Shown here: piece by piece, positions 1 to 64,000 of the stretch
Position numbering within the stretch: position 1 is the first letter of the stretch
Layout of the letters: each line of letters starts with the position of its first letter
DNA from: an uncultured Thermoplasmatales archaeon
GTDB taxonomy: Archaea; Thermoplasmatota; E2; DHVEG-1
Direction of reading: 5' to 3'
Assembly (NCBI GenBank): GCA_964391965.1
Contig: CAYMOC010000001.1
Coordinates: 21,216-85,215, forward strand
Length of the DNA stretch: 64,000 bases
Notes under the pieces: model-generated
Databases searched by the model: none
What the model saw: the letters and a program-made list of their open reading frames with translations, nothing else
What the model was told of the DNA's origin: nothing
Position numbers and translations under genes: made by a program

Positions 1-3000
1 TGATAATGTTGGGGCCTGGTTACCTGAGCTGATAGTAAATGTAAATGTGTCAGATGCAACTTCGAGATTATCATCAGTGACAGTAATTGTTACATCATAA
101 GTTCCCGTCGAATCAAAACTATGAGATGTGGATTGGACGTTATTATTTTTGTTGCTATATGTGTCTGTTTCTCCGTCACCAAAATCAAATACATAGTCAT
201 AAGGAGCGGTTCTATCACTTCCAGATATCGTTGCAGTGAATTCATATGAAACATCTACTGATCCTTCTCCACTTGGACCTGAAAGATCTACTGACAGATC
301 ATAATCTGGATCATTGTATATTGTAACAGTATGATATTTTGATATTTCATAAGAGTTTTGAAGATCCTTAACCCAAAATTCTGCAGTATACTCTCCAGGT
401 TCAACATACACATGTGTCTCTGAGAAAGGCAACTCAGATTCTGATATGACTGTATGAGTACCATCTCCAAAGTAAAGATACATTAAATAATTTTCAGAAC
501 CGCCAGTTACATCACCCTCAAAAGTAACATCATGATGTTCTGTTCCTGTGTCATCACCATCAAATGTTACTGTCAGATCATCATAACTTATTGTAACTGT
601 CGCTGTATCACTTTCAGTGGTTCCTGAGTCATCGGTTACTGTTATTTCTGCGGTATATGTCCCAGTTGAGGTATAAGTATGAGCAGGATCTTTTTCTGTT
701 GAAGTCCCACCATCTCCAAAAGTCCATAGGTAGCTATAAGGTGGATCCCCTCCACTTACTTCAGGATTGAATTGTACTGGCTCTCCAACAACTCCATAAT
801 AATTGTTAGATGGTGAGTTGTATTTTGCATCGACATATAATGGATCATTTCCTCCTAAAACTGTATACCAGTCGTCTTCATTTTGTCCACCGTTGAACGT
901 TATATCCATGCTGTTAACACCGCCTATGATTCCATCATTGTAAACACTTGGGATCCAAACACCAAGGACTTTATTCATTATAACGCTGTGGTAATGTGCA
1001 CCAAAATCATATCCTGTTATTCTAAATCCTAAATTATCATCTAATAAAACTGCTGTTTGGAAGTATTCGATTGTATCTTCATTATCTGTATCCAAATAGA
1101 ATAGTCTTTTTGAATCGGGGTTGTTTTCATGTTCACCTATACCAACTACGCCGACTGAACTCGATAATAATTGTAGATCAATTGTGGCTAGACCATCGAA
1201 ATCAAGTATCAGCCCATTTCTTGAAACAGTGAACTCTAATTCGCCATTATTTAGTTGGTTTATTCCTTGGTTTCTTGAAAAATCTGTTTGCCATTCTACT
1301 GCTTTTCCATAATAAATTGCACCGGAATAATGATACCAATCTGAGTCTTTGCAGAAACGAACGCTTCCATCAAATGAAACACTTCCAGCGAATTCCCATC
1401 CACCTAGTAAAAGATTAAATGACAGATCTGTTAGACCTTGTGAACTGAACCAAACATATTGCTTGGCTGAATCTGAGGCATGATCTGCCCATCCGATTCT
1501 TGCATTATTAGCATTTATTTCAAATGAGACATCTGTTGTTATTTCAAAAGATGTTGAACCATCTTTTGTAACGATTAGATGGAATGTTCCTGCTGTTGAT
1601 TGCATTTGACCGTTTAATTGTATTTCGTCAGCAGAGTTGATATTACTATCTCCAGACATACTATTCCAATCATATTTTTTAGCATAGAAATTATTTAACA
1701 ATTTTATGTTTAATGCATCAAAGTCAACATCTACACTGTCAAAATCAAGCATCAAATCAAGAGTGTTAAGAGTGTTTGTACCAGTACTTTCAATCCATTT
1801 ACATTCAGTGTTTCCTGAATTCTTGTCTCCAACTCCAAACTCTACATAGTTTGCATCTACATCTATAACTGTTAAATCACATCTTATTTGGCTGTCTTTT
1901 ACTCTTAATACTGATAAGCTGAGTCCACCGGTAAAATAGACATGTTTACTATTTGTATAACCTGTTTTTTCATTTAGTTTATAACCAAATTCTGAACCTG
2001 TATCCACAGTTCCTGTAAGCTCTATTGCTTTTACACCAGAGTTTCTTGATAAATCAAATGAACCTGTTATTCCACTTGGACTTGTTATATAAAATTCTTT
2101 AATTCCATTTAGACCTTGACCGTCTAAACATGTTAATTCTGCATCAACATCACCAGCAAACTCTGTTTCAATTATAACTTCTGTTAAAAATCGTATCGAA
2201 CCGCAACTGCCCGCGTAATCCCATTCTGCATGGAAATCAAGATGCTTTAACTTATCATTAGAAGAATATTGTATATTGTATACTTTTATTTCAAATTCAG
2301 AGAGCTCATGTGAACCATAGATAAGATTAAAGATTTCTTCACTGTTTTTCATAACTTTTATGTAATCATATTGTCCATGGACTCCATTAGTTGTATAAAG
2401 ACGCATTAAGGTTGGTTTCATTCCTAATAGATCTCCTTCCCATTCAAAGGTTAAATCGCCATAGAAATTACGTGAGTTTTCGATTCTGAAATTGAAATTT
2501 TTTCCACCAATAGTGGTATCGATTATGAACCAATCCCAGTTAAGAGAATGACTTCTTACAATTGTTGCATATTTTTGAACCCGGTCAACACATGCATAAA
2601 GTGTTCCTGATGTTTCACCATTTTTTAGATTGAAAGTCGTGTCAAACAGAGCCATATTAAATTCAAATAAGCTCTTTGTAGTTCCATGATTCCAATCAAG
2701 CTCAATTTTATTGAAGCTAAAAGTGTTGAGATTTACACCGGTTGCACTGAAATCTAGACGTGTGTAACTGCTTTTACTTTTCATTCTAGTGACATCGAAG
2801 TATTTTTTCAAACCAAAACCAAATACTGAAACACTAACTTCTAATCCCTGTACAAGTTTTTCAGTAGAACCCTGATGTTGATAAATTAAATCAAGGTTTA
2901 CAACGCTTCCTGAAAGACTTGCTGATAAATCAAAAAATGTTGAACCAGATCCAATCTTTTCCCAGTAATCACGAATTATTTGAACCTCTAGACTTACAGA

Positions 3001-6000
3001 AGGTATTACTACTCCAAGAGTGAAATTATCTATAACTGTTTTACCTGAATGAGCATGATTGAAATTAAAATCAAGTGAACCAGATGACATACTGTTTATT
3101 ACTAAAGCAAAACCAGTAGATGTACTGCCAGAGTTCTGGAAAGTAAAATCTCCATCCATATACACTCTGTTTTGATTTGGACCAGTTGCACCGGCTGAAA
3201 CTTTTAGACTTGTTACACTAGCGCTACTAATAGAACCTGAGAACGCGAATTTTCCACTAAGATCATCAACGGAAACCATTGTACCATCTACTTGTAATAA
3301 AATTGCGCCGCTATTTGTAACAGATCTTACTCGACTAGATGAAACTGCAAGGCCACCAGTGATTCCTGAAACTGTTGCACTAACAGCAAAATCAAGATTT
3401 GTTATCTCCATGATTTTTTGACTAGTATGTTGGTTTTCTAATACTATATCAAATGTTTTTTCATCAAAATCTGCAAATGCATAAATCCTTGTTGATCTGC
3501 CAGTGTTTTGATCCATATGAAACTCGCCAGCAAGCGATACATCAAAAGCACCGGTTCCTACACCAACAGCACCATCTATGTAGAAATTATCCAAAGTAAT
3601 TTTAGCGTTACTTTCAAGTGTGAAACAAATATCACCAGAAATGTCATCAAGTGTTATTCCCTGGCCTTGTAAACTGTTTATAATGCCCATAATGTTCACA
3701 CTAGTTATTTCTAATAACAATGATGAGCCGCTGTCTTTATGGAAATAATCAACACCAGTTGCTGCATGAAGAACACCAGCGACATAAACTTCTAAATCAA
3801 GATGCTCGATAGTTATTTGTGGAGAATTCTCTGTTTCAAATTTCACGGTTAACTCATCGTCTTCTGTATTATAATCAAAATAGAATGTTCTTTGACCGGA
3901 TCCTTGATCTATTGTTCTTTGGAATTTATCACAGCTAAGATCTACACTGAAAACTGTTTCAATACCTACTGAAAACAAAAAGTCTTCCATAAGAAAATCA
4001 AGGTTTCGGTTTACATCTCTATCGATTGTAACCGAGATATATTCTTCTTTAATCCATTCGATAGTTGTTTCTCCATAGGTTTGACCGGTTGAATCCTTGG
4101 ATATATCACCTTGTATTACAAAATTAAAATCACCAGACAATGGATAAAGTTGGTTGTCTTTATCAACATTTAATTCTAAATCTATCTCTAGATCTATATC
4201 AGATGTGGATTGTTTTGTTCTCTCCCAACTAATTGTTCCATCATCTTGACTTATGTCAAACGTGAAATTTGCACCAGCATTATTTGATTTGATTTTCTGA
4301 ATATCAAGAGCAAAGATATCTCTGACTATGAAAGTAGCTGATTGTATATCAACTAATAATGTGCCTTCAGCATTAAAAACAAAATCATCTGTTCCAAGTC
4401 CATTCCATGAAAGATTAAATATACCGTCACCTGAGGAAAACGTAAATATTCCTGAAACTTGGAAAACAAGATCATCACCTTCATATTTGGAGAAATCTAC
4501 ATCCATATATGCTGATCCAGAAGGCCCGACTCTTATCCAACCCTGTGAAAAATCTTGAGCAATATCCCATGTAACATTTTGTACTGTAACATTTAAACCA
4601 AAAGTATACGTTTTTGGACCTATCAAATGCAGTGTTGGTTTATTCCAACTGAACTCATTAGCTCTGATATATAATCCAAATAATTCTAACTGAGATGAAA
4701 GAACTATTTCTCCAGCTAATGATATTCCGCCTCCATCATTTTGGCTGTTAAATTGTAAAAATAACCCACCATCTTTAGGAGTAGTAGTATCATAAACTAG
4801 TTTATCTATATGAATAGTTGAATCGACATCATCAAAACCTTCAATTGGTAAAAATGAAAGATCTAAATTATTAGCTTCAATATGTATATCTTCTATAGTG
4901 AGTTCATTTCCAATTTTACTACGAGTTATATCAACAGAGTTATCTTCAAAATCAAGTTCTACTTCAAAACTAGTGGGTTCATTAGAACTTTTAATTTCTA
5001 AACTACTCCATGAAAAACTACCTTCAAATGGTTCATCATTTCCTCCTTCTTCAGGTAATTTTTCAATTGTAAGATCAACATTAAAATCTCCTATGTTGAC
5101 ATACGTAGATTTTTCTTTATGTATTTCAAATTTGAAAGTTCGATCTCCGAAATCAAAGTTTTTAACAACAACAAGAACGCCTGATCCTGAGGATATTAAC
5201 TCCATTTTAGTTGGAAGAACATTTGAATAATATTCTCCATCGTAACAACGTGCTACAATAAGATAAATACCAGCTGTTATTTCTGATGTATCCCAATCAT
5301 AATTCCAACTACTCCAGTCACTGTTATGATTGGTAACATTCACCCATGAATATTCCGTGTTAGTTCCAGCGAAAGTATTTTGTGGCAACATAGCTAGTTG
5401 AACTTGTTCTATAGATCTACCAGAATAGCCTTTGAAAGCCTGACCTTGGACGTTTACAACATCTTCAACAACTGCATGCAATGAAGGGTTATCTATACGT
5501 ACAGACGGAGGATTAAAAGATGGACCGTTATCAACATTGACATAAATAATATCTGTATCTTCATAGCCCATACTATCTAAGCATCTTGCCTCAATAGGAT
5601 AATAACCATTACAAACTGTTTTAGAATCCCAATCAAAATCCCAAACTTCTTTACCCGACGCATCTTGCCATTCACCATTATTTATTCTTATTTGAACAAG
5701 ACTTATAGGTCTTCCTTGTGTAGCAGCAGTTGCTGTACCATTAATTTTTACGATATCTGAAACATCTGAACCATCAAAGGGACCTGTAATATTTATGACA
5801 GGGTTTTCAACCTCGTCTTCAACATTTAAAGTAATAATATCAGGTGGAGAATGAAAGTTTCCATCAAAACTTCTAGCTCTAACTAAATAAGTACCAGGTT
5901 CAAGATCTGAAGCATCCCAATTATAAGTCCAGGAACTTGTACCAGATGCTGAAGCCCAACCTTCATCATTTCCAATTGATAATTCAACTGATTCAACAGG

Positions 6001-8709
6001 GTGACTGCTTGAACCAGGTGAAGCTGAACCTTTTATCGAAATAACTCCTTTAACAGTTGACCCATCAGATGGTGAATTAATTTGAACAGAAGGTATTTGA
6101 ACCTGTCCTTTTACAACAGTTACTGAATCTATTACAGAGTAACGATATCCATCATAACTACGAGCTTCTATTATATGCTCGCCATTTGAAACAGATGAAG
6201 TATCCCAACTATAATCCCAGTAACTATCTCCATTGGCTTCCATCCAACTTCCTTCATCAACACGAACTTCAACTTTTTCAACAAGCCTAGTATAGATTCC
6301 AGAGTACGCTGTACCCTCAATTGACACCATTCCATCAACTACATCTCCATCTGAAGGTATAATTATTCTAACTGTTGGAACAACATGATTTGCAACTATA
6401 ACAGATAAAACATCTAATGATGAATAACGACTTCCATCATAACTACGAGCCTTAATGATATGTTCACCATCATCTAGTACTGTGGTATCCCAACTGTAAC
6501 TCCATTTCTCGGTTCCAGTGACCTTTTTCCATCCATTGTTATCAATCATCACTTCGACTTTATCAATAGAACTTCCACCTTCACCAGGAGCTGCAGTTCC
6601 AGTTATTGTAACAATATCAGAAACAACTGGAGTTTCAAGTTCATCAGCATTAGGATATGTTATATTAACAGTTGGAACAATTACTTCTTTTATTACTATA
6701 TCAGAGTCGATACTATCTATTGTGAACTCACAATTTTTCGATACAAATATTCTTACAGCAGCCGCATCAACCCTATCAATTATAGATTGCCTTAATGGCA
6801 GAATTGGAGTGAAAGAAACAGTCAACTCGCCACTATCTGAATATGTTTTTGAAAAATCAATATTTCTAACGTCAAGATCAAAATCAACAACTCTATTACC
6901 TAATAAACCACTTAAACCGGTCATATATATTGGTATTTCATTTGCTTCAACAACTAATTTAGATATTGAGAAATCCCAGCCGTTGCTAATACTAACTCCG
7001 ATTCCAGCTTCTGCATCATTTATTGGACCTCTTAGAATGCCGCCTACATCAAGAATAAATGGTTGATCGCTACTTCTCGATATATGCCCATCTAATGAAA
7101 GATAAAGATAGTCGGATGTTACATCTATGAATATGTCTCTTTCTATGTCTAGATTATTTTTTATTTCAAAGTAGCCTGTTAAGAGTTTAAAAACAATGGT
7201 AACATCTAATATTCCATCTGATTCTATCGAAAATTCTGTTGTGCAATCTCCTCCAAGCATTCCTATTGTTTCAAAATAACCATTCAAAGATAGTCTTTTA
7301 TCCGCATATACATGGATTTTGTTTTTTCTAATAATGTTTAAATCATAGTTTATTGTACCGCTTGTTGGAAGATCAGAAAGATAAAGGCATTCTTTTGGAT
7401 TAAATAAATCATCAAACCAACCGATTTGACTTATAGATTCATCCCCTGAATCAAGTTCAATCCATCCTTTCATTATTGACAAACCCAATGAAAAAGAGAA
7501 TTGTTTTGGTAGATACTTAATATAAAAATAATCTAAATCCGAGAAAACATCAATGTTTCCTGCTAATTGTGAGACTAAACCATTATATCTATAAAAAATG
7601 ACATTAACGTTTTCTTTACTTATGCGCTCATAAGATATATCAATTTCAGGGCTGATAATTTTTATATTACTTTTAAAGACTAATTCTGTTTTCTTTGGAA
7701 GATTCTCTATATAAAAACCAAGACGCACAATTTCAAAATCTTCAGTTTCTACATTCCACTGTACATCCACACTCGTTTGTTCATCAACTTGAACTGATAA
7801 TTCTCTATTATTAAAACCAAGAATGTCATTGAGTTTTACAGTACCTTTCACAAATTTTTCAAAATTAAAAGCAAGTTCTCCCTCAAAAAGCCCCAGAACC
7901 AAAGTTAACCTATCATTTTTACTATCCCCTGGATTTATTTCAAAAATATGAGTTGGTTTTTTTACAGGATTTAACAGATTAGGAGCGAGTTTATATGTAA
8001 CAGTGCAACTTGATGGTATCTGTTCACCTTGAAGAGATCTGTATCCAAAATCTACACTTTTACCATCAAGATTACTTAAAAGAAAACCAGGAAAATTCAG
8101 TCTTGCATAAGCCTCTAAAAAATCTTTATTATTAATACTGCTACCACTTAGAAGTTCTATATTCAGGTTAAAATTAATAGTAAAAGACAGGGTTTTAAAA
8201 TCAAAACCAGGCAACACTGTCACACGAGCAGAAACATCATCTCCACCCGTTCCATCAACATCAACCTTAACAGTTTGAAACAAACCTAAACCAGTACTTG
8301 TTTCAACACCAGAATAATTAGTATGAAAAGTAAGCAGATTATCTAAAAAACCAAGTAATCTATGATCTCTGGAACCATCTAACAAACGAAAAGAACTATC
8401 ACTTTCATTATCATCATTTTTATCTCTATTAAAAAAATCTTTGATTTTTTCTTTAGCAGAAGAAAACCTCTGACCAAGCCGGGTATCCTTAAAACCACCA
8501 TTCAACAAACCAGAATTTTCTTTAGTGTCTGTTTGGTTATTTTCATCTAAATTTTCAGTATCTTCTTCTGATTTATCTAAAATAGAAGCATTAACAGTTG
8601 ATGTCGCCACAGACAGCAACATCATTAGGACTGCTAAAATTGATACGATTTTAATTGATTTTTTCCAATAGTTTTTTATTGAAACCTTATCATCTATTAT
8701 CTTTTTCAT
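1..8709 (-). CDS. Giant secreted surface protein, paralog B. It is partial, with the ATG at 8709 and the reading frame leaving the window at position 1, so more than 2900 aa lie in the window. It has a signal peptide, ~95-aa Ig-like repeats, a PKD domain near 640-800 and beta-rich modules.
   Basis: The ORF track shows no stop-delimited minus-strand ORF in 1-8700, consistent with one frame running off the edge. My reverse-complement reading of 8650-8709 gives MKKIIDDKVSIKNYWKK followed by a hydrophobic signal segment. The N-terminal ~250 aa are nearly identical to the gene at 8953-19152. The PKD motif YLWTFGDGGTSTEKDPAHTYTSTGTYTAEITVTDDSG was read from the reverse complement of ~640-800. Confidence 0.7.
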   Translation of the reverse strand, partial: MKKIIDDKVSIKNYWKKSIKIVSILAVLMMLLSVATSTVNASILDKSEEDTENLDENNQTDTKENSGLLNGGFKDTRLGQRFSSAKEKIKDFFNRDKNDDNESDSSFRLLDGSRDHRLLGFLDNLLTFHTNYSGVETSTGLGLFQTVKVDVDGTGGDDVSARVTVLPGFDFKTLSFTINFNLNIELLSGSSINNKDFLEAYARLNFPGFLLSNLDGKSVDFGYRSLQGEQIPSSCTVTYKLAPNLLNPVKKPTHIFEINPGDSKNDRLTLVLGLFEGELAFNFEKFVKGTVKLNDILGFNNRELSVQVDEQTSVDVQWNVETEDFEIVRLGFYIENLPKKTELVFKSNIKIISPEIDISYERISKENVNVIFYRYNGLVSQLAGNIDVFSDLDYFYIKYLPKQFSFSLGLSIMKGWIELDSGDESISQIGWFDDLFNPKECLYLSDLPTSGTINYDLNIIRKNKIHVYADKRLSLNGYFETIGMLGGDCTTEFSIESDGILDVTIVFKLLTGYFEIKNNLDIERDIFIDVTSDYLYLSLDGHISRSSDQPFILDVGGILRGPINDAEAGIGVSISNGWDFSISKLVVEANEIPIYMTGLSGLLGNRVVDFDLDVRNIDFSKTYSDSGELTVSFTPILPLRQSIIDRVDAAAVRIFVSKNCEFTIDSIDSDIVIKEVIVPTVNITYPNADELETPVVSDIVTITGTAAPGEGGSSIDKVEVMIDNNGWKKVTGTEKWSYSWDTTVLDDGEHIIKARSYDGSRYSSLDVLSVIVANHVVPTVRIIIPSDGDVVDGMVSIEGTAYSGIYTRLVEKVEVRVDEGSWMEANGDSYWDYSWDTSSVSNGEHIIEARSYDGYRYSVIDSVTVVKGQVQIPSVQINSPSDGSTVKGVISIKGSASPGSSSHPVESVELSIGNDEGWASASGTSSWTYNWDASDLEPGTYLVRARSFDGNFHSPPDIITLNVEDEVENPVINITGPFDGSDVSDIVKINGTATAATQGRPISLVQIRINNGEWQDASGKEVWDFDWDSKTVCNGYYPIEARCLDSMGYEDTDIIYVNVDNGPSFNPPSVRIDNPSLHAVVEDVVNVQGQAFKGYSGRSIEQVQLAMLPQNTFAGTNTEYSWVNVTNHNSDWSSWNYDWDTSEITAGIYLIVARCYDGEYYSNVLPTKMELISSGSGVLVVVKNFDFGDRTFKFEIHKEKSTYVNIGDFNVDLTIEKLPEEGGNDEPFEGSFSWSSLEIKSSNEPTSFEVELDFEDNSVDITRSKIGNELTIEDIHIEANNLDLSFLPIEGFDDVDSTIHIDKLVYDTTTPKDGGLFLQFNSQNDGGGISLAGEIVLSSQLELFGLYIRANEFSWNKPTLHLIGPKTYTFGLNVTVQNVTWDIAQDFSQGWIRVGPSGSAYMDVDFSKYEGDDLVFQVSGIFTFSSGDGIFNLSWNGLGTDDFVFNAEGTLLVDIQSATFIVRDIFALDIQKIKSNNAGANFTFDISQDDGTISWERTKQSTSDIDLEIDLELNVDKDNQLYPLSGDFNFVIQGDISKDSTGQTYGETTIEWIKEEYISVTIDRDVNRNLDFLMEDFLFSVGIETVFSVDLSCDKFQRTIDQGSGQRTFYFDYNTEDDELTVKFETENSPQITIEHLDLEVYVAGVLHAATGVDYFHKDSGSSLLLEITSVNIMGIINSLQGQGITLDDISGDICFTLESNAKITLDNFYIDGAVGVGTGAFDVSLAGEFHMDQNTGRSTRIYAFADFDEKTFDIVLENQHTSQKIMEITNLDFAVSATVSGITGGLAVSSSRVRSVTNSGAILLQVDGTMVSVDDLSGKFAFSGSISSASVTSLKVSAGATGPNQNRVYMDGDFTFQNSGSTSTGFALVINSMSSGSLDFNFNHAHSGKTVIDNFTLGVVIPSVSLEVQIIRDYWEKIGSGSTFFDLSASLSGSVVNLDLIYQHQGSTEKLVQGLEVSVSVFGFGLKKYFDVTRMKSKSSYTRLDFSATGVNLNTFSFNKIELDWNHGTTKSLFEFNMALFDTTFNLKNGETSGTLYACVDRVQKYATIVRSHSLNWDWFIIDTTIGGKNFNFRIENSRNFYGDLTFEWEGDLLGMKPTLMRLYTTNGVHGQYDYIKVMKNSEEIFNLIYGSHELSEFEIKVYNIQYSSNDKLKHLDFHAEWDYAGSCGSIRFLTEVIIETEFAGDVDAELTCLDGQGLNGIKEFYITSPSGITGSFDLSRNSGVKAIELTGTVDTGSEFGYKLNEKTGYTNSKHVYFTGGLSLSVLRVKDSQIRCDLTVIDVDANYVEFGVGDKNSGNTECKWIESTGTNTLNTLDLMLDFDSVDVDFDALNIKLLNNFYAKKYDWNSMSGDSNINSADEIQLNGQMQSTAGTFHLIVTKDGSTSFEITTDVSFEINANNARIGWADHASDSAKQYVWFSSQGLTDLSFNLLLGGWEFAGSVSFDGSVRFCKDSDWYHYSGAIYYGKAVEWQTDFSRNQGINQLNNGELEFTVSRNGLILDFDGLATIDLQLLSSSVGVVGIGEHENNPDSKRLFYLDTDNEDTIEYFQTAVLLDDNLGFRITGYDFGAHYHSVIMNKVLGVWIPSVYNDGIIGGVNSMDITFNGGQNEDDWYTVLGGNDPLYVDAKYNSPSNNYYGVVGEPVQFNPEVSGGDPPYSYLWTFGDGGTSTEKDPAHTYTSTGTYTAEITVTDDSGTTESDTATVTISYDDLTVTFDGDDTGTEHHDVTFEGDVTGGSENYLMYLYFGDGTHTVISESELPFSETHVYVEPGEYTAEFWVKDLQNSYEISKYHTVTIYNDPDYDLSVDLSGPSGEGSVDVSYEFTATISGSDRTAPYDYVFDFGDGETDTYSNKNNNVQSTSHSFDSTGTYDVTITVTDDNLEVASDTFTFTISSGNQAPTLS
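8150..8520. repeat. Dispersed ~370-bp repeat, copy 1 of 2. It encodes the conserved N-terminal region of the giant proteins and is ~97% identical to 18600-18965.
   Basis: Direct comparison of the two DNA stretches shows only scattered single-base differences. Confidence 0.8.
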
Positions 8710-8952
8710 CTATAAATCCTCCAAAGTATTGGATTAGATTTTTTTTCTCCCTCTATTATTTACTAATCTTTATTAATTTGTAGTTCAAAGTATAAATAGT
8801 TTATTATATATATGTTTTCATTATAATAAATACGAGGTGGATTTTTTCCATTGTCAAAATGAATAAATCTAAGGAGTATTTTAATATTTAAACTAATGAA
8901 TATATAAATGACATTTGTATTTAATTAAATATTTAAGTCATTAATTTTTTAG

Positions 8953-11900
8953 TTATTTTGTTCCTCCATTGTGAACAAGTAGTTCTTCTGCGTAATAAGA
9001 ATGTGTTGTGTTTACTTCAAAATTATAAGTTGGTACTTTCTCATAGATTCTTTCAATTGAAAAAATCCTTTGTTTTTCCCCTTCAATATCTTGCAAGTAG
9101 TCATCTATCTTAACCTTACCAGCAGGAGTCCATTCTTCATTTACATATATTCTATGGTTTGGCGTTATCTTAAGAATATTATTGATTATCATATAATAAT
9201 CAGTCATTTCTTCTTTGGGATGATGATGTATACTTGTTACTACGGAGGTTGTTATCTCACCAGTTTTATCATCATAAGATTTAACCATATCTCCAATTTT
9301 GACATCTTCAATGTTTTTCTTTGCGTTGCCTGCCATTGTAATTTTTGATCCTGAAAGAAGACATGTTCCATCATCTGATATATGTATCGTGAAATCTTCA
9401 TAATCATCATACCAGTCTCCTTGTTCATCTGTTACATGAACTATTATATCATAATATTCATCTTGATCGCCTGAATCAACTTTTGGCTCTACCTTGAAAC
9501 GCACAGAATTGGAATCGTATTGTTTAGCAGATATTGTAACTTGAGAATCATCTTCAATGACATCATAATAACTATCCAAATTATAGTAAGTATATTGATA
9601 TTTAACTCTGAAATACAACGAGTCTCCATCTGCATCGTATGCATCTACATTAAATAAGCTAATAGCTAATTGTTCACTCACTGTTTTCGTGTCAATGTCT
9701 GTTGTAAAATATGGCGGAGATCCATCTGAATCTGTTGTGAAATACATCCAATCAGTATTAGAAGAACCACCAGAATTATCAGCACTAGCAGTCCACTTAT
9801 AAGGAGTAGAAGGCTGAAGATTATAAAACGTATGTGAAAACGTATACGGATCATAATGATCACCGCAATTATACTGAATTGGACCGGGTTTATTATGAAC
9901 CAAAACACCATCAGCAAAATAAGTATGAGTCCCTTCAACCTCAAGATTATAAGTAACAACAGGTTCAAAAACACGATCAACAGATAAAACCTCAATAGAC
10001 TCACCAGAAACATCTAACAAACTATCACCAACAACAACACTATCAGCATCAACCCAATCACCATTAACAAACAAAGGATGATCCGGAGTAACACGAAGTC
10101 TGTTATTGATAACTAAGTAATAATCACCCATCTCAACAGCATCATGAACAAAAACATGACCAACAACACTATCAACCATACTACCAGACGACTCATCATA
10201 TGATTTTACAGAATCTCCGACTTGAATATCTTCAATGCTTTTCAATGAACCATCAGCCATACTAATCAAAGTACCTGCAACAAAACAACTCTCCTGCTCA
10301 AGAATAAGCCAACAAGTAGAAGCTTCACCGCCATCATCTAAAAGCTTACCCGTCAAATAAGCCGAACTATCAGTAACACTAGTATGAGAAACAGAGTCAA
10401 TAACTGGTTTATCGGAATCCGTAGTAAAATCCTCATCGTTACCATGGTTTGAACCAGCGTCATTGCTAGCCCATGCACGGAAATGATAAGTGGTACACTT
10501 AGATAGGCCAGTAACCTGAGTATTAAAATAACCAGTAGACGACACCGATATAGGACTAGTAGAATAACCATACGATGTAGTCAAACCATATTCAAACCAG
10601 ACATTGCAACTATTAGCACCACCCATATCAGAAAGATAACCACGTAAAAACGCAGAATTTTGAGTTACACTAGCAGCATTCTGAGTAGAAAGAGTAGGCT
10701 TATCTAAATCTGAATCTGTTGTGAAATACATCCAATCAGTATTAGAAGAACCACCAGAATTATCAGCACTAGCAGTCCACTTATAAGGAGTAGAAGGCTG
10801 AAGATTATAAAACGTATGTGAAAACGTATACGGATCATAATGATCACCGCAATTATACTGAATTGGACCGGGTTTATTATGAACCAAAACACCATCAGCA
10901 AAATAAGTATGAGTCCCTTCAACCTCAAGATTATAAGTAACAACAGGTTCAAAAACACGATCAACAGATAAAACCTCAATAGACTCACCAGAAACATCTA
11001 ACAAACTATCACCAACAACAACACTATCAGCATCAACCCAATCACCATTAACAAACAAAGGATGATCCGGAGTAACACGAAGTCTGTTATTGATAACTAA
11101 GTAATAATCACCCATCTCAACAGCATCATGAACAAAAACATGACCAACAACACTATCAACCATACTACCAGACGACTCATCATATGATTTTACAGAATCT
11201 CCGACTTGAATATCTTCAATGCTTTTCAATGAACCATCAGCCATACTAATCAAAGTACCTGCAACAAAACAACTCTCCTGCTCAAGAATAAGCCAACAAG
11301 TAGAAGCTTCACCGCCATCATCTAAAAGCTTACCCGTCAAATAAGCCGAACTATCAGTAACACTAGTATGAGAAACAGAGTCAATAACTGGCGGGTCGGC
11401 ATCGGTATTAAATGAAAAATCATTGCCATGGCTTGTACCTGCATTATTACTTGCACAAGCGCGATAATGATAAGCGGTACACTTAGTAAGACCCATTATC
11501 TGCTTATAAAAATTACCAGTGGAGTAAACCGTCACGGGATCAGTAGAACTTCCATAGTTTTCAGTTAAACCATATTCAAACCAAACTTCGCAACTATTAT
11601 CCCCACCCATACTTCCTAGATTACCACGTAAGTAAGCGGTAGTCTGTTCAATATTACCCGGGTTTAAAGTTGAAACAGTAGGAGCACTAACCAAATATAT
11701 AGTATCTAATAATGTATTATCACCATTTTCAACACTTATATCATATAAGTTACCATTGGCATAACCCGTTTTGCTAGCTTCTATGTCATATGTCCCTGCA
11801 GGAAGGTAAAGATCATAAAATCCAACAAGGTGACCGCCGGTTCCATCACTAGTATATGTTGAAAATTCTTCAGAAGTATCTTGATTTGTTGCTACAACTA

Positions 11901-14900
11901 AAACATCACCGATAGGATCCTGGGAGCCATGCTCTTTAACATAACCTCTTACTCTACCAACTGCTTTTTCAACAATAAAATAGATTTCATCATCAACATA
12001 ACCAGATTTTTCAACAGTGACTAAACAATCATTTTCATGAAACGGGTTATCATCACTTACCTCATGAGCGACAAAGTAGACACTGCCAGAGGAATCTGTA
12101 TAACCGGTATCCTCTCCAATTAAAACACCATCATCATATGACTGATAAGTAACAAAGGCATCTTCAACTGGATCTCCAGAAAAACTATCAGTTACATAAA
12201 TTTCAAAATCATCACCTTCAAATAAATCTTCACCTTGATCAACACCATCGTAAATTAATTCTATGTTAAATTCGGATAATACTGCAACATTAACTGTTGT
12301 AGAATCATTATCCTTTTTATGTAAAATGGTGTCTTTTTCTCTTACTTGTAATTTAAGTGTATATGTGCCTTCTGTATCATATATATGATCAACCGTGGGA
12401 GAGTCTAACCATCCTGTATCCCAAAATACATCTAAAGGTCCAGTGTAATCAAAATCCCATCTATATTGTAAAACATCCCCATCAGGATCTGAACTATTTG
12501 ATGCATCAAAAGTAACTGTTTCCCCAACATCTGCAGAGTAAGGTCCACCTATATCAGCATTTGGTTTTTGATTACCATATGGCCAAATTTGATCCCATGA
12601 AGCCCCGCCATCATTTGTTGCCTCAATTACAGGCTGTTCTTCTCCACTACCTATTTCTCCACCGTGATCAAAGTATGGAGGAATCCTTATGAAATCCCAA
12701 TGTATCCATTTTCCATTTGCCCAAATGTTACCGACATCAAGAATTTTAATTGCATCATTTGCACCATACCAAAATTCAAAACTAATATGTTGGATAAATG
12801 AATTAGGTGTAGTATCCATATAGAATTGTTTTATGTCGCTACTTCCACCATCTAGATCAAATGCAATAGAACAGTCACCGCTTCCTAGTGTTCTTGAACC
12901 AATCATGTGGAAATTTCCAACATCTAATGTTGTTGTTCCATCAAATCCATTATTGCTTTGGAAGTAAAACGATTTTCCAGTACCCTGGCCGTCATGCCAG
13001 ATCATATCAAAATATGATCTTAGATCTCCATTCCAATCTACTGAGCCTGCAATATCAACATTTTGTGCTGAAAAGGAAAAACCAGATACAGTACTAATAC
13101 TATCACTTGATTGTATAAGATATATTAAGTTTGAATCGCTATCAAGGCCGCCTCTAGCAATGCGTGCATTATAACCAGTTAAAGTACCTGAAATGTCAAC
13201 GACTTCTCCATTCAATGTAATCCTACAAACAGTAACGGTTATTGAACCGTCAAAATAAAAATCTTTACTCCAATCAAGACCTTCATGGAAAGTATGCCAA
13301 TCTCGATATTCTAAGCTGGAACCCGAGGACATTTCTACATTTAGATCAAGAATGGTTTGAGAGTTAAGTTGAATAGTTGATAGATACCCATCAAAACCAG
13401 CTGAGGTGGTTGCTTTTACACATTTAGCATTACCATCCATATAATCCCATTCAATAGTTATATCACTGTTTGGAGAAATTCCAAAATCAAAAGCTGAAAA
13501 AATTACATCATTATTGACTTTTAGTTGTATTATTGAGCCTTGGAAACCAGATTGAGAGTGTATAGAAAGAGTACTACCCTTTTTCCATTCAATTGTAAAA
13601 TCTCCAGCAGAAATAGATGGTATGCTAAGATAAACATGATTTCCATTTAATTCGATTTCAATATTTATCTCTAAATTCAGACCTGAATTGCTTGTAACGG
13701 TTACACTATCCAAAGTACCTTCATCGTCTTTCTCCCAATATGCACCTAGATCTCCTACTAATTGTCCATTTAATGAAAGTGAAAATGAAAATACATCTTG
13801 TATTGTTATTTCCATTATTCCAACAGATGCATCAAGATTGCTTATAAAATGGAATCCATCAATTTTGGAGTCGCTGTAACTTATTTCATCAATATCAATG
13901 GAACCACTGATACTTATCGTTCCAACATCCATGTAAAATACTTCTTCATTGTTAACATTAATTTTGATATAGCCAAGTGTAAATTGTCCTCCGCCAAAAA
14001 TGAATTTTAGGCTGTCTGGCTTAAGGTTTTTCAAAGCCCCAGTCCATTCCATTCTAATTGAGTTGTCTTCAAACTGCGCTACTCCTAAATCAACATCTAT
14101 TTTTGTATTAGTCTGTAAATCATTGAATTCAATTAAATCAACGCCAAGTACTTCTCCATCTATACCTATTTCTAAGTATTTGCTGCTTGTACTAGCTGCA
14201 AAATTTAGACTTCCTTGAAGTGTTATTTCCTGAAGAGCCGCTATATTCCAACGGTCATAAAAAGTTAATTCCAAACCAGTAATTTTTACAGTTGCTCCAC
14301 CGTTTAGATTTCCAGCTACGTAAAGGCTACCAGGCGTATATGTAAAGTATATAAAACCTTGAACACCGATATCTAGAGATGCTGTTACTATTATATCCTT
14401 AGAATTAGGTTCTACAAAACCAGTTTCAATTAAGTTAATTACACTATTTATAAATGAGCTAAGATCATATGAATCTGTAATGTTATTTATGTAGTTGCCA
14501 ATTGTATTAAGTGTATTACTACAAAATGTATCGATTTGTTCTTCAGTAAATAAAGTTAATCCTTTTGTCATGGATACATCTGCTAATACTGCTCCACTGA
14601 GGTATCCACTTACGCTATTAACTGAAAAACCTCCGTTATCATTACCGATTCCAAGTGTTGCAGATCCAGAAATTGCTCCAGAAAGTTGTAGAGTTCCACC
14701 CACATATAATGTACCAAAAGCAGGCGTACTTATTAATCCTCCTCCAGATATGTGAAGATAGCCTCCAGCATAACCGGAAACTTGTATAACTTGGTCTTCT
14801 CCTGCGATATTCAGATTTCCATATATGTATAGAGCACTAAGATATACAGAAATTTGAGGAGATTTGATAGATAAACCCACAATATGAATTCTACCAGATA

Positions 14901-17900
14901 CCCCGATAGCCCCTGAAAAACCCTCTATTTGAAATTCTTCACCAAAAACAATAGAACCTGTTGCTGATGCTTCAATTGGTAAATCAATTTCTTTACAAGA
15001 AGCAGCTAAACCTGGAGTAACAAGAGATACATCCTCAATACCAAAATCAAGTATAGCTTGTGCATCAATAGTAAGAACATTGTTTTCATTCTTATCAAAT
15101 AGGAATTCAATAAAACCAGCAGCACCAACTGACAATGAACAATAACCCAAAGAACCTGAAAAATTTGGTATAGATCCAACTAATTTTTCAATTTTAATAA
15201 TAGTAATATCTTCAGTTTCAGCATCCAATCTTAATTTAACTTTGTTTTTTGTTAAGAAAATTGTTGGATGAATATCACCATTTATTTCAATATTAGACCA
15301 GGTAACAAATATATTTTTATCAGGATAATTGAAAAGAAAATCTTTTAATGAAATATAGCCTGATAAATCAAGGTCAGCATTACCGGCACCATCTACGATT
15401 TCAAAAGAAGGTGCACCTGTCTCATTAAATTTGACTTTTACACCTAATAAACCACCATCAACATTAAAACCATAATCTAAATCTACGTTTAATAAACCTT
15501 TAATTGTCATAGAAGGGATAAGATTCCCAATTTTTTCTATATCAAAATCAAAATCTATACTTCCTTTTCCGTCACCATCAAGGTTTAAAAAGGCTAAAAC
15601 TTCTCCAGCCCAGATCTTACCCCCTCCAGAGTTGATCTGTTGCAAATTGGCTTCAAATTTACCCTCAAAAGAAAGGTTAGATATCTTTATTACATCTCTT
15701 ATGTGTAACTTAAGATTATCAACTATTATACTGGCATCGCCATCAATGGTGAAATATTTTGTTTCATCTAAAGTTTCCCAGGAGAAAACAAGGCCTTCAT
15801 TTTCACCTTGTAAGTAGAAAACACCAGATAATTCAAAAAGTAGTTCATCGCTTCCCTCTTTTTTTATGTTTAAATCTACAGAAATATAACCCTCACCGCT
15901 GATATTTATCCAACCCCACGACATATCAGGTGCAATTTCCCATGTAACATTTCTTATTGTTACATTCAACTCAAAGGTAAATTCTGTAAATCCCACAAGG
16001 TGAAGTTCCGGTTTTGCATAACTTAAATTGTTAAAGATAAAATAGAAACCAAAAAGTTCCAAATGACTTGAAAGTTCAATTTTTCCGCTTACTGATAAAC
16101 TGCCATTGTTATCATCTAAAAACGGATTGATCTCAAGATAGAAACCGCTGTTTGTAGCAGCAGTATTATCCCAAACAATCCTGTCTACATGTATCCTTGA
16201 ATCTACATTTTTTAAAGCAGGTAAAACAGAAGATAAATTAAGATTAGTTATTTCAAAATGAACATCCTTTAATACGATTTTGCTACCTGTACCGGATCTG
16301 CTTGTACTAACTGAATGATCGTTTTTATCTAAAACAAAAGAAAACTTTGAAGGAGAAGTTGAGCTTGTTATTTCAAGTGATTTCCATGAAAATTTTACTT
16401 CCATTGGATCTGGAGAATTATCATTTTTTTGTAGGAATGTTTTTTTATAATTAATATTAAGATTTGATATATTTACATATGTTGATTTTTCTTTTTCGAT
16501 TTCAAAAATTATTGAATTTTCTATAATATCTACGTTTTTAACTATCAAAGTTATGGATGCATTGTCAGAATAGTTTACACCATCATAACAACGTGCTTTG
16601 ACTATGACTCGGCCTATAGGTTTAGATGAGGAATCCCAGTTATAACTCCAACTTGTTGTACCGCTAAGATTCATCCAAGGTTCATCTGCTATTTGGATTT
16701 GAACAAGTTCAACTGGTCGACCGGATTCTCCTGGAGTTGTTGAACCGCTTATGGTGACTACACCTGAAACAGGTGGTATTACTGGATTTATTGATATAGT
16801 TGGTTTATCAATAATTTCATCATCGTCGTCATCGTCAGATCCGCCGGTTCCATTTATTTTTAGAGTTACGCTGTCTAAAGGTGAATAATATAATCCATCA
16901 TAACTACGAGCTTTTATAACATAATTTCCACCAGGATAATTTGTTGTATCCCATTCGATCATCCAATTATCCCAAGATGTACCTATCTTACTTGCTTTTT
17001 TCCAAGGGTTTTGACCGATTTTTACTTCGACATAATCTACAGAGTGTCCTTTTTGACCCGGGCTGCTTGTACCTTGAATTGTTATTGTGTTTTCAACAAC
17101 AGTTCCCTCAGTAGGAGCTGTAATATTCACATTTGGAACAGCTATCTCTGTTAAATCTAAATCAAAATCTAAACTATCAACTGTTAAACTGCATTCTTTT
17201 GAGACATATGTTTTTACTATTACTGAATCAAGTAGTTCATCCAATCCCAAGTCCCTTAATGGGAAAATTGGCATAAATGAAATAATGCCTTCTCTTGATG
17301 ATGAAGTAGTTCTTTCAAAAATTAGATTTTCTATACTAAATTCCATATCCATCATACTATGGCCTGGTATCATGTTTCCAGAATCCATGATATACACAGG
17401 TGCATCGTCTAACTCAATGTCAAGATTATGTAGAGTGAAACCTCCTCCGTTTTTAATCTCAAAGCCTAAACCAAGATCTATATCATCGACTATTATACCA
17501 TTTACAAAACCATTTAAGTCTAGGACAAAAGGTTCATTTGAGCTCTCTATATGGCCATTTCCTGAAGCATATAGAAAATCTGATTCGAAATTAAAATACG
17601 CTTCTAACTCTATAGGGTCTTTATTATCTATTTCAAATCTTCCTTTTAATAAATTAAAATATATAGTTATATCTAGATTACTTTGTGATTTTATTTGTAA
17701 TTCAAAAGAACTTTCGCTATCTAAAATACTAATTTCTGATCCGAAGGCGTTCAAAGAAAGGCCTTCTGTGTCTGAATAAAAACTGATTTCTGTTTCTCTT
17801 AACAATCCTATTCTGAACTGAAAATCTATACGGTTTGTTGAAGGAAGATCTGATAAATAAACTCCTATTTTTGGTTTAAACAAATCGTCATATAAACCAA

Positions 17901-19152
17901 TTTGGCTTATTGATTCTCCACCTGTGTTTAACTCAAGATATCCTTTTAACATAAAAGATGAAAAAATAAAAGAAACCTCTGAGGGGAGATATTTTACAAA
18001 AAAATAATTAAATTTTCTTTCATTAAATAATTCTTTATAAAACAGAATGTTAACGTTTTGACTGCTTGTTTTTTTATAACCTAATTCAATTTTTTCACCA
18101 GGCAATATTGATATTTTTGTTTTCCAGGCAAATTCTACATTTTTGGGGAGATCTTCAATGTAAAAGCCGACATTGACTGGTTTGCCATTTTTACTTATTC
18201 TTTCATGATGAAATTTTACATTTGTTTTTTCGTCTGTATTTATTGAAAATTCTCGATCATAAGGACCTATTGGGTCTTGTATTTTAATTGTTGATTTTAC
18301 ATAAGAATCATAGGTTGCATAAAAACTCCAACCTAGTGCATCACAAAATAAAGATAATTTATCGTCATCGTTACTACCAGGGTTTATTTGAAAAGAATGT
18401 CCTGGTTTTTTTGCGGGGTTTAATAGATTAGGTGCAAGTTTATATGTTACAGTGCAGCTACTTGGGATTTTTTCTTTGTTTTCAGAGATATATCCAAATT
18501 TTACATTTTGATCTGTTAGGTTTTTTATTAAAAAACCTGGGAAATTTAACTGAGCATATGCTCTTAGATATGCATTTTGATTTATACTGTTTCCACTTAG
18601 AAGTTCTATATTTAGATTAAAATTAATAGTAAAAGACAGGGTTTTAAAATCAAAACCAGGCAATACCATTACACGAGCAGAAACATCATCACCACCCGTT
18701 CCATCAACATCTACCTTAACAGTTTGAAACAAACCTAAACCAGTACTTGTTTCAACACCAGAATAATTAGTATGAAAAGTAAGCAGATCATCTAAAAAAC
18801 CAAGTAATCTATGATCTCTAGAACCATCTAACAAACGAAAAGAACTATCACTTTCATTATCATCATTTTTATTTCTATTAAAAAAATCTTTGATTTTTTC
18901 TTTAGCAGAAGAAAGTCTCTGACCAAGCCGGGTATCCTTAAAACCACCATTCAACAAACCAGAATTGTCTTGATCTTCTGAAGAGTTTGTATCTTCGATA
19001 TTTTCTTCTTTTTTAGTTTCAAATGTTGTTGCGTTTGCTGAAGAAGCTATTGTTGAAAATAGTAGGATAGTTATTATTGTTAGAACCAAAAGCTTTGTTA
19101 AATATATTTTTGAAGAACCCTGGCAGGTATTCTTCTTTAATAATTTTTGCAT
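8953..19152 (-). CDS. Giant secreted surface protein, paralog A, 3399 aa. It has a signal peptide, Ig-like repeats, a PKD domain, FN3-like domains, two internal Hint domains and a C-terminal Hint domain.
   Basis: This is a single 10.2 kb ORF in the track. The N-terminus has a hydrophobic segment ending ASSANA. A PKD motif YRWDFDYTG...GTYTLKLQV is present. The FN3-like pattern C.VWFEYGLT...KCT.YH.RA.ASN.AG recurs. Three Hint domains were identified (see the Hint-domain features at 8968-9363, 9892-10287 and 10876-11271 for the motif evidence). Confidence 0.85.
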   Translation of the reverse strand: MQKLLKKNTCQGSSKIYLTKLLVLTIITILLFSTIASSANATTFETKKEENIEDTNSSEDQDNSGLLNGGFKDTRLGQRLSSAKEKIKDFFNRNKNDDNESDSSFRLLDGSRDHRLLGFLDDLLTFHTNYSGVETSTGLGLFQTVKVDVDGTGGDDVSARVMVLPGFDFKTLSFTINFNLNIELLSGNSINQNAYLRAYAQLNFPGFLIKNLTDQNVKFGYISENKEKIPSSCTVTYKLAPNLLNPAKKPGHSFQINPGSNDDDKLSLFCDALGWSFYATYDSYVKSTIKIQDPIGPYDREFSINTDEKTNVKFHHERISKNGKPVNVGFYIEDLPKNVEFAWKTKISILPGEKIELGYKKTSSQNVNILFYKELFNERKFNYFFVKYLPSEVSFIFSSFMLKGYLELNTGGESISQIGLYDDLFKPKIGVYLSDLPSTNRIDFQFRIGLLRETEISFYSDTEGLSLNAFGSEISILDSESSFELQIKSQSNLDITIYFNLLKGRFEIDNKDPIELEAYFNFESDFLYASGNGHIESSNEPFVLDLNGFVNGIIVDDIDLGLGFEIKNGGGFTLHNLDIELDDAPVYIMDSGNMIPGHSMMDMEFSIENLIFERTTSSSREGIISFMPIFPLRDLGLDELLDSVIVKTYVSKECSLTVDSLDFDLDLTEIAVPNVNITAPTEGTVVENTITIQGTSSPGQKGHSVDYVEVKIGQNPWKKASKIGTSWDNWMIEWDTTNYPGGNYVIKARSYDGLYYSPLDSVTLKINGTGGSDDDDDDEIIDKPTISINPVIPPVSGVVTISGSTTPGESGRPVELVQIQIADEPWMNLSGTTSWSYNWDSSSKPIGRVIVKARCYDGVNYSDNASITLIVKNVDIIENSIIFEIEKEKSTYVNISNLNINYKKTFLQKNDNSPDPMEVKFSWKSLEITSSTSPSKFSFVLDKNDHSVSTSRSGTGSKIVLKDVHFEITNLNLSSVLPALKNVDSRIHVDRIVWDNTAATNSGFYLEINPFLDDNNGSLSVSGKIELSSHLELFGFYFIFNNLSYAKPELHLVGFTEFTFELNVTIRNVTWEIAPDMSWGWINISGEGYISVDLNIKKEGSDELLFELSGVFYLQGENEGLVFSWETLDETKYFTIDGDASIIVDNLKLHIRDVIKISNLSFEGKFEANLQQINSGGGKIWAGEVLAFLNLDGDGKGSIDFDFDIEKIGNLIPSMTIKGLLNVDLDYGFNVDGGLLGVKVKFNETGAPSFEIVDGAGNADLDLSGYISLKDFLFNYPDKNIFVTWSNIEINGDIHPTIFLTKNKVKLRLDAETEDITIIKIEKLVGSIPNFSGSLGYCSLSVGAAGFIEFLFDKNENNVLTIDAQAILDFGIEDVSLVTPGLAASCKEIDLPIEASATGSIVFGEEFQIEGFSGAIGVSGRIHIVGLSIKSPQISVYLSALYIYGNLNIAGEDQVIQVSGYAGGYLHISGGGLISTPAFGTLYVGGTLQLSGAISGSATLGIGNDNGGFSVNSVSGYLSGAVLADVSMTKGLTLFTEEQIDTFCSNTLNTIGNYINNITDSYDLSSFINSVINLIETGFVEPNSKDIIVTASLDIGVQGFIYFTYTPGSLYVAGNLNGGATVKITGLELTFYDRWNIAALQEITLQGSLNFAASTSSKYLEIGIDGEVLGVDLIEFNDLQTNTKIDVDLGVAQFEDNSIRMEWTGALKNLKPDSLKFIFGGGQFTLGYIKINVNNEEVFYMDVGTISISGSIDIDEISYSDSKIDGFHFISNLDASVGIMEITIQDVFSFSLSLNGQLVGDLGAYWEKDDEGTLDSVTVTSNSGLNLEINIEIELNGNHVYLSIPSISAGDFTIEWKKGSTLSIHSQSGFQGSIIQLKVNNDVIFSAFDFGISPNSDITIEWDYMDGNAKCVKATTSAGFDGYLSTIQLNSQTILDLNVEMSSGSSLEYRDWHTFHEGLDWSKDFYFDGSITVTVCRITLNGEVVDISGTLTGYNARIARGGLDSDSNLIYLIQSSDSISTVSGFSFSAQNVDIAGSVDWNGDLRSYFDMIWHDGQGTGKSFYFQSNNGFDGTTTLDVGNFHMIGSRTLGSGDCSIAFDLDGGSSDIKQFYMDTTPNSFIQHISFEFWYGANDAIKILDVGNIWANGKWIHWDFIRIPPYFDHGGEIGSGEEQPVIEATNDGGASWDQIWPYGNQKPNADIGGPYSADVGETVTFDASNSSDPDGDVLQYRWDFDYTGPLDVFWDTGWLDSPTVDHIYDTEGTYTLKLQVREKDTILHKKDNDSTTVNVAVLSEFNIELIYDGVDQGEDLFEGDDFEIYVTDSFSGDPVEDAFVTYQSYDDGVLIGEDTGYTDSSGSVYFVAHEVSDDNPFHENDCLVTVEKSGYVDDEIYFIVEKAVGRVRGYVKEHGSQDPIGDVLVVATNQDTSEEFSTYTSDGTGGHLVGFYDLYLPAGTYDIEASKTGYANGNLYDISVENGDNTLLDTIYLVSAPTVSTLNPGNIEQTTAYLRGNLGSMGGDNSCEVWFEYGLTENYGSSTDPVTVYSTGNFYKQIMGLTKCTAYHYRACASNNAGTSHGNDFSFNTDADPPVIDSVSHTSVTDSSAYLTGKLLDDGGEASTCWLILEQESCFVAGTLISMADGSLKSIEDIQVGDSVKSYDESSGSMVDSVVGHVFVHDAVEMGDYYLVINNRLRVTPDHPLFVNGDWVDADSVVVGDSLLDVSGESIEVLSVDRVFEPVVTYNLEVEGTHTYFADGVLVHNKPGPIQYNCGDHYDPYTFSHTFYNLQPSTPYKWTASADNSGGSSNTDWMYFTTDSDLDKPTLSTQNAASVTQNSAFLRGYLSDMGGANSCNVWFEYGLTTSYGYSTSPISVSSTGYFNTQVTGLSKCTTYHFRAWASNDAGSNHGNDEDFTTDSDKPVIDSVSHTSVTDSSAYLTGKLLDDGGEASTCWLILEQESCFVAGTLISMADGSLKSIEDIQVGDSVKSYDESSGSMVDSVVGHVFVHDAVEMGDYYLVINNRLRVTPDHPLFVNGDWVDADSVVVGDSLLDVSGESIEVLSVDRVFEPVVTYNLEVEGTHTYFADGVLVHNKPGPIQYNCGDHYDPYTFSHTFYNLQPSTPYKWTASADNSGGSSNTDWMYFTTDSDGSPPYFTTDIDTKTVSEQLAISLFNVDAYDADGDSLYFRVKYQYTYYNLDSYYDVIEDDSQVTISAKQYDSNSVRFKVEPKVDSGDQDEYYDIIVHVTDEQGDWYDDYEDFTIHISDDGTCLLSGSKITMAGNAKKNIEDVKIGDMVKSYDDKTGEITTSVVTSIHHHPKEEMTDYYMIINNILKITPNHRIYVNEEWTPAGKVKIDDYLQDIEGEKQRIFSIERIYEKVPTYNFEVNTTHSYYAEELLVHNGGTK
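8968..9363 (-). other. C-terminal Hint (Hedgehog/intein-like) domain of giant protein A. It runs from CLLSGSKIT to ELLVHN and is followed only by GGTK-stop.
   Basis: The Cys codon is at 9361-9363 and the Asn codon at 8968-8970. Block B TPNH and block G HN are present. There is no homing-endonuclease insert. Confidence 0.7.
9892..10287 (-). other. Internal Hint domain, copy 2 (C-proximal). It is inserted within an FN3-like domain of giant protein A.
   Basis: The domain runs CFVAGTLISMADGS...RVTPDHPLFV...GVLVHN. Its Cys is at 10285-10287 and its HN at 9892-9897. The residue after the HN is Lys (KPGP), so a canonical extein +1 nucleophile is absent. Confidence 0.7.
10876..11271 (-). other. Internal Hint domain, copy 1. 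Its amino-acid sequence is identical to copy 2.
   Basis: The DNA and protein match 9892-10287 exactly, offset by 984 bp. Confidence 0.7.
18600..18965. repeat. Dispersed repeat, copy 2. It is the counterpart of 8150-8520.
   Basis: Near-identical DNA. Confidence 0.8.
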
Positions 19153-19448
19153 ATCATTCCCTCTTGCAATTTAAAATTAGGCCCCAATTATTAATATTTG
19201 TTATTTATTATATAAATAGTTTCGCATTTTTATATATTATATTTAATAAATATATCCAAAAATTGGAAGAAAATGATTATAAAATTGTAAAAAAATACTA
19301 CAAAAATCTTTTAAAATATAAATATAAAAATTATTCATAAAATTTAAATAGCCCCCAATGCATAGTGATTTAGGTATTATTATACTAAAATTTGCGTCAC
19401 CGGCGGTTTAGCATAGATAAATACCGTTTGAGGGGCAGTGATAAATAT

Positions 19449-20192
19449 ATGAAAAGGAAGATGCTATTTTCTATAGCAATAGCCTGTTTATTTTTATGCG
19501 TTACAACAACACCAACAATCGGGATTAACCTTTTTGATAAGAAAATAAAAAATTCAGGAAATTCTGATCTTTATATTAGAATGTTTATAGTAAAAAATGG
19601 AAATGTCAATTACATAGAACAAGAAATATCAGAATCAGATTTTGAAGAAATCATATCAGAATTAGAAGATAATGGTATCACTAACACTGTTGAAGAATTA
19701 AAAGATGCTGCTTATAATTATTATCTTGATGGAGGTGGAGATATACAAGGATTGGAAAACGCCGCCGTATCTATTAGCGATAAAATAAATAGTGCTCTAC
19801 CGGATGATTCAACAGATGTAAATCCTAGAGACATCGTAGAATCAATTCCCAATTATGATGGAACAGGTAGTTTAGGCATTTTAATACCAAGTGTGGTAAT
19901 AAGTGCAGGTTTTGCAAAAAGAGCATATACTGTATCATTTGAAGATCCTGAAGCGTTTGCAGGTTTCGTATTTGACCCAATGTTAACAAACTACCAAACA
20001 GGGCACTCAGTAGTTCTAATGTGGCCTTTGATCCGTGATTCACCTAAGTTAAAAGAGAGAATGGGGCCTCATAATCTTCAGACAATAGGTTTCTCAGGAA
20101 TTTATCTAAACATCGGAAAACTTGGATTTGGTCAAGATAACTTCGTATGTTATGCAGGGATATCTCTAATAACTATGCTACCTGCAGAATAA
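19449..20192 (+). CDS. Small secreted hypothetical protein, ~247 aa from the internal ATG. It has an N-terminal signal peptide and is divergent from giant gene A.
   Basis: The ORF at 19392-20192 is in the track. A GAGGGG RBS-like motif lies 8-10 nt upstream of the ATG at 19449. MKRKMLFSIAIACLFLCVTTT is a hydrophobic leader. Confidence 0.5.
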   Translation: MKRKMLFSIAIACLFLCVTTTPTIGINLFDKKIKNSGNSDLYIRMFIVKNGNVNYIEQEISESDFEEIISELEDNGITNTVEELKDAAYNYYLDGGGDIQGLENAAVSISDKINSALPDDSTDVNPRDIVESIPNYDGTGSLGILIPSVVISAGFAKRAYTVSFEDPEAFAGFVFDPMLTNYQTGHSVVLMWPLIRDSPKLKERMGPHNLQTIGFSGIYLNIGKLGFGQDNFVCYAGISLITMLPAE

Positions 20193-20242
20193 AAAAATAA
20201 ATTTAGACTTAGATTTTTTCCATATTTTTTTAAATTTAGAAG

Positions 20243-20316
20243 CGGGCTTGTGGGGATTCGAACCCCAGGCCAATCGGTTAAGAGCCGATTGCTCTACCTA
20301 GCTGAGCTACAAGCCC
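20243..20316 (-). tRNA. tRNA-Lys (anticodon CUU)
   Basis: The reverse complement folds as a cloverleaf. The acceptor is GGGCTTG/CAAGCCC, the D-arm GCTC/GAGC, the anticodon stem ATCGG/CCGAT with loop CTCTTAA, and the T-arm TGGGG-TTCGAAT-CCCCA. Confidence 0.85.
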
Positions 20317-20406
20317 AAAAAAAACTTGATTTTTTTAAGGTTAAAAGTTTTTTTCAGAAAGAAAGGTCATTAATATTTTTTTATTAAGTTTTACTGTTAA
20401 TCCAAT

Positions 20407-21042
20407 TTATTCATCTGCTTTTGAAATGTATTTTGCATCAACTTCATTTGTTATATAAACATCTCTGCCGGCATGATAAATTTTTATTCCATCTTGTTTT
20501 GCTTTTTTACCATCTATTTTTAGTATCATAGGTTCCTCTGTTCTAACTAGACCTGCTTCACGTGCCTTGTGAATTGTTCCACTAAGATGTACTTTTTTTC
20601 TATCTGTTGGATGAAGTCCTCCTTCTATAACCATATCAGCTTCTTCTTCAGTTACAGGGTAAAAAAATTCATCGATTTCTGCTTCTGGAAGGTCATCAAG
20701 ATTAATATCGATTGTATGTCCATATGTAGCTCGAATCATTCCACCGTCAACCTGATAACGTCCTCTTGGATCGGTATCAGCTAATGCTTCGATATGATGT
20801 TTTTTTAACCAATCAAAACCAGAACGACCTGTTCCTATTGCATCAATTAAATCTGAGATTTCAACCCAACCATGTCCATCCATCATTACACCAATTTTTT
20901 CTGGAAAATGACGGAGAGCTCCAGCCATAATACGGCTTAGAGAATTCATCTCTTGAGCATTCATTATAAATTTTCCTTCTCGATTACATATTGGGCATAA
21001 TTCGCCTCGGAAATATCCATGTTCACTACACTTTGCTAACAT
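20407..21042 (-). CDS. kptA: RNA 2'-phosphotransferase (Tpt1/KptA family) with an N-terminal zinc-ribbon extension
   Basis: LSRIMAGALRHFPEKIG...GWVEI, IRATYGHT and a ...VHLS motif match remembered KptA/Tpt1 blocks. The N-terminal CSEHGYFRGELCPIC is a 4-Cys-type ribbon. Confidence 0.75.
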   Translation of the reverse strand: MLAKCSEHGYFRGELCPICNREGKFIMNAQEMNSLSRIMAGALRHFPEKIGVMMDGHGWVEISDLIDAIGTGRSGFDWLKKHHIEALADTDPRGRYQVDGGMIRATYGHTIDINLDDLPEAEIDEFFYPVTEEEADMVIEGGLHPTDRKKVHLSGTIHKAREAGLVRTEEPMILKIDGKKAKQDGIKIYHAGRDVYITNEVDAKYISKADE

Positions 21043-21098
21043 TGTTCCTCAAAGAACTGGTAATAATGAATATTAAGTATAAATTTTTGTACTAAATA

Positions 21099-21809
21099 AT
21101 GCATTACTCTTTTTGGGATGAACCGGTGGATAGAGAACAACTAAAAGAACTGGCTGGTGTAAAAGCCACTGAATATGTAGAAGATGGAATGATTTTAGGA
21201 TTAGGGACAGGATCAACTGTAAAATATACTATATTAAAACTAGGCGAAATGGTAAAAAACGAAAGTTTGGATATTCTTGGTATACCTACTTCAGTTCACA
21301 CAAAAAAACTTGCTAAACAAAATAATATACCTTTAACAACACTTGAAGATAACCCTGAGATTGATCTCACCATTGACGGAGCCGATGAAGTAGATTCTAA
21401 TCTAAATCTAATAAAAGGTGGAGGAGGAGCACTAACCCGGGAAAAAATAATAGCCTATCATTCAAAAAAAATGATAGTAGTAGCAGATGACTCTAAAATA
21501 GTTAAAGCAATAGGAATAAACTTTCCATTACCAGTAGAAATTGTAAAATTTAGTTGGACGGCTACACAAAAAGCAATAGAAGAATTTGAATGTGAAACAG
21601 AACTTAGAAAAATAATGGATCATCCATTTGTAACAGATAACGGAAACTATATCCTTGATTGTGATTTTGGAAGAATAAATGATCCTGCAGAAGTAGAACG
21701 AAACCTTAACTTAATCCCTGGTGTTGTAGAAAATGGATTATTTGTAGGTTTAGCTGATATGGCTATCGTTGGCGGCAAACAAGGAATTACAACTCTTCAG
21801 AACAAATAA
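21099..21809 (+). CDS. rpiA: Ribose-5-phosphate isomerase A
   Basis: GLGTGSTV, IDGADEVD and LIKGGGGALTREKI are classic RpiA motifs. The true start may be the GTG at ~21126. Confidence 0.85.
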   Translation: MHYSFWDEPVDREQLKELAGVKATEYVEDGMILGLGTGSTVKYTILKLGEMVKNESLDILGIPTSVHTKKLAKQNNIPLTTLEDNPEIDLTIDGADEVDSNLNLIKGGGGALTREKIIAYHSKKMIVVADDSKIVKAIGINFPLPVEIVKFSWTATQKAIEEFECETELRKIMDHPFVTDNGNYILDCDFGRINDPAEVERNLNLIPGVVENGLFVGLADMAIVGGKQGITTLQNK

Positions 21810-21856
21810 CACAATCAGCGTTTTATAATACCATCTCCTATTTCATAATTAAAAAC

Positions 21857-22537
21857 ATGGTAAATTTTAAGGAAAAAATACAAAAAACACGGGAAAAAAT
21901 CAATCAGGTTGATTTTGATGCACATTGGTACCGTAGAGTTTTTCATAGTTTCGGAGCGGTTTTTTTAATATATTATGTTTTACCAGATGTCGAATGGGTT
22001 AATCTTTTAAAAATAATTATCCCGCTAATAATTTTAAGTGTAGCTGTAATTATTGAAATATTAAGAGTTAAAGGAAAAATTAGCAGCAGTCATTTTTTTG
22101 GTTTAAGATTTTATGAAAAAAAACGGCTGGGAAGTTATCTTTTTTTTGGATTTGCAATAGTAATTCTCTTACTTTTTTTTCCTCAACAAATAGCGATACC
22201 ATGTATTTTATGTGGATGTTTTGCTGACCCAATTATTGGGGAGTTACGTAGAAAAGTTGATAAAAAAATGTTTTATGTTTCAGGCGTTTTAGTTTGTATG
22301 TTATTTTTTGTTCTCACTTGGTCCTCTTCTGATTTCATTTTTTTAATATCTATTTCTCTAATAGGAGGAATAACTGCTTTTTTTGGAGAGGTAAAAAAAT
22401 TTAGATTGATTGATGATGATTTTATGATACAAATTCTTCCAGCGGTTGTTATTGGTTTAATATGGCTTTCTTTAAAATTTTACGGGATAGATCTTCTACC
22501 AGATCAGATAATTTATGCAGGTGAAATGCCATGGTAG
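21857..22537 (+). CDS. Polytopic membrane protein of unknown function
   Basis: It has multiple hydrophobic segments. I do not recognise a confident family. Confidence 0.4.
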   Translation: MVNFKEKIQKTREKINQVDFDAHWYRRVFHSFGAVFLIYYVLPDVEWVNLLKIIIPLIILSVAVIIEILRVKGKISSSHFFGLRFYEKKRLGSYLFFGFAIVILLLFFPQQIAIPCILCGCFADPIIGELRRKVDKKMFYVSGVLVCMLFFVLTWSSSDFIFLISISLIGGITAFFGEVKKFRLIDDDFMIQILPAVVIGLIWLSLKFYGIDLLPDQIIYAGEMPW

Positions 22538-22812
22538 AAAAAAATAAATCCAAAAAAATGAAATATTTAGATGAAAGAGAAGATGTTGAAAAAATTATTA
22601 GAACCGAGCTTATATTCGCTCCAATTTTAGTAATAATCCCAATAATTGTAGGTTCTTTTTTTATTTATGATTGGTACAATCGTGATATTGTTTTAAATAA
22701 TCTTGATTTAACAGGTGAATTAATAATTGGGATCATTATTTTAGTGGGAAACATTATTTTTGATATTCCTTTTTTGAAATCTCTTAAGGGTTTCTCTTTT
22801 TATAAAAAGTAG
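22531..22812 (+). CDS. Small 2-TM membrane protein, hypothetical
   Basis: The ORF has two hydrophobic helices. It overlaps the 3' end of the convergent MMPL gene. Confidence 0.35.
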   Translation: MVEKNKSKKMKYLDEREDVEKIIRTELIFAPILVIIPIIVGSFFIYDWYNRDIVLNNLDLTGELIIGIIILVGNIIFDIPFLKSLKGFSFYKK

Positions 22813-25084
22813 GTTTTTCTTTTATTATTTTTGAGCAGTAAAAATATGGCAGTATTAAAACAGCTGCAACACATGAAAGAGCAGTCATCATAATTATCAC
22901 TAGTCCGAATTCTTGTAAAGCAGGTATATTAACAAAATAGATTCCTGCAAGACCAGCTATCGTTGTTAATGATGCTTCAACTAAAGATAGACCAGTTTTA
23001 TCTATGGCATCTTTTGTTGCTTCAGTTTTTGATAGGCCTTCTTCGATATTTTCACGTATTCTTTGAGTTATATGAACACCATAATCAATTCCTATACCTA
23101 TCATTATGGAACCTATAGAGATTGTTACAACAGATAGAGAAACATCCATTGCTACAAGAAAACCTGGTTCCCATGCAAGAACAAAAACAACTGGCATTAA
23201 AGTTAAAACTGCATATTTTGACGAATTGAAGATTATTATTAATGCAGATAAAACAAAAAGTAAGGCTACAATCATTGAACGGGTTTGTTCCTCAAAAAGT
23301 ATCTTATTTACTGCTACATTTATTGCATCTTGACCTGTAACTCTAGAAACACGTCCATTATATGGAAGGTTTGAATTTTGAGTAATTTTGTTTATTTGAT
23401 CTATTATTTCTTCATATTCTTGGATACTAAGACCAGTTGGTATTGATATAAGAATAATTGTTTTGGAATGATCTTCATCAACAAGATTTTCTTCAGCGAA
23501 TCTGTTGAATAAAGTTTTTTGAATTGAGGGTATATCTAAGGAACTATTTTCTAATAGATCTCTAAGATTTTCGAGTTTATTACTTATTGTAGTTGAATTC
23601 AATTTTGATAATTCTTTAGTGGTTTCATATATTGGATCTATAACAGAAGTTGCTATTGCTTCTGTTTTACTTTCTATTTCTTCCTCCATTTTATATATTG
23701 CTTCTATGGTTTCAGGTTGTTCTAAACCATTTGTTTCTGTTTCGACTAGTATTCCATTAAAATTAGCCCCTCCTCCAAATTGATTAGAATATTCTACTAT
23801 TGCATCAACCTCAGGAAGACCTTCAGGAGACATGTCAAAATAATTTACATTACTCTCTACTTTGGGTATTAAAACTAGCGACATTATCACAAAAAAAACT
23901 GATATTATAAGGATTCTATGTCTATGTTTTATTATTAATCCTGATGATCTACTCCAACTGGGAAGTTTAGCTTTTGTTTTAAAATCCATTAATAACACAA
24001 GGCATGGAACAATAATTATAGCTGAGATAAAACAGAAAAAGATGCCGATTGCACAGCCGAAACCAAAAGTTATAATTGGTGGCATACTAGATATCATAAG
24101 AGAACCAAAACCAATCATTGTTGTAACCGTTGACAGAAATACTGCTTTACCCGTTGATTTCAATGTTTTATGAACTCTTTCAAGCGGATTATCCGCGTCT
24201 TGTTCTTCAACCATACGATTTATTAAATGTATAGAATAATCTACGCCAAGACCCATCAATAATGCTACAATAGCTACAGATATAATTGTAAGTTGAGGTT
24301 GGACTATACCTAGAACTCCAAAGGTTAGAATTAAAGCTGTTACCGGTGGAAGAAAAGCAATGATTATACCTTTAATAGTGCGATAAAAAAATATAATTAT
24401 CAGTGCAACTAATCCCAATGCAATTGGAAACATAATAACAAGATTACTCATGCTGTCTTCCTGGATTGCTTTTTGCATAGCTGCAGTACCAGTAATGATC
24501 ATTGTTGAGTCAACATTACCTTCGTTTTCAACTGCTTCCTCAGTTTTCTCTAAAATTGCTTCAAAATCTGCATCTGATGAAAGTTGAATTATAACAACAG
24601 CATAATATTTGTCACGAGTGTAAAGTACATCCTCCATAGATTGAAAAACAGAAAGTTTTGCAACCTCATTGTAAACATCATTTTTGTCAAGTTCTTCAAT
24701 ATACTCATAGCTTTTTTCGTTTACAATCAATGATGCTAAACTACGTGTTGATACAACACCATCTTTTAAACCATCATCATTTTTATATTTATTTACCAAA
24801 CTTTCGACTTTATACATTTCCTCTAAAACTTTAGGGGACATAACATCATGGAAACGATCTGTTTGATTTACAAGAATTATTATTGAAGAACCAATGTTGA
24901 ACTCTTCATCTATTCTTTGCCAAAGTTCAAGATTTGGGTCATCCTGCGGTAAATAGCTTGTAAAATCTGATTCCATGTAAATGTTACTGACTTGAAGACC
25001 AGCTAAAGCTGTTAAAATAAAAAAAATTAGAAGAACCATTTTTGGTTTTTTAACTAACAGTTTAGCTAATCTTTTTGAAATCAT
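22784..25084 (-). CDS. MMPL/RND-superfamily exporter (12-TM with two large extracytoplasmic loops)
   Basis: The 766-aa protein has two blocks of TM helices separated by a large hydrophilic domain. This is typical of the MMPL / 'predicted RND exporter' family. Confidence 0.65.
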   Translation of the reverse strand: MISKRLAKLLVKKPKMVLLIFFILTALAGLQVSNIYMESDFTSYLPQDDPNLELWQRIDEEFNIGSSIIILVNQTDRFHDVMSPKVLEEMYKVESLVNKYKNDDGLKDGVVSTRSLASLIVNEKSYEYIEELDKNDVYNEVAKLSVFQSMEDVLYTRDKYYAVVIIQLSSDADFEAILEKTEEAVENEGNVDSTMIITGTAAMQKAIQEDSMSNLVIMFPIALGLVALIIIFFYRTIKGIIIAFLPPVTALILTFGVLGIVQPQLTIISVAIVALLMGLGVDYSIHLINRMVEEQDADNPLERVHKTLKSTGKAVFLSTVTTMIGFGSLMISSMPPIITFGFGCAIGIFFCFISAIIIVPCLVLLMDFKTKAKLPSWSRSSGLIIKHRHRILIISVFFVIMSLVLIPKVESNVNYFDMSPEGLPEVDAIVEYSNQFGGGANFNGILVETETNGLEQPETIEAIYKMEEEIESKTEAIATSVIDPIYETTKELSKLNSTTISNKLENLRDLLENSSLDIPSIQKTLFNRFAEENLVDEDHSKTIILISIPTGLSIQEYEEIIDQINKITQNSNLPYNGRVSRVTGQDAINVAVNKILFEEQTRSMIVALLFVLSALIIIFNSSKYAVLTLMPVVFVLAWEPGFLVAMDVSLSVVTISIGSIMIGIGIDYGVHITQRIRENIEEGLSKTEATKDAIDKTGLSLVEASLTTIAGLAGIYFVNIPALQEFGLVIIMMTALSCVAAVLILPYFYCSKIIKEKPTFYKKRNP

Positions 25085-25482
25085 GAACTGTTCAATCTCT
25101 CCTTCACTATGATTTTAACCATGTTTTGATTAGACTTTTGGGTTTCTAAATTTGCGATTTGGTTAAGTTTATCTTCAACCTCATTTAGATATTCTTTTAA
25201 AAGTTTTAAAGGTTTAATGGAATGATATATATATGGGTTTTTTCCAACAGTTCCATTTTTAATTTTTTCTCTATAGATTATTTTTTGTTCAAACATTTCA
25301 GAGAGGAGTTCTCTAATTGTGCTCGGATGTAAATTTGTTCCTTTTATGATTTCTTCTGTTCTTGCCCCATTTTTTTTTAGTAGAAAAATATAGATTTTTG
25401 ATTTTGCTTTGGATTTTAAAATTATTTTAACTGAATTCTCTAAGTTTTTTGTATTTTTCCCTAATCTCGTTTTATTTGTCAA
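25081..25482 (-). CDS. Winged-helix transcriptional regulator (TrmB/ArsR-like). It is translationally coupled upstream of the MMPL exporter.
   Basis: An HTH-like segment EEIIKGTNLHPSTIRELLSEMFEQKIIYRE is present. There is a 4-bp overlap with 22784-25084. Confidence 0.55.
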   Translation of the reverse strand: MTNKTRLGKNTKNLENSVKIILKSKAKSKIYIFLLKKNGARTEEIIKGTNLHPSTIRELLSEMFEQKIIYREKIKNGTVGKNPYIYHSIKPLKLLKEYLNEVEDKLNQIANLETQKSNQNMVKIIVKERLNSS

Positions 25483-25717
25483 ATAAACACCATTTTTTAT
25501 ATATTTTGTTTTATAAATTTAAATAGTTTTCTATTTTATCGCTTTAGATCCGATAAAAAACAAAGTAAAATATTTTTATAAACAAAAAAGACGTTTTCTG
25601 GTTTTTCTCCCAATTAAATTTTTTTTAAAAATAATAACCTTTTTTAGTTTTTATTGGATTATTATTTCCTTTCGGTTTATATCTTATGCTCTAATCAATT
25701 GCAAAACATTTATATAC

Positions 25718-25792
25718 TATATATTATATAAATAGCCAGCAAATTTAACTCCTTTTAATAAGAAGAGAGAAATACGGGAGGAAAAGAAACAT
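25718..25792 (+). promoter_or_regulatory. Putative TATA-like box (tatatattatataaata) and a GGGAGG RBS upstream of the DUF11 gene
   Basis: An AT-rich TATA-like element lies ~55-75 bp upstream of the ATG. GGGAGG lies 11 nt before the start. Confidence 0.3.
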
Positions 25793-28435
25793 ATGAAAAA
25801 GAAAAATGCAATAAGTATATTTTTGGCGCTATTGATGATCGTTTCAGCTTTTGCTGCATCTACAGCAAACGCGTCTGGATGTGAAGGCGAAGTAGATTTT
25901 AGTAAAAAAGTTTGGGACAGCGGAGATGAACAATGGGTAGAAGAGATAGATGCAGAGTTAGGAGAAACTGTAAGATTTAACATAACAATGACCTATCACA
26001 GACATCCTGAAAACCAACAAGCTTTAAAAGTCTATAATATAAAAGTTTGGGATGTATTACCCGACTGTTTAGAATTTGATAATAATGTTGTAATAGAATC
26101 ACCAGGTAACACTTTTGATTACACACAAGAAGAAGTTGGAAACACAGTTTATTGGAATTTCACGGAAGAAACAAAACTATATCTTGATGACGGAGAAAGC
26201 CTGTATATTGAATTTGATGCAACTGTTGTAGAATCTGAAGAATTAGATAATCAAAACTGGGCTTATTTTACTGCAACTGAATGTGGTCAATATACTCATG
26301 AAGATGAAGATGATGCATGGGTATATGTACAGTTAGACCCTGAACCAAGCATCAGTGTTGAAAAAACAGTAAAAGAATATGAATCTGAAGGTAGTTATGT
26401 AGACGAACTTATTTTACATAAAAAACTTGTAGAAATACCTGAGATGGAATTTACTTTTAATCCAGAAATAACCGTTGCTTTCAAAATAGTAGTTGAAAAC
26501 GATGGAACAGAAGATTTAGTCAATGTAACTGTTATGGATGTTTTACCAGAGGGTTTAACATATGAAGATAATGCAAATATTGAACCAGATTACATAGATG
26601 AAAATAACTACTTTTGGAATTTTTCATCTCTCGATTCAGGTGAATCAGTTACTATTAAATTCCTTGCAAAAACATCAACATGTGGCGAATACTTAAATGA
26701 GGTTTTTGCAGAAGGAGAACATGAAGAGGGAATCGTTGAAGATTCTGATAATGCTTCTCTTATATACAGTGGAATAAATCTTGTGAAAGAAGTATACTAT
26801 GATGGAGAATGGGTAAAAGAAGTCCCTGAAGTAATAAAAGGACAAGACATCCGTTTCAGAATTAGTATAGACTTCATTGGAGATGGAAACATAAGACATT
26901 TTATTGATTGTGGATATGTAGTAGATTTCCTACCAGAAGGATGCTTAGAATATCTTGAAACTGCGTCCATCAAAATGAATGGTGATGTTATAGATCCAGA
27001 GTCAAACGAATATCCATATGTAATACCCGATCATGGTGACATTCTTGAAATCTGCGGAGACACGATAAATATAACTGATTTAATGGAAAACAGCGAAGCT
27101 TGTATCCCTGATGGAGATCTTATAATATGGGAATTCAGCAGTGCCCATCACTGGGAAATGCATGATGGAGATACTCTTGAGATTGAATTCCTTACAAATG
27201 TTACAAACTACTGTGAAGAATGTGATGTAACCAATTATGCAGCAGGTCTAATGTGGAACTGTGATATTTGCTACAACTGGTTCGATTGGGATTCAGCAAT
27301 TGTAAACTGTGACCAACCAGATAACAAATTTGAGAAAAAAATAAGTCTTGATGGAGAAACATGGGAAGACGAAATAGAAACTTTCCAAGGTGACACTGTT
27401 GAATTCAAAATCGAATTTGAATACTATGGTAATGAAATGATAAATGATACACGCATAAAAGACGAACTTCCATGTGTTCTTGAATATGTAGAAGGAAGCG
27501 CAAATGTTGAACCAACCAGTGTTTCAGATGATAAAAAAACAATCTGGTGGAACTTAACTGAGGAAATAGAAGACGGTGAAACACTTGTGATAACCTTTGA
27601 TGCATACGTTGAAGGATACACTGGAACATGTCCAGAATGCAGCATTGTTTACAATCATGCATGGATATATGCATATTACAACCCTGGCGGATGCGCAGAA
27701 CCTGTATTAGTATTTGAAGATCATGACACTGCTGGACTTGGAGCAAGTGTAAACAATAAACCATGTATAACACTAATTGGGGAAGACGGTCAAGAAGGAG
27801 ATGAAGACAAAGAGTTAACATATCAAGTTGTTGCTGAAGACCCTGAAGAAGACGATGTATATTATCAAATCAACTGGGGAGACGAAACCAGTGGATGGCT
27901 TGGACCATACACATCTGGTGTTGAAACAGATATCACTCACAGCTGGGATGAAGAAGGAGAATACACAATTAAAGCCAGAGCTAAAGACGTCTACGGTAAA
28001 GTTGGCAGCTGGGGTCCAGAGATAAATGTAACAATTAATCCTGGTGAAGAACCAGAACCTGATTTAAGCGCAAAAATAGACAGCGGCCTACTTAGTGGCG
28101 GAATAAAATGGAATGCAATAGGTGTAACTGTTACAAACAACATGGAAGGAAACCTTACAAATGTAACCTTCAATGGAACCATAAACTATGGTATTCTTTT
28201 GAAGAAAACAGTAGACGTATACAGTGACAACAACACAGCTGAAGAAGGAGCAAACGGATTTAATTTCCCTGTTGTACAAGGAATCCTAAAAGGAAGACTA
28301 TTCTCAACAATAAACGTTAACTTGACAATGACCTGCGATGAAGGATATGAACTTCCAAATATAACCGGTTCAGGTTTTATGTTACTTGGAAGACTTGTGT
28401 TCATAAACAACGCAACACCGGTAGAACTAGAATAA
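25793..28435 (+). CDS. Secreted surface protein with repeated DUF11 ('conserved repeat') domains and a C-terminal PKD-like module
   Basis: It has a signal peptide. The motifs GETVRFNITM...IKVWDVLPDCLEFD and FKIVVENDGTEDLVNVTVMDVLPEGLTYED recur. The PKD-like block is YYQINWGDETSGWLGPYTSG...YTIKARAKDVYGKVGSW. An RBS GGGAGG lies upstream. Confidence 0.7.
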   Translation: MKKKNAISIFLALLMIVSAFAASTANASGCEGEVDFSKKVWDSGDEQWVEEIDAELGETVRFNITMTYHRHPENQQALKVYNIKVWDVLPDCLEFDNNVVIESPGNTFDYTQEEVGNTVYWNFTEETKLYLDDGESLYIEFDATVVESEELDNQNWAYFTATECGQYTHEDEDDAWVYVQLDPEPSISVEKTVKEYESEGSYVDELILHKKLVEIPEMEFTFNPEITVAFKIVVENDGTEDLVNVTVMDVLPEGLTYEDNANIEPDYIDENNYFWNFSSLDSGESVTIKFLAKTSTCGEYLNEVFAEGEHEEGIVEDSDNASLIYSGINLVKEVYYDGEWVKEVPEVIKGQDIRFRISIDFIGDGNIRHFIDCGYVVDFLPEGCLEYLETASIKMNGDVIDPESNEYPYVIPDHGDILEICGDTINITDLMENSEACIPDGDLIIWEFSSAHHWEMHDGDTLEIEFLTNVTNYCEECDVTNYAAGLMWNCDICYNWFDWDSAIVNCDQPDNKFEKKISLDGETWEDEIETFQGDTVEFKIEFEYYGNEMINDTRIKDELPCVLEYVEGSANVEPTSVSDDKKTIWWNLTEEIEDGETLVITFDAYVEGYTGTCPECSIVYNHAWIYAYYNPGGCAEPVLVFEDHDTAGLGASVNNKPCITLIGEDGQEGDEDKELTYQVVAEDPEEDDVYYQINWGDETSGWLGPYTSGVETDITHSWDEEGEYTIKARAKDVYGKVGSWGPEINVTINPGEEPEPDLSAKIDSGLLSGGIKWNAIGVTVTNNMEGNLTNVTFNGTINYGILLKKTVDVYSDNNTAEEGANGFNFPVVQGILKGRLFSTINVNLTMTCDEGYELPNITGSGFMLLGRLVFINNATPVELE

Positions 28436-28521
28436 AAAAACAAACACAAAAAAAATCTCTATTTTTTTTTCTTTTTTTTATCCACATTTTTAATAACATG
28501 TTTTCCTATTTTGTATGCTGA

Positions 28522-28755
28522 GTGTTTATGGTTTTAGATGAAAAAACAAGGATACAAAAAGATATAGTAATGTTTGAAGAAAACATTCCTCAATTAAAAA
28601 AATTGACTCTTTCTGATTCTGAAAATAAAACAGTTGAACTTGCATCTCAGTATTATGAAGACAGTAAGTATTATTTAGAAAAAAAAGATTTTTTTACAGC
28701 CTTCGGTTGTATTAACTATGCTCATGGACTTTTGGATGCAATTATAAAGTTTTAA
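28522..28755 (+). CDS. Hypothetical small protein
   Basis: ORF only. Confidence 0.3.
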   Translation: MFMVLDEKTRIQKDIVMFEENIPQLKKLTLSDSENKTVELASQYYEDSKYYLEKKDFFTAFGCINYAHGLLDAIIKF

Positions 28756-28799
28756 TAAAACCAATTGCCATATGGTTATTTGGAGGCGTAAAAGATTTT

Positions 28800-29348
28800 A
28801 TGAATAAAGTTAAAGGAAATATGAGCAAGTTTTATTATTATGGTTTTCCGATGCAGGCTGCTCTTGTAACATGTAAAAATGATGAAAAGGTTAATGTGAT
28901 AACTGTTGCTTGGCATACAACAATTAGTAAAAAACCACCGCTTTTCGGAATTTCTATTGCACCTATTAGATACTCTCATGGTTTAATTGAAAAAAGTAAA
29001 GAATTCGTTGTGAATTTTGCTTCAATTGATTTGGTTGACAAAGTAAATTTCTGCGGAACACATTCTGGAAGGAAAACTGATAAAATTAAAGAAGCAGGGC
29101 TTAATCTTTTAGATTCGGAAAAAATTGATACTCCTGGTTTAAAAGAATGTTATAGTCATTTGGAATGTAAGTTATTTGATCAGAAAACATTGGGAGATCA
29201 TACTTTTTTTATTGGCGAAGTATTAAATGTTAGATTTGATGAAAATGCTTTTGTTGATGGTATGGTGGATAACAAAAAAACAAAGCCTTGTCTTTATCGT
29301 GGTGGAAGTACTTATACAACACTTGATGAAACTGTTAAAAAATTTTAA
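28800..29348 (+). CDS. Flavin reductase-like (FMN-binding split-barrel) protein
   Basis: AALVTCKNDEKVNVITVAWHT...LFGISI and the surrounding pattern match the flavin reductase-like domain. Confidence 0.65.
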   Translation: MNKVKGNMSKFYYYGFPMQAALVTCKNDEKVNVITVAWHTTISKKPPLFGISIAPIRYSHGLIEKSKEFVVNFASIDLVDKVNFCGTHSGRKTDKIKEAGLNLLDSEKIDTPGLKECYSHLECKLFDQKTLGDHTFFIGEVLNVRFDENAFVDGMVDNKKTKPCLYRGGSTYTTLDETVKKF

Positions 29349-30136
29349 TCTAAGTTTATTTTAATATTTTCTCCTGGTTTTGTTTTTAGTTTTTCTGCTG
29401 CATTTCCCTGGTTGATACTTATTTCCAAATAGTTGTTACTACCTATTGTAGTAAGTAGTTCTTTTGGTTTTACAAAATCATATGATTGTACAAATGGTAT
29501 TCGATGTTTTTTTCTGTTAATGGAAATATTTAAAACATCATTGAATAGCAGATTTTTTTGTAAATCTTGTTTTTTTATATTTGTTATTATGTTTCCAAAA
29601 CTATCGATGTGCAGTATTTTTCCTTTTATTTCTTTTTCATTAACAGTTGAATCATCTATTTTTATTTTTTTATAGTCATCTATTTTTGGACCAATTTCTT
29701 CAAAGTTTATTCCGTTAAGAATATGTGCTGCTACAGGTGTGAATATATCTCGTCCATGAAAAGTATTTGAAATGTTTTCTAGCATTAGTTTTTTGTTTGT
29801 GATTTTGAATACTTGATAGTTATCTTTTGTTTCTGCAGCAGGTATCATAAGACCATTATCCGGTCCTACAAATACTTCTTCTGGTGTTACAACAACTATT
29901 CCTTTTCTTTTTGTTCCAACACCCGGGTCTACGACTGCAACATGAACTGTTCCAACTGGGAAGTATTTAATTGTGTTTTTTAATAAGAATGCTCCTTCTA
30001 TTATATTGTGAGGAGTGACATTATGGGTTATATCTATTATCTGTGCATCTGTTATTGATAGGGCTGTTGCTTTCATCTGTGCAGGATAGTTACTTCTTAA
30101 TCCGAAGTCTGTTAGGAAAGTAATAATTTTTTTCAT
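29345..30136 (-). CDS. SAM hydroxide adenosyltransferase (DUF62, fluorinase/chlorinase-like family)
   Basis: The N-terminal TDFG, IDITH, EGAFLL and VHVAVVDPGVG match the DUF62 signature. Confidence 0.75.
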   Translation of the reverse strand: MKKIITFLTDFGLRSNYPAQMKATALSITDAQIIDITHNVTPHNIIEGAFLLKNTIKYFPVGTVHVAVVDPGVGTKRKGIVVVTPEEVFVGPDNGLMIPAAETKDNYQVFKITNKKLMLENISNTFHGRDIFTPVAAHILNGINFEEIGPKIDDYKKIKIDDSTVNEKEIKGKILHIDSFGNIITNIKKQDLQKNLLFNDVLNISINRKKHRIPFVQSYDFVKPKELLTTIGSNNYLEISINQGNAAEKLKTKPGENIKINLD

Positions 30137-30255
30137 TTTATTTTTACCATTGTGTTTTTTTGAAGGATTATATTTTAATTAGTTATTTTGTTTTTTTGGT
30201 TTAATTTTTTTTTTAGAAAAAGGTTTTATATATGGACGGTACATAATATTATGGT

Positions 30256-30663
30256 TTGATCTCTGTGCAATCGGGTTATAATAAAAATAATGTTAAGCTT
30301 GTCGCAAGTATTTGGGATAATAAGACGAGGAGTATGAAGTGTCCTAAGTGTGGCGGTGAGATGGTTTTGATTCAGGTTGAACAAATTGAGGATCAGGAGA
30401 ATCCTTATGTTCCTTATGATACGATTATTGAGTGTAATTCTTGTAATTTTAAGGTGAGAACTGAATCTTTTACTATTTTAGGTAGTATTAAAGATTTTGA
30501 TATGAGAAATATTGAGATTGGTAGTTGGTCTCCTAGTGGCAGCAGGGTTGTTTCAAAGTATGAACATGTTTTGGATTATAATGTTTTAAAGAATTTGAAG
30601 AAATCTGGTGAACTTGTTGAGTTTCTGGTTGTAAATAATCAAGTTGTTCAGGTAATTGGTTAA
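30256..30663 (+). CDS. Zinc-ribbon protein, hypothetical
   Basis: It has the Cys pairs CPKCGG...CNSCNF. The true start is probably the internal M at ~30334. Confidence 0.4.
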   Translation: MISVQSGYNKNNVKLVASIWDNKTRSMKCPKCGGEMVLIQVEQIEDQENPYVPYDTIIECNSCNFKVRTESFTILGSIKDFDMRNIEIGSWSPSGSRVVSKYEHVLDYNVLKNLKKSGELVEFLVVNNQVVQVIG

Positions 30664-30764
30664 AATTATTCTAAATTTTTTTTTGTAACATTTGTTAGAA
30701 AGGTTTATTTACTATTATCGCATTTGGTAATTAACAACTGTTAACCATTTTGGGGGCTTAAAAA

Positions 30765-32960
30765 ATGAGGAAGATAGTGCCACTTCTAGTGGTAGGAATA
30801 TTTTTAGCAAGTGCTTTTGTAACCATAGGAAACGCAGAACCAATAGAAAAACAAAAATTTGAAAAAATAGAAATTGAAAAAATATTTTCAAACATGCAAA
30901 TAGAAAAAAAAGAAGAATATCTAACTATCGAATTTTCACAAGCAAATTCCTATCTAATAGAAACAGGTAAACCAGTACTACCCACATATGAACAAACATT
31001 TACCTTTCCACTAAACACAAAAATAAAAAATGTTGAAGTCAAACAAAGTAACATTCAAAAAACATTTTTAGAAGATGAATTAAAAACTGCACCCGCTCCA
31101 CAAATCGCAAATAACATACAAACAGAAAAAAAGAATTATGAAAAGATAGAACTACCCACTATTTACCCAGAGAAAAACTTTGAATACACGATTGGAAGAG
31201 GAATCGATAACGACGAAAGATGCTTGTTTTTAAAAATAACAGTTTATCCAGTAAGATACCAGTCTAATGAAAAAATTTTAGAATGTGCTGAAAACATTGA
31301 AATAAATGTTGAATATGAAGAACCAAAAAAGATTGCTTCTTTTGAGGATGATTATTCCTTTTTGATTATAACACCAGGAGAATATTCTCCAGATTTATCT
31401 GATCTGGTTGATCATAAAAACAGTCGAGGAATCTCTACTAAAGTTGTAGTATTATCTGAAATTTATAACAGTTTTTATTTCCCAACAGAGGGAAGAGATG
31501 AAATTGAAGAAATCAAATATTTTATTAAAAATGCTTATGATAACTGGGGTACAACAGATGTAATGCTTATAGGTGGAGCTGAAGATTTTCCAGCAAGAGA
31601 AGCCCATATCCTTACATTTGAAGAAGATGATGAAATCTTTCTTACAGATCTTTATTATGCAGATCTTTACGACGAAAATAACAATTTCCAAACATGGGAC
31701 ACTAATGAAAACGATGTTTTTGCAGAATACGACTGGGAGGACAATTTTGATGAAATGGATCTTTACCCAGACATTAGAATCGGTAGAATCGCATGTATAA
31801 ACAGCGAACAAGTAGAGACCGTTGTTGAAAAAATCATTGATTATGAGAACAACGAACCATGGACTTCAAACTGGTTTAACAACATTATGGTAATCGGAGG
31901 AGACACCTTTCCAAATGAAAACGATGAAGGACCCGATATTGATGAAGGAGAATTTGTTAATCAAGCTGTTTTAGATATAATGGATGGATTTTTAGCCGAT
32001 AAAATATGGTATTCAAACGGTAGACTAGGAGGTTTTAATCCAACAGGTGTTGAAACGATAAATAATGGATTCCATGAAGGACGTGGTTTTGTACATTGGT
32101 CTGGGCATGGAGCACCAAACGTATGGACTACTTATCCTCATAATGGAAATAGACAAACACTACCATCTCCTTTAGGTAAGTATACTAATACTTATATTAG
32201 TGATTTAGAAAATGGTGAAAAACTACCTATAGCAATAAACGGTGGTTGCAGTCTTGGCAAATATGTTGCTAATGAAAACTGTTTCGCCTGGGCTTATCTT
32301 TCTAACCCAGATGGTGGAGGAATAGCCTCTACTGGATGTACAGGTCTTGGTTGGATATATGGTGGAGAATATGCTTCAGAAGGACTAGTTGAAGGAATGG
32401 CCGTTGGCATGTTTCAGGCATACAAAGATGGTGCTTTAACATTCGGAAGAATGTGGTCTGATGCAATAAATGAATACATCTATAGAAATATGAATTCAGG
32501 AGATTATAAAACTCTTCTCGAATGGCAGCCATTTGGAGATCCAACCCTTCAGATACAAAAAGAATCCCAACCGCCTCTGAAACCAGAAACACCAACAGGT
32601 GAAAACGAAGGTACTATTGATCAAGAATACACATATACTACTGTTACAACTGACCCGGAAGGAGATGATATATATTATCGATTCGATTGGGGAGATGAAA
32701 CATACAGTGAATGGCTTGGACCTTATAATTCCGGGGAAACTTGTGACGATGGTAAAAAAACCTGGGATTCAAGAGGAAGCTATGATGTAAGAGTACAGGC
32801 AAAAGATACTAACGGTAAACTAAGTGAGTGGTCTGAATCTAAACCTGTAACGATGCCGGTAAACAATGACTTTGAAAGGTTTCATTGGTTGAATAATCTT
32901 TTAGAAAAAATACCATTACTCAAATTGTTGTTTGAGTTTATACAGAATATGATTTTCTAA
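30765..32960 (+). CDS. Secreted peptidase C25 (gingipain-like) with a C-terminal PKD-like module
   Basis: It has a signal peptide. FLIITPGEYSPDLSDLVDHKNSRGISTKVVVLSEI matches the C25 N-terminal block. The His motif is HWSGHGAPNVW and the Cys motif INGGCSLGKY. The PKD-like block is YYRFDWGDETYSEWLGPYNSG...VRVQAKDTNGKLSEWS. Confidence 0.65.
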   Translation: MRKIVPLLVVGIFLASAFVTIGNAEPIEKQKFEKIEIEKIFSNMQIEKKEEYLTIEFSQANSYLIETGKPVLPTYEQTFTFPLNTKIKNVEVKQSNIQKTFLEDELKTAPAPQIANNIQTEKKNYEKIELPTIYPEKNFEYTIGRGIDNDERCLFLKITVYPVRYQSNEKILECAENIEINVEYEEPKKIASFEDDYSFLIITPGEYSPDLSDLVDHKNSRGISTKVVVLSEIYNSFYFPTEGRDEIEEIKYFIKNAYDNWGTTDVMLIGGAEDFPAREAHILTFEEDDEIFLTDLYYADLYDENNNFQTWDTNENDVFAEYDWEDNFDEMDLYPDIRIGRIACINSEQVETVVEKIIDYENNEPWTSNWFNNIMVIGGDTFPNENDEGPDIDEGEFVNQAVLDIMDGFLADKIWYSNGRLGGFNPTGVETINNGFHEGRGFVHWSGHGAPNVWTTYPHNGNRQTLPSPLGKYTNTYISDLENGEKLPIAINGGCSLGKYVANENCFAWAYLSNPDGGGIASTGCTGLGWIYGGEYASEGLVEGMAVGMFQAYKDGALTFGRMWSDAINEYIYRNMNSGDYKTLLEWQPFGDPTLQIQKESQPPLKPETPTGENEGTIDQEYTYTTVTTDPEGDDIYYRFDWGDETYSEWLGPYNSGETCDDGKKTWDSRGSYDVRVQAKDTNGKLSEWSESKPVTMPVNNDFERFHWLNNLLEKIPLLKLLFEFIQNMIF

Positions 32961-33264
32961 AAAAAAATATTCATAAAAGCTTTCCAAAAAACAACAAATT
33001 ATTCATTTTTTTTATTTTTACATAATAAGAATAATTGGATATATGTAAAAATTACAGAGAATGTTTAAGTACTAAAAGAAGGAAAAATAGTTGACAAGAA
33101 GGTTTCTTTCTATGAAGAAAAGAAAACATTCAAAAAAAGCACCCAAAGAAATACAAATAATTTGGGTCAACGTTGTCGAATCATTTTGATAACCCTTTTG
33201 ATTACCAAGATATAATTGAAAAGCTTATCTTCTATTAATACTCAGAATAAAAAATTGTTTTTTT

Positions 33265-34704
33265 TTATTTCATTATACCATATGCTCTTTTAGTTTCCTC
33301 TTTATGTTCCTCATACAAGGATTCTATATCATTTCGCATGCCTGGAGGATAACCATCAGGGAAATTTAAACATCCATGACAAAAATCAAAACCAATTGCT
33401 TCTTTCAAATCATCAATACTTGTATATGCAAGAGAATCAGCTCCAATGTCTTTGTTGATTTCATCCCAGGTTTTAATCTCTCCGTTTTTCTTACTTGCTA
33501 TAAACTCTTTTTTACTTCGCATATCAATTCCAAGATAACAAGGAGCAATCAAAGGCGGGCAACCAATTCTTACATGAACCTCTTTTGCTCCGGCATCTCG
33601 AACACCTTCTACAAGTTTTCGCATGTTGGTACCTCTTACAATTGAATCATCTACAAGGACTACACGTTTGTCAGATAGAACAGATCTAATATATGACAAT
33701 CCTTCCTCAACAACTTGATCACGGCTTTCCTGGGTTTGTTGTATAAAACTACGTTCATCCTTGTCTTTTATCAAACCTTCATCCAGAGGAATACCTGATT
33801 CACGAGAGAAACCAACTGCATACCGTCGACCTGACTCTGGAACTGGAACAACGATGTCTGCATCAACGGGATGATGTTTTGCAAGAAGACGGCCAAGATC
33901 AACCCTGGTGTTATGAACTGAACGATCATTTATACGAGAATCTGGTTTTGCAAAATAAACAAATTCAAACATACAAGGAGTCTCAGGTTTTTTAACTACT
34001 TGTTTTTCATGTATATCTCCCTCAGGATCAATTATAACAATTGAACCACCAGGTATATCTTTAATATATTCAAAACCTATTTTTTTAAAAACACGTGTTT
34101 CACTGGTGAGACAATACATTCCATTTTTTTTACCTAAAACCAAAGGTCGAACTTTAAATGGATCAGTTATTGCAAAAAGATAAGGATATCTTCCCGAATC
34201 AGCAAGGAAAATTGCTGAATAACTTCCTTTAGCAACCTTCATTACCTTCTTACAGGCATCAAGAATATTTTCAGGACTAAGTTCTTTCTTATATAATTGA
34301 TCAGCCATAGGTAGAAGAAGACATTGAATATCACAATCCGTACGAGGCGTACGATCAGTTTTATCACCAATTTCTCTACAGTTGTAAATATTACCATTAT
34401 GAACTGATGCAAGAAACGGGTTAACAAGATATTCAGGTTGAGCATTTTTTTTCAACGAATCAAGATCATCTAATCCAGCTGTTGAATATCTAGTATGACC
34501 GATTCCAACATTCCCAGGTGTATTTATCTTTTTTTCATCATCAAAAACTTCACGTACAAGGCCTGCATCTTTGTAAACATGAATATTTCCATCATAGGTT
34601 AATTTACCAGTAGAAGATTGCCCACGGTGCTGAATCGAAAAAAGACTATGATATATAAAACTTGAAACTGGTTTATTACCGATAATTCCAACTATTCCAC
34701 ACAT
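33265..34704 (-). CDS. purF: Amidophosphoribosyltransferase
   Basis: MCGIVGI is the Ntn Cys. The PRTase motif VVLVDDSIVRGTNM is present. The C-terminal Cys cluster is typical of PurF. Confidence 0.9.
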   Translation of the reverse strand: MCGIVGIIGNKPVSSFIYHSLFSIQHRGQSSTGKLTYDGNIHVYKDAGLVREVFDDEKKINTPGNVGIGHTRYSTAGLDDLDSLKKNAQPEYLVNPFLASVHNGNIYNCREIGDKTDRTPRTDCDIQCLLLPMADQLYKKELSPENILDACKKVMKVAKGSYSAIFLADSGRYPYLFAITDPFKVRPLVLGKKNGMYCLTSETRVFKKIGFEYIKDIPGGSIVIIDPEGDIHEKQVVKKPETPCMFEFVYFAKPDSRINDRSVHNTRVDLGRLLAKHHPVDADIVVPVPESGRRYAVGFSRESGIPLDEGLIKDKDERSFIQQTQESRDQVVEEGLSYIRSVLSDKRVVLVDDSIVRGTNMRKLVEGVRDAGAKEVHVRIGCPPLIAPCYLGIDMRSKKEFIASKKNGEIKTWDEINKDIGADSLAYTSIDDLKEAIGFDFCHGCLNFPDGYPPGMRNDIESLYEEHKEETKRAYGIMK

Positions 34705-34796
34705 ATCAAAAACAGGAATGATGAGGGGTTATTTAACGCTTTTTTATTAAAAAATAAAATGTTTTATATCATAAATTAAAAAATTAGAGAAAAACT

Positions 34797-36044
34797 TTAG
34801 ATATCTTCCCATTCTTTTAGAACAGATTCCCATTTGAAGTTTTCAATTGCATCAATTTGTTCTATTTTTTTAAGAATTTTTTCATAGCCTTTTACAAGAG
34901 CTCGTGTTCTAATTTTTACAATAAAGTCGTATTTTCCAGCTACCGCAGTAACCCTGGTTATACCATTTATATTCCATATTTTTTTCATGGTTTCTTCAAT
35001 ATCATACCCAGGTTTTATGTTGATAAAAATATAGGCTTTAACCAAGTTTAATGCAAAGGATGCTATCCCTAGAATCATTATTATTACTCCTATTCCTTTG
35101 ATTAAAAGCATAGTTGGATCCATTGAGAATGGTTCGATTATTCCAAGATATGCTATAAACAAAGATACAGGTATAGAGAAAATAATTATTGAGGATCTGA
35201 CTGCTTGTACGATACTTGCTTTTCCGATACCAAGAGCCCGTATGTAAAATACAAAAGCAAAAAAAGCTCCTACCGCAATAATTGCTGCCCAGCTAAATTG
35301 ATTAACTGAAGCATTTATTCCAGCTATTAAATGATTTGTGTTAAGAATCGTATCATAGATTAGAACCAAAATTATTGTAAAAAAACAGGCAAATATTACA
35401 TTCCAGAAACGAATATTAATTGAATCATTTGATTTTTCTTTTATTTTCATTCTTTTAAGTTTACGTTGATAGATAGTAAGAACAACCCATGAGGGGTTAA
35501 TAACAAGAAAGACTATAGCTAAAGCTGTAAGATTTAAACTTCCACTTAGACTAATTGATCCGAGGATAGCGCCAAATGTTACAATGAGTATCGATTGTAT
35601 CTCAGATAAAGTAGGTGCATCTTTTTCGCTAACTGATTCGACTAATACAAGATACAAAATAACTGCTTGAGTGAAAGGAAGAACAACCGAGGGGTCTTCT
35701 ATAAGAGTAAATAAAGCAAAATATCCAACTGTGTATGCTGCATTTCCAAAACCTGATAACAGTTGTGGTTTAATTTCTTCTTTTTTTATTAGACGAATTT
35801 TTTCAAAAGACGGATCTGCCATTCTTGCTCCAAGACTTTTGCCTTTGATTTTTAAAGAAAAAACGAGTCCAAAAAGTAATGTTATTGGGATTCCTAAGAT
35901 AAAGATTGATAATCCTAAAGCCCAGGGATCTGTAATAAAAAGCTTACTGACTGATGCATCAACACCAGCATTTATAGCTGATATTATTGCTGTTGAAAAA
36001 GCAAGAACGTAAAACAAGTATTTTTTACGTATTCTTATTTTCAT
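34797..36044 (-). CDS. EamA/DMT-type permease fused to a C-terminal Lrp/AsnC-type RAM (ligand-binding) domain
   Basis: There are ~10 TM helices in two halves. The C-terminal ~75 aa are ITRVTAVAGKYDFIVKIRTR...IENFKWES. This resembles the AsnC C-terminal domain and the downstream stand-alone RAM protein. Confidence 0.55.
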   Translation of the reverse strand: MKIRIRKKYLFYVLAFSTAIISAINAGVDASVSKLFITDPWALGLSIFILGIPITLLFGLVFSLKIKGKSLGARMADPSFEKIRLIKKEEIKPQLLSGFGNAAYTVGYFALFTLIEDPSVVLPFTQAVILYLVLVESVSEKDAPTLSEIQSILIVTFGAILGSISLSGSLNLTALAIVFLVINPSWVVLTIYQRKLKRMKIKEKSNDSINIRFWNVIFACFFTIILVLIYDTILNTNHLIAGINASVNQFSWAAIIAVGAFFAFVFYIRALGIGKASIVQAVRSSIIIFSIPVSLFIAYLGIIEPFSMDPTMLLIKGIGVIIMILGIASFALNLVKAYIFINIKPGYDIEETMKKIWNINGITRVTAVAGKYDFIVKIRTRALVKGYEKILKKIEQIDAIENFKWESVLKEWEDI

Positions 36045-36304
36045 GCTGATACTTCTTTTTCAATTACCTGTGTTGTTGTTCTTTGTACTCCTTTGATTTT
36101 CTGGATTTTATTAGTAACATTAAGTAGATTACTAAGATTTTTTACTTGAACTCTTAGTACTATATCATATTCTCCGGCTACTACAGAAATTTTTGCAAGA
36201 TTTTCTACTTTTCTCATTTGAGATATTGCTTGGCTTGAATCACCTGGTTCCATGCTTACTAACATGTATGCGTTTATCATTTTTTTTCCTCTGTTTAGTT
36301 TCAA
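36041..36304 (-). CDS. Stand-alone RAM-domain (Lrp/AsnC C-terminal) protein
   Basis: NAYMLVSMEPGD...VAGEYDIVLRVQVKNLSNL is the AsnC_trans_reg pattern. There is a 4-bp overlap with the permease gene. Confidence 0.6.
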   Translation of the reverse strand: MKLNRGKKMINAYMLVSMEPGDSSQAISQMRKVENLAKISVVAGEYDIVLRVQVKNLSNLLNVTNKIQKIKGVQRTTTQVIEKEVSA

Positions 36305-36417
36305 CCCGGATTATGAGGCATTATTTAAAACTAACTGATTATGCTATATTTTTATGAAAAATTTTGTTAAAAATATATAAAAAAGATATTTTTTGTTATA
36401 AAAAATAAAAAAATTTT

Positions 36418-37203
36418 TTATTTTTTGTGGGATTTGAATATATCGTATGCTTCTTTTGGTGTTGCTTTCTTGTGAACAATCGAATTCACTGCCTTCATCA
36501 TACCTACAGGATCAGTACTTTGGAAAATATTCCGACCCATGTCAACACCAATAGCTCCTGCTTGTATTGCATCATAAGCCATTTTAAGTGCATCTTTTTC
36601 TGGTTGTTTCTTGCCACCAGCAATAACAATTGGTACAGGGCAGGTATCAACAACGCGTTCAAAGTTTTCACAAAAATAAGTTTTAACTACATGAGCGCCA
36701 AGTTCGGCAGCCATACGACTTGCAAGACTTAAATATTTAGCATCTTTACCAAGACCTCGTCCTACTGCAGTCACTGCAAGAACTGGTATTCCATATCTTT
36801 CGCATTTGTCAATATATTCGGTCATTCCCAGGAGTGTATCTCTTTCATATGGTTGACCTACAAGTATTGAAAAAGCAACTCCTGAAACATTGAGTCTTAT
36901 TGCATCCTCGATATCTACAACAGTTCCCTCATGTAACAGGTTTTCTTTGTTTAGAATACTTGTTCCGCCTGAAACACGCAGTACTATCGGTATTTTGGTT
37001 TCAGGCACTATATAATTTCTAAGTGATCCACGTGTAAGCATTAGAGTATCAGCATATCTTATCAAAGGTTTAGTAACCTCAGTTATATTCTCAAGACCTG
37101 TTGTAGGGCCCATAAAATATCCATGATCAACCGCTAGCATTACAGTATGTCCATCTTTTGGATTAATTATTTTTGAAAGTCTATTTTTCATACCCCAGTT
37201 CAT
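36418..37203 (-). CDS. DhnA-family class I aldolase (archaeal fructose-bisphosphate aldolase or ADH synthase AroA')
   Basis: LAVDHGYFMGP, ADTLMLTRG, VKTYF and VIAGG match archaeal class I FBA. Confidence 0.75.
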   Translation of the reverse strand: MNWGMKNRLSKIINPKDGHTVMLAVDHGYFMGPTTGLENITEVTKPLIRYADTLMLTRGSLRNYIVPETKIPIVLRVSGGTSILNKENLLHEGTVVDIEDAIRLNVSGVAFSILVGQPYERDTLLGMTEYIDKCERYGIPVLAVTAVGRGLGKDAKYLSLASRMAAELGAHVVKTYFCENFERVVDTCPVPIVIAGGKKQPEKDALKMAYDAIQAGAIGVDMGRNIFQSTDPVGMMKAVNSIVHKKATPKEAYDIFKSHKK

Positions 37204-37370
37204 AAAACAATTTTCGCCTCCAAATATTATAAATTCTTATTTTTTTGTAAAACAAAGAGTGTTATATAAATTGTTACTACAGAAAAACAATGTTTTGAAA
37301 AATCTTATATTTGATGTATTTATACATGATTTACTAATTTAACAATTAGTTAGGGAGGCGTTAAGAGTTT

Positions 37371-38810
37371 ATGTCTGTAATTGAAAATTTAGAACCAAAG
37401 CTTTTGTGGAACCAGTTTGATGAGATTAGAAAGATTCCACGGTGCAGCAAACACGAAGAAAAGATAAGGGAATATGTAATTGATTTTGCTAAAAATCATG
37501 GCCTAGAATATAAAACAGATGATGCAGGAAATGTAGTAATAAAAAAACCTGCAAGCTCTGGTATGGAGGACAAACCCACAGTTGTGCTTCAAGGGCATAT
37601 GGATATGGTATGTGAAAAAAATAGTGATGTTGATTTTGATTTTTCTAAAGACCCGATTCAGCTTCAGAAAGATGGAGATAAAATCCTAGCTAAGGGTACA
37701 ACTCTTGGAGCTGACAACGGTATGGGCCTGGCAACTTCTCTTGCAATTATGGAAGATAAAGACTTAAAATTAGGTCCAATCGAAGCGCTTTTTACAGTTG
37801 ATGAAGAAACTGGTCTCACGGGTGCTTTTGCTCTAGATGAAAATATGCTCACAGGTAAAATGCTATTTAATCTAGATAGTGAAGACTGGGGAGTTCTAAC
37901 TGTAGGTTGCGCAGGTGGTGGAAACTCAGATATAACTCTTCCTATCAAAAAAGAAAAAGCCTCTAAAAAAGGCCTAAAGATTAATATCTCAGGTCTTAGA
38001 GGAGGTCATTCTGGAGTCGATATTCATGAACAACGTGCAAATGCAGTAAAAATTCTTACAAGAATCCTTTTTAAAGCAGCTGAAAAATATGATATACAGA
38101 TTTCATCAATTATGGGTGGAGATAAACATAATGCGATACCACGTGAAGCAAACGCAGAAATTGCTGTTGATGAATCAAAGAAAAAAGACCTTGAAAAAAT
38201 GATAAAAGAAGAAGAAAAACAGATTCTTTTTGAAATTAAACCAATAGATCCCGGTTTTAAAGTAAAAATTTCTGATGTTGATGTGGAATCTGTTCTAGAT
38301 AGCAACTCTCAGACCAAAATTTTGAATCTTTTAAATGGTCTTCCACATGGTGTATACAAAATGAGCTATGACATAGAAGGACTTGTTCAGACTTCTACGA
38401 ATCTAGCAAAGGTTACAACAGAGGATGACAAAGCAAATGTTCTTTTAAGCTCTAGAAGTTCTATTATGTCTGAACTTGAATACTTGCGCGATCAAATAAG
38501 ATCTATTGCAAAACTTACAGGAGCTGAAGTTGAAGAAGAAGAGCCATACCCAGGTTGGAAACCTGATATGGATTCAGAAATTTTAAAAATTTCAAAAAAA
38601 GTCTATAAAGACAGGTATGGTAAAGAACCAAAAGTTGAAGCTATTCATGCAGGCCTTGAATGTGGTATTATTGGTGAAAAATACCCAGGTATGGAAAAGA
38701 TTAGCATTGGACCTACAATAAAGTATCCTCATTCACCAGAAGAACAAGTTCATATAAGTACAGTTGAAAAATTCTATGATTATTTGTTAGCGATATTAAA
38801 AGAGGTATAA
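37371..38810 (+). CDS. pepD: Aminoacyl-histidine (Xaa-His) dipeptidase, M20C
   Basis: The N-terminus LWNQF..I..IPR.S..E and the HMDMV...DNG..DEETG pattern fit PepD. The length is 479 aa. Confidence 0.8.
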   Translation: MSVIENLEPKLLWNQFDEIRKIPRCSKHEEKIREYVIDFAKNHGLEYKTDDAGNVVIKKPASSGMEDKPTVVLQGHMDMVCEKNSDVDFDFSKDPIQLQKDGDKILAKGTTLGADNGMGLATSLAIMEDKDLKLGPIEALFTVDEETGLTGAFALDENMLTGKMLFNLDSEDWGVLTVGCAGGGNSDITLPIKKEKASKKGLKINISGLRGGHSGVDIHEQRANAVKILTRILFKAAEKYDIQISSIMGGDKHNAIPREANAEIAVDESKKKDLEKMIKEEEKQILFEIKPIDPGFKVKISDVDVESVLDSNSQTKILNLLNGLPHGVYKMSYDIEGLVQTSTNLAKVTTEDDKANVLLSSRSSIMSELEYLRDQIRSIAKLTGAEVEEEEPYPGWKPDMDSEILKISKKVYKDRYGKEPKVEAIHAGLECGIIGEKYPGMEKISIGPTIKYPHSPEEQVHISTVEKFYDYLLAILKEV

Positions 38811-38928
38811 ACTCTCTTTTTTTCCTTTCTTTTAAATAACTAATCCAGAGTGGATTATAATATATTTAGATATTTTTCCAATATTTATAAAAACTATGTT
38901 TTCTTTACATTTTTTGGGTTTTATATAA

Positions 38929-40350
38929 ATGAGATTTAGAATTAAAAAAACAGTTATAGTTTTTATTGCAATATTATTATCATCATCTGTCTTAAGTGTC
39001 GGAGAAAAGATTAATGAATATGAATATTCTGAGTCTTTTGCAATTACCATCTATTCTTGTAATTATTTAGAAAATGTGCAAGAATTCGCAAATCATTCAT
39101 TTCTAATAAAAGTAAATTCTACATATACAACTTCAGAACCAAGCTTTATTATACATAATAGATACAATTACTCTGACTTTTCAATAGATCTTGATCCATG
39201 CGGATATAGATATTTAAACATAACTTTTGAAGTATATGAGATAGTTGATGAAGAATACTTTCCCTGTGACCTTGACAAAGACGAGGGTATCGGATTTGGG
39301 GAGATAATATATGATTCATATACAGGTCACTGGAACGGAGATGATGAAATAAACGATGACAGCGGATATGGTCGTTTGAATGGCTGTGATGATGGAAGTT
39401 TTTATGAATTTGAAAGAGATTTTGAACTATGTTTCTCAATAGATGTAATAGATCCTGATAACGACAATATACCTAGATGGATCGAAGAAAATGTATATTT
39501 TACAGACCCGCTTTCTGACGATTCTCAAAGCGATGAAGACAAAGACGATATCCCCCTATTTTGGGAACACAAATGGGGCTATGATCCATTGACTTGGGAT
39601 GATCATCACACCCTCGATCCAGATAAAGATGGGCTTTCCAATTATGAAGAATATCTTACCTCACAATGGAAATCAGATCCATTTCGTCAAGACATTTTTC
39701 TCGAACTTGATCAAATGGAAATAGGACCCAATGGCGAAGGTGCATATGTTCCTAAAAGTTCTCTCATACAGGTCGGTCAAACATATGCTAAAAGAAACAT
39801 AGTTTTTCATGTAGATGACGGATGCATGGATGGTGGAGAAATTCTACCATATAAAGAAACTATTTGGATGGGAGACGGAAGAAAATATTATAGAGAACAT
39901 TTCTTAAATAACGATCCTGAAAACTGGAGAAGAGGTGTTTTTAGATATGTATTATTTGTTTACAATCATCTACCAATTAGAGGTATGGAATTTCCTGGAG
40001 AAAAAAATATAATATTCTTTTTTTTACCTGGTTTAAACTCTTTTGTGTTATCAACTTCGATTTATGAGATGACAGATAGATCACCTGAAGAATCAACTGC
40101 TTTTATGATTCTTCACGAGCTAGGTCACACTTTAGGAATGTGTATGGGGAGGCCACTTGGCTGCGATAACCAACTAATGAGATTTAAATTTAGTTTGCAA
40201 AGGATACTTTTCAAAAATTATAAATCTGTAATGAACTACAAATACGCATATTCAATACTTGATTATTCAGATGGAAGTCACGGTATAGGAGATTATGATG
40301 ATTGGGGTAATTTGGATTTAACCTATTTTCAGCCAAGAGGAGCAAGATAA
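38929..40350 (+). CDS. Secreted HExxH zinc-metalloprotease-like protein with a thrombospondin-type-3-like Ca-binding motif
   Basis: It has a signal peptide. HELGHTLGM is an HExxH motif. DPDKDGLSNYEEY fits DxDxDG. The protein is acidic and Cys-containing. Confidence 0.4.
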   Translation: MRFRIKKTVIVFIAILLSSSVLSVGEKINEYEYSESFAITIYSCNYLENVQEFANHSFLIKVNSTYTTSEPSFIIHNRYNYSDFSIDLDPCGYRYLNITFEVYEIVDEEYFPCDLDKDEGIGFGEIIYDSYTGHWNGDDEINDDSGYGRLNGCDDGSFYEFERDFELCFSIDVIDPDNDNIPRWIEENVYFTDPLSDDSQSDEDKDDIPLFWEHKWGYDPLTWDDHHTLDPDKDGLSNYEEYLTSQWKSDPFRQDIFLELDQMEIGPNGEGAYVPKSSLIQVGQTYAKRNIVFHVDDGCMDGGEILPYKETIWMGDGRKYYREHFLNNDPENWRRGVFRYVLFVYNHLPIRGMEFPGEKNIIFFFLPGLNSFVLSTSIYEMTDRSPEESTAFMILHELGHTLGMCMGRPLGCDNQLMRFKFSLQRILFKNYKSVMNYKYAYSILDYSDGSHGIGDYDDWGNLDLTYFQPRGAR

Positions 40351-40802
40351 CAAAATATTTTTGTAAATTCCAAATAATCAGAGATACTTACTCCAAGATT
40401 TTAAGAATAGAAAACATATTTTGTTAATTTATAGTACGCTGATATGATTTAGTGGTTAATATTCTTCTATTACGGACAAATATTTCATCGAAAAATTCAA
40501 CGAAATTTTAGGCGATATTTCACACTCTAACTAAACCCATTTTTTTCTTTAATATTTGAAATTGCCTATCATCAAATTATTTATAAAGAAAGCTATAATT
40601 ATATTTTTAACATGGTTATTTGTGAAATTAATATATATCGGATCTGTGAGATTCAAACATAAAATTCAATCATTCTAACATCTATTAGACACGGCTAAAT
40701 ATAACAGATCTTGTCAAAAACTTGCTGATTCTAATCGTTTCAGCTACTATCATAAAACACACAAAAATATAAAAATAATGACTTGATTTTTCCTCTGTTG
40801 AA

Positions 40803-40874
40803 GCGGGTATGATCTAGTGGCTATGATAATAGCTTCCCAAGCTATTTACCCGGGTTCAAATCCCGGTACCCGCA
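40803..40874 (+). tRNA. tRNA-Gly (anticodon CCC)
   Basis: The acceptor is GCGGGTA/TACCCGC, the anticodon stem ATAGC/GCTAT with loop TTCCCAA, and the T-arm CCGGG-TTCAAAT-CCCGG. The D-stem has one T·T mismatch. Confidence 0.75.
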
Positions 40875-40903
40875 TAAGTCTTATTTCATTCAATATTTAA
40901 AAT

Positions 40904-41386
40904 TTATATTGGTATAACTGTATTTATCGGTATTACCAATGAGCCGATTCTAATAATTATAAAATATATTTTATCCAGACGTTCATCAAAATCCCCGTCG
41001 CCATCTGAATCCCACCATAACTCTGCGCTGTTGCCACGAACGAAATCAAATCCTGTGGATTCTAAATACCAATAATAAGTTACCCGATCCCATAAATTAC
41101 TACTGCCGCCTGATAAATGTTTATTCCAGCAATTTATAGAAGGTTTTACCTTTAATACTGTATAATCACTCCAACGGCCGACTATAGAGATACCTAAAAA
41201 TGCAGTACTTCCATCATCAGATGTAGCACCTGAAACTTCGAGGTGAAGATTCGGTGAGCCTGTTGGAATATTTGTATAATTTTTTTCTTCTGCGTCATTT
41301 TCAATTTTATTAGCACTTGTATTGACACTAATTGCACTGCAAATAAATATCAATACCATTATTGTTGCAAATACTATTTTTTTCAT
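40904..41386 (-). CDS. Small secreted protein with a DSDGDGDFDE acidic motif, hypothetical
   Basis: It has a signal peptide, and the ORF is in the track. Confidence 0.4.
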   Translation of the reverse strand: MKKIVFATIMVLIFICSAISVNTSANKIENDAEEKNYTNIPTGSPNLHLEVSGATSDDGSTAFLGISIVGRWSDYTVLKVKPSINCWNKHLSGGSSNLWDRVTYYWYLESTGFDFVRGNSAELWWDSDGDGDFDERLDKIYFIIIRIGSLVIPINTVIPI

Positions 41387-41563
41387 CTATATCACTTTTT
41401 TTATAATGTTACAATAATATATAAACCTTTTTCTATAATAATACTTTAATCTTATAAAAAGCAAAGTTTACAATCATTATTTCATAATTATGCATAATCA
41501 AAAAAAATAGATAATTATATTTATTAACTTACTATCTTATGTAGGATAAAGGATGGTGATTCT

Positions 41564-42112
41564 ATGAGTGTTTATATTACAGATAAAGTAAAAATGTTAA
41601 ATGAGAATTTAGAAAAAGGATTGAGAAACAAAGATTCAGATGCACTTGAGGAAGCAAAAGTTCCTCTTAGACAACTTCAAGACCATATAAGAGAATCAAT
41701 ACAAGCTAGCATGCGTGAATCAGCAACAGAGCTTATTAAGAAATTAAAAAGAGGGAAAGATCTAACTGGAGAAGATTTAAGAATTCTTGAAAAATGGATT
41801 GTCGGAGATGCAGAATATTATACAGAAATTGAGAATAATTTCAAAGAATGGGTAAACGAATGTGAAAGGTTAAACAACCTTCTTGCAAGTTATAACTCAC
41901 CAGATTTTAAAGAAAATGAATCTGAGTTGTTTAAATTAAATGCTTTTCTTACAGATTTGGAATTCACTCTAAGCGATGTTATAAGATACATCGAATCATC
42001 TAACAGAGTAAAAAGATTCAGAGACCAAGCTACCTCTGGAAGAATAGATGATGAAGATAAAAAATGGTTAGCAGATCTAATAGGTAGACAACTTTATTCT
42101 GAAGAATTTTAA
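41564..42112 (+). CDS. Hypothetical coiled-coil cytoplasmic protein
   Basis: ORF; charged and helical. Confidence 0.35.
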   Translation: MSVYITDKVKMLNENLEKGLRNKDSDALEEAKVPLRQLQDHIRESIQASMRESATELIKKLKRGKDLTGEDLRILEKWIVGDAEYYTEIENNFKEWVNECERLNNLLASYNSPDFKENESELFKLNAFLTDLEFTLSDVIRYIESSNRVKRFRDQATSGRIDDEDKKWLADLIGRQLYSEEF

Positions 42113-42145
42113 AAAAAATAAAAAGAGAAAAAAAATCTCTTTTTT
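42113..42145. terminator. Bidirectional hairpin plus oligo-T/A terminator between convergent genes
   Basis: An AGAGA-aaaaaaa-TCTCT hairpin at 42124-42140 is flanked by an A-run on the left and a T8 run on the right. It lies between the stop codons at 42112 and 42146. Confidence 0.45.
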
Positions 42146-43072
42146 TTATTCCTCTACTTGCTTATTTTCATCTTTATTTTTTTCGATTGGTAATATCCCT
42201 GCCATACGTTCAGCGATAACATTTGTTATTTCCGTGTTTGGATCAATTACATACTTAGAACCGTTTTTTAATGAATTTTCAACAGTTTCAAGCTTTTTAA
42301 ACAACTGAGCTTCATCTTTAAAGTACATTCTTATTGCTGTGTTAACTCTCTGAATTTTTTCTGCTTCTGCTTTTGCAACATGTATTATAGCTTGAGCTTT
42401 TCCTTCGGCTTCAAGGATGAGTCCTTGTTTTTTACCCTCTGCTTTTTTGATTTCTGATCTTCGTTCTCCATCTGCTTTAGTTTCTACTGCTGTTGCAAAA
42501 TCAATTGCTGCTTTTTTATCACGCTCAGCAATAACTACATTATTCATTGCTTCTTGTACATCTGGCGGAGGTTCTATACGCTGTAATTCAACACGAATAA
42601 CATCTATCCCCCATGCATCAGTTTGCTTATCTAGCTCTTTTTCAAGAACTGCATTTAAAGCATCTCTTTTACTATTAGCCTCTGTGAGCGTCATCTTACC
42701 GATAATATCTCGAAGCGTTGTTCTAGCAAGACTTGTAATCTGAGATCTATAATCCTGTGCTTCATAAACAGCCTTCATAGGTTCAATTACTCTAAAATAA
42801 ACAACAGCATCAACTGTAGCATTCAAATCATCCTTTGTAATAATTTTTTGAGGTAAAACATCAACCATGTTCTCAGTGACATCAACTTTATACATTTTAT
42901 CAATAACAGGAACAATCCAATGAAAACCTTGACCTGCAGTTTTTTTGTATTTACCTAAACGTTCTATTAGACCTTTTTGAGTTGGTCTTATAATTCTGAT
43001 ACCAATAGAAAAAACAAAAAATAGAAAAAGTATCAGAATAACAATTGGAATTGCCAACAATTCTAACATCAT
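42146..43072 (-). CDS. SPFH/band-7 (stomatin/prohibitin-like) membrane protein
   Basis: The N-terminal TM is followed by a [17 protein letters not shown]...[14 protein letters not shown] pattern and a C-terminal coiled coil. Confidence 0.8.
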
Positions 43073-43275
43073 ATTTGTCCTCTCCTCATATTTTATATAA
43101 AATTTTTAAAATTTGTAATATTTGTTTCTATAAAAAATCATCTAATTTTTTAATAATCAAGAAAAATAAAAAAAGCTATCAATTTTCAAGGTTGTCATAA
43201 TTTATACAAAATTTGATAAATAACGTTGTAATAATCTATAATCATTAAAAATCTTAAGAGGGCAGATAGAGACTT

Positions 43276-43617
43276 ATGATTGATGAACGTTTAAAAGAAT
43301 TAGGGGAATATGCTGAAAAAATTCAAAAAAAAGAACCGATAGAACTTTTAGATAAATATCTTAAAGATATAGAATCTGAAATTAAAGATTCTTCTCAAGA
43401 AAGTATTAATTTAGGAAATAATTTCGGTGAAGATCTTGTTGATATTATAGATAAATACAAAAAAAAGGGCATATCTGATATTCAAATTTCATATCATATG
43501 CTTAGTTTACTAGTAAGTTATATTAAAAAATCATTGATTGAGGAAAAAGCTGCGATATTAAATATTGATAAAAGATTATATAAGAAAGATATGCGTTTTT
43601 TGTTTAAAGGAAAATAA
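43276..43617 (+). CDS. Hypothetical protein
   Basis: ORF only. Confidence 0.3.
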   Translation: MIDERLKELGEYAEKIQKKEPIELLDKYLKDIESEIKDSSQESINLGNNFGEDLVDIIDKYKKKGISDIQISYHMLSLLVSYIKKSLIEEKAAILNIDKRLYKKDMRFLFKGK

Positions 43618-43637
43618 ATATATTTATTAGGAGAAAT

Positions 43638-44354
43638 ATGATGAAAAGAAATCTATTATTGATAAGTAATTCAACATTACACGGCAGTGGTTATTTAGAT
43701 CATTGCGCTGAAGAAATAAAGCAGTTTTTAAAAAATAAAAAAAGTATACTTTTTATTCCCTATGCTCGACCTAGCGGCATGACCCATGAAGAATACACAA
43801 AGATTGCTAAAGAACGTTTTAAAAAAATAGGAATAGAATTAACAGGCATACATGAATATTCTGATTCTAAAAAAGCAGTCAGAAAGGCTGAAGCAATCTT
43901 TATTGGCGGTGGAAATACCTTTGTTCTTCTTTCACAACTTTATAAAAAAGATGTTTTAGATACAATTAGAGAAAGAGTGTCAGAAGGTATGCCATATATT
44001 GGTACTAGTGCCGGATCTAATGTTGCCTGTAAAAACATAAAAAATACAAATGATATGCCGATAATGTACCCTCCAAGTTTTAATGGATTAAACCTTGTAC
44101 CATTCAACATAAATCCCCATTATCTTGACCCCGACCCAAACTCAACACATAAAGGTGAAACGAGAGAAACAAGGATTAAAGAATTTCATTTTTATAATAG
44201 TGAATATGTCGTTGGACTTAGAGAAGGTTGCATGTTATATATTGATAATGACAAAATTATTTTGAAAGGTAGCACAGGAGCACGTGTATTTAAAAATGAA
44301 AAAGAACCTGTTGAATACAAACCTGGCGACGATATGAGTTTTCTTATGAAATAA
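43638..44354 (+). CDS. pepE: Peptidase S51 (dipeptidase E-like)
   Basis: LLLISNS, FIGGGNTF and GTSAGS match the S51 signature. Confidence 0.75.
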   Translation: MMKRNLLLISNSTLHGSGYLDHCAEEIKQFLKNKKSILFIPYARPSGMTHEEYTKIAKERFKKIGIELTGIHEYSDSKKAVRKAEAIFIGGGNTFVLLSQLYKKDVLDTIRERVSEGMPYIGTSAGSNVACKNIKNTNDMPIMYPPSFNGLNLVPFNINPHYLDPDPNSTHKGETRETRIKEFHFYNSEYVVGLREGCMLYIDNDKIILKGSTGARVFKNEKEPVEYKPGDDMSFLMK

Positions 44355-44452
44355 AAAAAAATAATTCAAAAGATTAATGAATAGAATACTAATTTGTGTC
44401 TAAAAAAAAAATTAGGTTTTCAGGATAAATAGAGATTAAGGAGTTGGAATAG

Positions 44453-44650
44453 ATTAGTAAAAAAAATGTCAAAGTTGGAGATAGAGTAGAATTAGTTGAA
44501 ATGAATGACACTATGACTAGTCTAAGAAAAGGATCTAAAGGGACTGTTAAGAAGATAGATGATGAACAAGACATGATCTGGGTTGAATGGGACAATGGTG
44601 AAAAATTAGCTCTTTTAACCAATTTTGACAAATTTAAAATAATAAAATAA
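44453..44650 (+). CDS. DUF4314-like small protein. The conserved KVGDRVELVEM N-terminus lies upstream of the first in-frame ATG (44501), so this may be a start-site indel or a non-canonical start.
   Basis: The frame is open from 44453. (I)SKKNVKVGDRVELVEMNDTMTSLRKGSKGTVKKIDDEQDMIWVEWDNGEKLALLTNFDKFK matches the remembered DUF4314 pattern GD.V.L..M.D...G..GTV..ID..G.I.V.WDNG..L.L...D.F. The ATG at 44466 is in another frame (MSKLEIE-stop). Confidence 0.45.
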   Translation: MSKKNVKVGDRVELVEMNDTMTSLRKGSKGTVKKIDDEQDMIWVEWDNGEKLALLTNFDKFKIIK

Positions 44651-44660
44651 TAAATTTTTT

Positions 44661-45683
44661 TTAGAAAAGAGTTTGTTGTTTTAGAATTTCATCAATATTA
44701 GCATATTTTTTTAAAGTATTATCAACCCGTTCTTCACTGAATTGATGTTTGTCACATAGAAATTTTTTGACGTTTTCTGTGTTAGGTGATGAAAAATTTA
44801 TATCATATTTTTTTGTGACTTTAGGGTTAAGAAATAAATTCCTTATTTCTTTGATTTCCTCAAAAGTTGGAGCATTTGAATCACCCAATGTGGCTATAGC
44901 ATTTTCAGCGTTACCATTTTTTTTAATCAATTTTAATGCTGTTTTAGGACCAATTCCTTTTATGCCTTCATTGAAATCTGTTCCGATAAGAAGCCCCATA
45001 TCTACAAGTTGTTCTCGAGAGATACCTATTCTTTTAAGATTGGGTTCAAGCCGTATTATTTCTGGGTTTATTTTTGTATAGGCGTTTTTCCCAGGTAATT
45101 TTCTCCTACCAGATAAAGTTAAGTTTCTAACAAAAACAGGAGCTCCAATGAGAAGACAATCAAAATCTTGGGATGCTACAGCGAAAGCATGATCTTTTTT
45201 AACCATATAGCTTGCTTGAGCTTCGCCTTCACAGGGAGCCTGAATAAACGGGACACCTAAAAATTCTAGAAGTTCTTTGGTTTGAGCTACAATTTCATCG
45301 GTCACTTTTGAGGTTTGTTGTGCTTTAGAACGAGCTTTTTTAAGATCTCCTGCTTCCAATGCTTTCTGATATTCCCCCTCAGCTTTTATTTTTCTTTCCT
45401 TTCTTTTTTGAAGAGTTTCAGCTTTAAATTCTGGAGGTTCTCCATCAAAAACATAAACCGGGCGTATTCCTGATTCTATAAGATTACCGGTTCTATAAAA
45501 AATACCTGAAAGATGAGAAGTGACACGACCTTTTGAATCCTTAAGAGGGCTACCATCTCTTCCACGTATTATTGAAAGAAATTGATGGAGAACATTATGT
45601 GCATCAATTACAATAACTCTATCTTTTAAATCATTTACAGAAATTTTTTCTTTTTTAAATAAGCTCCCAATTTCTACACCCAT
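44661..45683 (-). CDS. fen1: Flap endonuclease 1
   Basis: MGVEIGSL...RVIVIDAHNVLHQFL and the XPG N/I pattern are present. The length is 340 aa. Confidence 0.9.
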   Translation of the reverse strand: MGVEIGSLFKKEKISVNDLKDRVIVIDAHNVLHQFLSIIRGRDGSPLKDSKGRVTSHLSGIFYRTGNLIESGIRPVYVFDGEPPEFKAETLQKRKERKIKAEGEYQKALEAGDLKKARSKAQQTSKVTDEIVAQTKELLEFLGVPFIQAPCEGEAQASYMVKKDHAFAVASQDFDCLLIGAPVFVRNLTLSGRRKLPGKNAYTKINPEIIRLEPNLKRIGISREQLVDMGLLIGTDFNEGIKGIGPKTALKLIKKNGNAENAIATLGDSNAPTFEEIKEIRNLFLNPKVTKKYDINFSSPNTENVKKFLCDKHQFSEERVDNTLKKYANIDEILKQQTLF

Positions 45684-45796
45684 ATATTCAAACCTATCCT
45701 CAAACTAAAAAAGGTTAATGTAATTATTTAGGTTAAATATTTTGTTTGATTTTAACCATAATATTAAAGAACCAAACACGTTTTCCCATTTTCTTG

Positions 45797-46711
45797 ATGA
45801 AACGAGATCTTATTTCAATGTTAGATGTAAAAGATGACCTTGAAGAAATTATTGATTTAGCGATTGATATAAAAAAGAAATCTAAATCTGGTAAAAAAAT
45901 TGAGTATTTAGAAGGAAAAACTCTTGGCATGATTTTTGAAAAAAGTAGTACTCGAACTCGTGTTAGTTTTGAAACAGGTATGACTAAACTTGGAGGTCAT
46001 GCTATTTTCCTTGGAAAAAATGATATCCAACTTGGAAGAGGGGAAACAATTGAGGATACTGCAATTGTTCTTTCCCGTTATGTTGATATTATTATGTATC
46101 GTGCTATGAAAAATAAAGACATGAAAGAACTTGCTGAAAATGCTACTGTACCAGTTATATCAGGTCTTGATGATAAAGAACACCCCTGCCAGGTTATTAC
46201 AGATCTTATGACAATAAAAGAACATAAAGGAAAACTCAAAGGACTTAATTTTGTATATCTTGGAGATGGAGCAAACAATATGGCTAATTCATATCTTCTT
46301 GGTTGCGCAATTGCAGGTATGAATATTAAAATTGTATCACCCAAGAAATATTGGCCTGATGAGTACTATGTTTCTGAAGCAAAAAAGTTTGGTGTAAATG
46401 TTGAGATAACTGATGAAGTACAAGATTCAACAAAGGACGCAGATGTTGTTGCAACAGACACTTGGGTTTCAATGGGTGATGAAGAAGAGAAAGAAAAAAG
46501 ACTCAAAGAATTCAAAGGATACACTGTAAATGATGATCTTATGAGTATGGCAAACCCGGATGCGATATTCATGCATTGTCTACCAGCATATTATGATTAT
46601 GAGGTGACAAAAAAAGTAGCTCATGGCCCGCAAAGCGTCATCTTTGATGAAGCAGAGAATCGTATGTGGGCACAAAACGCAATAATGATTACTCTTTCTA
46701 AAAACCACTAA
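45797..46711 (+). CDS. argF: Ornithine carbamoyltransferase
   Basis: STRTRVSFE, HPCQ and FMHCLPA are present. The start is probably the MKRDLISML at 45797 rather than the track start at 45746. Confidence 0.85.
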   Translation: MKRDLISMLDVKDDLEEIIDLAIDIKKKSKSGKKIEYLEGKTLGMIFEKSSTRTRVSFETGMTKLGGHAIFLGKNDIQLGRGETIEDTAIVLSRYVDIIMYRAMKNKDMKELAENATVPVISGLDDKEHPCQVITDLMTIKEHKGKLKGLNFVYLGDGANNMANSYLLGCAIAGMNIKIVSPKKYWPDEYYVSEAKKFGVNVEITDEVQDSTKDADVVATDTWVSMGDEEEKEKRLKEFKGYTVNDDLMSMANPDAIFMHCLPAYYDYEVTKKVAHGPQSVIFDEAENRMWAQNAIMITLSKNH

Positions 46712-46783
46712 AGGACAACAATAAAAAACTATATAAGAAAAAAATCTTTATTTCTTTATAAAAAAACAAGGAGAACTAACTCT

Positions 46784-47812
46784 ATGAAAAAAATAATAAC
46801 GTTAACAGTATTAGCAATTTTTTTATTTACTTTTATAACTATATCCTTCAATGTCGAACATTGCAAAGCATCAACTGCAAATGAATCAGTTTTTGTAGAC
46901 CAAAGTAACACCCAAGGACCATGGGATGGAACAATTAATAACCCTTATAGAACAATTCAAGAAGGTATTAACGCAGCAAATGATGTAAAGAAAACTGTGT
47001 ATGTTTCAGAAGGAATTTACAATGAAGATATTGTTGTGAACAAAACAATAAATCTTGTAGGTCAAAATAAAACAATAACTATAATCAATGGTTCAGGTAA
47101 CGGACATACTGTTCATGTTACAAAAAATAATGTAAATATAACAGGTTTTACAATTAAAAACAGTGGCGATGGTTTTTCGGATGCGGGAATACGAATTGCT
47201 TCAAGACATGTGAATATATCAAACAATAATATCACTGACAATCATTATGGCATATATGTTAACTCGGATTATAACATGATTTATGGTAACATAATAATAT
47301 CAAACTGGAAAGGAATTAGAATACCTCGAAATGAAAACATTGTCACAAGAAATATTATAAAAAATAATACTGTGGGCGTATATTTTTGTTGTAGCTCAAC
47401 AAAGAATTTAGTATATTACAACAACTTCTATAAAAGCAACGGCAGAAACGGTGATGACAACAATAACGGCAACAAATGGTGTAATTATTCATCTAAATTG
47501 GGGAACTATTGGGAAGACTATAGTGGATTAGACGGTAATGGCGATGGTATAGGAGATACTGCATATATTGTAGATCCAAGTTCAGATAGTAACGACAGTT
47601 ATCCGTTAATGGAACCTGTAAGTATTTTTGAAAAAACTTCAAATATTATTGATGATAACCATGAAAATAACAATAATTCTCAAAATATAACAAACGGAGT
47701 GAATAATTCTAAACCTAAAAATGAGGACGATGGGTTTTTATTACCAGGATTTGAAATCATAGCTCTGATTATATCTATAGCCGCATTAATAGTAGTCAAA
47801 AAAAGATTTTAA
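46784..47812 (+). CDS. Secreted right-handed beta-helix (PbH1 repeat) protein with a PGF-CTERM archaeosortase sorting signal
   Basis: It has a signal peptide and repeated ..I..N.I..N..GI.. beta-helix turns. The C-terminus is LPGFEIIALIISIAALIVVKKRF-stop. Confidence 0.65.
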   Translation: MKKIITLTVLAIFLFTFITISFNVEHCKASTANESVFVDQSNTQGPWDGTINNPYRTIQEGINAANDVKKTVYVSEGIYNEDIVVNKTINLVGQNKTITIINGSGNGHTVHVTKNNVNITGFTIKNSGDGFSDAGIRIASRHVNISNNNITDNHYGIYVNSDYNMIYGNIIISNWKGIRIPRNENIVTRNIIKNNTVGVYFCCSSTKNLVYYNNFYKSNGRNGDDNNNGNKWCNYSSKLGNYWEDYSGLDGNGDGIGDTAYIVDPSSDSNDSYPLMEPVSIFEKTSNIIDDNHENNNNSQNITNGVNNSKPKNEDDGFLLPGFEIIALIISIAALIVVKKRF

Positions 47813-47828
47813 AAAAATCTTTATCTTT

Positions 47829-48911
47829 CTATGTTAGAATTTCTTCTAATTTATCTTTTTTATTTGCATATTTTATTTCCTGAGCAATACGTCGCCCTGT
47901 ACTAAGATCGGGTTGAACAAGTTCTGAATAAGCTGAACCAGAGACATATGGGTTTGTTCCAGCTACAATACGAGCACTTATTTCAAATACTTTAAAATCA
48001 AGGTCTTCAGTAACAACGGTTTCTAAACAAAAAGAACCGAATATTCCACCAAATATTTCATATGATTTCTCAACAACAGATTTACCCATTTCAAAAACTT
48101 TTGGTAGAAGACTTTCTCGTATTACTATTGGTATATTACCTGTTACAACAAAAGTGGGATGTATGCCAAGTTCTTCCAGTTCTGAAATACTTCCAATTCG
48201 TTGTACTTCATCAATAGTTGTTTCATCACGACGATCAATACTAAGAAGTTGAAGACTTCCTTTATCCATTTTATAGGCATCTTTTTTGATTGGTGAATAA
48301 AAATAATGAAGATAATAACGAGTGCCCATTACAAATTCTTGAATAGTATAAGATTTTCTTTTATCTATACGTTTTTTGAATTCTTCATAGGTTTTTGCAA
48401 TAAAAAAACCTTTACCACCCTTTGCACCATGATATTTAACTATAACTGGTTGCTCGATATAATGAGGATCTTTTATCTCACGAGGCATCGTAAGCCCTGC
48501 AGCTTCAAGCCATTCGCGTTCTTTATCCCTGTCTGACTCCCACATTAGAACATCACGGTTTCCATAGGTGGGAAGATCAAGTTTCATAAAATTTTTAGCA
48601 CCCAAGTATTCAACAAAGCTTCCATGAGGAATAACTATTACATTTTTTTTACGTAGTTCCTCGGTGTGACTTAGTATTTCTTTATACTCATCTACAATTA
48701 AAAAATCGTCAGGTTTACCAAGTGGAAAAGCATCATACATTTTTTTTCTTTTTTCGCCGACAACTATACCCAGTGTTTTAAATCCTTCTTTTCTTGCACC
48801 ATTAAAAATCTGAAGAGAAGAATGACTGCAAACAGTGCAAATAGTCAAGTTATTTTTATCATAATTTGCAAGTATGTCATCTACATTTATTTTAGACATT
48901 ATTTCTGACAC
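47829..48911 (-). CDS. purP: FAICAR synthetase PurP (5-formaminoimidazole-4-carboxamide ribonucleotide synthetase)
   Basis: CSHSSL..GA..EGF, PHGSF, YGNR, HYFYSP, TGNIPIVIRESLLPKVFEMG and ARIVAGTN match archaeal PurP. Confidence 0.8.
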   Translation of the reverse strand: MSEIMSKINVDDILANYDKNNLTICTVCSHSSLQIFNGARKEGFKTLGIVVGEKRKKMYDAFPLGKPDDFLIVDEYKEILSHTEELRKKNVIVIPHGSFVEYLGAKNFMKLDLPTYGNRDVLMWESDRDKEREWLEAAGLTMPREIKDPHYIEQPVIVKYHGAKGGKGFFIAKTYEEFKKRIDKRKSYTIQEFVMGTRYYLHYFYSPIKKDAYKMDKGSLQLLSIDRRDETTIDEVQRIGSISELEELGIHPTFVVTGNIPIVIRESLLPKVFEMGKSVVEKSYEIFGGIFGSFCLETVVTEDLDFKVFEISARIVAGTNPYVSGSAYSELVQPDLSTGRRIAQEIKYANKKDKLEEILT

Positions 48912-49498
48912 CTTGCAGTTTCCTTATATAACGGGGTTTTTTATTAGTTTCGATGAAAAATTAAAAAAGAGTAGAATGAAAAAATTTGTAAATTATTATT
49001 TTTAGATAAACAAATTAAATTTATTTCACCAATCTTCTTCCTCTTCTTAATCTTCAGTTCTTGAGGTATAATTCGTCGATTTAATTAAACAAATGTTTTT
49101 TTGGTGATTTATTATTTATATTAAAAAAATTTTTAGGGTTTTCTAAAGATTAAAGAGATAGAATTCTAGTTAAACAAGGATAATATTTATCCATATGTGA
49201 AAAAAAAATCACTTATCCTATTTGATTTTTTGGTAATAGTTATCAAACAAAGTTGACAACGTTTGTACAACAACTTCTTTTAAACTTGAAATAAAAAGTA
49301 ATGGTTGATAATTATGATGATTGTAGGACAAGTATCAAATAAATCTGAGGCTAAAGAAATTTCTTTTATCGCAAAACTTTTCGTAGTAGGACAAAGAGCT
49401 AGGGATCTTGCTCATCAAAAAGAAAAAAATTGATTTTTTTATAATAATTTTTATTAAGCTGTGATACTTTAGAATAAGTATCATGGTGATTTTGTAAC

Positions 49499-50968
49499 TT
49501 GGTTGAATTAACTTTTTATGGCGGAGTAGGTCAAATAGGTGGAAACAAAATCCTATTTGAAGACAATGATACTAAGATTTTTTTAGATTTCGGTATGAAT
49601 TTTACTGAGCATTCTAACTTTTTTACTGAATACATGCCACCTAGAAAAAACAGTTGTATCAAAGATTTTATAGATCTTGGCCTGCTCCCTGATTTAAAAG
49701 GATTATATAGACGAGATTACTGTAAACATATGGACCTTGATTATAAAGAAGGAAATAGTATTGATGGTGTTTTGATATCTCATGCTCATGTTGACCATGT
49801 GGGTTATGTTCATTTTTTAAGATCTGATATCCCTGTTTATGTTAGCAGTGAAACAAAAGCTGTGATGGATCTTTTTAGTAGACTTGGAACCGCTGGTTTT
49901 GAAGAGTTTTCATGTTTCAAACCAACTTTTCAGTTGATTCCTAAAAAAAGAGGAGAAGGTTATAAGAGACGAGATGCACGTGATGGAATAGAAAAACGTA
50001 ATATTAAGATTTTTAAGTTTGGAAAAAAGTTTAAAATTGGAAATCTTGAAATTGAACCTTGTAGAGTGGATCATTCACTACCGGGTGCAACAGGTTTTAT
50101 TATTTACTCATCTGAAGGACCGGTAGTATACACAGGTGATCTCCGTTTTCATGGTAGACATAATGAATGGAGTTATAATTTTGTTGAAAGAGCTGCTGAA
50201 ACTGAACCAATGGCGATGCTTTCTGAGGGGACAAGAGTAGAAGAAAAACAGGCTAGAACAGAAGAATATGTTCAGAAAGAAAGTACTAAATATATTGAAG
50301 GAAAAAATGGTCTTGCTATTGTAAATTTTCCAATACGTGACACTGAAAGACTTTTAACTTTTTATAGTACAGCAATTAAAAATAATCGTAAGCTTGTTAT
50401 TGAATACCGTCAGGCTATGCTTCTTGATTTGATGAAAAATTGTAAAACCAGTAATTTACCTGAATCAAACGATGAAAATATTAGGATTTTTTTCCCAAAA
50501 AAAAGCTGGGGGCTTATAGGTCGTGATGATTTTCCCGAGGATCAAATAGAAAAAGATTATAGTTCCTGGGAGAAAAACTATCTTTCTAGAAATAATGTTA
50601 TAGATGCTAGAGAAATAAGAAAAAATCAACAGAAATATGTTATGTTTATGAATTATTTCCAACTAAATAATCTCCTTGACATTAAACCAAAGAAAGGCAG
50701 TGTTCATATCCGTAGTATTTGCGAACCTTTTTCTGAAGAGATGGAACTTGATCAATTAAGAATTGATAACTGGCTTAAACTCCTTGGTTTGTACCCTGAA
50801 CGTAGAATTCATTCATCAGGTCATGCATCTGGACCAGATATTTTTAATATGATCGAAAAAATTAGTCCAAAAAAGTTGTTTCCAATACATACCGAGCATC
50901 CTGATAAATTTAAAAAACTCGATATTGAAACAACTATAGTAAAAGAAGGAAAAACCTATAAACTATAA
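49499..50968 (+). CDS. rnj: Metallo-beta-lactamase/beta-CASP ribonuclease (RNase J-like). It has a TTG start.
   Basis: LTFYGGVGQIGGNKILFEDNDTKIFLDFGM and SHAHVDHVGY are present, along with beta-CASP-like downstream motifs. Confidence 0.7.
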   Translation: MVELTFYGGVGQIGGNKILFEDNDTKIFLDFGMNFTEHSNFFTEYMPPRKNSCIKDFIDLGLLPDLKGLYRRDYCKHMDLDYKEGNSIDGVLISHAHVDHVGYVHFLRSDIPVYVSSETKAVMDLFSRLGTAGFEEFSCFKPTFQLIPKKRGEGYKRRDARDGIEKRNIKIFKFGKKFKIGNLEIEPCRVDHSLPGATGFIIYSSEGPVVYTGDLRFHGRHNEWSYNFVERAAETEPMAMLSEGTRVEEKQARTEEYVQKESTKYIEGKNGLAIVNFPIRDTERLLTFYSTAIKNNRKLVIEYRQAMLLDLMKNCKTSNLPESNDENIRIFFPKKSWGLIGRDDFPEDQIEKDYSSWEKNYLSRNNVIDAREIRKNQQKYVMFMNYFQLNNLLDIKPKKGSVHIRSICEPFSEEMELDQLRIDNWLKLLGLYPERRIHSSGHASGPDIFNMIEKISPKKLFPIHTEHPDKFKKLDIETTIVKEGKTYKL

Positions 50969-51032
50969 AAAAGATAAGAAGCATCTTATAAGATAAGAAA
51001 AAATTTAATGAGTCGGGGGAATAAATAAGAGA

Positions 51033-52121
51033 ATGTCAGATTTATATGATTACAATAAGAAAAAAAATGATGAGCAAGTCATGATTAAAACAGATTCAGG
51101 TAGAAGAAAAAAAGAACAATTCATTGAAAACCTTAAGGAAGGAGACACTGTTAATGATTTTTTTGCAGTAAAAATCAAAAGTCCTCCCAGACCTTACAAA
51201 AACGGCACATGGTTTAACATTTTAACTAGTGATAAAACAGGTGAAATAAGTGTTAAATTCTGGGGTGGCGACAACCAAGAACATGTTAAAAGACTTTACA
51301 ATAGTTTCCAAGTTGGGGATGTAATCCAGGTACGTCAAGGGAATGTTGAGGTATATGAAGACAAACCGCAGATTTCAGTTAATGAAAAAAAAGGCGGTTT
51401 AAGACGTTGTAGCCCTGAAGAATATGATGTAGCTGATTTTGTATCAGCTCTTCCAGAAGAAAAAATAGATGAACTTCTTTGGGAGATAAAACAAGAAATT
51501 GAAAACTTTGAGAATATTCAACTGAAAAACTTGCTGAAAACATTTTTTGATAATCCTGATTTTGTTAAAGAATTCAGTCGTTGTCCATCAGCTGTAACTC
51601 ATCATCATAACTACATAGGTGGAAACCTTGAACACACAGCTAGTGTTGTTAAACTTTGTAAAAAAATATGTGAAACATATCCTAAAATCAACCAAGATCT
51701 TTTGGTAACTGGTGCAATACTTCATGATATTGGAAAACTCAAAGAATATCATACAACAGCAGCAATAGACCGGTCAAGTATTGGTAACTTCATCGGGCAT
51801 ATTGTTATTGGTGATCGATGGATTAAAGAAAAAATTGAAATGCTTAGAGAAAAAAACATAGATTTTGATGAAGAACTAGAAACTCATCTGTCACATATGA
51901 TCCTTAGTCATCATGGAAAATATGAATACGGAAGCCCGCGTATGCCGAAAACACTTGAAGCAAACATACTTCATCATGCAGATAATATGGATGCGCAGGT
52001 AAAAAATTTTATACAAGTCATTGAGGAAGGAAGGCAGATTTTTGAGGATGAAGAATGGGGTTTTATGTGGGATTCTGAATCTGGAAGGAAAAGACCTTTC
52101 TTTTTAAAAGAAGGATACTAA
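51033..52121 (+). CDS. OB-fold plus HD-domain phosphohydrolase (YhaM-like 3'-5' exonuclease family)
   Basis: There is an N-terminal OB-like region. The HD motifs are HHHNYIGGNLEHT, LHDIGK and SHHGKYEYGSP. Confidence 0.65.
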   Translation: MSDLYDYNKKKNDEQVMIKTDSGRRKKEQFIENLKEGDTVNDFFAVKIKSPPRPYKNGTWFNILTSDKTGEISVKFWGGDNQEHVKRLYNSFQVGDVIQVRQGNVEVYEDKPQISVNEKKGGLRRCSPEEYDVADFVSALPEEKIDELLWEIKQEIENFENIQLKNLLKTFFDNPDFVKEFSRCPSAVTHHHNYIGGNLEHTASVVKLCKKICETYPKINQDLLVTGAILHDIGKLKEYHTTAAIDRSSIGNFIGHIVIGDRWIKEKIEMLREKNIDFDEELETHLSHMILSHHGKYEYGSPRMPKTLEANILHHADNMDAQVKNFIQVIEEGRQIFEDEEWGFMWDSESGRKRPFFLKEGY

Positions 52122-52126
52122 AATCG

Positions 52127-52312
52127 GTGTTAATAAGTCCTATGAAAAAAGATGTTATCGATATTTTGTGCTGCCCTGATTGTAAGGGATCGCTTTCGGT
52201 TGAAATTGAAAGTGAGAAAGATGATGAAATAGTCAATGGAATTTTAAAATGTAGTAATTGTGAAAAAAAATATATAATTAATCAGGGTATAGCCGATCTT
52301 AGACCTAAGTAG
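52127..52312 (+). CDS. Trm112-like zinc-ribbon protein
   Basis: LCCPDCKGSL...LKCSNCEKKYIINQGIADL matches the Trm112/DUF343 pattern. Confidence 0.65.
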   Translation: MLISPMKKDVIDILCCPDCKGSLSVEIESEKDDEIVNGILKCSNCEKKYIINQGIADLRPK

Positions 52313-52316
52313 AAAA

Positions 52317-54296
52317 TCAGCCGATAAAATCTTTAATATCTTTAATCAAGTTTTTTGATTCTTTCATATCTTTTATATATTTTTTAAAACGAGCGGCACG
52401 ACTATCAAGAATTACTGCTACTCCACGATCATTTTCATCACGAATCAAACGACCAATAGATTGCAAAAGTTTACGAGCAGTTGGTGCAACAACCGTGTAT
52501 TCCCATCCTTTATTGAATTTTAGATCATAATAATGTTGCAGTCCTCTTTGTCGTGCTGTTGGTTTAGGATAAGGTATACCCACTATGACTGCTATTTCAA
52601 GTTGCTCTGCTGGGAAATCCATCCCTTCACTTATTCGACCTCCCATCACGGAAAACATAGCAGCGGTTTCATCATTAGCTGAATCCTTAAAATCTGATAC
52701 TACATCCATCAAAGCAGCTTGACTCATACCTTGTTTTTCCATGTAAAGACAGCGATCTATATCGCTTTTTAGACCGTTTTTAACAAAAGAAGACATTGTG
52801 TTAAAACTTGGGAAGAAAACTATAGTATTTTTTGGAAAACTATTACAGATTCCAGAGACATAGTTATTCATACGTTCCAAAATTTTGTCGTTTTTCATCA
52901 TCTCAGAATATTTAGTAGTTACATCTCTAACAAACAAAATCCTTCGGTTTTTTTCTGAAAAAGGAGAAGGATATGCGACAAGATCTGTTTTTACACCAAG
53001 ACCTATTGAATCTCTGTATTCTTCTAATGGTTCAAGTGTTCCTGACATGTGAACTGTGCTATAAAATTTTTTAAGAATATCTGTTTCAAAAGAAGGATCC
53101 AAACAAAAAGCCTCAATTCGAGGGTTTTTTCCATCATAGGAATCAACCACAAGTTTAGCATACTGATCAAGTTCTAGATTTAACCAGAAATCAAGAAACA
53201 ATCCAAGCTTGTGAAGATACGACCGAGGTAGTTTCCCTTCTTTTTCACGGTACTCCTGTATTTTTTCTCCATAAGCAACTAGATCTCCTACTATATCATG
53301 TAATGATCTACTAGTTGCCTTAATTCGAGAAAGAATCTCTGTTTCGAATTCCTTTGATGGGATAAAAGCATCTTTTTTACCAGAATTCAAACGACGGATT
53401 TCATTTTCTTTTATGTTATAAACATATGTATCACGTAAATCCATCAATATATCACTTAAGATATTACAAAACTCGGAAACACTATAACGACCATCAAGCA
53501 TTGATGGATCGCCATATTTTTTTGCTTCAGAGATACAGTTTTTAAGCATCCAGAAACTTAGTTCAGCTGAAAACAAATCACGGATATAATCCGGAAGATT
53601 ATGCGCCTCGTCAACAACAAGGATAAGCTCGTTTTCAGAAACACCAAGCCAGTCAAAAAGCATATTACGAATGGTTATATCAAAAACATAAATATAGGGC
53701 ACAACAACCAAAGAAGATTCTTTAATCAATTCCTTGTTTAACTCATAAGGACAAAGTTGTTTTTTATCACAGTAATCAATGAATTCTTCAGCAGTTGGGA
53801 GATTTTCCCGCAACCAATCCTTTGCATCATTTACTTTTTCTTCATCTCTTAAAAAATTACTAAAATAAACACAGCCTCTAGCGTTGTCTACACTGCCTCT
53901 GGCTTTCTTTTTTTCATTTGAACAAAAACGTGAAAGTTCTTCTGAAGTACCATGTTCCAAATCAGGGTCATTTTTTGAGAGAAGACACATGTTACTACGT
54001 CCTTGAATGCCTACTCCAAAAATTTTGTGTTTAAACTCTGGGTTTTTATCTCGGATTGCACGAAGTTCCAGTATCACCTGACGTTGCTGAGCATTAGTTC
54101 GAGTTGTATATACTATTTTTTTATCATTCTCTAAAGCATACTCTAAACAAGAAGAAATAGTGCAAATTGTTTTACCAGAACCTGTGCCGGATTCGAAAAC
54201 TATGTTTTCTCCTGATCTAAGCACTCTTTTGATATTTTGCATTATCGCTATTTGATTTTTACGTGGTTTGTAAGGAAAAAGATCCATAGGGTACAA
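52317..54296 (-). CDS. xpd: XPD/Rad3-family 5'-3' DNA helicase with a 4-Cys FeS domain
   Basis: The Walker A is GTGSGKT. VVDEAHNLPDY is the DEAH box. Four Cys lie in the FeS-insert region, and helicase C-terminal motifs are present. Confidence 0.8.
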   Translation of the reverse strand: MYPMDLFPYKPRKNQIAIMQNIKRVLRSGENIVFESGTGSGKTICTISSCLEYALENDKKIVYTTRTNAQQRQVILELRAIRDKNPEFKHKIFGVGIQGRSNMCLLSKNDPDLEHGTSEELSRFCSNEKKKARGSVDNARGCVYFSNFLRDEEKVNDAKDWLRENLPTAEEFIDYCDKKQLCPYELNKELIKESSLVVVPYIYVFDITIRNMLFDWLGVSENELILVVDEAHNLPDYIRDLFSAELSFWMLKNCISEAKKYGDPSMLDGRYSVSEFCNILSDILMDLRDTYVYNIKENEIRRLNSGKKDAFIPSKEFETEILSRIKATSRSLHDIVGDLVAYGEKIQEYREKEGKLPRSYLHKLGLFLDFWLNLELDQYAKLVVDSYDGKNPRIEAFCLDPSFETDILKKFYSTVHMSGTLEPLEEYRDSIGLGVKTDLVAYPSPFSEKNRRILFVRDVTTKYSEMMKNDKILERMNNYVSGICNSFPKNTIVFFPSFNTMSSFVKNGLKSDIDRCLYMEKQGMSQAALMDVVSDFKDSANDETAAMFSVMGGRISEGMDFPAEQLEIAVIVGIPYPKPTARQRGLQHYYDLKFNKGWEYTVVAPTARKLLQSIGRLIRDENDRGVAVILDSRAARFKKYIKDMKESKNLIKDIKDFIG

Positions 54297-54410
54297 GAGG
54301 GAATTGTAAAACCCGTTAAAAGACTTGTTGAAGGGCTGACTAAAACTATTAACAGATAAACTACATCAGGGTAAAGTTTAATATTAAAAAAACAAATGAA
54401 GAAAAATTAG

Positions 54411-55262
54411 TTGAAAAAAAATATGAAACAATCTCCTTTTGAAAAAATAAAAGAGAAACTATCAAGAATTCTTCCAAAGAATTTGATAGATTTTTTACCG
54501 TCAAAATGGGAAAAAATTGGTGATGTTTTAATTCTTGTTTTACCAGAAAAACTAGAAAAATTTCAGTTTTTAGTTGCTGAAGAATATGCAAAGGTTTTGG
54601 ATTGTAAAACGGTTTTAAGAAACAAAGGACCTGTGAAGGGAGAACTGAGAGTTCCTGATATGGAGATTATTTTTGGTTCTAAAAACACTGAAACAGTTCA
54701 TAAAGAAAATAAAATTAAGTATAAACTTGACCCGACTAAAGTTATGTTTTCATCTGGAAATATGGATGAAAGAATACGGATGAGTAAAATAGATATTAAA
54801 GATGAAACTATTGTTGATTTGTTTGCCGGTATTGGTTATTTTTCTCTTCCTATGGCAGTTTATGGATCCCCGAAACAAATATTTGCTGTTGAAAAAAATC
54901 CAGATGCTTTTTCCTATTTATCTCAGAATATTAGTTTGAATCATGTTACTGATAAAATAACAGCAATTGAGGGTGATAATCGTTTGAAATCACCGAAGAA
55001 TATTGCTGATCGAGTTCTTCTCGGGTATTTTGGTAAAACCCATGAGTTTATTCCTACAGCTATTGAAACATTAAAGAATAATTCGGGTGTTATTCATTTT
55101 CATGATAAAATACCTGATAAAAATATTCCGGATACAAAGATGAATGAGATACAAAAAATTGTTGAAGTTTATGATAAAAAAGCAGAGTTGGTTGATTACA
55201 ATCGAGTTAAATCTTATGCACCAGGTATTGGTCATTATGTTTTAGATGTTAGATTACGGTGA
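54411..55262 (+). CDS. Met-10+ family tRNA modification enzyme. The length and motif IV favour Taw2 (acp transferase) over Trm5.
   Basis: VDLFAGIGYFSLPMA...FAVEKNP is a class-I SAM fold. The protein is 283 aa with no obvious Trm5 D1 domain or NLP motif. Confidence 0.6.
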   Translation: MKKNMKQSPFEKIKEKLSRILPKNLIDFLPSKWEKIGDVLILVLPEKLEKFQFLVAEEYAKVLDCKTVLRNKGPVKGELRVPDMEIIFGSKNTETVHKENKIKYKLDPTKVMFSSGNMDERIRMSKIDIKDETIVDLFAGIGYFSLPMAVYGSPKQIFAVEKNPDAFSYLSQNISLNHVTDKITAIEGDNRLKSPKNIADRVLLGYFGKTHEFIPTAIETLKNNSGVIHFHDKIPDKNIPDTKMNEIQKIVEVYDKKAELVDYNRVKSYAPGIGHYVLDVRLR

Positions 55263-55791
55263 AACAAGGATTATGAATAATACAATTAGTCTTTATGTTT
55301 ATCATGCAAATGAGGATGATCCGAAGAAGTGTAGTGCTCGTAAACTTGAAAGAAAAGGTTACGCCAAATTGGAGGCTAATATTCGAAAGACTCCTCGTAA
55401 AACTATTCTTTTAAATCCTTTTGCTGAAAAAAGTATTTCAAAAGAGGATCTTGATGTTGCTTTAAAAAATGGGATTCTTGCTGTTGATTGTTCTTGGAAA
55501 AATGCTGAACAAAGTTTTGATTTTTTAGATAAAAGAAACTATTCACGTGCTCTACCCTTTGTAGTTGCTGCTAATCCTGTGAATTATGGTAAACCTTTCA
55601 AGCTTTCAACTTTGGAGGCTTTTGCAGCAGCACTTTATATTTTGGGTGAGAAAAAACATTCTGAGGAAATCTTGCAGTTGTACAAATGGAGCCCTCATTT
55701 TATAACTCTTAATAAAAATCCTCTTAATGATTATAGTAAAGCTGAGAACAGTAAACAAGTAGTTGAGATTATGAAGGAATACATACAATAA
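55246..55791 (+). CDS. tsr3: rRNA aminocarboxypropyltransferase Tsr3 (DUF367)
   Basis: The ILAVDCSW motif and the overall pattern are present. It overlaps the previous gene by 17 nt. Confidence 0.7.
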   Translation: MLDYGETRIMNNTISLYVYHANEDDPKKCSARKLERKGYAKLEANIRKTPRKTILLNPFAEKSISKEDLDVALKNGILAVDCSWKNAEQSFDFLDKRNYSRALPFVVAANPVNYGKPFKLSTLEAFAAALYILGEKKHSEEILQLYKWSPHFITLNKNPLNDYSKAENSKQVVEIMKEYIQ

Positions 55792-55795
55792 TTTT

Positions 55796-56101
55796 TTATT
55801 CTACCCATTCAACACCTAGTTTTTCTTCCCAATCTGGAACGCTTCCATCCCATTTACCAGCAACTTCTTTGGGTACACATTTTTTACATACATTGATGAG
55901 TTTGAAATAACAGGATTTGCAGACGTTTCTTCCACATTTTATACATACACTTGTTGCTTTTTTCTCACCACATATTTCGCAGAAACCTTCAGGTTTTTTG
56001 TTAGAATAATCTGTTTCTTCATCTTCATCGATTTCTTTTTTGGTGTCTTTAAGCCATTCTTTTAGTTCTTCGTTTATACTACCTGTTTTTTTTTCAGTCA
56101 T
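55796..56101 (-). CDS. Cys-rich zinc-finger protein, hypothetical
   Basis: CEICGEKK...CIKCGRNVCKSC...CKKC. Confidence 0.4.
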   Translation of the reverse strand: MTEKKTGSINEELKEWLKDTKKEIDEDEETDYSNKKPEGFCEICGEKKATSVCIKCGRNVCKSCYFKLINVCKKCVPKEVAGKWDGSVPDWEEKLGVEWVE

Positions 56102-56151
56102 AAAGTATCCCCCTAATTGTTTAGAAACAAAAAACTTTTGTTTTCTTTATT

Positions 56152-56748
56152 TTAAGTAGTTTTAGGTTTTTTTGCTTTTCGGTGTACAAAATTTGAAAAC
56201 AAATGAAAAAATGGAGTCAGAACTAATAATACTACTATATGCCAAATTGTGAAATTTCTGAAAAACCAGTTGTACTCCATTAAACCAGTCAGATGTAAAA
56301 ATGAAGACACAATAAAGCTAAAAAAAAGTACTCCTAGAATAAAATCAAGTTGATCAAATGGGATCCAATCTTTACCTCTTTCTATACCGGTTCTTCTTTT
56401 AAAAAAGCTTTCTGTGACATCACCTAGTAAGGCTCCTATACAGAGTGAAAATATTAATGGTATCATTAAAGGAAAACCTGTGAAATCATCTATACCAAGA
56501 AACTGATAGTCTGGTGTTGCAGCTGCATATTTTGCAACTATTGAAAGTCCGAAACCTCCTATCATTCCAATTAGTGTTCCAAAAAGAAGACCTGACCAGG
56601 TTTTACCATCACCAAGAATTCTTTTACCATCTTTCCAGTTTTTTCCGAAATCAACGGGTGTTCCACCACCAAGTAGTAATGCACTAGCATTGGCTATGTA
56701 TGCTGGTAGTATAAGCCATAAGGCTTGTATTATGATTAATGGATCCAT
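56152..56748 (-). CDS. carS: CDP-archaeol synthase
   Basis: This is a DUF46-pattern membrane protein with PVDFGKNWKDGKRILGDGKTWSG. Confidence 0.7.
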   Translation of the reverse strand: MDPLIIIQALWLILPAYIANASALLLGGGTPVDFGKNWKDGKRILGDGKTWSGLLFGTLIGMIGGFGLSIVAKYAAATPDYQFLGIDDFTGFPLMIPLIFSLCIGALLGDVTESFFKRRTGIERGKDWIPFDQLDFILGVLFFSFIVSSFLHLTGLMEYNWFFRNFTIWHIVVLLVLTPFFHLFSNFVHRKAKKPKTT

Positions 56749-56828
56749 TGTTGAAATGTTGAATATAGTTTTTGTTATAAAAAACAGTAATGTTTAAAAA
56801 AAATTTTTTGAAAAAAAATGGATTTGTT

Positions 56829-57362
56829 TTATTTTTTTCTACTTAGTTTTAATCCTTTATAGCAGAATTTGTTTGAACGTTTGACAAGTCCTTTAAGAGA
56901 TAGATTTGAAAGATTAAAAGTTTCAGCAACGCGATTTCCGAATTTGCCATCTTCACCAATATAGGTATAGATGTCTTCTTCGAGTTTACGGAATTCATTT
57001 TTGTTTAATGATGCTACACTAAAAATTTCACTTATCTCATTTATTGGACATGATATTTTTATGCTGAAAGAAGAGTAATATGATCTGTATTTTTTCTGAG
57101 GTCTCCCGTTTATTCCTTCGTCGGGTGTGGTCCATCTTGTTTCTACTAGTTTCATTTCATCAAAATATTCTAAGGCTTCTGCTCCATCTGCTCCATATTT
57201 TTCCTGAATTTCACTGAAACATTTCCATTCCCCGGATATTTCATTGAAAACTTCTTTTTTGATTTTGTCGTTAAAAGCTCGGAGTAGAGGAACAAGATCA
57301 GTTGAATCATTTACTACTTTTGTACGCATCATAGTTTTTTTTCGCCTTATCTTTATATACAA
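56829..57362 (-). CDS. Hypothetical protein, possibly winged-helix, lying between the DGGGPS and CarS genes
   Basis: ORF; no confident family. Confidence 0.35.
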   Translation of the reverse strand: MYIKIRRKKTMMRTKVVNDSTDLVPLLRAFNDKIKKEVFNEISGEWKCFSEIQEKYGADGAEALEYFDEMKLVETRWTTPDEGINGRPQKKYRSYYSSFSIKISCPINEISEIFSVASLNKNEFRKLEEDIYTYIGEDGKFGNRVAETFNLSNLSLKGLVKRSNKFCYKGLKLSRKK

Positions 57363-57456
57363 AAAGTCGAATATTTAAGCTTTTTGTATAAAAATAAATT
57401 TATGAAAATAATTTTAAAAGTTTTTATGAATTTTTTATCTTACAAAAAGTCTTTTT

Positions 57457-58296
57457 TTATATCAGAAGTAATAGTATAAAAACAACTATTACTTCAACCA
57501 TTGTAAAACGAAGAACATCAGTCGTTCGAGCTGAATTTTCTACTTTGATCAACGGTAAAATTGAAGCATATGATGTTGTTATTAAAACAGGAGTTATCAA
57601 CAATAGATACCATATACTGTCAAAAACATAAAAGCCAGGATAGAAAAACAAAAAAATACTTGCAAACAAACAAATAACACCTATATATGCCGCATTTTTT
57701 TTACCGACTCTACCTGGAAGGGTTTTTCTTGTAATTTTATCTCCTTCATAATCTCTTACATCAAGAAGGATTTCTCTTCCAAATAAAATAAAAAAAGATA
57801 CAACCGTATAAAATGCTGGCGTTAATAAGCTACCGGCAGCGGAACCACCATACATGAAAGAGATCGATACAGTGAATGCTACTACAAAATTTCCGAGCAG
57901 CCCTATTTTTTTAGTTACAAGTTCGTATAATACAATCAAAGTTACTCCAAATATTGAAAAGAAGAAAACTTGTAGGTTGATAAAAATGGAGAGTAGTATA
58001 CCAATTGAGAATAGGGTTATTCCCATGTATAACGCGGTGTTAGGTTTGATTAACCCTAAAGGGAGAGCTCTATTTGGATGTATAATTTTATCTATTTCAT
58101 AGTCGAAATAATCATTAAATGGTGAACTTCCGGCAGCAATAAAAAATACTGCAAACATAGCAAGAACTACAGGTATAGAAAAAAGTGGTGAACCTGCTGC
58201 TAACGCTCCAATATAAACAGTAAAAAACGCGAGTGGGCTTACTTCAGGTCGTATTAGTTTTACTAGTGCTATTATTTTTTTCTTATTTTCTGACAT
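57457..58296 (-). CDS. UbiA-family prenyltransferase, probably digeranylgeranylglyceryl phosphate synthase
   Basis: NDYFDYEIDKIIHPNR and a second Asp-rich motif LDVRDYEGDK are present. It is a 279-aa polytopic protein next to carS. Confidence 0.6.
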   Translation of the reverse strand: MSENKKKIIALVKLIRPEVSPLAFFTVYIGALAAGSPLFSIPVVLAMFAVFFIAAGSSPFNDYFDYEIDKIIHPNRALPLGLIKPNTALYMGITLFSIGILLSIFINLQVFFFSIFGVTLIVLYELVTKKIGLLGNFVVAFTVSISFMYGGSAAGSLLTPAFYTVVSFFILFGREILLDVRDYEGDKITRKTLPGRVGKKNAAYIGVICLFASIFLFFYPGFYVFDSIWYLLLITPVLITTSYASILPLIKVENSARTTDVLRFTMVEVIVVFILLLLI

Positions 58297-58375
58297 TTTT
58301 ACAAATCTTCTAATTATTTTCTTTTAAATATAAATCTGGTTAATATATATTTAAAGATTTGTATTCAAAAAAGTA

Positions 58376-58648
58376 TTATTTATTTTTTAGTTTTTCATAT
58401 TCTTTTTCTGTCTGATGTTCAATATATCCCTCTCCGCGGAATGCAGAGATTCCATGTGCTGCAACTCCGATACCCCAGCCAAATAAAACAAAAATAGGCC
58501 ATGGAGCTACATCCCCACCTGTTATAAGCCACCATTGAGCAAAAAGGAAAGCATTAACAGCGATGTAAATTACCAGATGAATATAAAAATCAGATTTTTC
58601 CTTAGCGATTTTTCTTGCTTTTTTCCTTAATTCCTCATCAGTTGGCAT
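58376..58648 (-). CDS. Small 2-TM membrane protein
   Basis: ORF with two hydrophobic helices. Confidence 0.4.
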   Translation of the reverse strand: MPTDEELRKKARKIAKEKSDFYIHLVIYIAVNAFLFAQWWLITGGDVAPWPIFVLFGWGIGVAAHGISAFRGEGYIEHQTEKEYEKLKNK

Positions 58649-58691
58649 ATTAGTAATTATAATATTTTAGTATAAAAAATTAACACATAGT

Positions 58692-58712
58692 AAGTATGGA
58701 CTGTCGGGATTT
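58692..58712. repeat. Putative attL, a 21-nt direct repeat of the tRNA-Ala 3' end plus 5 nt of flank
   Basis: aagtatggactg-tcgggattt here versus aagtatggactggtcgggattt at 60295-60316, a 21/22 match. Confidence 0.55.
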
Positions 58713-58811
58713 ATTACTCAAATAATGAGTTTGTTTTTTTAATTTTTTTAAGTGCGATAAAAAATGATCATTTTTTAAACTATTAGTCGATCAGTATTTT
58801 TCGATCTATAA

Positions 58812-59370
58812 ATGATTTTAGATAGCGAAATAAAAGAATACATCTTTCTTACAACCGAGGGAACTACATTTCAGCCAGGATCTCATTTTCTTGAACCAGA
58901 TATAGAAAATCTACAAGTGATCGGATTTTCAAGGGGTGAAACATCAAAAGAAGCGTTTGAAAAACTGATTTTTGATAATTCCTATCTTCTTGAAACTAGC
59001 TTCAATGAAATATTCGGCTTGGAGTTAGCTAATTTTTCAAAAAGAGATTTTTATTTTTTAAGAGAAGAGGTGGATTAATCTGGCAATAGTAATTAATATG
59101 GGTGATGAATACTTTTTAAGAGCCAGTAAAGAAAAAGTTGGAACATTTGACATTGTTGCAATAGACTGAGAGCATCCTAACTATGGTTATTTTACAGATG
59201 CAATGCTTTGGTATAGATCTCATCATAGCATAAACTGGATTCCAATTCACATAGTAAATTGGTCTGATAAATATTCAGAATTATCGATGTTTTTAGAAGA
59301 TTTCCCTGAATTAAGAGTTCTTTTTGATGGTGGTTTTGATTATCCGATGATTCAGACAAAAAAGAATAGT
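58812..59370 (+). pseudogene. Disrupted ORF in three pieces. 58812-59078 is joined to the ORF starting at 59098 by a +1 frame change, and there is an in-frame TGA at 59167-59169.
   Basis: Contiguous coding-like sequence continues across a frame shift and an internal TGA (...VGTFDIVAID-stop-EHPNYGYFTDAML...). Confidence 0.45.
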
Positions 59371-59450
59371 TAAGATATCATCAAAAATATTTTTGATCAA
59401 GTTTTATAAGCTTATTATCTATCTTTAAATTAGTTTAGGGTAGATACATA

Positions 59451-60224
59451 ATGAATACAATACTCTATAATGAGAGGGTTTTGAACAAATACCATAGTAA
59501 ATCTCAGATAGCGCGAGTTTTGACTGAAAGTTGGTTTAAAGAAGAAATGTATTGTCCTAATTGTTTGAATTATAATCTATTAAAAAATCCAGATAATACA
59601 AAGGTAGTAGATTTCGTTTGCAATAATTGTAATAATAAATTTCAACTTAAAGCCCAGTCAAAACCTTTTTACTCAAAAGTTGTAGATGGTGCATTTCTTC
59701 CTATGATTAATTCTATTCAACGCAGAACAAATCCAAATTTTTCATTTATGCAGTATTCTTTTGAAGATTGGAAAATTCAAAATCTCATCATGGTTCCTAA
59801 ATTCTTTTTTTCCTCATCAATCATAGAAAAAAGAAAACCTTTATCTCAAAATGCGCGAAGAGCTGGTTGGGTAGGATGTAATATATTATTATCAAATCTA
59901 CCTGAATTAGGTAAAATCAAAATTATTGATAACGGCAAATCAATATCGAAGACAGATGTGCAAAAAACATGGAAAAAATTATCTTTTATGGAGGATGAGT
60001 ATCCTGGACGTAGAGCATGGTTATCTGATATATTATATTGTATACAAAAACTAAATAAAAAAGAATTTACACTATCAGAGATGTATGATTTTGAAAATTA
60101 TTTATCAAGATTGCATCCCAAAAATAAAAATGTAAAACCAAAAATTAGACAGCAGCTACAAATTTTAAGAGACAAGGGTATCGTTGAATTTAAATCTAGA
60201 GGACTTTATGTTTTTAAAGAATAA
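59451..60224 (+). CDS. DpnI-family methylation-dependent (GmATC) restriction endonuclease, Type IIM
   Basis: KSQIARVLTESWFKEEMYCPNC...DFVCNNC...FQLKAQS, RKPL...ARRAGWVGCNI and the C-terminal KIRQQLQILRDKGIVEFKSRGLY closely match the remembered S. pneumoniae DpnI sequence. Confidence 0.7.
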   Translation: MNTILYNERVLNKYHSKSQIARVLTESWFKEEMYCPNCLNYNLLKNPDNTKVVDFVCNNCNNKFQLKAQSKPFYSKVVDGAFLPMINSIQRRTNPNFSFMQYSFEDWKIQNLIMVPKFFFSSSIIEKRKPLSQNARRAGWVGCNILLSNLPELGKIKIIDNGKSISKTDVQKTWKKLSFMEDEYPGRRAWLSDILYCIQKLNKKEFTLSEMYDFENYLSRLHPKNKNVKPKIRQQLQILRDKGIVEFKSRGLYVFKE

Positions 60225-60294
60225 TGAAGTTATATATTGCACTATGTTGGATAATAACTGCAAAACCTGATAGGTATTGCTCCAATATTTTAAA

Positions 60295-60316
60295 AAGTAT
60301 GGACTGGTCGGGATTT
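60295..60316. repeat. Putative attR overlapping the tRNA-Ala 3' end
   Basis: See 58692-58712. Confidence 0.55.
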
Positions 60317-60373
60317 GAACCCGAGGCCTCTTCCATGCCAAGGAAGCGATCTTCCGAGCTGATCTACCAGCCC
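60300..60373 (-). tRNA. tRNA-Ala (anticodon GGC)
   Basis: The cloverleaf has the G3·U70 identity pair. The D-arm is GATC/GATC, the anticodon loop TTGGCAT, and the T-arm TCGGG-TTCAAAT-CCCGA. Confidence 0.85.
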
Positions 60374-60453
60374 AACAGGACTTTCTGAGAACCACAAATA
60401 GAATTATCCTATAAAAAACTATTAGATATAAAACCCACATTATCGAGTGTAAC

Positions 60454-61056
60454 ATGAAACAAAAAGAACTTGAAATACTTCTTCAGAAAATTCCTGATTT
60501 CAAAAAACCAAAACCAGGTTTAGAACAATATATAACACCAGCACCAATCGCAGCTGATATTCTTTTTAAAGCATTTCAACTAGGTGATATTAAAGATAGA
60601 ATAGTTGTTGATCTTGGCTGTGGAACCGGTATTTTTGCATATGGAGCATATTTATTAGAAGCTCAAAAAGTTGTAGGAGTCGATAATGACAGAGATTGTA
60701 TAGATACTGCTCGTGATTTTGTATTCAAAAACAATCTATGTATAAATTATGGTATAAATGAGATTAGAAACGTTAACATTGTTTGTGACACTGTTTTGAT
60801 GAACCCGCCTTTTGGAGCGCAAAAAACCAACATTAGAGCTGACAGAAAATTTATTGAGAAAGCATTTGAAATATCTCAGGTATTCTATTCACTTCATCTT
60901 TCAAACACTATGGAGTTTATAAAAAAAATTATTTCATCATTAAACGGAAAAATAACTCATATACAGGAATATGATTTCCCAATAAAACATGCTTTTTCTT
61001 TTCATAAAAAACCAGTAAAAAAATATAAGATTTCCATGATTAGAGTAGAAAAATAG
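60454..61056 (+). CDS. METTL5-like N6-adenine methyltransferase (class I SAM, NPPF motif)
   Basis: VDLGCGTGIF and VLMNPPFG are present. Confidence 0.65.
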   Translation: MKQKELEILLQKIPDFKKPKPGLEQYITPAPIAADILFKAFQLGDIKDRIVVDLGCGTGIFAYGAYLLEAQKVVGVDNDRDCIDTARDFVFKNNLCINYGINEIRNVNIVCDTVLMNPPFGAQKTNIRADRKFIEKAFEISQVFYSLHLSNTMEFIKKIISSLNGKITHIQEYDFPIKHAFSFHKKPVKKYKISMIRVEK

Positions 61057-61144
61057 TTGTAAAATCAAAAAAGATATTAAGTAGAGTTTTATCTAAAAAA
61101 ACCAAGATTAGATTAAATTTCTAAATTTTCGGGGTAAAAAATTT

Positions 61145-61651
61145 ATGATAAAATCAAGACATAAAAATCAGAGAATAGGTGTTTTTGTAGACGTACAAAA
61201 CATGTACTATTCAGCAAAAAACTTATACAAATCCAAAGTAGATTTTAAAACAATTCTAAGAGAATCTGTAAACAACCGCAAAATTATACGAGCTATAGCA
61301 TATGTTATAAAAGCAGATGTTAAAGACGAAAATACTTTTTATGAAGCACTTGAAGACATGGGTTTTGAAGTAAAAGCAAAAGATTTGCAAATATTCTATG
61401 GAGGAGACAAAAAAGGAGATTGGGATGTAGGAATCGCTATGGATGTGATGCGTCTAGCACCTAAACTTGATACGATAGTACTAGTAAGTGGCGATGGAGA
61501 TTTCTCAGACCTATTAGAACATGCAAAAAGCCTTGGTTGTAGAACAGAAGTAATAGCTTTTGGAAAAACAACATCTCATAAACTCAAAGAAGTAGCTGAT
61601 CTTTTTATAGATCTAGATGACAACAAAAAATATCTTTTCAATAAAAAATAA
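61145..61651 (+). CDS. NYN/LabA-like (DUF88) domain protein
   Basis: RIGVFVDVQN...IVLVSGDGDFSDLL is present. Confidence 0.7.
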   Translation: MIKSRHKNQRIGVFVDVQNMYYSAKNLYKSKVDFKTILRESVNNRKIIRAIAYVIKADVKDENTFYEALEDMGFEVKAKDLQIFYGGDKKGDWDVGIAMDVMRLAPKLDTIVLVSGDGDFSDLLEHAKSLGCRTEVIAFGKTTSHKLKEVADLFIDLDDNKKYLFNKK

Positions 61652-61739
61652 AAACTTTTTGAGCAAATTAACAGTTGGTTTTAAAAACTAAAAAATAATT
61701 GATAATTTAAAAAAAGATTATTCAGGGTGAAGAATTTAA

Positions 61740-61913
61740 ATGAAATATATCAAAAGCAAAGCTACAGAATACGTTATTGATGACGGAGAAAACATCAATG
61801 ATCTGGGCAATGTCAAGTTAGAAGAAGCAAAAAAACAAGCTAAAACTGCTGCTTTAAAAACGAATAGACCCGTTTTTATAATGAAAACAGTAGGTTATAT
61901 GGATCCTGAATAA
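61740..61913 (+). CDS. Hypothetical 57-aa protein
   Basis: Short ORF upstream of uL15. It is not recognised. Confidence 0.25.
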   Translation: MKYIKSKATEYVIDDGENINDLGNVKLEEAKKQAKTAALKTNRPVFIMKTVGYMDPE

Positions 61914-62020
61914 ATAAAAATTTTAAAAAACATTGTATTATTATCCGAAAGTATAATAATAGGTTTCCTTATCTGGTCTTTCAACCTTTAAATAAAAAAA
62001 GCAATTAAAAGTGATATAAA

Positions 62021-62419
62021 ATGGCACGAAAGAAGGCAAAGAAAAACAGAGGATCAAAAACTCACGGACGCGGCAGTATGAAAAACGGACGCGGAGCAGG
62101 AGAACGCGGTGGCAGAGGAAAAGCCGGCTGGGATAAACATAGAAGAATGCATATGAAAAAAGTCGATCCCAATCATTTCGGAAGACATGGTTTTAAAAGA
62201 CCACAATCAGTTATAGAAAAAGATACAGTTATAAACATTGGAAACCTCGAAGAAAAATTTCCTAAAAAAAACACTATTGATTTAACAGAACAAGGCTATA
62301 CAAAACTTTTAGGTGCCGGTAATGTATCTAAGAAATTAAAAATAAAGGTTGAAAAAGCTTCAGAGAAGGCTATCCAAAAAGTTAAAGATGAAGGTGGAGA
62401 GGTAGTTCTTCCAGAGTGA
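62021..62419 (+). CDS. rpl15: Ribosomal protein uL15
   Basis: The N-terminus is KKNRGSKTHGRGSMKNGRGAGERGGRGKAG. Confidence 0.85.
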   Translation: MARKKAKKNRGSKTHGRGSMKNGRGAGERGGRGKAGWDKHRRMHMKKVDPNHFGRHGFKRPQSVIEKDTVINIGNLEEKFPKKNTIDLTEQGYTKLLGAGNVSKKLKIKVEKASEKAIQKVKDEGGEVVLPE

Positions 62420-62460
62420 AAAGTTTTTTCATTACAAAAAATATTTCAGGGTTAGATTAG

Positions 62461-64000
62461 ATGGCTGAGGAAAAAAAAAGTAGACTTTATGCATTTAAGC
62501 CCCTTATAGAGAGATGGCCTGCTGTAACAAGGCCGGAGGGGCATGTTCAGTTCCGAACAAAACTACTCTGGACTCTCTTATGTTTAATTTTCTATTTCAT
62601 TTTAACAAATATCATCATTTTAGGTTTAGGAAGCGGAACTCTCGACTTATTTGAACAGTACCGGTTTATTATGGCTGGAGCTTCAGGTTCAGTAGTGCAC
62701 CTGGGCATAGGTCCTATCGTTACAGCTTCAATTATAATGCAGCTTTTTGTTGGTGCAAAAATTATTAATCTTGATCTGCAGGATTCTGATGACAAAGCAG
62801 TCTATCAAGGTTTTCAGAAAGTACTTGTAGCAGTAATGATTTTTGTGGAATCAATTCCTCAGGTTTTTGGTTATCTTAGTCCAAGTGAGGGTTTACTAGG
62901 ACTTCTAGGTGGTAATGAACTTGCGGCTAATTCTATAATTATTGTTCAACTTGTCATCGGTTGTTTCCTTGTATTTTTCATGGACGAACTTATTTCCAAG
63001 TGGGGAATAGGTTCAGGTATCTCACTTTTTATTGCTGCAGGTGTATCTCAACAGATTTTCACGGGTTTGTTTAACTGGTTACCCATAACAGGTGTTGGAG
63101 AATGGAGTCTGACAAATCCACCTGCAGGAGTTATACCTGGTACATATTATCTCTCTACTGAGATGACTATGTCAGACTTGGTTGGCGGGGGTTATCAAAC
63201 TATTTTCCTTGGAAATCCAGGTTTAGGCGGCGTAGGATATACTAATTGTATTGTAGCTCTCTTGGGTACTTTGTTTATCTTTTTCCTTGTAGTTTACATA
63301 GAATCTTCTCGTATAGAACTGCCACTTGCACATGGCCGTGTCCGTGGAGCTCGAGGCAGGTATCCAATCAGATTAATGTATGCTTCTGTTATTCCGGTAA
63401 TTTTAGTTTCTGCACTTCTAGCAAATATAAACATGTTTTCGATGCTTCTATGGCGTTCGGATCTGCCAATAATTGGAAATGCTTGGTGGATTGGAAAGTT
63501 TTCTGAAACTGCCACCCAACCTTTAGCAGGTGGAGCATGGTATTTATCGAGACCTAATGGAATCAACAGCTGGTTAATGCCTATACTTAGCGGAGGCTAT
63601 GGTGGGCATGATGCTTGGCAGTTTGCTTTAAAAGTAATTATTTATTTTGCTGTAATGATCATTGGTTCTATTTTATTTGCAAAGTTTTGGATAGAAACTA
63701 CAAATATGGGTCCACGTGATGTAGCTCGTCAGATACAAAGTAGCGGCATGCAGATTCCGGGTTTCAGACGAGATCCACGTGTGTTAAAAAAGGTCCTGGA
63801 GCGTTATATCCCAGTTATCACAGTTATAGGTGGAGCACTGGTAGGTGCTCTCGCTGGTTTTTCCGATGCTATTGGAACTGTAGGAAATGTAAGCGGCACT
63901 GGTGTCTTGTTAGCAGTAAGTATTATTATCCAACTTTATGAAGAAATTGGTAAAGAACAAGCTATGGAGATGCATCCCGTACTACGTGGATTCTTCGGAA
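62461..64000 (+). CDS. secY: Preprotein translocase SecY (partial, 3' end beyond the window)
   Basis: It has 10 TM segments and the conserved SecY blocks GIGPIVTASIIMQL and SGISLFIAAGV. It follows uL15. Confidence 0.9.
   Translation, partial: MAEEKKSRLYAFKPLIERWPAVTRPEGHVQFRTKLLWTLLCLIFYFILTNIIILGLGSGTLDLFEQYRFIMAGASGSVVHLGIGPIVTASIIMQLFVGAKIINLDLQDSDDKAVYQGFQKVLVAVMIFVESIPQVFGYLSPSEGLLGLLGGNELAANSIIIVQLVIGCFLVFFMDELISKWGIGSGISLFIAAGVSQQIFTGLFNWLPITGVGEWSLTNPPAGVIPGTYYLSTEMTMSDLVGGGYQTIFLGNPGLGGVGYTNCIVALLGTLFIFFLVVYIESSRIELPLAHGRVRGARGRYPIRLMYASVIPVILVSALLANINMFSMLLWRSDLPIIGNAWWIGKFSETATQPLAGGAWYLSRPNGINSWLMPILSGGYGGHDAWQFALKVIIYFAVMIIGSILFAKFWIETTNMGPRDVARQIQSSGMQIPGFRRDPRVLKKVLERYIPVITVIGGALVGALAGFSDAIGTVGNVSGTGVLLAVSIIIQLYEEIGKEQAMEMHPVLRGFFG

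What the first reader, a model, noticed from the sequence alone, without database searches (positions are those of the whole stretch)
58692..60316. A ~1.6 kb remnant integrated element at tRNA-Ala is bounded by a 21/22-nt direct repeat and carries a DpnI-family restriction enzyme
The 3' 17 nt of tRNA-Ala(GGC) plus 5 nt of flank (aagtatggactggtcgggattt, 60295-60316) recur at 58692-58712 with a single-base indel. The interval between holds only a broken ORF (58812-59370) and a DpnI-like gene. No integrase is left. This is the signature of a decayed tRNA-targeting integrative element whose cargo, a defence gene, has been retained.
Basis: seen in the sequence. Interest (0 to 1): 0.7.

Follow-up and report, generated by a model that had tools for sequence, protein, structure and literature searches.

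The report
Small DpnI defence islet beside tRNA-Ala
A 1.6-kb piece of acquired DNA, carrying a methylation-dependent restriction enzyme and two small partner genes, is inserted at the end of an alanine tRNA gene in an uncultured Thermoplasmatota archaeon; the insertion is real, but it is an ordinary kind of genomic islet.

Summary
The last 17 nt of tRNA-Ala(GGC) plus 5 nt of flank (60295-60316) recur at 58692-58712 with one missing base. About 3e-7 such matches are expected by chance in the window.

Five related Thermoplasmatota loci have the 2TM gene 34-36 nt from the tRNA. So 58713-60294 is an insertion at a site that is empty in relatives. Other relatives carry different cargo at the same tRNA, also bounded by tRNA 3'-end copies.

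The cargo is a full-length DpnI-family enzyme. The "broken ORF" is really two small genes: orfA (intact, AF_1447-like) and orfB (one TGG>TGA nonsense). Together with DpnI they form a three-gene module found at 74-80% DNA identity in two other metagenome contexts.

No integrase lies in the islet, its neighbours, or any related islet I examined.

Best reading: a site-specific integration into the tRNA T-loop to 3' end region, now immobile, with DpnI kept under purifying selection. Whether a larger element decayed, or the islet was always non-autonomous, is not settled.

It is a new member of a known kind, of modest interest. The side observations, a GATC-triplet promoter and the orfA/orfB partners, are the more unusual part.

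The parts
58376..58648 (-). Host flank: 2TM-domain membrane protein gene, the gene that abuts tRNA-Ala in genomes with the empty site
   Evidence: Pfam 2TM 1.2e-17. It is 74-88% identical in L025, L086, L087, L091 and L098, where its start codon lies 34-36 nt from the tRNA 3' end.
58692..58712 (-). Distal att-like repeat: the displaced original 3' end of tRNA-Ala (16 of 17 nt, one C deleted) plus the 5-nt flank
   Evidence: It lies 48 nt from the 2TM start, which is where the tRNA end sits in empty sites apart from about 12-14 extra nt. Chance expectation about 3e-7.
58713..58760 (+). Left linker of the islet, not shared with other copies of the module
   Evidence: blastn homology to L081 and L130 starts only at 58759-58761.
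58761..58811 (+). Conserved promoter-like region of the module: TATA-like TTTTTTAAA and three GATC sites (58766, 58789, 58803)
   Evidence: The GATC sites are at -46, -23 and -9 from the orfA ATG in the window, L081 and L130.
58812..59078 (+). orfA, 88 aa, intact; small protein of the AF_1447 (PF27350) family, function unknown
59098..59373 (+). orfB, 91 codons, pseudogene with premature TGA at 59167-59169 (Trp in all homologues); rare family of unknown function
59451..60224 (+). DpnI-family type IIM (methyl-directed, G-m6A-TC) restriction endonuclease, 257 aa, full length
   Evidence: Cys4 motif CPNC...CNNC is present. The catalytic D...QLK variant is shared by 80 of the 120 closest homologues. 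dN/dS 0.07-0.12 against L081, L084 and L130.
60261..60285 (+). Conserved 24-nt segment AAAACCTGATAGGTATTGCTCCAA near the right end of the islet
   Evidence: It also lies downstream of DpnI in L084 (2212-2236), L129 (1683-1707) and L130 (1660-1686). Function unknown.
60295..60316 (-). Proximal att-like repeat: 5-nt flank plus the last 17 nt of the functional tRNA-Ala
60299..60374 (-). tRNA-Ala(GGC), intact; its 3' end faces the islet
   Evidence: ARAGORN. The sequence is identical to the tRNA-Ala of L025.
60454..61056 (+). Host flank: conserved small methyltransferase (MTS/PrmA-like, NPPF motif), a core syntenic gene and not part of the islet
   Evidence: Pfam. It lies next to tRNA-Ala(GGC) in about 25 Thermoplasmatota genomes.

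Best explanation

Proposed steps:
1. The incoming DNA carried a copy of the last 17 nt of the tRNA plus a few flanking bases (an attP core running from the T-loop to the 3' end).
2. Recombination with the chromosomal tRNA rebuilt a functional tRNA from the element-borne copy (proximal repeat).
3. The original 3' end was left stranded next to the 2TM gene (distal repeat).

The recombinase, most likely a tyrosine integrase, is no longer present. What remains is almost exactly one three-gene module (orfA, orfB, DpnI). The distal repeat has since lost one base and orfB has a nonsense codon, so the islet is now fixed and partly decaying.

The DpnI-family enzyme is intact. It should cut DNA carrying G-m6A-TC, that is DNA of Dam-methylating viruses or plasmids. 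The host's own 228 GATC sites in this window would have to be unmethylated.

Shown: the insertion, the repeats, the empty site, the gene identities, and the absence of an integrase in and beside the islet.
Inferred: the integrase mechanism, the former larger element, and the enzyme's activity and specificity.
For: Repeat and geometry:
- 21/22-nt direct repeat with a chance expectation of about 3e-7.
- Identity starts inside the T-loop and runs past the 3' end, as in T-loop-type tRNA att sites. An example is the 26-bp attP core of mycobacteriophage Ms6 at tRNA-Ala (PMC1762012).
- The length fits archaeal att sites: thaumarchaeal median 17 bp, range 8 to more than 25 (PMC6563490).
- The tRNA 3' end faces the islet.

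Empty sites:
- L025, L086, L087, L091 and L098 have 2TM 34-36 nt from the tRNA-Ala 3' end, within otherwise conserved CarS-ArsR-(UbiA)-2TM-tRNA-MT-NYN-L15 synteny.
- The flank of the distal copy keeps the TTTTTTATA box found in front of 2TM in empty sites.

Same tRNA used repeatedly in relatives:
- L090: 713-nt insert, about 47-nt degenerate tRNA copy.
- L019: 5.2 kb, 17/18-nt copy.
- L006: 2.8 kb, 13-nt copy.

Foreign and modular nature of the cargo:
- 58761-60227 is 80.5% identical in DNA to L081, where it sits in a defence island with no tRNA.
- It is 73.8% identical to L130.
- Islet GC is 28.4% against 32.3 +/- 2.4% for same-size tiles of the window, the 2.6th percentile.

State of the genes:
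- DpnI is intact and constrained.
- orfB's TGA is a true stop: TGA ends 4 of 37 long ORFs and Trp is always TGG.
Against: - No integrase or integrase fragment is in the islet.
- None was found in the ten further window ORFs scanned, including those beside tRNA-Lys and tRNA-Gly.
- None was seen in the inserts at the same tRNA: L006 and L019 by Pfam; L005, L008, L027, L003 and L029 only by reading the ORF translations; L089 and L090 only by reading the DNA.
- None was found beside the module elsewhere.
- About 93% of the islet is the module, so there is no relic of any other element gene.
- Tetranucleotide usage is not deviant: 46% of tiles are at least as far from the window mean.
- The closest genomes are only about 50-90% identical in protein, so no strain-level before-and-after pair exists.
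- The module lies next to other tRNA-type genes, in both orientations (L084, L130). One integrase with one attP does not explain this.
Confidence: 0.6

Rival explanations
1. The islet was never much larger. It is a non-autonomous, att-bounded cassette, functionally like a bacterial cis-mobilizable element (CIME) or a satellite. It consists of the orfA-orfB-DpnI module plus short ends, and it is moved into tRNA-type genes by integrases supplied in trans by other elements.
For: - Almost the whole islet is the module.
- L130 has the same module (73.8% DNA identity), about 1.7 kb, between a tRNA/tmRNA-like 3' end and a degenerate copy of it (TTCGAATCCCGCCAGGTCCGCT against TTCTAA-CCCACCAGGTCCACT). 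No integrase is present on that 1.8-kb contig.
- In L084 the closest DpnI (87% aa) is 100 nt from the 3' end of tRNA-Ser(CGA), in the same geometry as here. It shares 63 nt downstream of the gene with the window.
- A conserved 24-nt segment lies near the end of the unit in four contexts.
- CIMEs are defined as elements that lost integration and transfer genes but keep attL and attR (PMC6323972).
Against: - Three different tRNA-type targets and both orientations would need several attP cores and integrases.
- The linkers between the module and the repeats are not conserved: 48 against 110 nt on the left, 9 against 75 nt on the right.
- The module also occurs inside ordinary defence islands with no tRNA nearby (L081, L123, L131).
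- The distal repeat here is already damaged and orfB is dead.
- The contigs of L084 and L130 are too short to exclude an integrase just outside them.
Confidence: 0.2
2. The att repeats are the scar of an older, unrelated element. The DpnI module arrived later and replaced the earlier cargo, by homologous or illegitimate recombination within a tRNA-linked landing pad (cassette exchange between islands).
For: - The same tRNA-Ala site holds quite different cargo bounded by tRNA copies in relatives (L090, L006, L019).
- L128 and L130 share the same right end, but the genes upstream of DpnI differ: NERD plus an 85-aa gene against orfA plus orfB.
- The DpnI gene is found with several different neighbours.
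Against: - No trace of older cargo is left. Only 48 nt on the left and about 67 nt on the right lie outside the module, and the right part is shared with L084.
- No flanking homology that could drive such an exchange was identified.
Confidence: 0.12
3. The repeat is a target-site duplication made by a transposase or a Cas1-type (casposon-like) integrase that prefers tRNA 3' ends.
For: From my own knowledge, not tested here: casposons of a Thermoplasmatota archaeon (Aciduliprofundum boonei) insert at a tRNA 3' end and make duplications of about 14-15 bp. The variety of tRNA-type genes next to the module would be easier to explain with a mechanism that is not tied to one sequence.
Against: - There are no terminal inverted repeats at 58713 and 60294.
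- There is no Cas1, PolB or transposase gene.
- 22 nt is long for a target duplication.
- The repeats at the same tRNA in relatives range from 13 to about 47 nt. That fits recombination between homologous att sites, not a staggered cut of fixed length.
Confidence: 0.03
4. There is no insertion: the repeat is chance, or a decayed tandem tRNA copy, and 58713-60294 is native sequence.
For: Tetranucleotide composition is not deviant.
Against: - Chance expectation is about 3e-7.
- Identity has sharp edges, not the graded similarity expected of a decayed tRNA duplicate.
- There are five empty sites in relatives.
- The interval is homologous to DNA in unrelated contexts.
Confidence: 0.01

Closest known systems
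R.DpnI of Streptococcus pneumoniae (type IIM, PDB 4ESJ/4KYW) and the Pfam DpnI / DpnI_C ('Dam-replacing') family
   Same: Full-length collinear match (E 2e-64, residues 6-253 against 8-254). It has the N-terminal PD-(D/E)XK-type domain with a Cys4 motif and the C-terminal winged-helix domain. There is no cognate methyltransferase in the islet, as expected for a methyl-directed enzyme.
   Different: - It is archaeal.
- The catalytic ELK is QLK, as in most of its closest relatives.
- Its partner genes are orfA and orfB, not dpnD: no Pfam hit at E<=0.1.
- It lies in a tRNA-bounded islet rather than the pneumococcal dpn locus.
- Activity and specificity are untested.
tRNA-integrating elements whose att core runs from the T-loop to the 3' end, for example mycobacteriophage Ms6 at tRNA-Ala (26-bp core; PMC1762012)
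   Same: The direct repeat begins in the T-loop and covers the 3' end of a tRNA-Ala gene. The tRNA is regenerated. The repeat length is similar (22 against 26 bp).
   Different: There is no integrase, no attP arms that I could recognise, and no other element genes. It is only 1.6 kb and in an archaeal host.
Cis-mobilizable elements (CIMEs) of Firmicutes (definition in PMC6323972)
   Same: Bounded by attL- and attR-like repeats, with no integration or transfer genes, and cargo only.
   Different: - One repeat is already imperfect.
- No parent ICE, or any conjugative element, is known for this lineage.
- Mobilisation is untested.
- The term was coined for bacteria.
Cryptic integrated elements and other integrated elements of archaea (Thaumarchaeota, PMC6563490; PYG1 of Pyrococcus yayanosii with 44-bp tRNA-Gln repeats, PMC9897764)
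   Same: Integration into tRNA 3' ends. There are short att repeats, a partial tRNA copy at the far end, and restriction-modification genes as frequent cargo.
   Different: Those elements are several kb to tens of kb and, in the cases described, mostly carry an integrase. Here there are three genes and none.

Membership tests
DpnI family (type IIM methyl-directed restriction endonuclease) | N-terminal DpnI catalytic domain (Pfam PF06044) above the gathering score | tested here: met
   215.5 bits against a cut-off of 26.7, profile positions 4-182 of 183. PADLOC mREase_II 3e-84.
DpnI family (type IIM methyl-directed restriction endonuclease) | C-terminal winged-helix domain (PF17726) that reads methylated GATC | tested here: met
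   106.2 bits against a cut-off of 23, profile positions 2-68 of 70. It aligns to 4ESJ through residue 254.
DpnI family (type IIM methyl-directed restriction endonuclease) | Catalytic D...(E)xK motif and Cys4 metal site | tested here: inconclusive
   The Cys4 motif (CPNC...CNNC) and the Asp are present. The Glu of ELK in 4ESJ is Gln (FQLK) here and in 80 of the 120 closest homologues. It is therefore typical of this branch, but its effect on catalysis is unknown.
DpnI family (type IIM methyl-directed restriction endonuclease) | Cleaves only G-m6A-TC; host GATC unmethylated | not testable with these tools
   GATC is not avoided in the window (228 sites, observed/expected 0.83). No Dam-like methyltransferase was seen in the islet. 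The methylome is unknown.
Integrase-mediated integrative element at a tRNA gene | Direct repeats made of the tRNA 3' part, one of them inside the functional tRNA | tested here: met
   21/22 nt at 58692-58712 and 60295-60316.
Integrase-mediated integrative element at a tRNA gene | Empty site in related genomes | tested here: met
   L025, L086, L087, L091 and L098. These relatives are at genus or family level only (2TM 74-88% aa identity).
Integrase-mediated integrative element at a tRNA gene | Integrase (tyrosine or serine recombinase) gene inside the element | tested here: not met
   The three ORFs of the islet have no recombinase hit at E<=0.1. The six-frame translation shows no further ORF.
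Integrase-mediated integrative element at a tRNA gene | Excision to a circular form, with an attP junction | not testable with these tools
   This needs reads or PCR. No near-identical contig was found in the collections: the best DpnI hit is 87% aa.
Cis-mobilizable element (CIME) | Both att sites retained intact, no integration or transfer genes | tested here: inconclusive
   There are no such genes (met). The distal site has a 1-nt deletion in the acceptor-stem part. Ms6 data show that single-base core changes can abolish or reduce integration.
Cis-mobilizable element (CIME) | Mobilised in cis by a related ICE that integrates next to it | not tested
   No ICE or integrase was found in the 19 window ORFs scanned. 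The rest of the genome is unavailable.
Casposon / transposon | Terminal inverted repeats and a Cas1 or transposase gene | tested here: not met
   No inverted repeat joins the islet ends. There is no such gene.
Pneumococcal DpnI cassette (dpnC-dpnD) | DpnD-type partner gene | tested here: not met
   orfA and orfB have no Pfam match at E<=0.1. orfA relatives carry PF27350 (AF_1447) in the precomputed annotation.

The most novel reading that the evidence does not exclude
The orfA-orfB-DpnI module may be a self-contained defence cassette. It would include its GATC-triplet promoter and the conserved 24-nt end segment. It would spread between distant hosts (a Thermoplasmatota archaeon here, possibly a bacterium in L130) and settle repeatedly at the 3' ends of tRNA-type genes without a recombinase of its own. 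That would make it an archaeal counterpart of cis- or trans-mobilised att-bounded islets. In this reading orfA/orfB are new accessory or regulatory partners of restriction enzymes that read GATC sites in their own promoter.
Probability: 0.15. Interest if true: 0.55.

Novelty: new member of a known kind. Interest (0 to 1): 0.3.

Why it matters
Integrated elements of uncultured Thermoplasmatota are poorly catalogued. This locus gives a clean, checkable example: an occupied site, five empty sites, and three differently occupied sites. It shows that tRNA-Ala(GGC) is a recurrent landing site in this lineage. It also shows that defence genes can persist there as minimal islets after, or without, the recombinase.

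It places a DpnI-type methyl-directed enzyme in this archaeal lineage. That implies a Dam-negative host facing Dam-methylated invaders.

The more useful leads are secondary ones:
- two small gene families of unknown function (orfA/AF_1447 and orfB) that accompany restriction genes;
- a promoter with three positionally conserved GATC sites, which could be tested for methylation-dependent control.

None of this overturns current understanding.

Tried and rejected
- Ungapped repeat tools do not see the repeat because of the 1-nt indel. I confirmed it by eye, by local alignment and by an explicit one-edit search.
- An integrase or DpnD origin for the 'broken ORF': no hit in Pfam, PHROGs or PADLOC. 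Rejected.
- orfA and orfB as one frameshifted gene: homologues are separate 82-93 aa and 86-125 aa proteins, and none of the longer orfB-family proteins I read (P0133, P0139 and others) has an orfA-like N-terminus. Rejected.
- TGA read as Trp: TGA ends 4 of 37 long ORFs and all 174 Trp codons are TGG. Rejected.
- DpnI inactivated by the E>Q change: the Q is the majority state in the branch, and dN/dS is about 0.1. Rejected as a defect.
- Composition: GC is slightly low, tetranucleotides are normal. Weak evidence only.
- Viral contigs: no DpnI relative, no 24-nt segment, no promoter motif.
- No direct repeats flank the module in L081.
- Integrase scan of 10 further window ORFs, including those next to tRNA-Lys and tRNA-Gly: none. 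I did not scan every ORF of the window.
- L085, the closest 2TM homologue (91%), has neither the tRNA nor the islet in the 96 nt upstream, and none of the usual neighbour genes were found on its 1-kb contig. It is uninformative.
- The inserts in L005, L008 and L027 between ArsR and the tRNA look like ordinary secreted-protein, membrane-protein or housekeeping genes (judged from the ORF translations only) and no tRNA copy was detected in them. I do not count them as islets.
Full report
**1. The observation**

The region was read directly. The 22-mer AAGTATGGACTGGTCGGGATTT at 60295-60316 recurs at 58692-58712 as AAGTATGGACTGTCGGGATTT. That is 21 of 22 positions with one deleted base, on the same strand.

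ARAGORN places tRNA-Ala(GGC) at 60299-60374 on the minus strand. From the acceptor-stem pairing (GGGCTGG/CCAGTCC with G3:U70, discriminator A) the gene ends at 60300. Those 17 nt are four bases of the T-loop, the 3' strand of the T-stem, the 3' strand of the acceptor stem and the discriminator.

Identity ends abruptly on both sides. The expected number of matches with at most one edit in a 64-kb strand of this composition is about 3e-7. No match was seen in 200 first-order Markov shuffles. Ungapped searches see only the tRNA copy because of the indel.

**2. Host and neighbourhood**

The window has 32.5% G+C. The gene next to the tRNA (60454-61056) is a small MTS/PrmA-type methyltransferase. 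Its best relatives are in Thermoplasmatota MAGs, at up to 65% identity.

About 25 of these genomes share the order CarS - ArsR - [variable] - tRNA-Ala(GGC) - methyltransferase - (NYN) - L15. The genes on either side of the interval are therefore conserved core genes.

**3. The empty site**

[quoted passage not shown] Nothing lies in between. The tRNA of L025 is identical in sequence to that of the window.

In the window the distal repeat lies 48 nt from the 2TM start, which is where the tRNA end lies in the empty sites plus about 12-14 extra bases. It is followed by the same TTTTTTATA box that precedes 2TM in the empty sites.

So 58713-60294 (1,582 bp) is an insertion. The distal repeat marks the original tRNA end.

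These relatives are at genus or family level, not strain level. The best 2TM match (L085, 91%) sits on a 1-kb contig in a different context and is uninformative.

**4. A recurrent landing site**

Other relatives carry other DNA at the same place, again bounded by copies of the tRNA 3' part.

| Locus | Insert | tRNA copy | Content |
|---|---|---|---|
| L090 | 713 nt | about 47 nt, 3 mismatches and 1 gap, from the anticodon-loop region to the 3' end | one small gene |
| L019 | 5.2 kb | 17/18 nt | Schlafen/AlbA_2, PRiA4_ORF3, UPF0158 and helicase-fragment genes |
| L006 | 2.8 kb | 13 nt | |

Sources. None of these inserts shows an integrase: L006 and L019 were scanned against Pfam, the L090 insert only read as DNA.

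The repeats differ in length (13, 18, 22 and about 47 nt). This argues for several independent recombination events with different att cores, not a fixed-length target duplication.

**5. The cargo**

*DpnI gene.* 59451-60224 encodes a 257-aa protein. It matches Pfam DpnI (6e-64) and DpnI_C (1e-30), PADLOC mREase_II (3e-84), and S. pneumoniae R.DpnI (PDB 4ESJ; 2e-64, end to end). The Cys4 motif is present. The ELK of the pneumococcal enzyme is QLK here, but also in 80 of the 120 closest homologues. dN/dS against three homologues is 0.07-0.12. The gene therefore looks functional.

*The 'broken ORF'.* This is two genes.
- orfA (58812-59078, 88 aa) is intact. Its relatives are annotated PF27350 (AF_1447) in the precomputed data. 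That model is apparently absent from the local Pfam copy, which gave no hit even for those relatives.
- orfB (59098-59373) has one in-frame TGA at 59167-59169. Every homologue has Trp there, in the invariant motif WEHPNYGY.
- The organism uses the standard code, so orfB is a pseudogene or carries a sequencing error.
- Neither protein matches an integrase, DpnD or any other Pfam, PHROG or PADLOC family.
- The orfB family is rare: 76 representatives among 1.84 billion proteins.

**6. A conserved three-gene module**

Window 58761-60227 is 80.5% identical in DNA to L081 2381-3852. There orfA, orfB and DpnI lie in the same order inside a defence-type neighbourhood (Macro, MazG-like, SLFN-g3 helicase), with no tRNA gene anywhere on the 13.9-kb locus.

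The module recurs in L130 at 73.8% identity. About 93% of the islet is therefore this module. Only 48 nt on the left and about 67 nt on the right lie outside it.

**7. The same module or gene beside other tRNA-type genes**

*L084.* This contig holds the closest DpnI homologue (87% aa). The gene is followed after 100 nt by tRNA-Ser(CGA) on the opposite strand, the same geometry as in the window. 63 nt downstream of the gene are shared with the window.

*L130.* The module lies between a tRNA-like 3' end at the contig start and a degenerate copy of it about 1.7 kb away. Rfam's best call for the 3' end is tmRNA (E 0.002, truncated). The module is in the opposite orientation relative to the tRNA-like gene. 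L128 shares that right end but has other genes upstream of DpnI.

*Shared end segment.* A 24-nt segment (window 60261-60285) recurs downstream of DpnI in L084, L129 and L130.

*Other contexts.* Other DpnI homologues sit in ordinary defence islands, with no tRNA found next to the gene in any of them.

**8. Mechanism**

The best-supported reading is site-specific recombination between a chromosomal attB in the T-loop to 3' end part of tRNA-Ala and an element-borne copy of that sequence. This regenerates the tRNA and leaves the displaced end as the distal repeat.

This is how tRNA-integrating elements of bacteria and archaea behave. Examples are the 26-bp Ms6 core at tRNA-Ala (PMC1762012), archaeal att sites of 8 to 69 bp (PMC6563490), and the partial tRNA copy beside PYG1 (PMC9897764).

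The insertion and the repeats are shown. The recombinase is inferred, because none is present. The 1-nt deletion in the distal repeat and the orfB nonsense codon indicate that the islet is no longer mobile.

The functional part is the DpnI-type enzyme. By homology it should cut G-m6A-TC DNA and so restrict Dam-methylating invaders. The host's GATC sites are not depleted (228 in the window, observed/expected 0.83), so they must be unmethylated.

**9. What remains open**

Three histories fit the data.

It is simple, but it requires deletions that left exactly one module, and no relic of other genes remains.

(b) *The islet was always a non-autonomous att-bounded cassette, mobilised by integrases in trans.* This would be functionally like a CIME (PMC6323972). 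The small islet in L130 and the tRNA-Ser case favour it. Against it are the different targets, the opposite orientations and the non-conserved linkers.

(c) *The module replaced older cargo inside an existing att-bounded landing pad.*

I give (a), within the general integration model, about 0.6, (b) 0.2 and (c) 0.12. Transposon or casposon-type insertion, and chance, are disfavoured. There are no inverted repeats, the repeat lengths vary, and empty sites exist.

**10. Composition**

The islet has 28.4% G+C against 32.3 +/- 2.4% for tiles of the same size, the 2.6th percentile. Its tetranucleotide usage is unremarkable. Composition neither helps nor hurts much. The donor pool seems similarly AT-rich.

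**11. Comparison with known systems, and novelty**

- The enzyme is a member of the DpnI family. Both domains are met; the catalytic motif is a branch-typical variant; activity is untested.
- The islet works like the remnant of a tRNA-integrating element. It fails the membership test for an integrative element on the integrase criterion.
- It resembles a CIME in architecture only.
- It is not a casposon or transposon.
- The partner genes are not dpnD.

Overall this is a new member of known kinds, in a poorly studied archaeal lineage.

The less ordinary points are side observations:
- the orfA/orfB pair as companions of restriction genes, also seen in L124 and L126;
- three GATC sites at identical positions (-46, -23, -9) in the module's promoter in three diverged copies.

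**12. Verdict**

It is wrong on the 'broken ORF', and the decay history is unproven. Interest 0.3.

Noticed in passing
window 58761-58811 (GATC at 58766, 58789, 58803); L081 about 2385-2430; L130 about 144-189: Three GATC sites lie at exactly -46, -23 and -9 from the orfA start in three copies of the module that are only 74-80% identical. The first abuts a TATA-like TTTTTTAAA. A GATC also abuts the TATA-like box upstream of DpnI in L130, L128, L123 and L131 (-36/-37), and in the window (59395, -56). For a cassette whose enzyme reads methylated GATC, this suggests methylation-sensitive promoter control. Untested.
   Followed up: partly
window 58812-59373; L126 5512-8059; L124 1746-2855: The orfA (AF_1447/PF27350) and orfB families also occur without DpnI. 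L126 (GCA_024278375.1) has three orfA paralogues and one orfB next to a DUF6996/6997 plus N6_N4_Mtase pair. L124 has orfB two genes upstream of a BglII-like endonuclease. They may be accessory or regulatory partners of restriction systems. Their structures have no known fold neighbours.
   Followed up: partly
window 60261-60285; L084 2212-2236; L129 1683-1707; L130 1660-1686: A conserved 24-nt segment AAAACCTG(A)TAGGTATTGCTCCAA lies downstream of DpnI in four contexts, near the outer end of the unit. Its distance to the tRNA-derived repeat varies (9 to 75 nt). Its role is unknown: terminator, recombinase arm site, or the promoter of a lost gene.
   Followed up: partly
L130 1-31 and about 1748-1769; L128 about 2299-2317: The module in L130 is bounded by a tRNA-like 3' end that Rfam scores best as the 3' end of tmRNA (E 0.002, truncated) and by a degenerate copy of it. 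tmRNA is a bacterial gene. If the call is right, near-identical modules sit in an archaeon and in a bacterium. With only 31 nt the call is uncertain.
   Followed up: partly
L090 9288-10000; L019 1916-7072; L006 1635-4460: Related Thermoplasmatota carry different small inserts at the same tRNA-Ala(GGC), bounded by tRNA copies of about 47, 18 and 13 nt. No integrase was seen in any of them: L006 and L019 were scanned against Pfam, the L090 insert was only read as DNA. Cargo includes a Schlafen/AlbA_2 regulator-like protein, a PRiA4_ORF3 protein, an aspartyl-protease-like protein with DUF5678, and small secreted proteins.
   Followed up: partly
L081 4214-6465; L123 1645-3917; L131 10923-13960: DpnI homologues are repeatedly adjacent to a MazG-like gene and an SLFN-g3 helicase / nSTAND gene, and in two of the three cases RadC. 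This suggests a recurring defence-island neighbourhood in these uncultured lineages.
   Followed up: no
window 8953-19152 (-): A single ORF of 3,399 aa. I did not examine it.
   Followed up: no
window 60299-60374: ARAGORN's tRNA-Ala boundaries appear shifted outward by one base at each end relative to the acceptor-stem pairing (gene 60300-60373). No CCA is encoded. The tRNA is followed by a T-run (TACTTTTT) that probably serves as terminator.
   Followed up: yes
L009, L016, L026-L029 (between tRNA-Ala and the methyltransferase gene): In several relatives there is also 1.6-3.3 kb of extra DNA on the 5' side of tRNA-Ala, between it and the methyltransferase gene. Both flanks of this tRNA are therefore variable in the lineage.
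   Followed up: no

Follow-up and report, generated by a model that had tools for sequence, protein, structure and literature searches.

The 64-kb stretch of DNA analysed here (hereafter the window) comes from a Thermoplasmatales-like archaeal lineage and encodes a true relative of DpnI that is intact and kept under selection; the protein is very probably a stand-alone, monomeric, Mg2+-dependent endonuclease of the DpnI family, both domains of which would read G6mATC, and which would restrict Dam-modified DNA. Restriction of the DpnI type, already catalogued by Pfam, PADLOC and NCBI, is thus present and under purifying selection in this lineage; DpnI-family genes in archaea being already known, the gene is a correct but ordinary finding.

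Family membership, fold and distribution

The gene (Table 1) coincides exactly with the open reading frame in which the first-pass annotation had recognised a DpnI-like Type IIM endonuclease, an assignment borne out by both Pfam domains, by the PDB and PADLOC matches and by the predicted fold. The Pfam search proposed in that annotation returned the catalytic profile DpnI (PF06044) at E=6e-64 (215.5 bits against a cut-off of 26.7; positions 4-182 of the 183 in the profile) and the C-terminal profile DpnI_C (PF17726) at E=9.8e-31 (106.2 bits against a cut-off of 23); in PADLOC the protein matches mREase_II, the Type II methyl-directed restriction enzyme, at E=3.1e-84 over 251/256 positions, and in NCBIfam a specific model for the DpnI family was not found. 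The PDB chain 4esj_A, which is R.DpnI, is matched by phmmer at E=2.2e-64 (query residues 6-253, chain residues 8-254); 4kyw is also R.DpnI. The claimed full-length alignment with S. pneumoniae DpnI spans residues 6-253, 108 of 247 positions being identical (44%), and the two motifs quoted along with it are both in place: the N-terminal cysteine motif as C35-P-N-C38 ... C57-N-N-C60, and the C-terminal one as I232-RQQLQILRDKGIVEF-247, with IRQQLQILRDKGIVEF near the C-terminus of the translation.

Table 1. Coordinates of the DpnI-family gene, its domains and the neighbouring features in the window
Feature	Position	Strand	Details and basis
DpnI-family (Type IIM, methyl-directed) restriction endonuclease gene	59451..60224	+	257 aa, ATG start, TAA stop at 60222-60224
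N-terminal catalytic domain, PD-(D/E)XK type	59463..59996	+	aa 5-182; PF06044, DpnI residue mapping
Structural Cys4 zinc site, CPNC...CNNC	59553..59630	+	C35, C38, C57, C60 = DpnI C34/C37/C56/C59
C-terminal winged-helix domain	60009..60209	+	aa 187-253; PF17726, residue audit
Gene A, family PF27350 (AF_1447)	58812..59078	+	88 aa; precomputed hits; conserved A-B-DpnI block
Gene B, pseudogene of a ~80-88-aa protein	59098..59373	+	in-frame TGA at 59167-59169
TTTATAA, putative archaeal TATA box	59403..59409	+	~45 nt upstream of the DpnI ATG
tRNA-Ala(GGC), downstream boundary of the accessory block	60299..60374	-	ARAGORN, Rfam

The AlphaFold2 model of the protein, computed from an input of 45 homologues (mean pLDDT 94.4, pTM 0.89), has the three-dimensional fold of DpnI: Foldseek aligns it with 4esj_B at E=8e-28 (TM 0.87/0.93, rmsd 2.0 A) and with 4kyw_A at E=2e-29, superpositions on 4ESJ ranging over TM 0.87-0.93 and rmsd 2.0-2.5 A. 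The second-best fold match of the model is PvuII, which is likewise the next-best fold for DpnI itself (PMC3424567).

The novelty implied by the first-pass annotation, which had reported such an enzyme in an archaeon, is overstated, since archaeal DpnI genes are already named at NCBI and the exact protein is on record. NCBI applies the name "DpnI domain-containing protein" or "restriction endonuclease" to close homologues in MAGs of DPANN and other archaea (Nanoarchaeota, Woesearchaeota, Micrarchaeota and Altiarchaeota); homologues also occur in Atribacteria and Patescibacteria, and a genome scan adds relatives from MAGs of Hadarchaeota and Methanosarcinales. With at least 7,948 clusters scored at 90% identity, and 1,985 representatives at 50% identity reaching E<=1e-3, the family is a large one; a census of PD-(D/E)XK proteins in 2012 had already described the distribution of PF06044 as patchy and driven by horizontal gene transfer (PMC3424549). 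The family is rare on viral contigs: single-protein queries of IMG/VR found no close relatives of the window DpnI or of gene B, an alignment-based query of the same database retrieved only two full-length, distant relatives, and the INPHARED phages contain only one partial match, to the winged-helix (wH) domain; a viral or proviral origin of the gene was rejected on these grounds.

Catalytic and methyl-reading residues

In keeping with the mechanism established for DpnI (PMC3424567, PMC4117772, PMC4081073), the wH domain would bind one fully methylated G6mATC, and the catalytic domain would read a second (or the same) site via a Trp140-centred cleft accommodating two adjacent methyl groups; the strands would be cut one after the other within the G6mATC site. 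The residues on which this reading depends, whose roles in DpnI are known from mutagenesis and co-crystal structures, were taken from the structure papers (PMC3424567, PMC4117772) and mapped by alignment, the PDB chain numbering being the native one +3; their conservation was audited over 244 homologues, comprising 119 close ones and 125 diverse representatives at 50% identity.

In the catalytic tetrad E25/D53/E64/K66 of DpnI, three residues are retained, namely E26 (59526-59528), D54 (59610-59612) and K67 (59649-59651), corresponding to E25, D53 and K66, and the fourth, E64, is replaced by Q65 (59643-59645), so that FELK becomes FQLK; of the PD-(D/E)XK site claimed in the first-pass annotation, the catalytic Glu, Asp and Lys are present, but the Glu of ExK is not, and the motif reads D...QxK, not D...ExK. 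The zinc cysteines, which in DpnI form a site straddling the "PD" aspartate (PMC3424567), are kept in all 119 close homologues and in 117-119 of the 125 diverse ones. In the wH recognition helix, whose DNA contacts in DpnI were taken from the same structure paper (PMC3424567), K231, R233 and Q234 correspond to DpnI K229, R231 and Q232.

The replacement at the metal-ligand position raises the possibility that the protein is catalytically attenuated or inactive, acting on G6mATC as a nickase or as a methylation-sensing, DNA-binding regulator. Indeed, E64 of DpnI ligates the site-1 metal ion and its alanine mutant E64A does not cleave (PMC3424567, PMC4117772), the L65A mutant has a nickase-like phenotype (PMC3424567), and for Neisseria Drg an influence on transcription, exerted through the wH domain, has been proposed (PMC4269198). 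Several observations make such a loss of function improbable. Gln occupies the E64 position in 54 of the 125 diverse representatives (Glu in 63) and in 115 of the 119 close relatives, and the 170 Q-type sequences keep D53 (169), K66 (170) and E25 (168) as strictly as do the 67 E-type sequences, which would not be expected had catalysis been lost; moreover, the carbonyl oxygen of Gln can still ligate Mg2+, and PD-QXK is the way in which the catalytic domain of Mrr-type nucleases is written in PMC11037411. Since about half of the diverse representatives carry Gln and keep the other catalytic residues, Q65 is a normal variant of the family, and the idea of a private inactivating mutation was rejected on the same audit.

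The HinP1I motif, SD-X18-QXK, is a further precedent for Gln. Among DpnI-family members, no biochemically characterised Q-type enzyme was confirmed, and the activity of Q-type enzymes accordingly rests on conservation logic; the cluster names of W138-variant sequences, a variant described as mainly from Neisseria (PMC4117772), returned no Neisseria. Natural members of the DpnI family thus carry either E or Q at a metal-ligand position where alanine abolishes activity, a fact to be considered whenever genes of the family are annotated as "active" or "inactive".

That the protein may instead be active as a methyl-directed nuclease but recognise something other than G6mATC, be it another 6mA context or another modification, is a less probable alternative still. 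DpnI itself shows relaxed cleavage at other 6mA contexts on Hia5-methylated DNA (PMC3424567), many wH fusions are noted to be of unproven specificity (PMC11037411), and in the methyl pocket of the wH domain E228 of DpnI is replaced by Pro (P230); in this column, however, A, P and D are each commoner than E across the family, and both Q65 and P230 are to be regarded, from the family frequencies at the two positions, as normal variation. [quoted passage not shown] Those members of the family that have been tested, Neisseria Drg, FcyTI and Psp4BI, are GmATC-specific (PMC4269198, PMC11037411), and G6mATC is the target that we infer for the window enzyme.

Compared with R.DpnI of S. pneumoniae (4ESJ, 4KYW), the prototype of Type IIM, the window protein is of closely similar length (257 aa; DpnI, 254 aa) and consists of the same two domains, sharing at 44% identity the Cys4 zinc site, the catalytic E/D/K, the G:C contacts, the Trp-centred cleft and the wH helix IRQQLQILRDK; it differs in having Gln65 and Pro230 in place of E64 and E228, and in its archaeal host. 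The genetic context is also different: the pneumococcal cassette pairs dpnC with dpnD, whereas the window gene follows two small, unrelated open reading frames, A (PF27350) and the pseudogene B. Neisseria Drg/NmeBII ("dam-replacing", the namesake of PF06044) belongs to the same family and is a stand-alone, GmATC-specific endonuclease, encoded by a small cassette that was acquired horizontally and is flanked by conserved genes, in a host without Dam activity (PMC4269198); the Neisseria cassette, however, replaces or interrupts dam, whereas the window site, flanked by UbiA/2TM and tRNA-Ala/METTL5, bears no sign of a disrupted methyltransferase (MTase). The same PD-(D/E)XK-wH architecture is found in FcyTI and Psp4BI, which are experimentally Dam-dependent and, in common with the DpnI family at large, cleave within the site (PMC11037411); these enzymes are bacterial and ~58% identical to DpnI, the window protein being 44% identical and Q-type. 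Functional analogues directed against adenine-methylated (Dam-type) DNA and lying outside the DpnI family are the archaeal Type IV enzyme Mrr of Haloferax volcanii and HhiV4I/HHPV4I (PUA-wH-HNH) of a haloarchaeal virus (PMC11033074, PMC10101028, PMC11037411).

Host, locus and GATC methylation

The archaeal host proposed in the first-pass annotation is confirmed by the gene content of the window, which encodes CDP-archaeol synthase, a UbiA protein resembling DGGGP synthase, a PF09824 ArsR, Tsr3 and TYW2, together with PurP (DUF1246/DUF1297), XPD and an orthologue of METTL5/PH1948/Ta1320; the nearest genomes are MAGs named "uncultured Thermoplasmatales archaeon". The GC content is ~32% across the window and 28% in the DpnI gene. 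NCBI and Logan already contain the exact protein (P0281, 100% identical), encoded on a contig of 119,432 bp, and an independent Logan assembly (L011, from SRR15425355) is 99.98% identical over 4.26 kb.

Orthologues were found in two of the "uncultured Thermoplasmatales archaeon" MAGs (L003 and L004; 88-89% amino acid identity) and on a Logan contig (L001; 84%), and the open reading frame is intact in all four lineages; pairwise dN/dS values among the window gene and the three orthologues are 0.08-0.11 (Nei-Gojobori), which indicates strong purifying selection on the gene. On both flanks of the gene, L003 and L004 share synteny with the window; the three related lineages therefore carry it at one and the same site, in the order ...TYW2-Tsr3-CarS-ArsR-UbiA-2TM / A-B-DpnI / tRNA-Ala(GGC)-METTL5-NYN-...; tRNA-Ala(GGC) follows the DpnI region in both of them. 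The site is a variable, accessory one: in L003 the interval from ArsR to the tRNA also contains PIN/antitoxin-like and HEPN/nucleotidyltransferase pairs, along with further inserts. In L001, the A-B-DpnI block (~81% nucleotide identity) lies in a wholly different, non-syntenic neighbourhood, with a Macro domain upstream and a MazG-like protein and an SLFN-like helicase/STAND NTPase downstream; the homology with the window begins just upstream of gene A and ends exactly at the DpnI stop codon, before the tRNA. Between the window and L003/L004, DpnI (88-89%) is better conserved than most of the housekeeping proteins around it, which are 46-78% identical apart from 2TM (96%) and NYN (86%), and the dS of DpnI (0.56-0.61) is lower than that of three flanking genes (1.0-1.45, values near saturation); the higher conservation and lower dS are compatible with the block having been exchanged laterally, or subjected to gene conversion, among these lineages.

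The presence of the block in a different context in L001 and the decay of its smaller genes are what might be expected if the DpnI gene were silent or without function, carried along by a mobile cassette in decay and of no current defensive value to its host. The in-frame TGA of gene B in the window, shared by the independent assembly L011, is TGG (Trp) in L001 and L004, while gene B of L003 carries a different and independent in-frame TAA; in L004, gene A is lost. Recoding of the TGA was considered and rejected, since the independent TAA of L003, like the loss of the ATG start, favours pseudogenisation. The disruption of B and the loss of A imply, however, that neither gene is required to keep the DpnI gene, and a silent passenger is the least credible of the alternatives considered here, given an open reading frame intact in four lineages with dN/dS ~0.1, its conservation above that of most of its housekeeping neighbours, and a conserved TATA-like element preceding it. 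This element, TTTATAA, has been retained in both the window and L001 while the rest of the spacer has diverged, and is probably an archaeal TATA box; the palindrome TTGATCAA lies before it, at 59393-59400.

The endonuclease would probably serve in defence, and would do so without any cognate methylase; its targets would be viral or plasmid DNA replicated in GATC-methylating hosts, or carrying a Dam-like methylase of its own. The host GATC sites are presumably unmethylated, and the enzyme should therefore spare the chromosome. In the 64-kb window, no candidate for a DNA adenine or N4-cytosine methyltransferase was found, nor was any DNA MTase in 38 kb of the syntenic L003/L004 regions; the [DNS]PP[YFWH] motif occurs in the window only in two giant surface proteins, both with Ig, PKD and HINT domains, and in the METTL5 orthologue. 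The latter, a protein of 200 aa with an NPPF motif encoded 230 bp downstream (60454..61056), was considered as a cognate or Dam-like DNA MTase and rejected: it is the METTL5 rRNA m6A enzyme, matching in the PDB PH1948 of P. horikoshii (5e-39), human METTL5 (7e-29) and Ta1320 (6e-25), and is a syntenic housekeeping gene in L003 and L004. The frequency of GATC in the window (228 occurrences, against 210 +/- 12 in dinucleotide shuffles and 274 under a second-order Markov model) indicates neither avoidance nor enrichment and is uninformative either way.

That the host leaves GATC unmethylated and has no Dam in its genome, as the first-pass annotation had predicted, is a reasonable, testable and non-trivial prediction, although cultured Thermoplasma species do methylate this site. 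Methylation of GATC is reported for Thermoplasma volcanium, T. acidophilum and Pyrococcus (PMC11033074), and the absence of Dam cannot therefore be assumed from taxonomy; in addition, a survey of more than 1,000 wH-fusion nucleases across genomes reported fewer than 100 potential conflicts (PMC11037411), which means that exceptions to the expectation of no Dam exist. A Dam-like orphan HG3 MTase persists in Methanobacterium, M. maripaludis, Halorubraceae, Methanomicrobiales and Nitrososphaerota (PMC10609329); Dam-like methylation of GATC being common in other archaea, targets for an enzyme of the DpnI type exist, and the abundance of Dam-marked DNA among archaea and their mobile elements is the ecological rationale for this kind of restriction.

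The small upstream genes

It is conceivable, although doubtful, that the DpnI gene is part of a recurrent module in which gene A, often followed by B, is a functional partner of nucleases, for instance as a controller or an immunity factor. The adjacency of A to unrelated stand-alone nucleases recurs in two gene orders and suggests a functional link, in which A might act as a controller, an inhibitor or an immunity factor; PF27350, whose genes show linkage to those of restriction nucleases, of the DpnI family and of other kinds, on unrelated metagenome contigs, could then represent an accessory part of restriction systems that has escaped recognition. The predicted fold of gene A has no significant match in PDB or BFVD.

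A metagenome scan with gene A returned close relatives in 32 loci, eight of which carry a full-length DpnI-family gene (40-49% identical to that of the window) directly upstream of A and on the same strand. At eight other loci, the upstream neighbour of A is a different protein of ~240-256 aa with a D...FEVEHS motif, PD-ExK-like by eye, for which searches of Pfam and of PDB sequences gave nothing beyond a weak HARE-HTH match (E=0.003, below threshold); the neighbour at one locus resembles, again by eye, an EVE-like + ExK protein. Around other homologues of A, an N6/N4 MTase with DUF6996/6997 adjoins the gene (L055), and A-B pairs lie between Mre11/Rad50-like and NurA/HerA genes (L051-L054). 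Finally, in L056-L060, gene A is found divergently upstream of a restriction-modification operon composed of a C5-MTase and a 465-aa protein of the MutH family (Sau3AI-like, GATC).

Conservation of the DpnI cassette

The DpnI-family restriction endonuclease gene and the two small ORFs upstream of it, genes A and B, form a block (window 58800..60224) which was compared with two syntenic loci of Thermoplasmatales MAGs (L003 and L004) and with a non-syntenic Logan contig (L001). Between the related MAGs the DpnI gene is 87% identical at the nucleotide and 88-89% at the amino acid level (dS 0.56-0.61), while most flanking housekeeping genes are less conserved (67-70% nt, 46-78% aa, dS 1.0-1.45); since, moreover, L001 carries the same block in an unrelated context, the sequence comparison suggests that the cassette has been exchanged laterally or has undergone gene conversion. 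Directly before the putative TATA box that precedes the DpnI gene lies a palindrome containing a GATC site, TTGATCAA, which is not conserved in L001.

In L003, further gene pairs are found on either side of the DpnI gene, between the upstream ArsR gene and tRNA-Ala; judged by eye from their sequences, they combine a PIN-like with a small antitoxin-like protein, and a HEPN-like with a nucleotidyltransferase-like protein. Given these extra pairs, the tRNA-Ala-proximal site behaves as a small variable defence/TA island.

Features of the window and of related loci
Feature	Position	Strand	Remarks
Giant ORF, >2,902 aa	1..8709	-	Runs past window start; Big_7 and PKD domains
Giant ORF, 3,399 aa	8953..19152	-	PKD and Big_7 domains; three PT-HINT/Hint modules near C-terminus
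Gene A, small protein (PF27350/AF_1447)	58812..59078	+	Also L001 2431..2679, L003 9442..9705, L019-L060
Gene B, pseudogene	59098..59373	+	Stop at 59167-59169
Palindrome	59393..59400		
Methyltransferase, 200 aa	60454..61056	+	NPPF motif
Gene pairs in L003	6050..6642; 10838..11853		
~240-256-aa protein family	Gene upstream of A in L021, L029, L030, L034, L042, L044, L047, L048		

The A-B module and its nuclease neighbours

The core of the gene A protein is strongly conserved (IFLTxEGxTFQP...DIENLQVIGFSxG...EAF...YLxxTSFxEIF), and no significant match in PDB or BFVD was obtained for the protein's predicted fold (pLDDT 87). In the window, an in-frame TGA replaces the TGG codon of the orthologues in gene B, whose first ATG is also gone; the identical TGA is present in an independent assembly (L011), and gene B of L003 contains an in-frame TAA of independent origin. 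In L001, L027 and L051-L054, gene A is followed by an unbroken copy, so that A-B is a recurring two-gene module, for which Pfam returned no match.

Restriction-type nucleases recurrently adjoin gene A: among 32 metagenome loci, the neighbour is a DpnI-family gene in 8 and a member of a HARE-HTH-like/PD-ExK-like family of about 250 aa in another 8. Gene A has also been met beside an R-M operon of Sau3AI-like type and, in a further case, beside an N6/N4-MTase system. The HARE-HTH-like family, which shows a weak HARE-HTH match at the N-terminus (E=0.003) and keeps the motif ...VDVIW...FEVEHSTD..., has no above-threshold Pfam family and no sequence relative in PDB; it may represent an uncharacterised stand-alone, possibly modification-dependent, nuclease family.

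Glu/Gln dimorphism in the DpnI family

In the alignment of the DpnI family (P0001-P0270), the column of the metal ligand E64 of DpnI, occupied in the window by Q65 (codon 59643-59645), is dimorphic, with 63 Glu vs 54 Gln among diverse representatives; Gln is found in 115 of the 119 relatives of the window protein, and the remaining catalytic positions do not vary, whether a sequence is of the Glu or the Gln type.

Other genes of the window

The methyltransferase whose gene follows the DpnI gene at a distance of 230 bp, with a tRNA in between, is easily mis-called a cognate or Dam-like enzyme; its assignment as a DNA methyltransferase was rejected, the protein being the archaeal METTL5/PH1948/Ta1320 orthologue (rRNA m6A methyltransferase). 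At the window start, the two giant ORFs, arranged in tandem, probably encode surface or polymorphic-toxin-like proteins.
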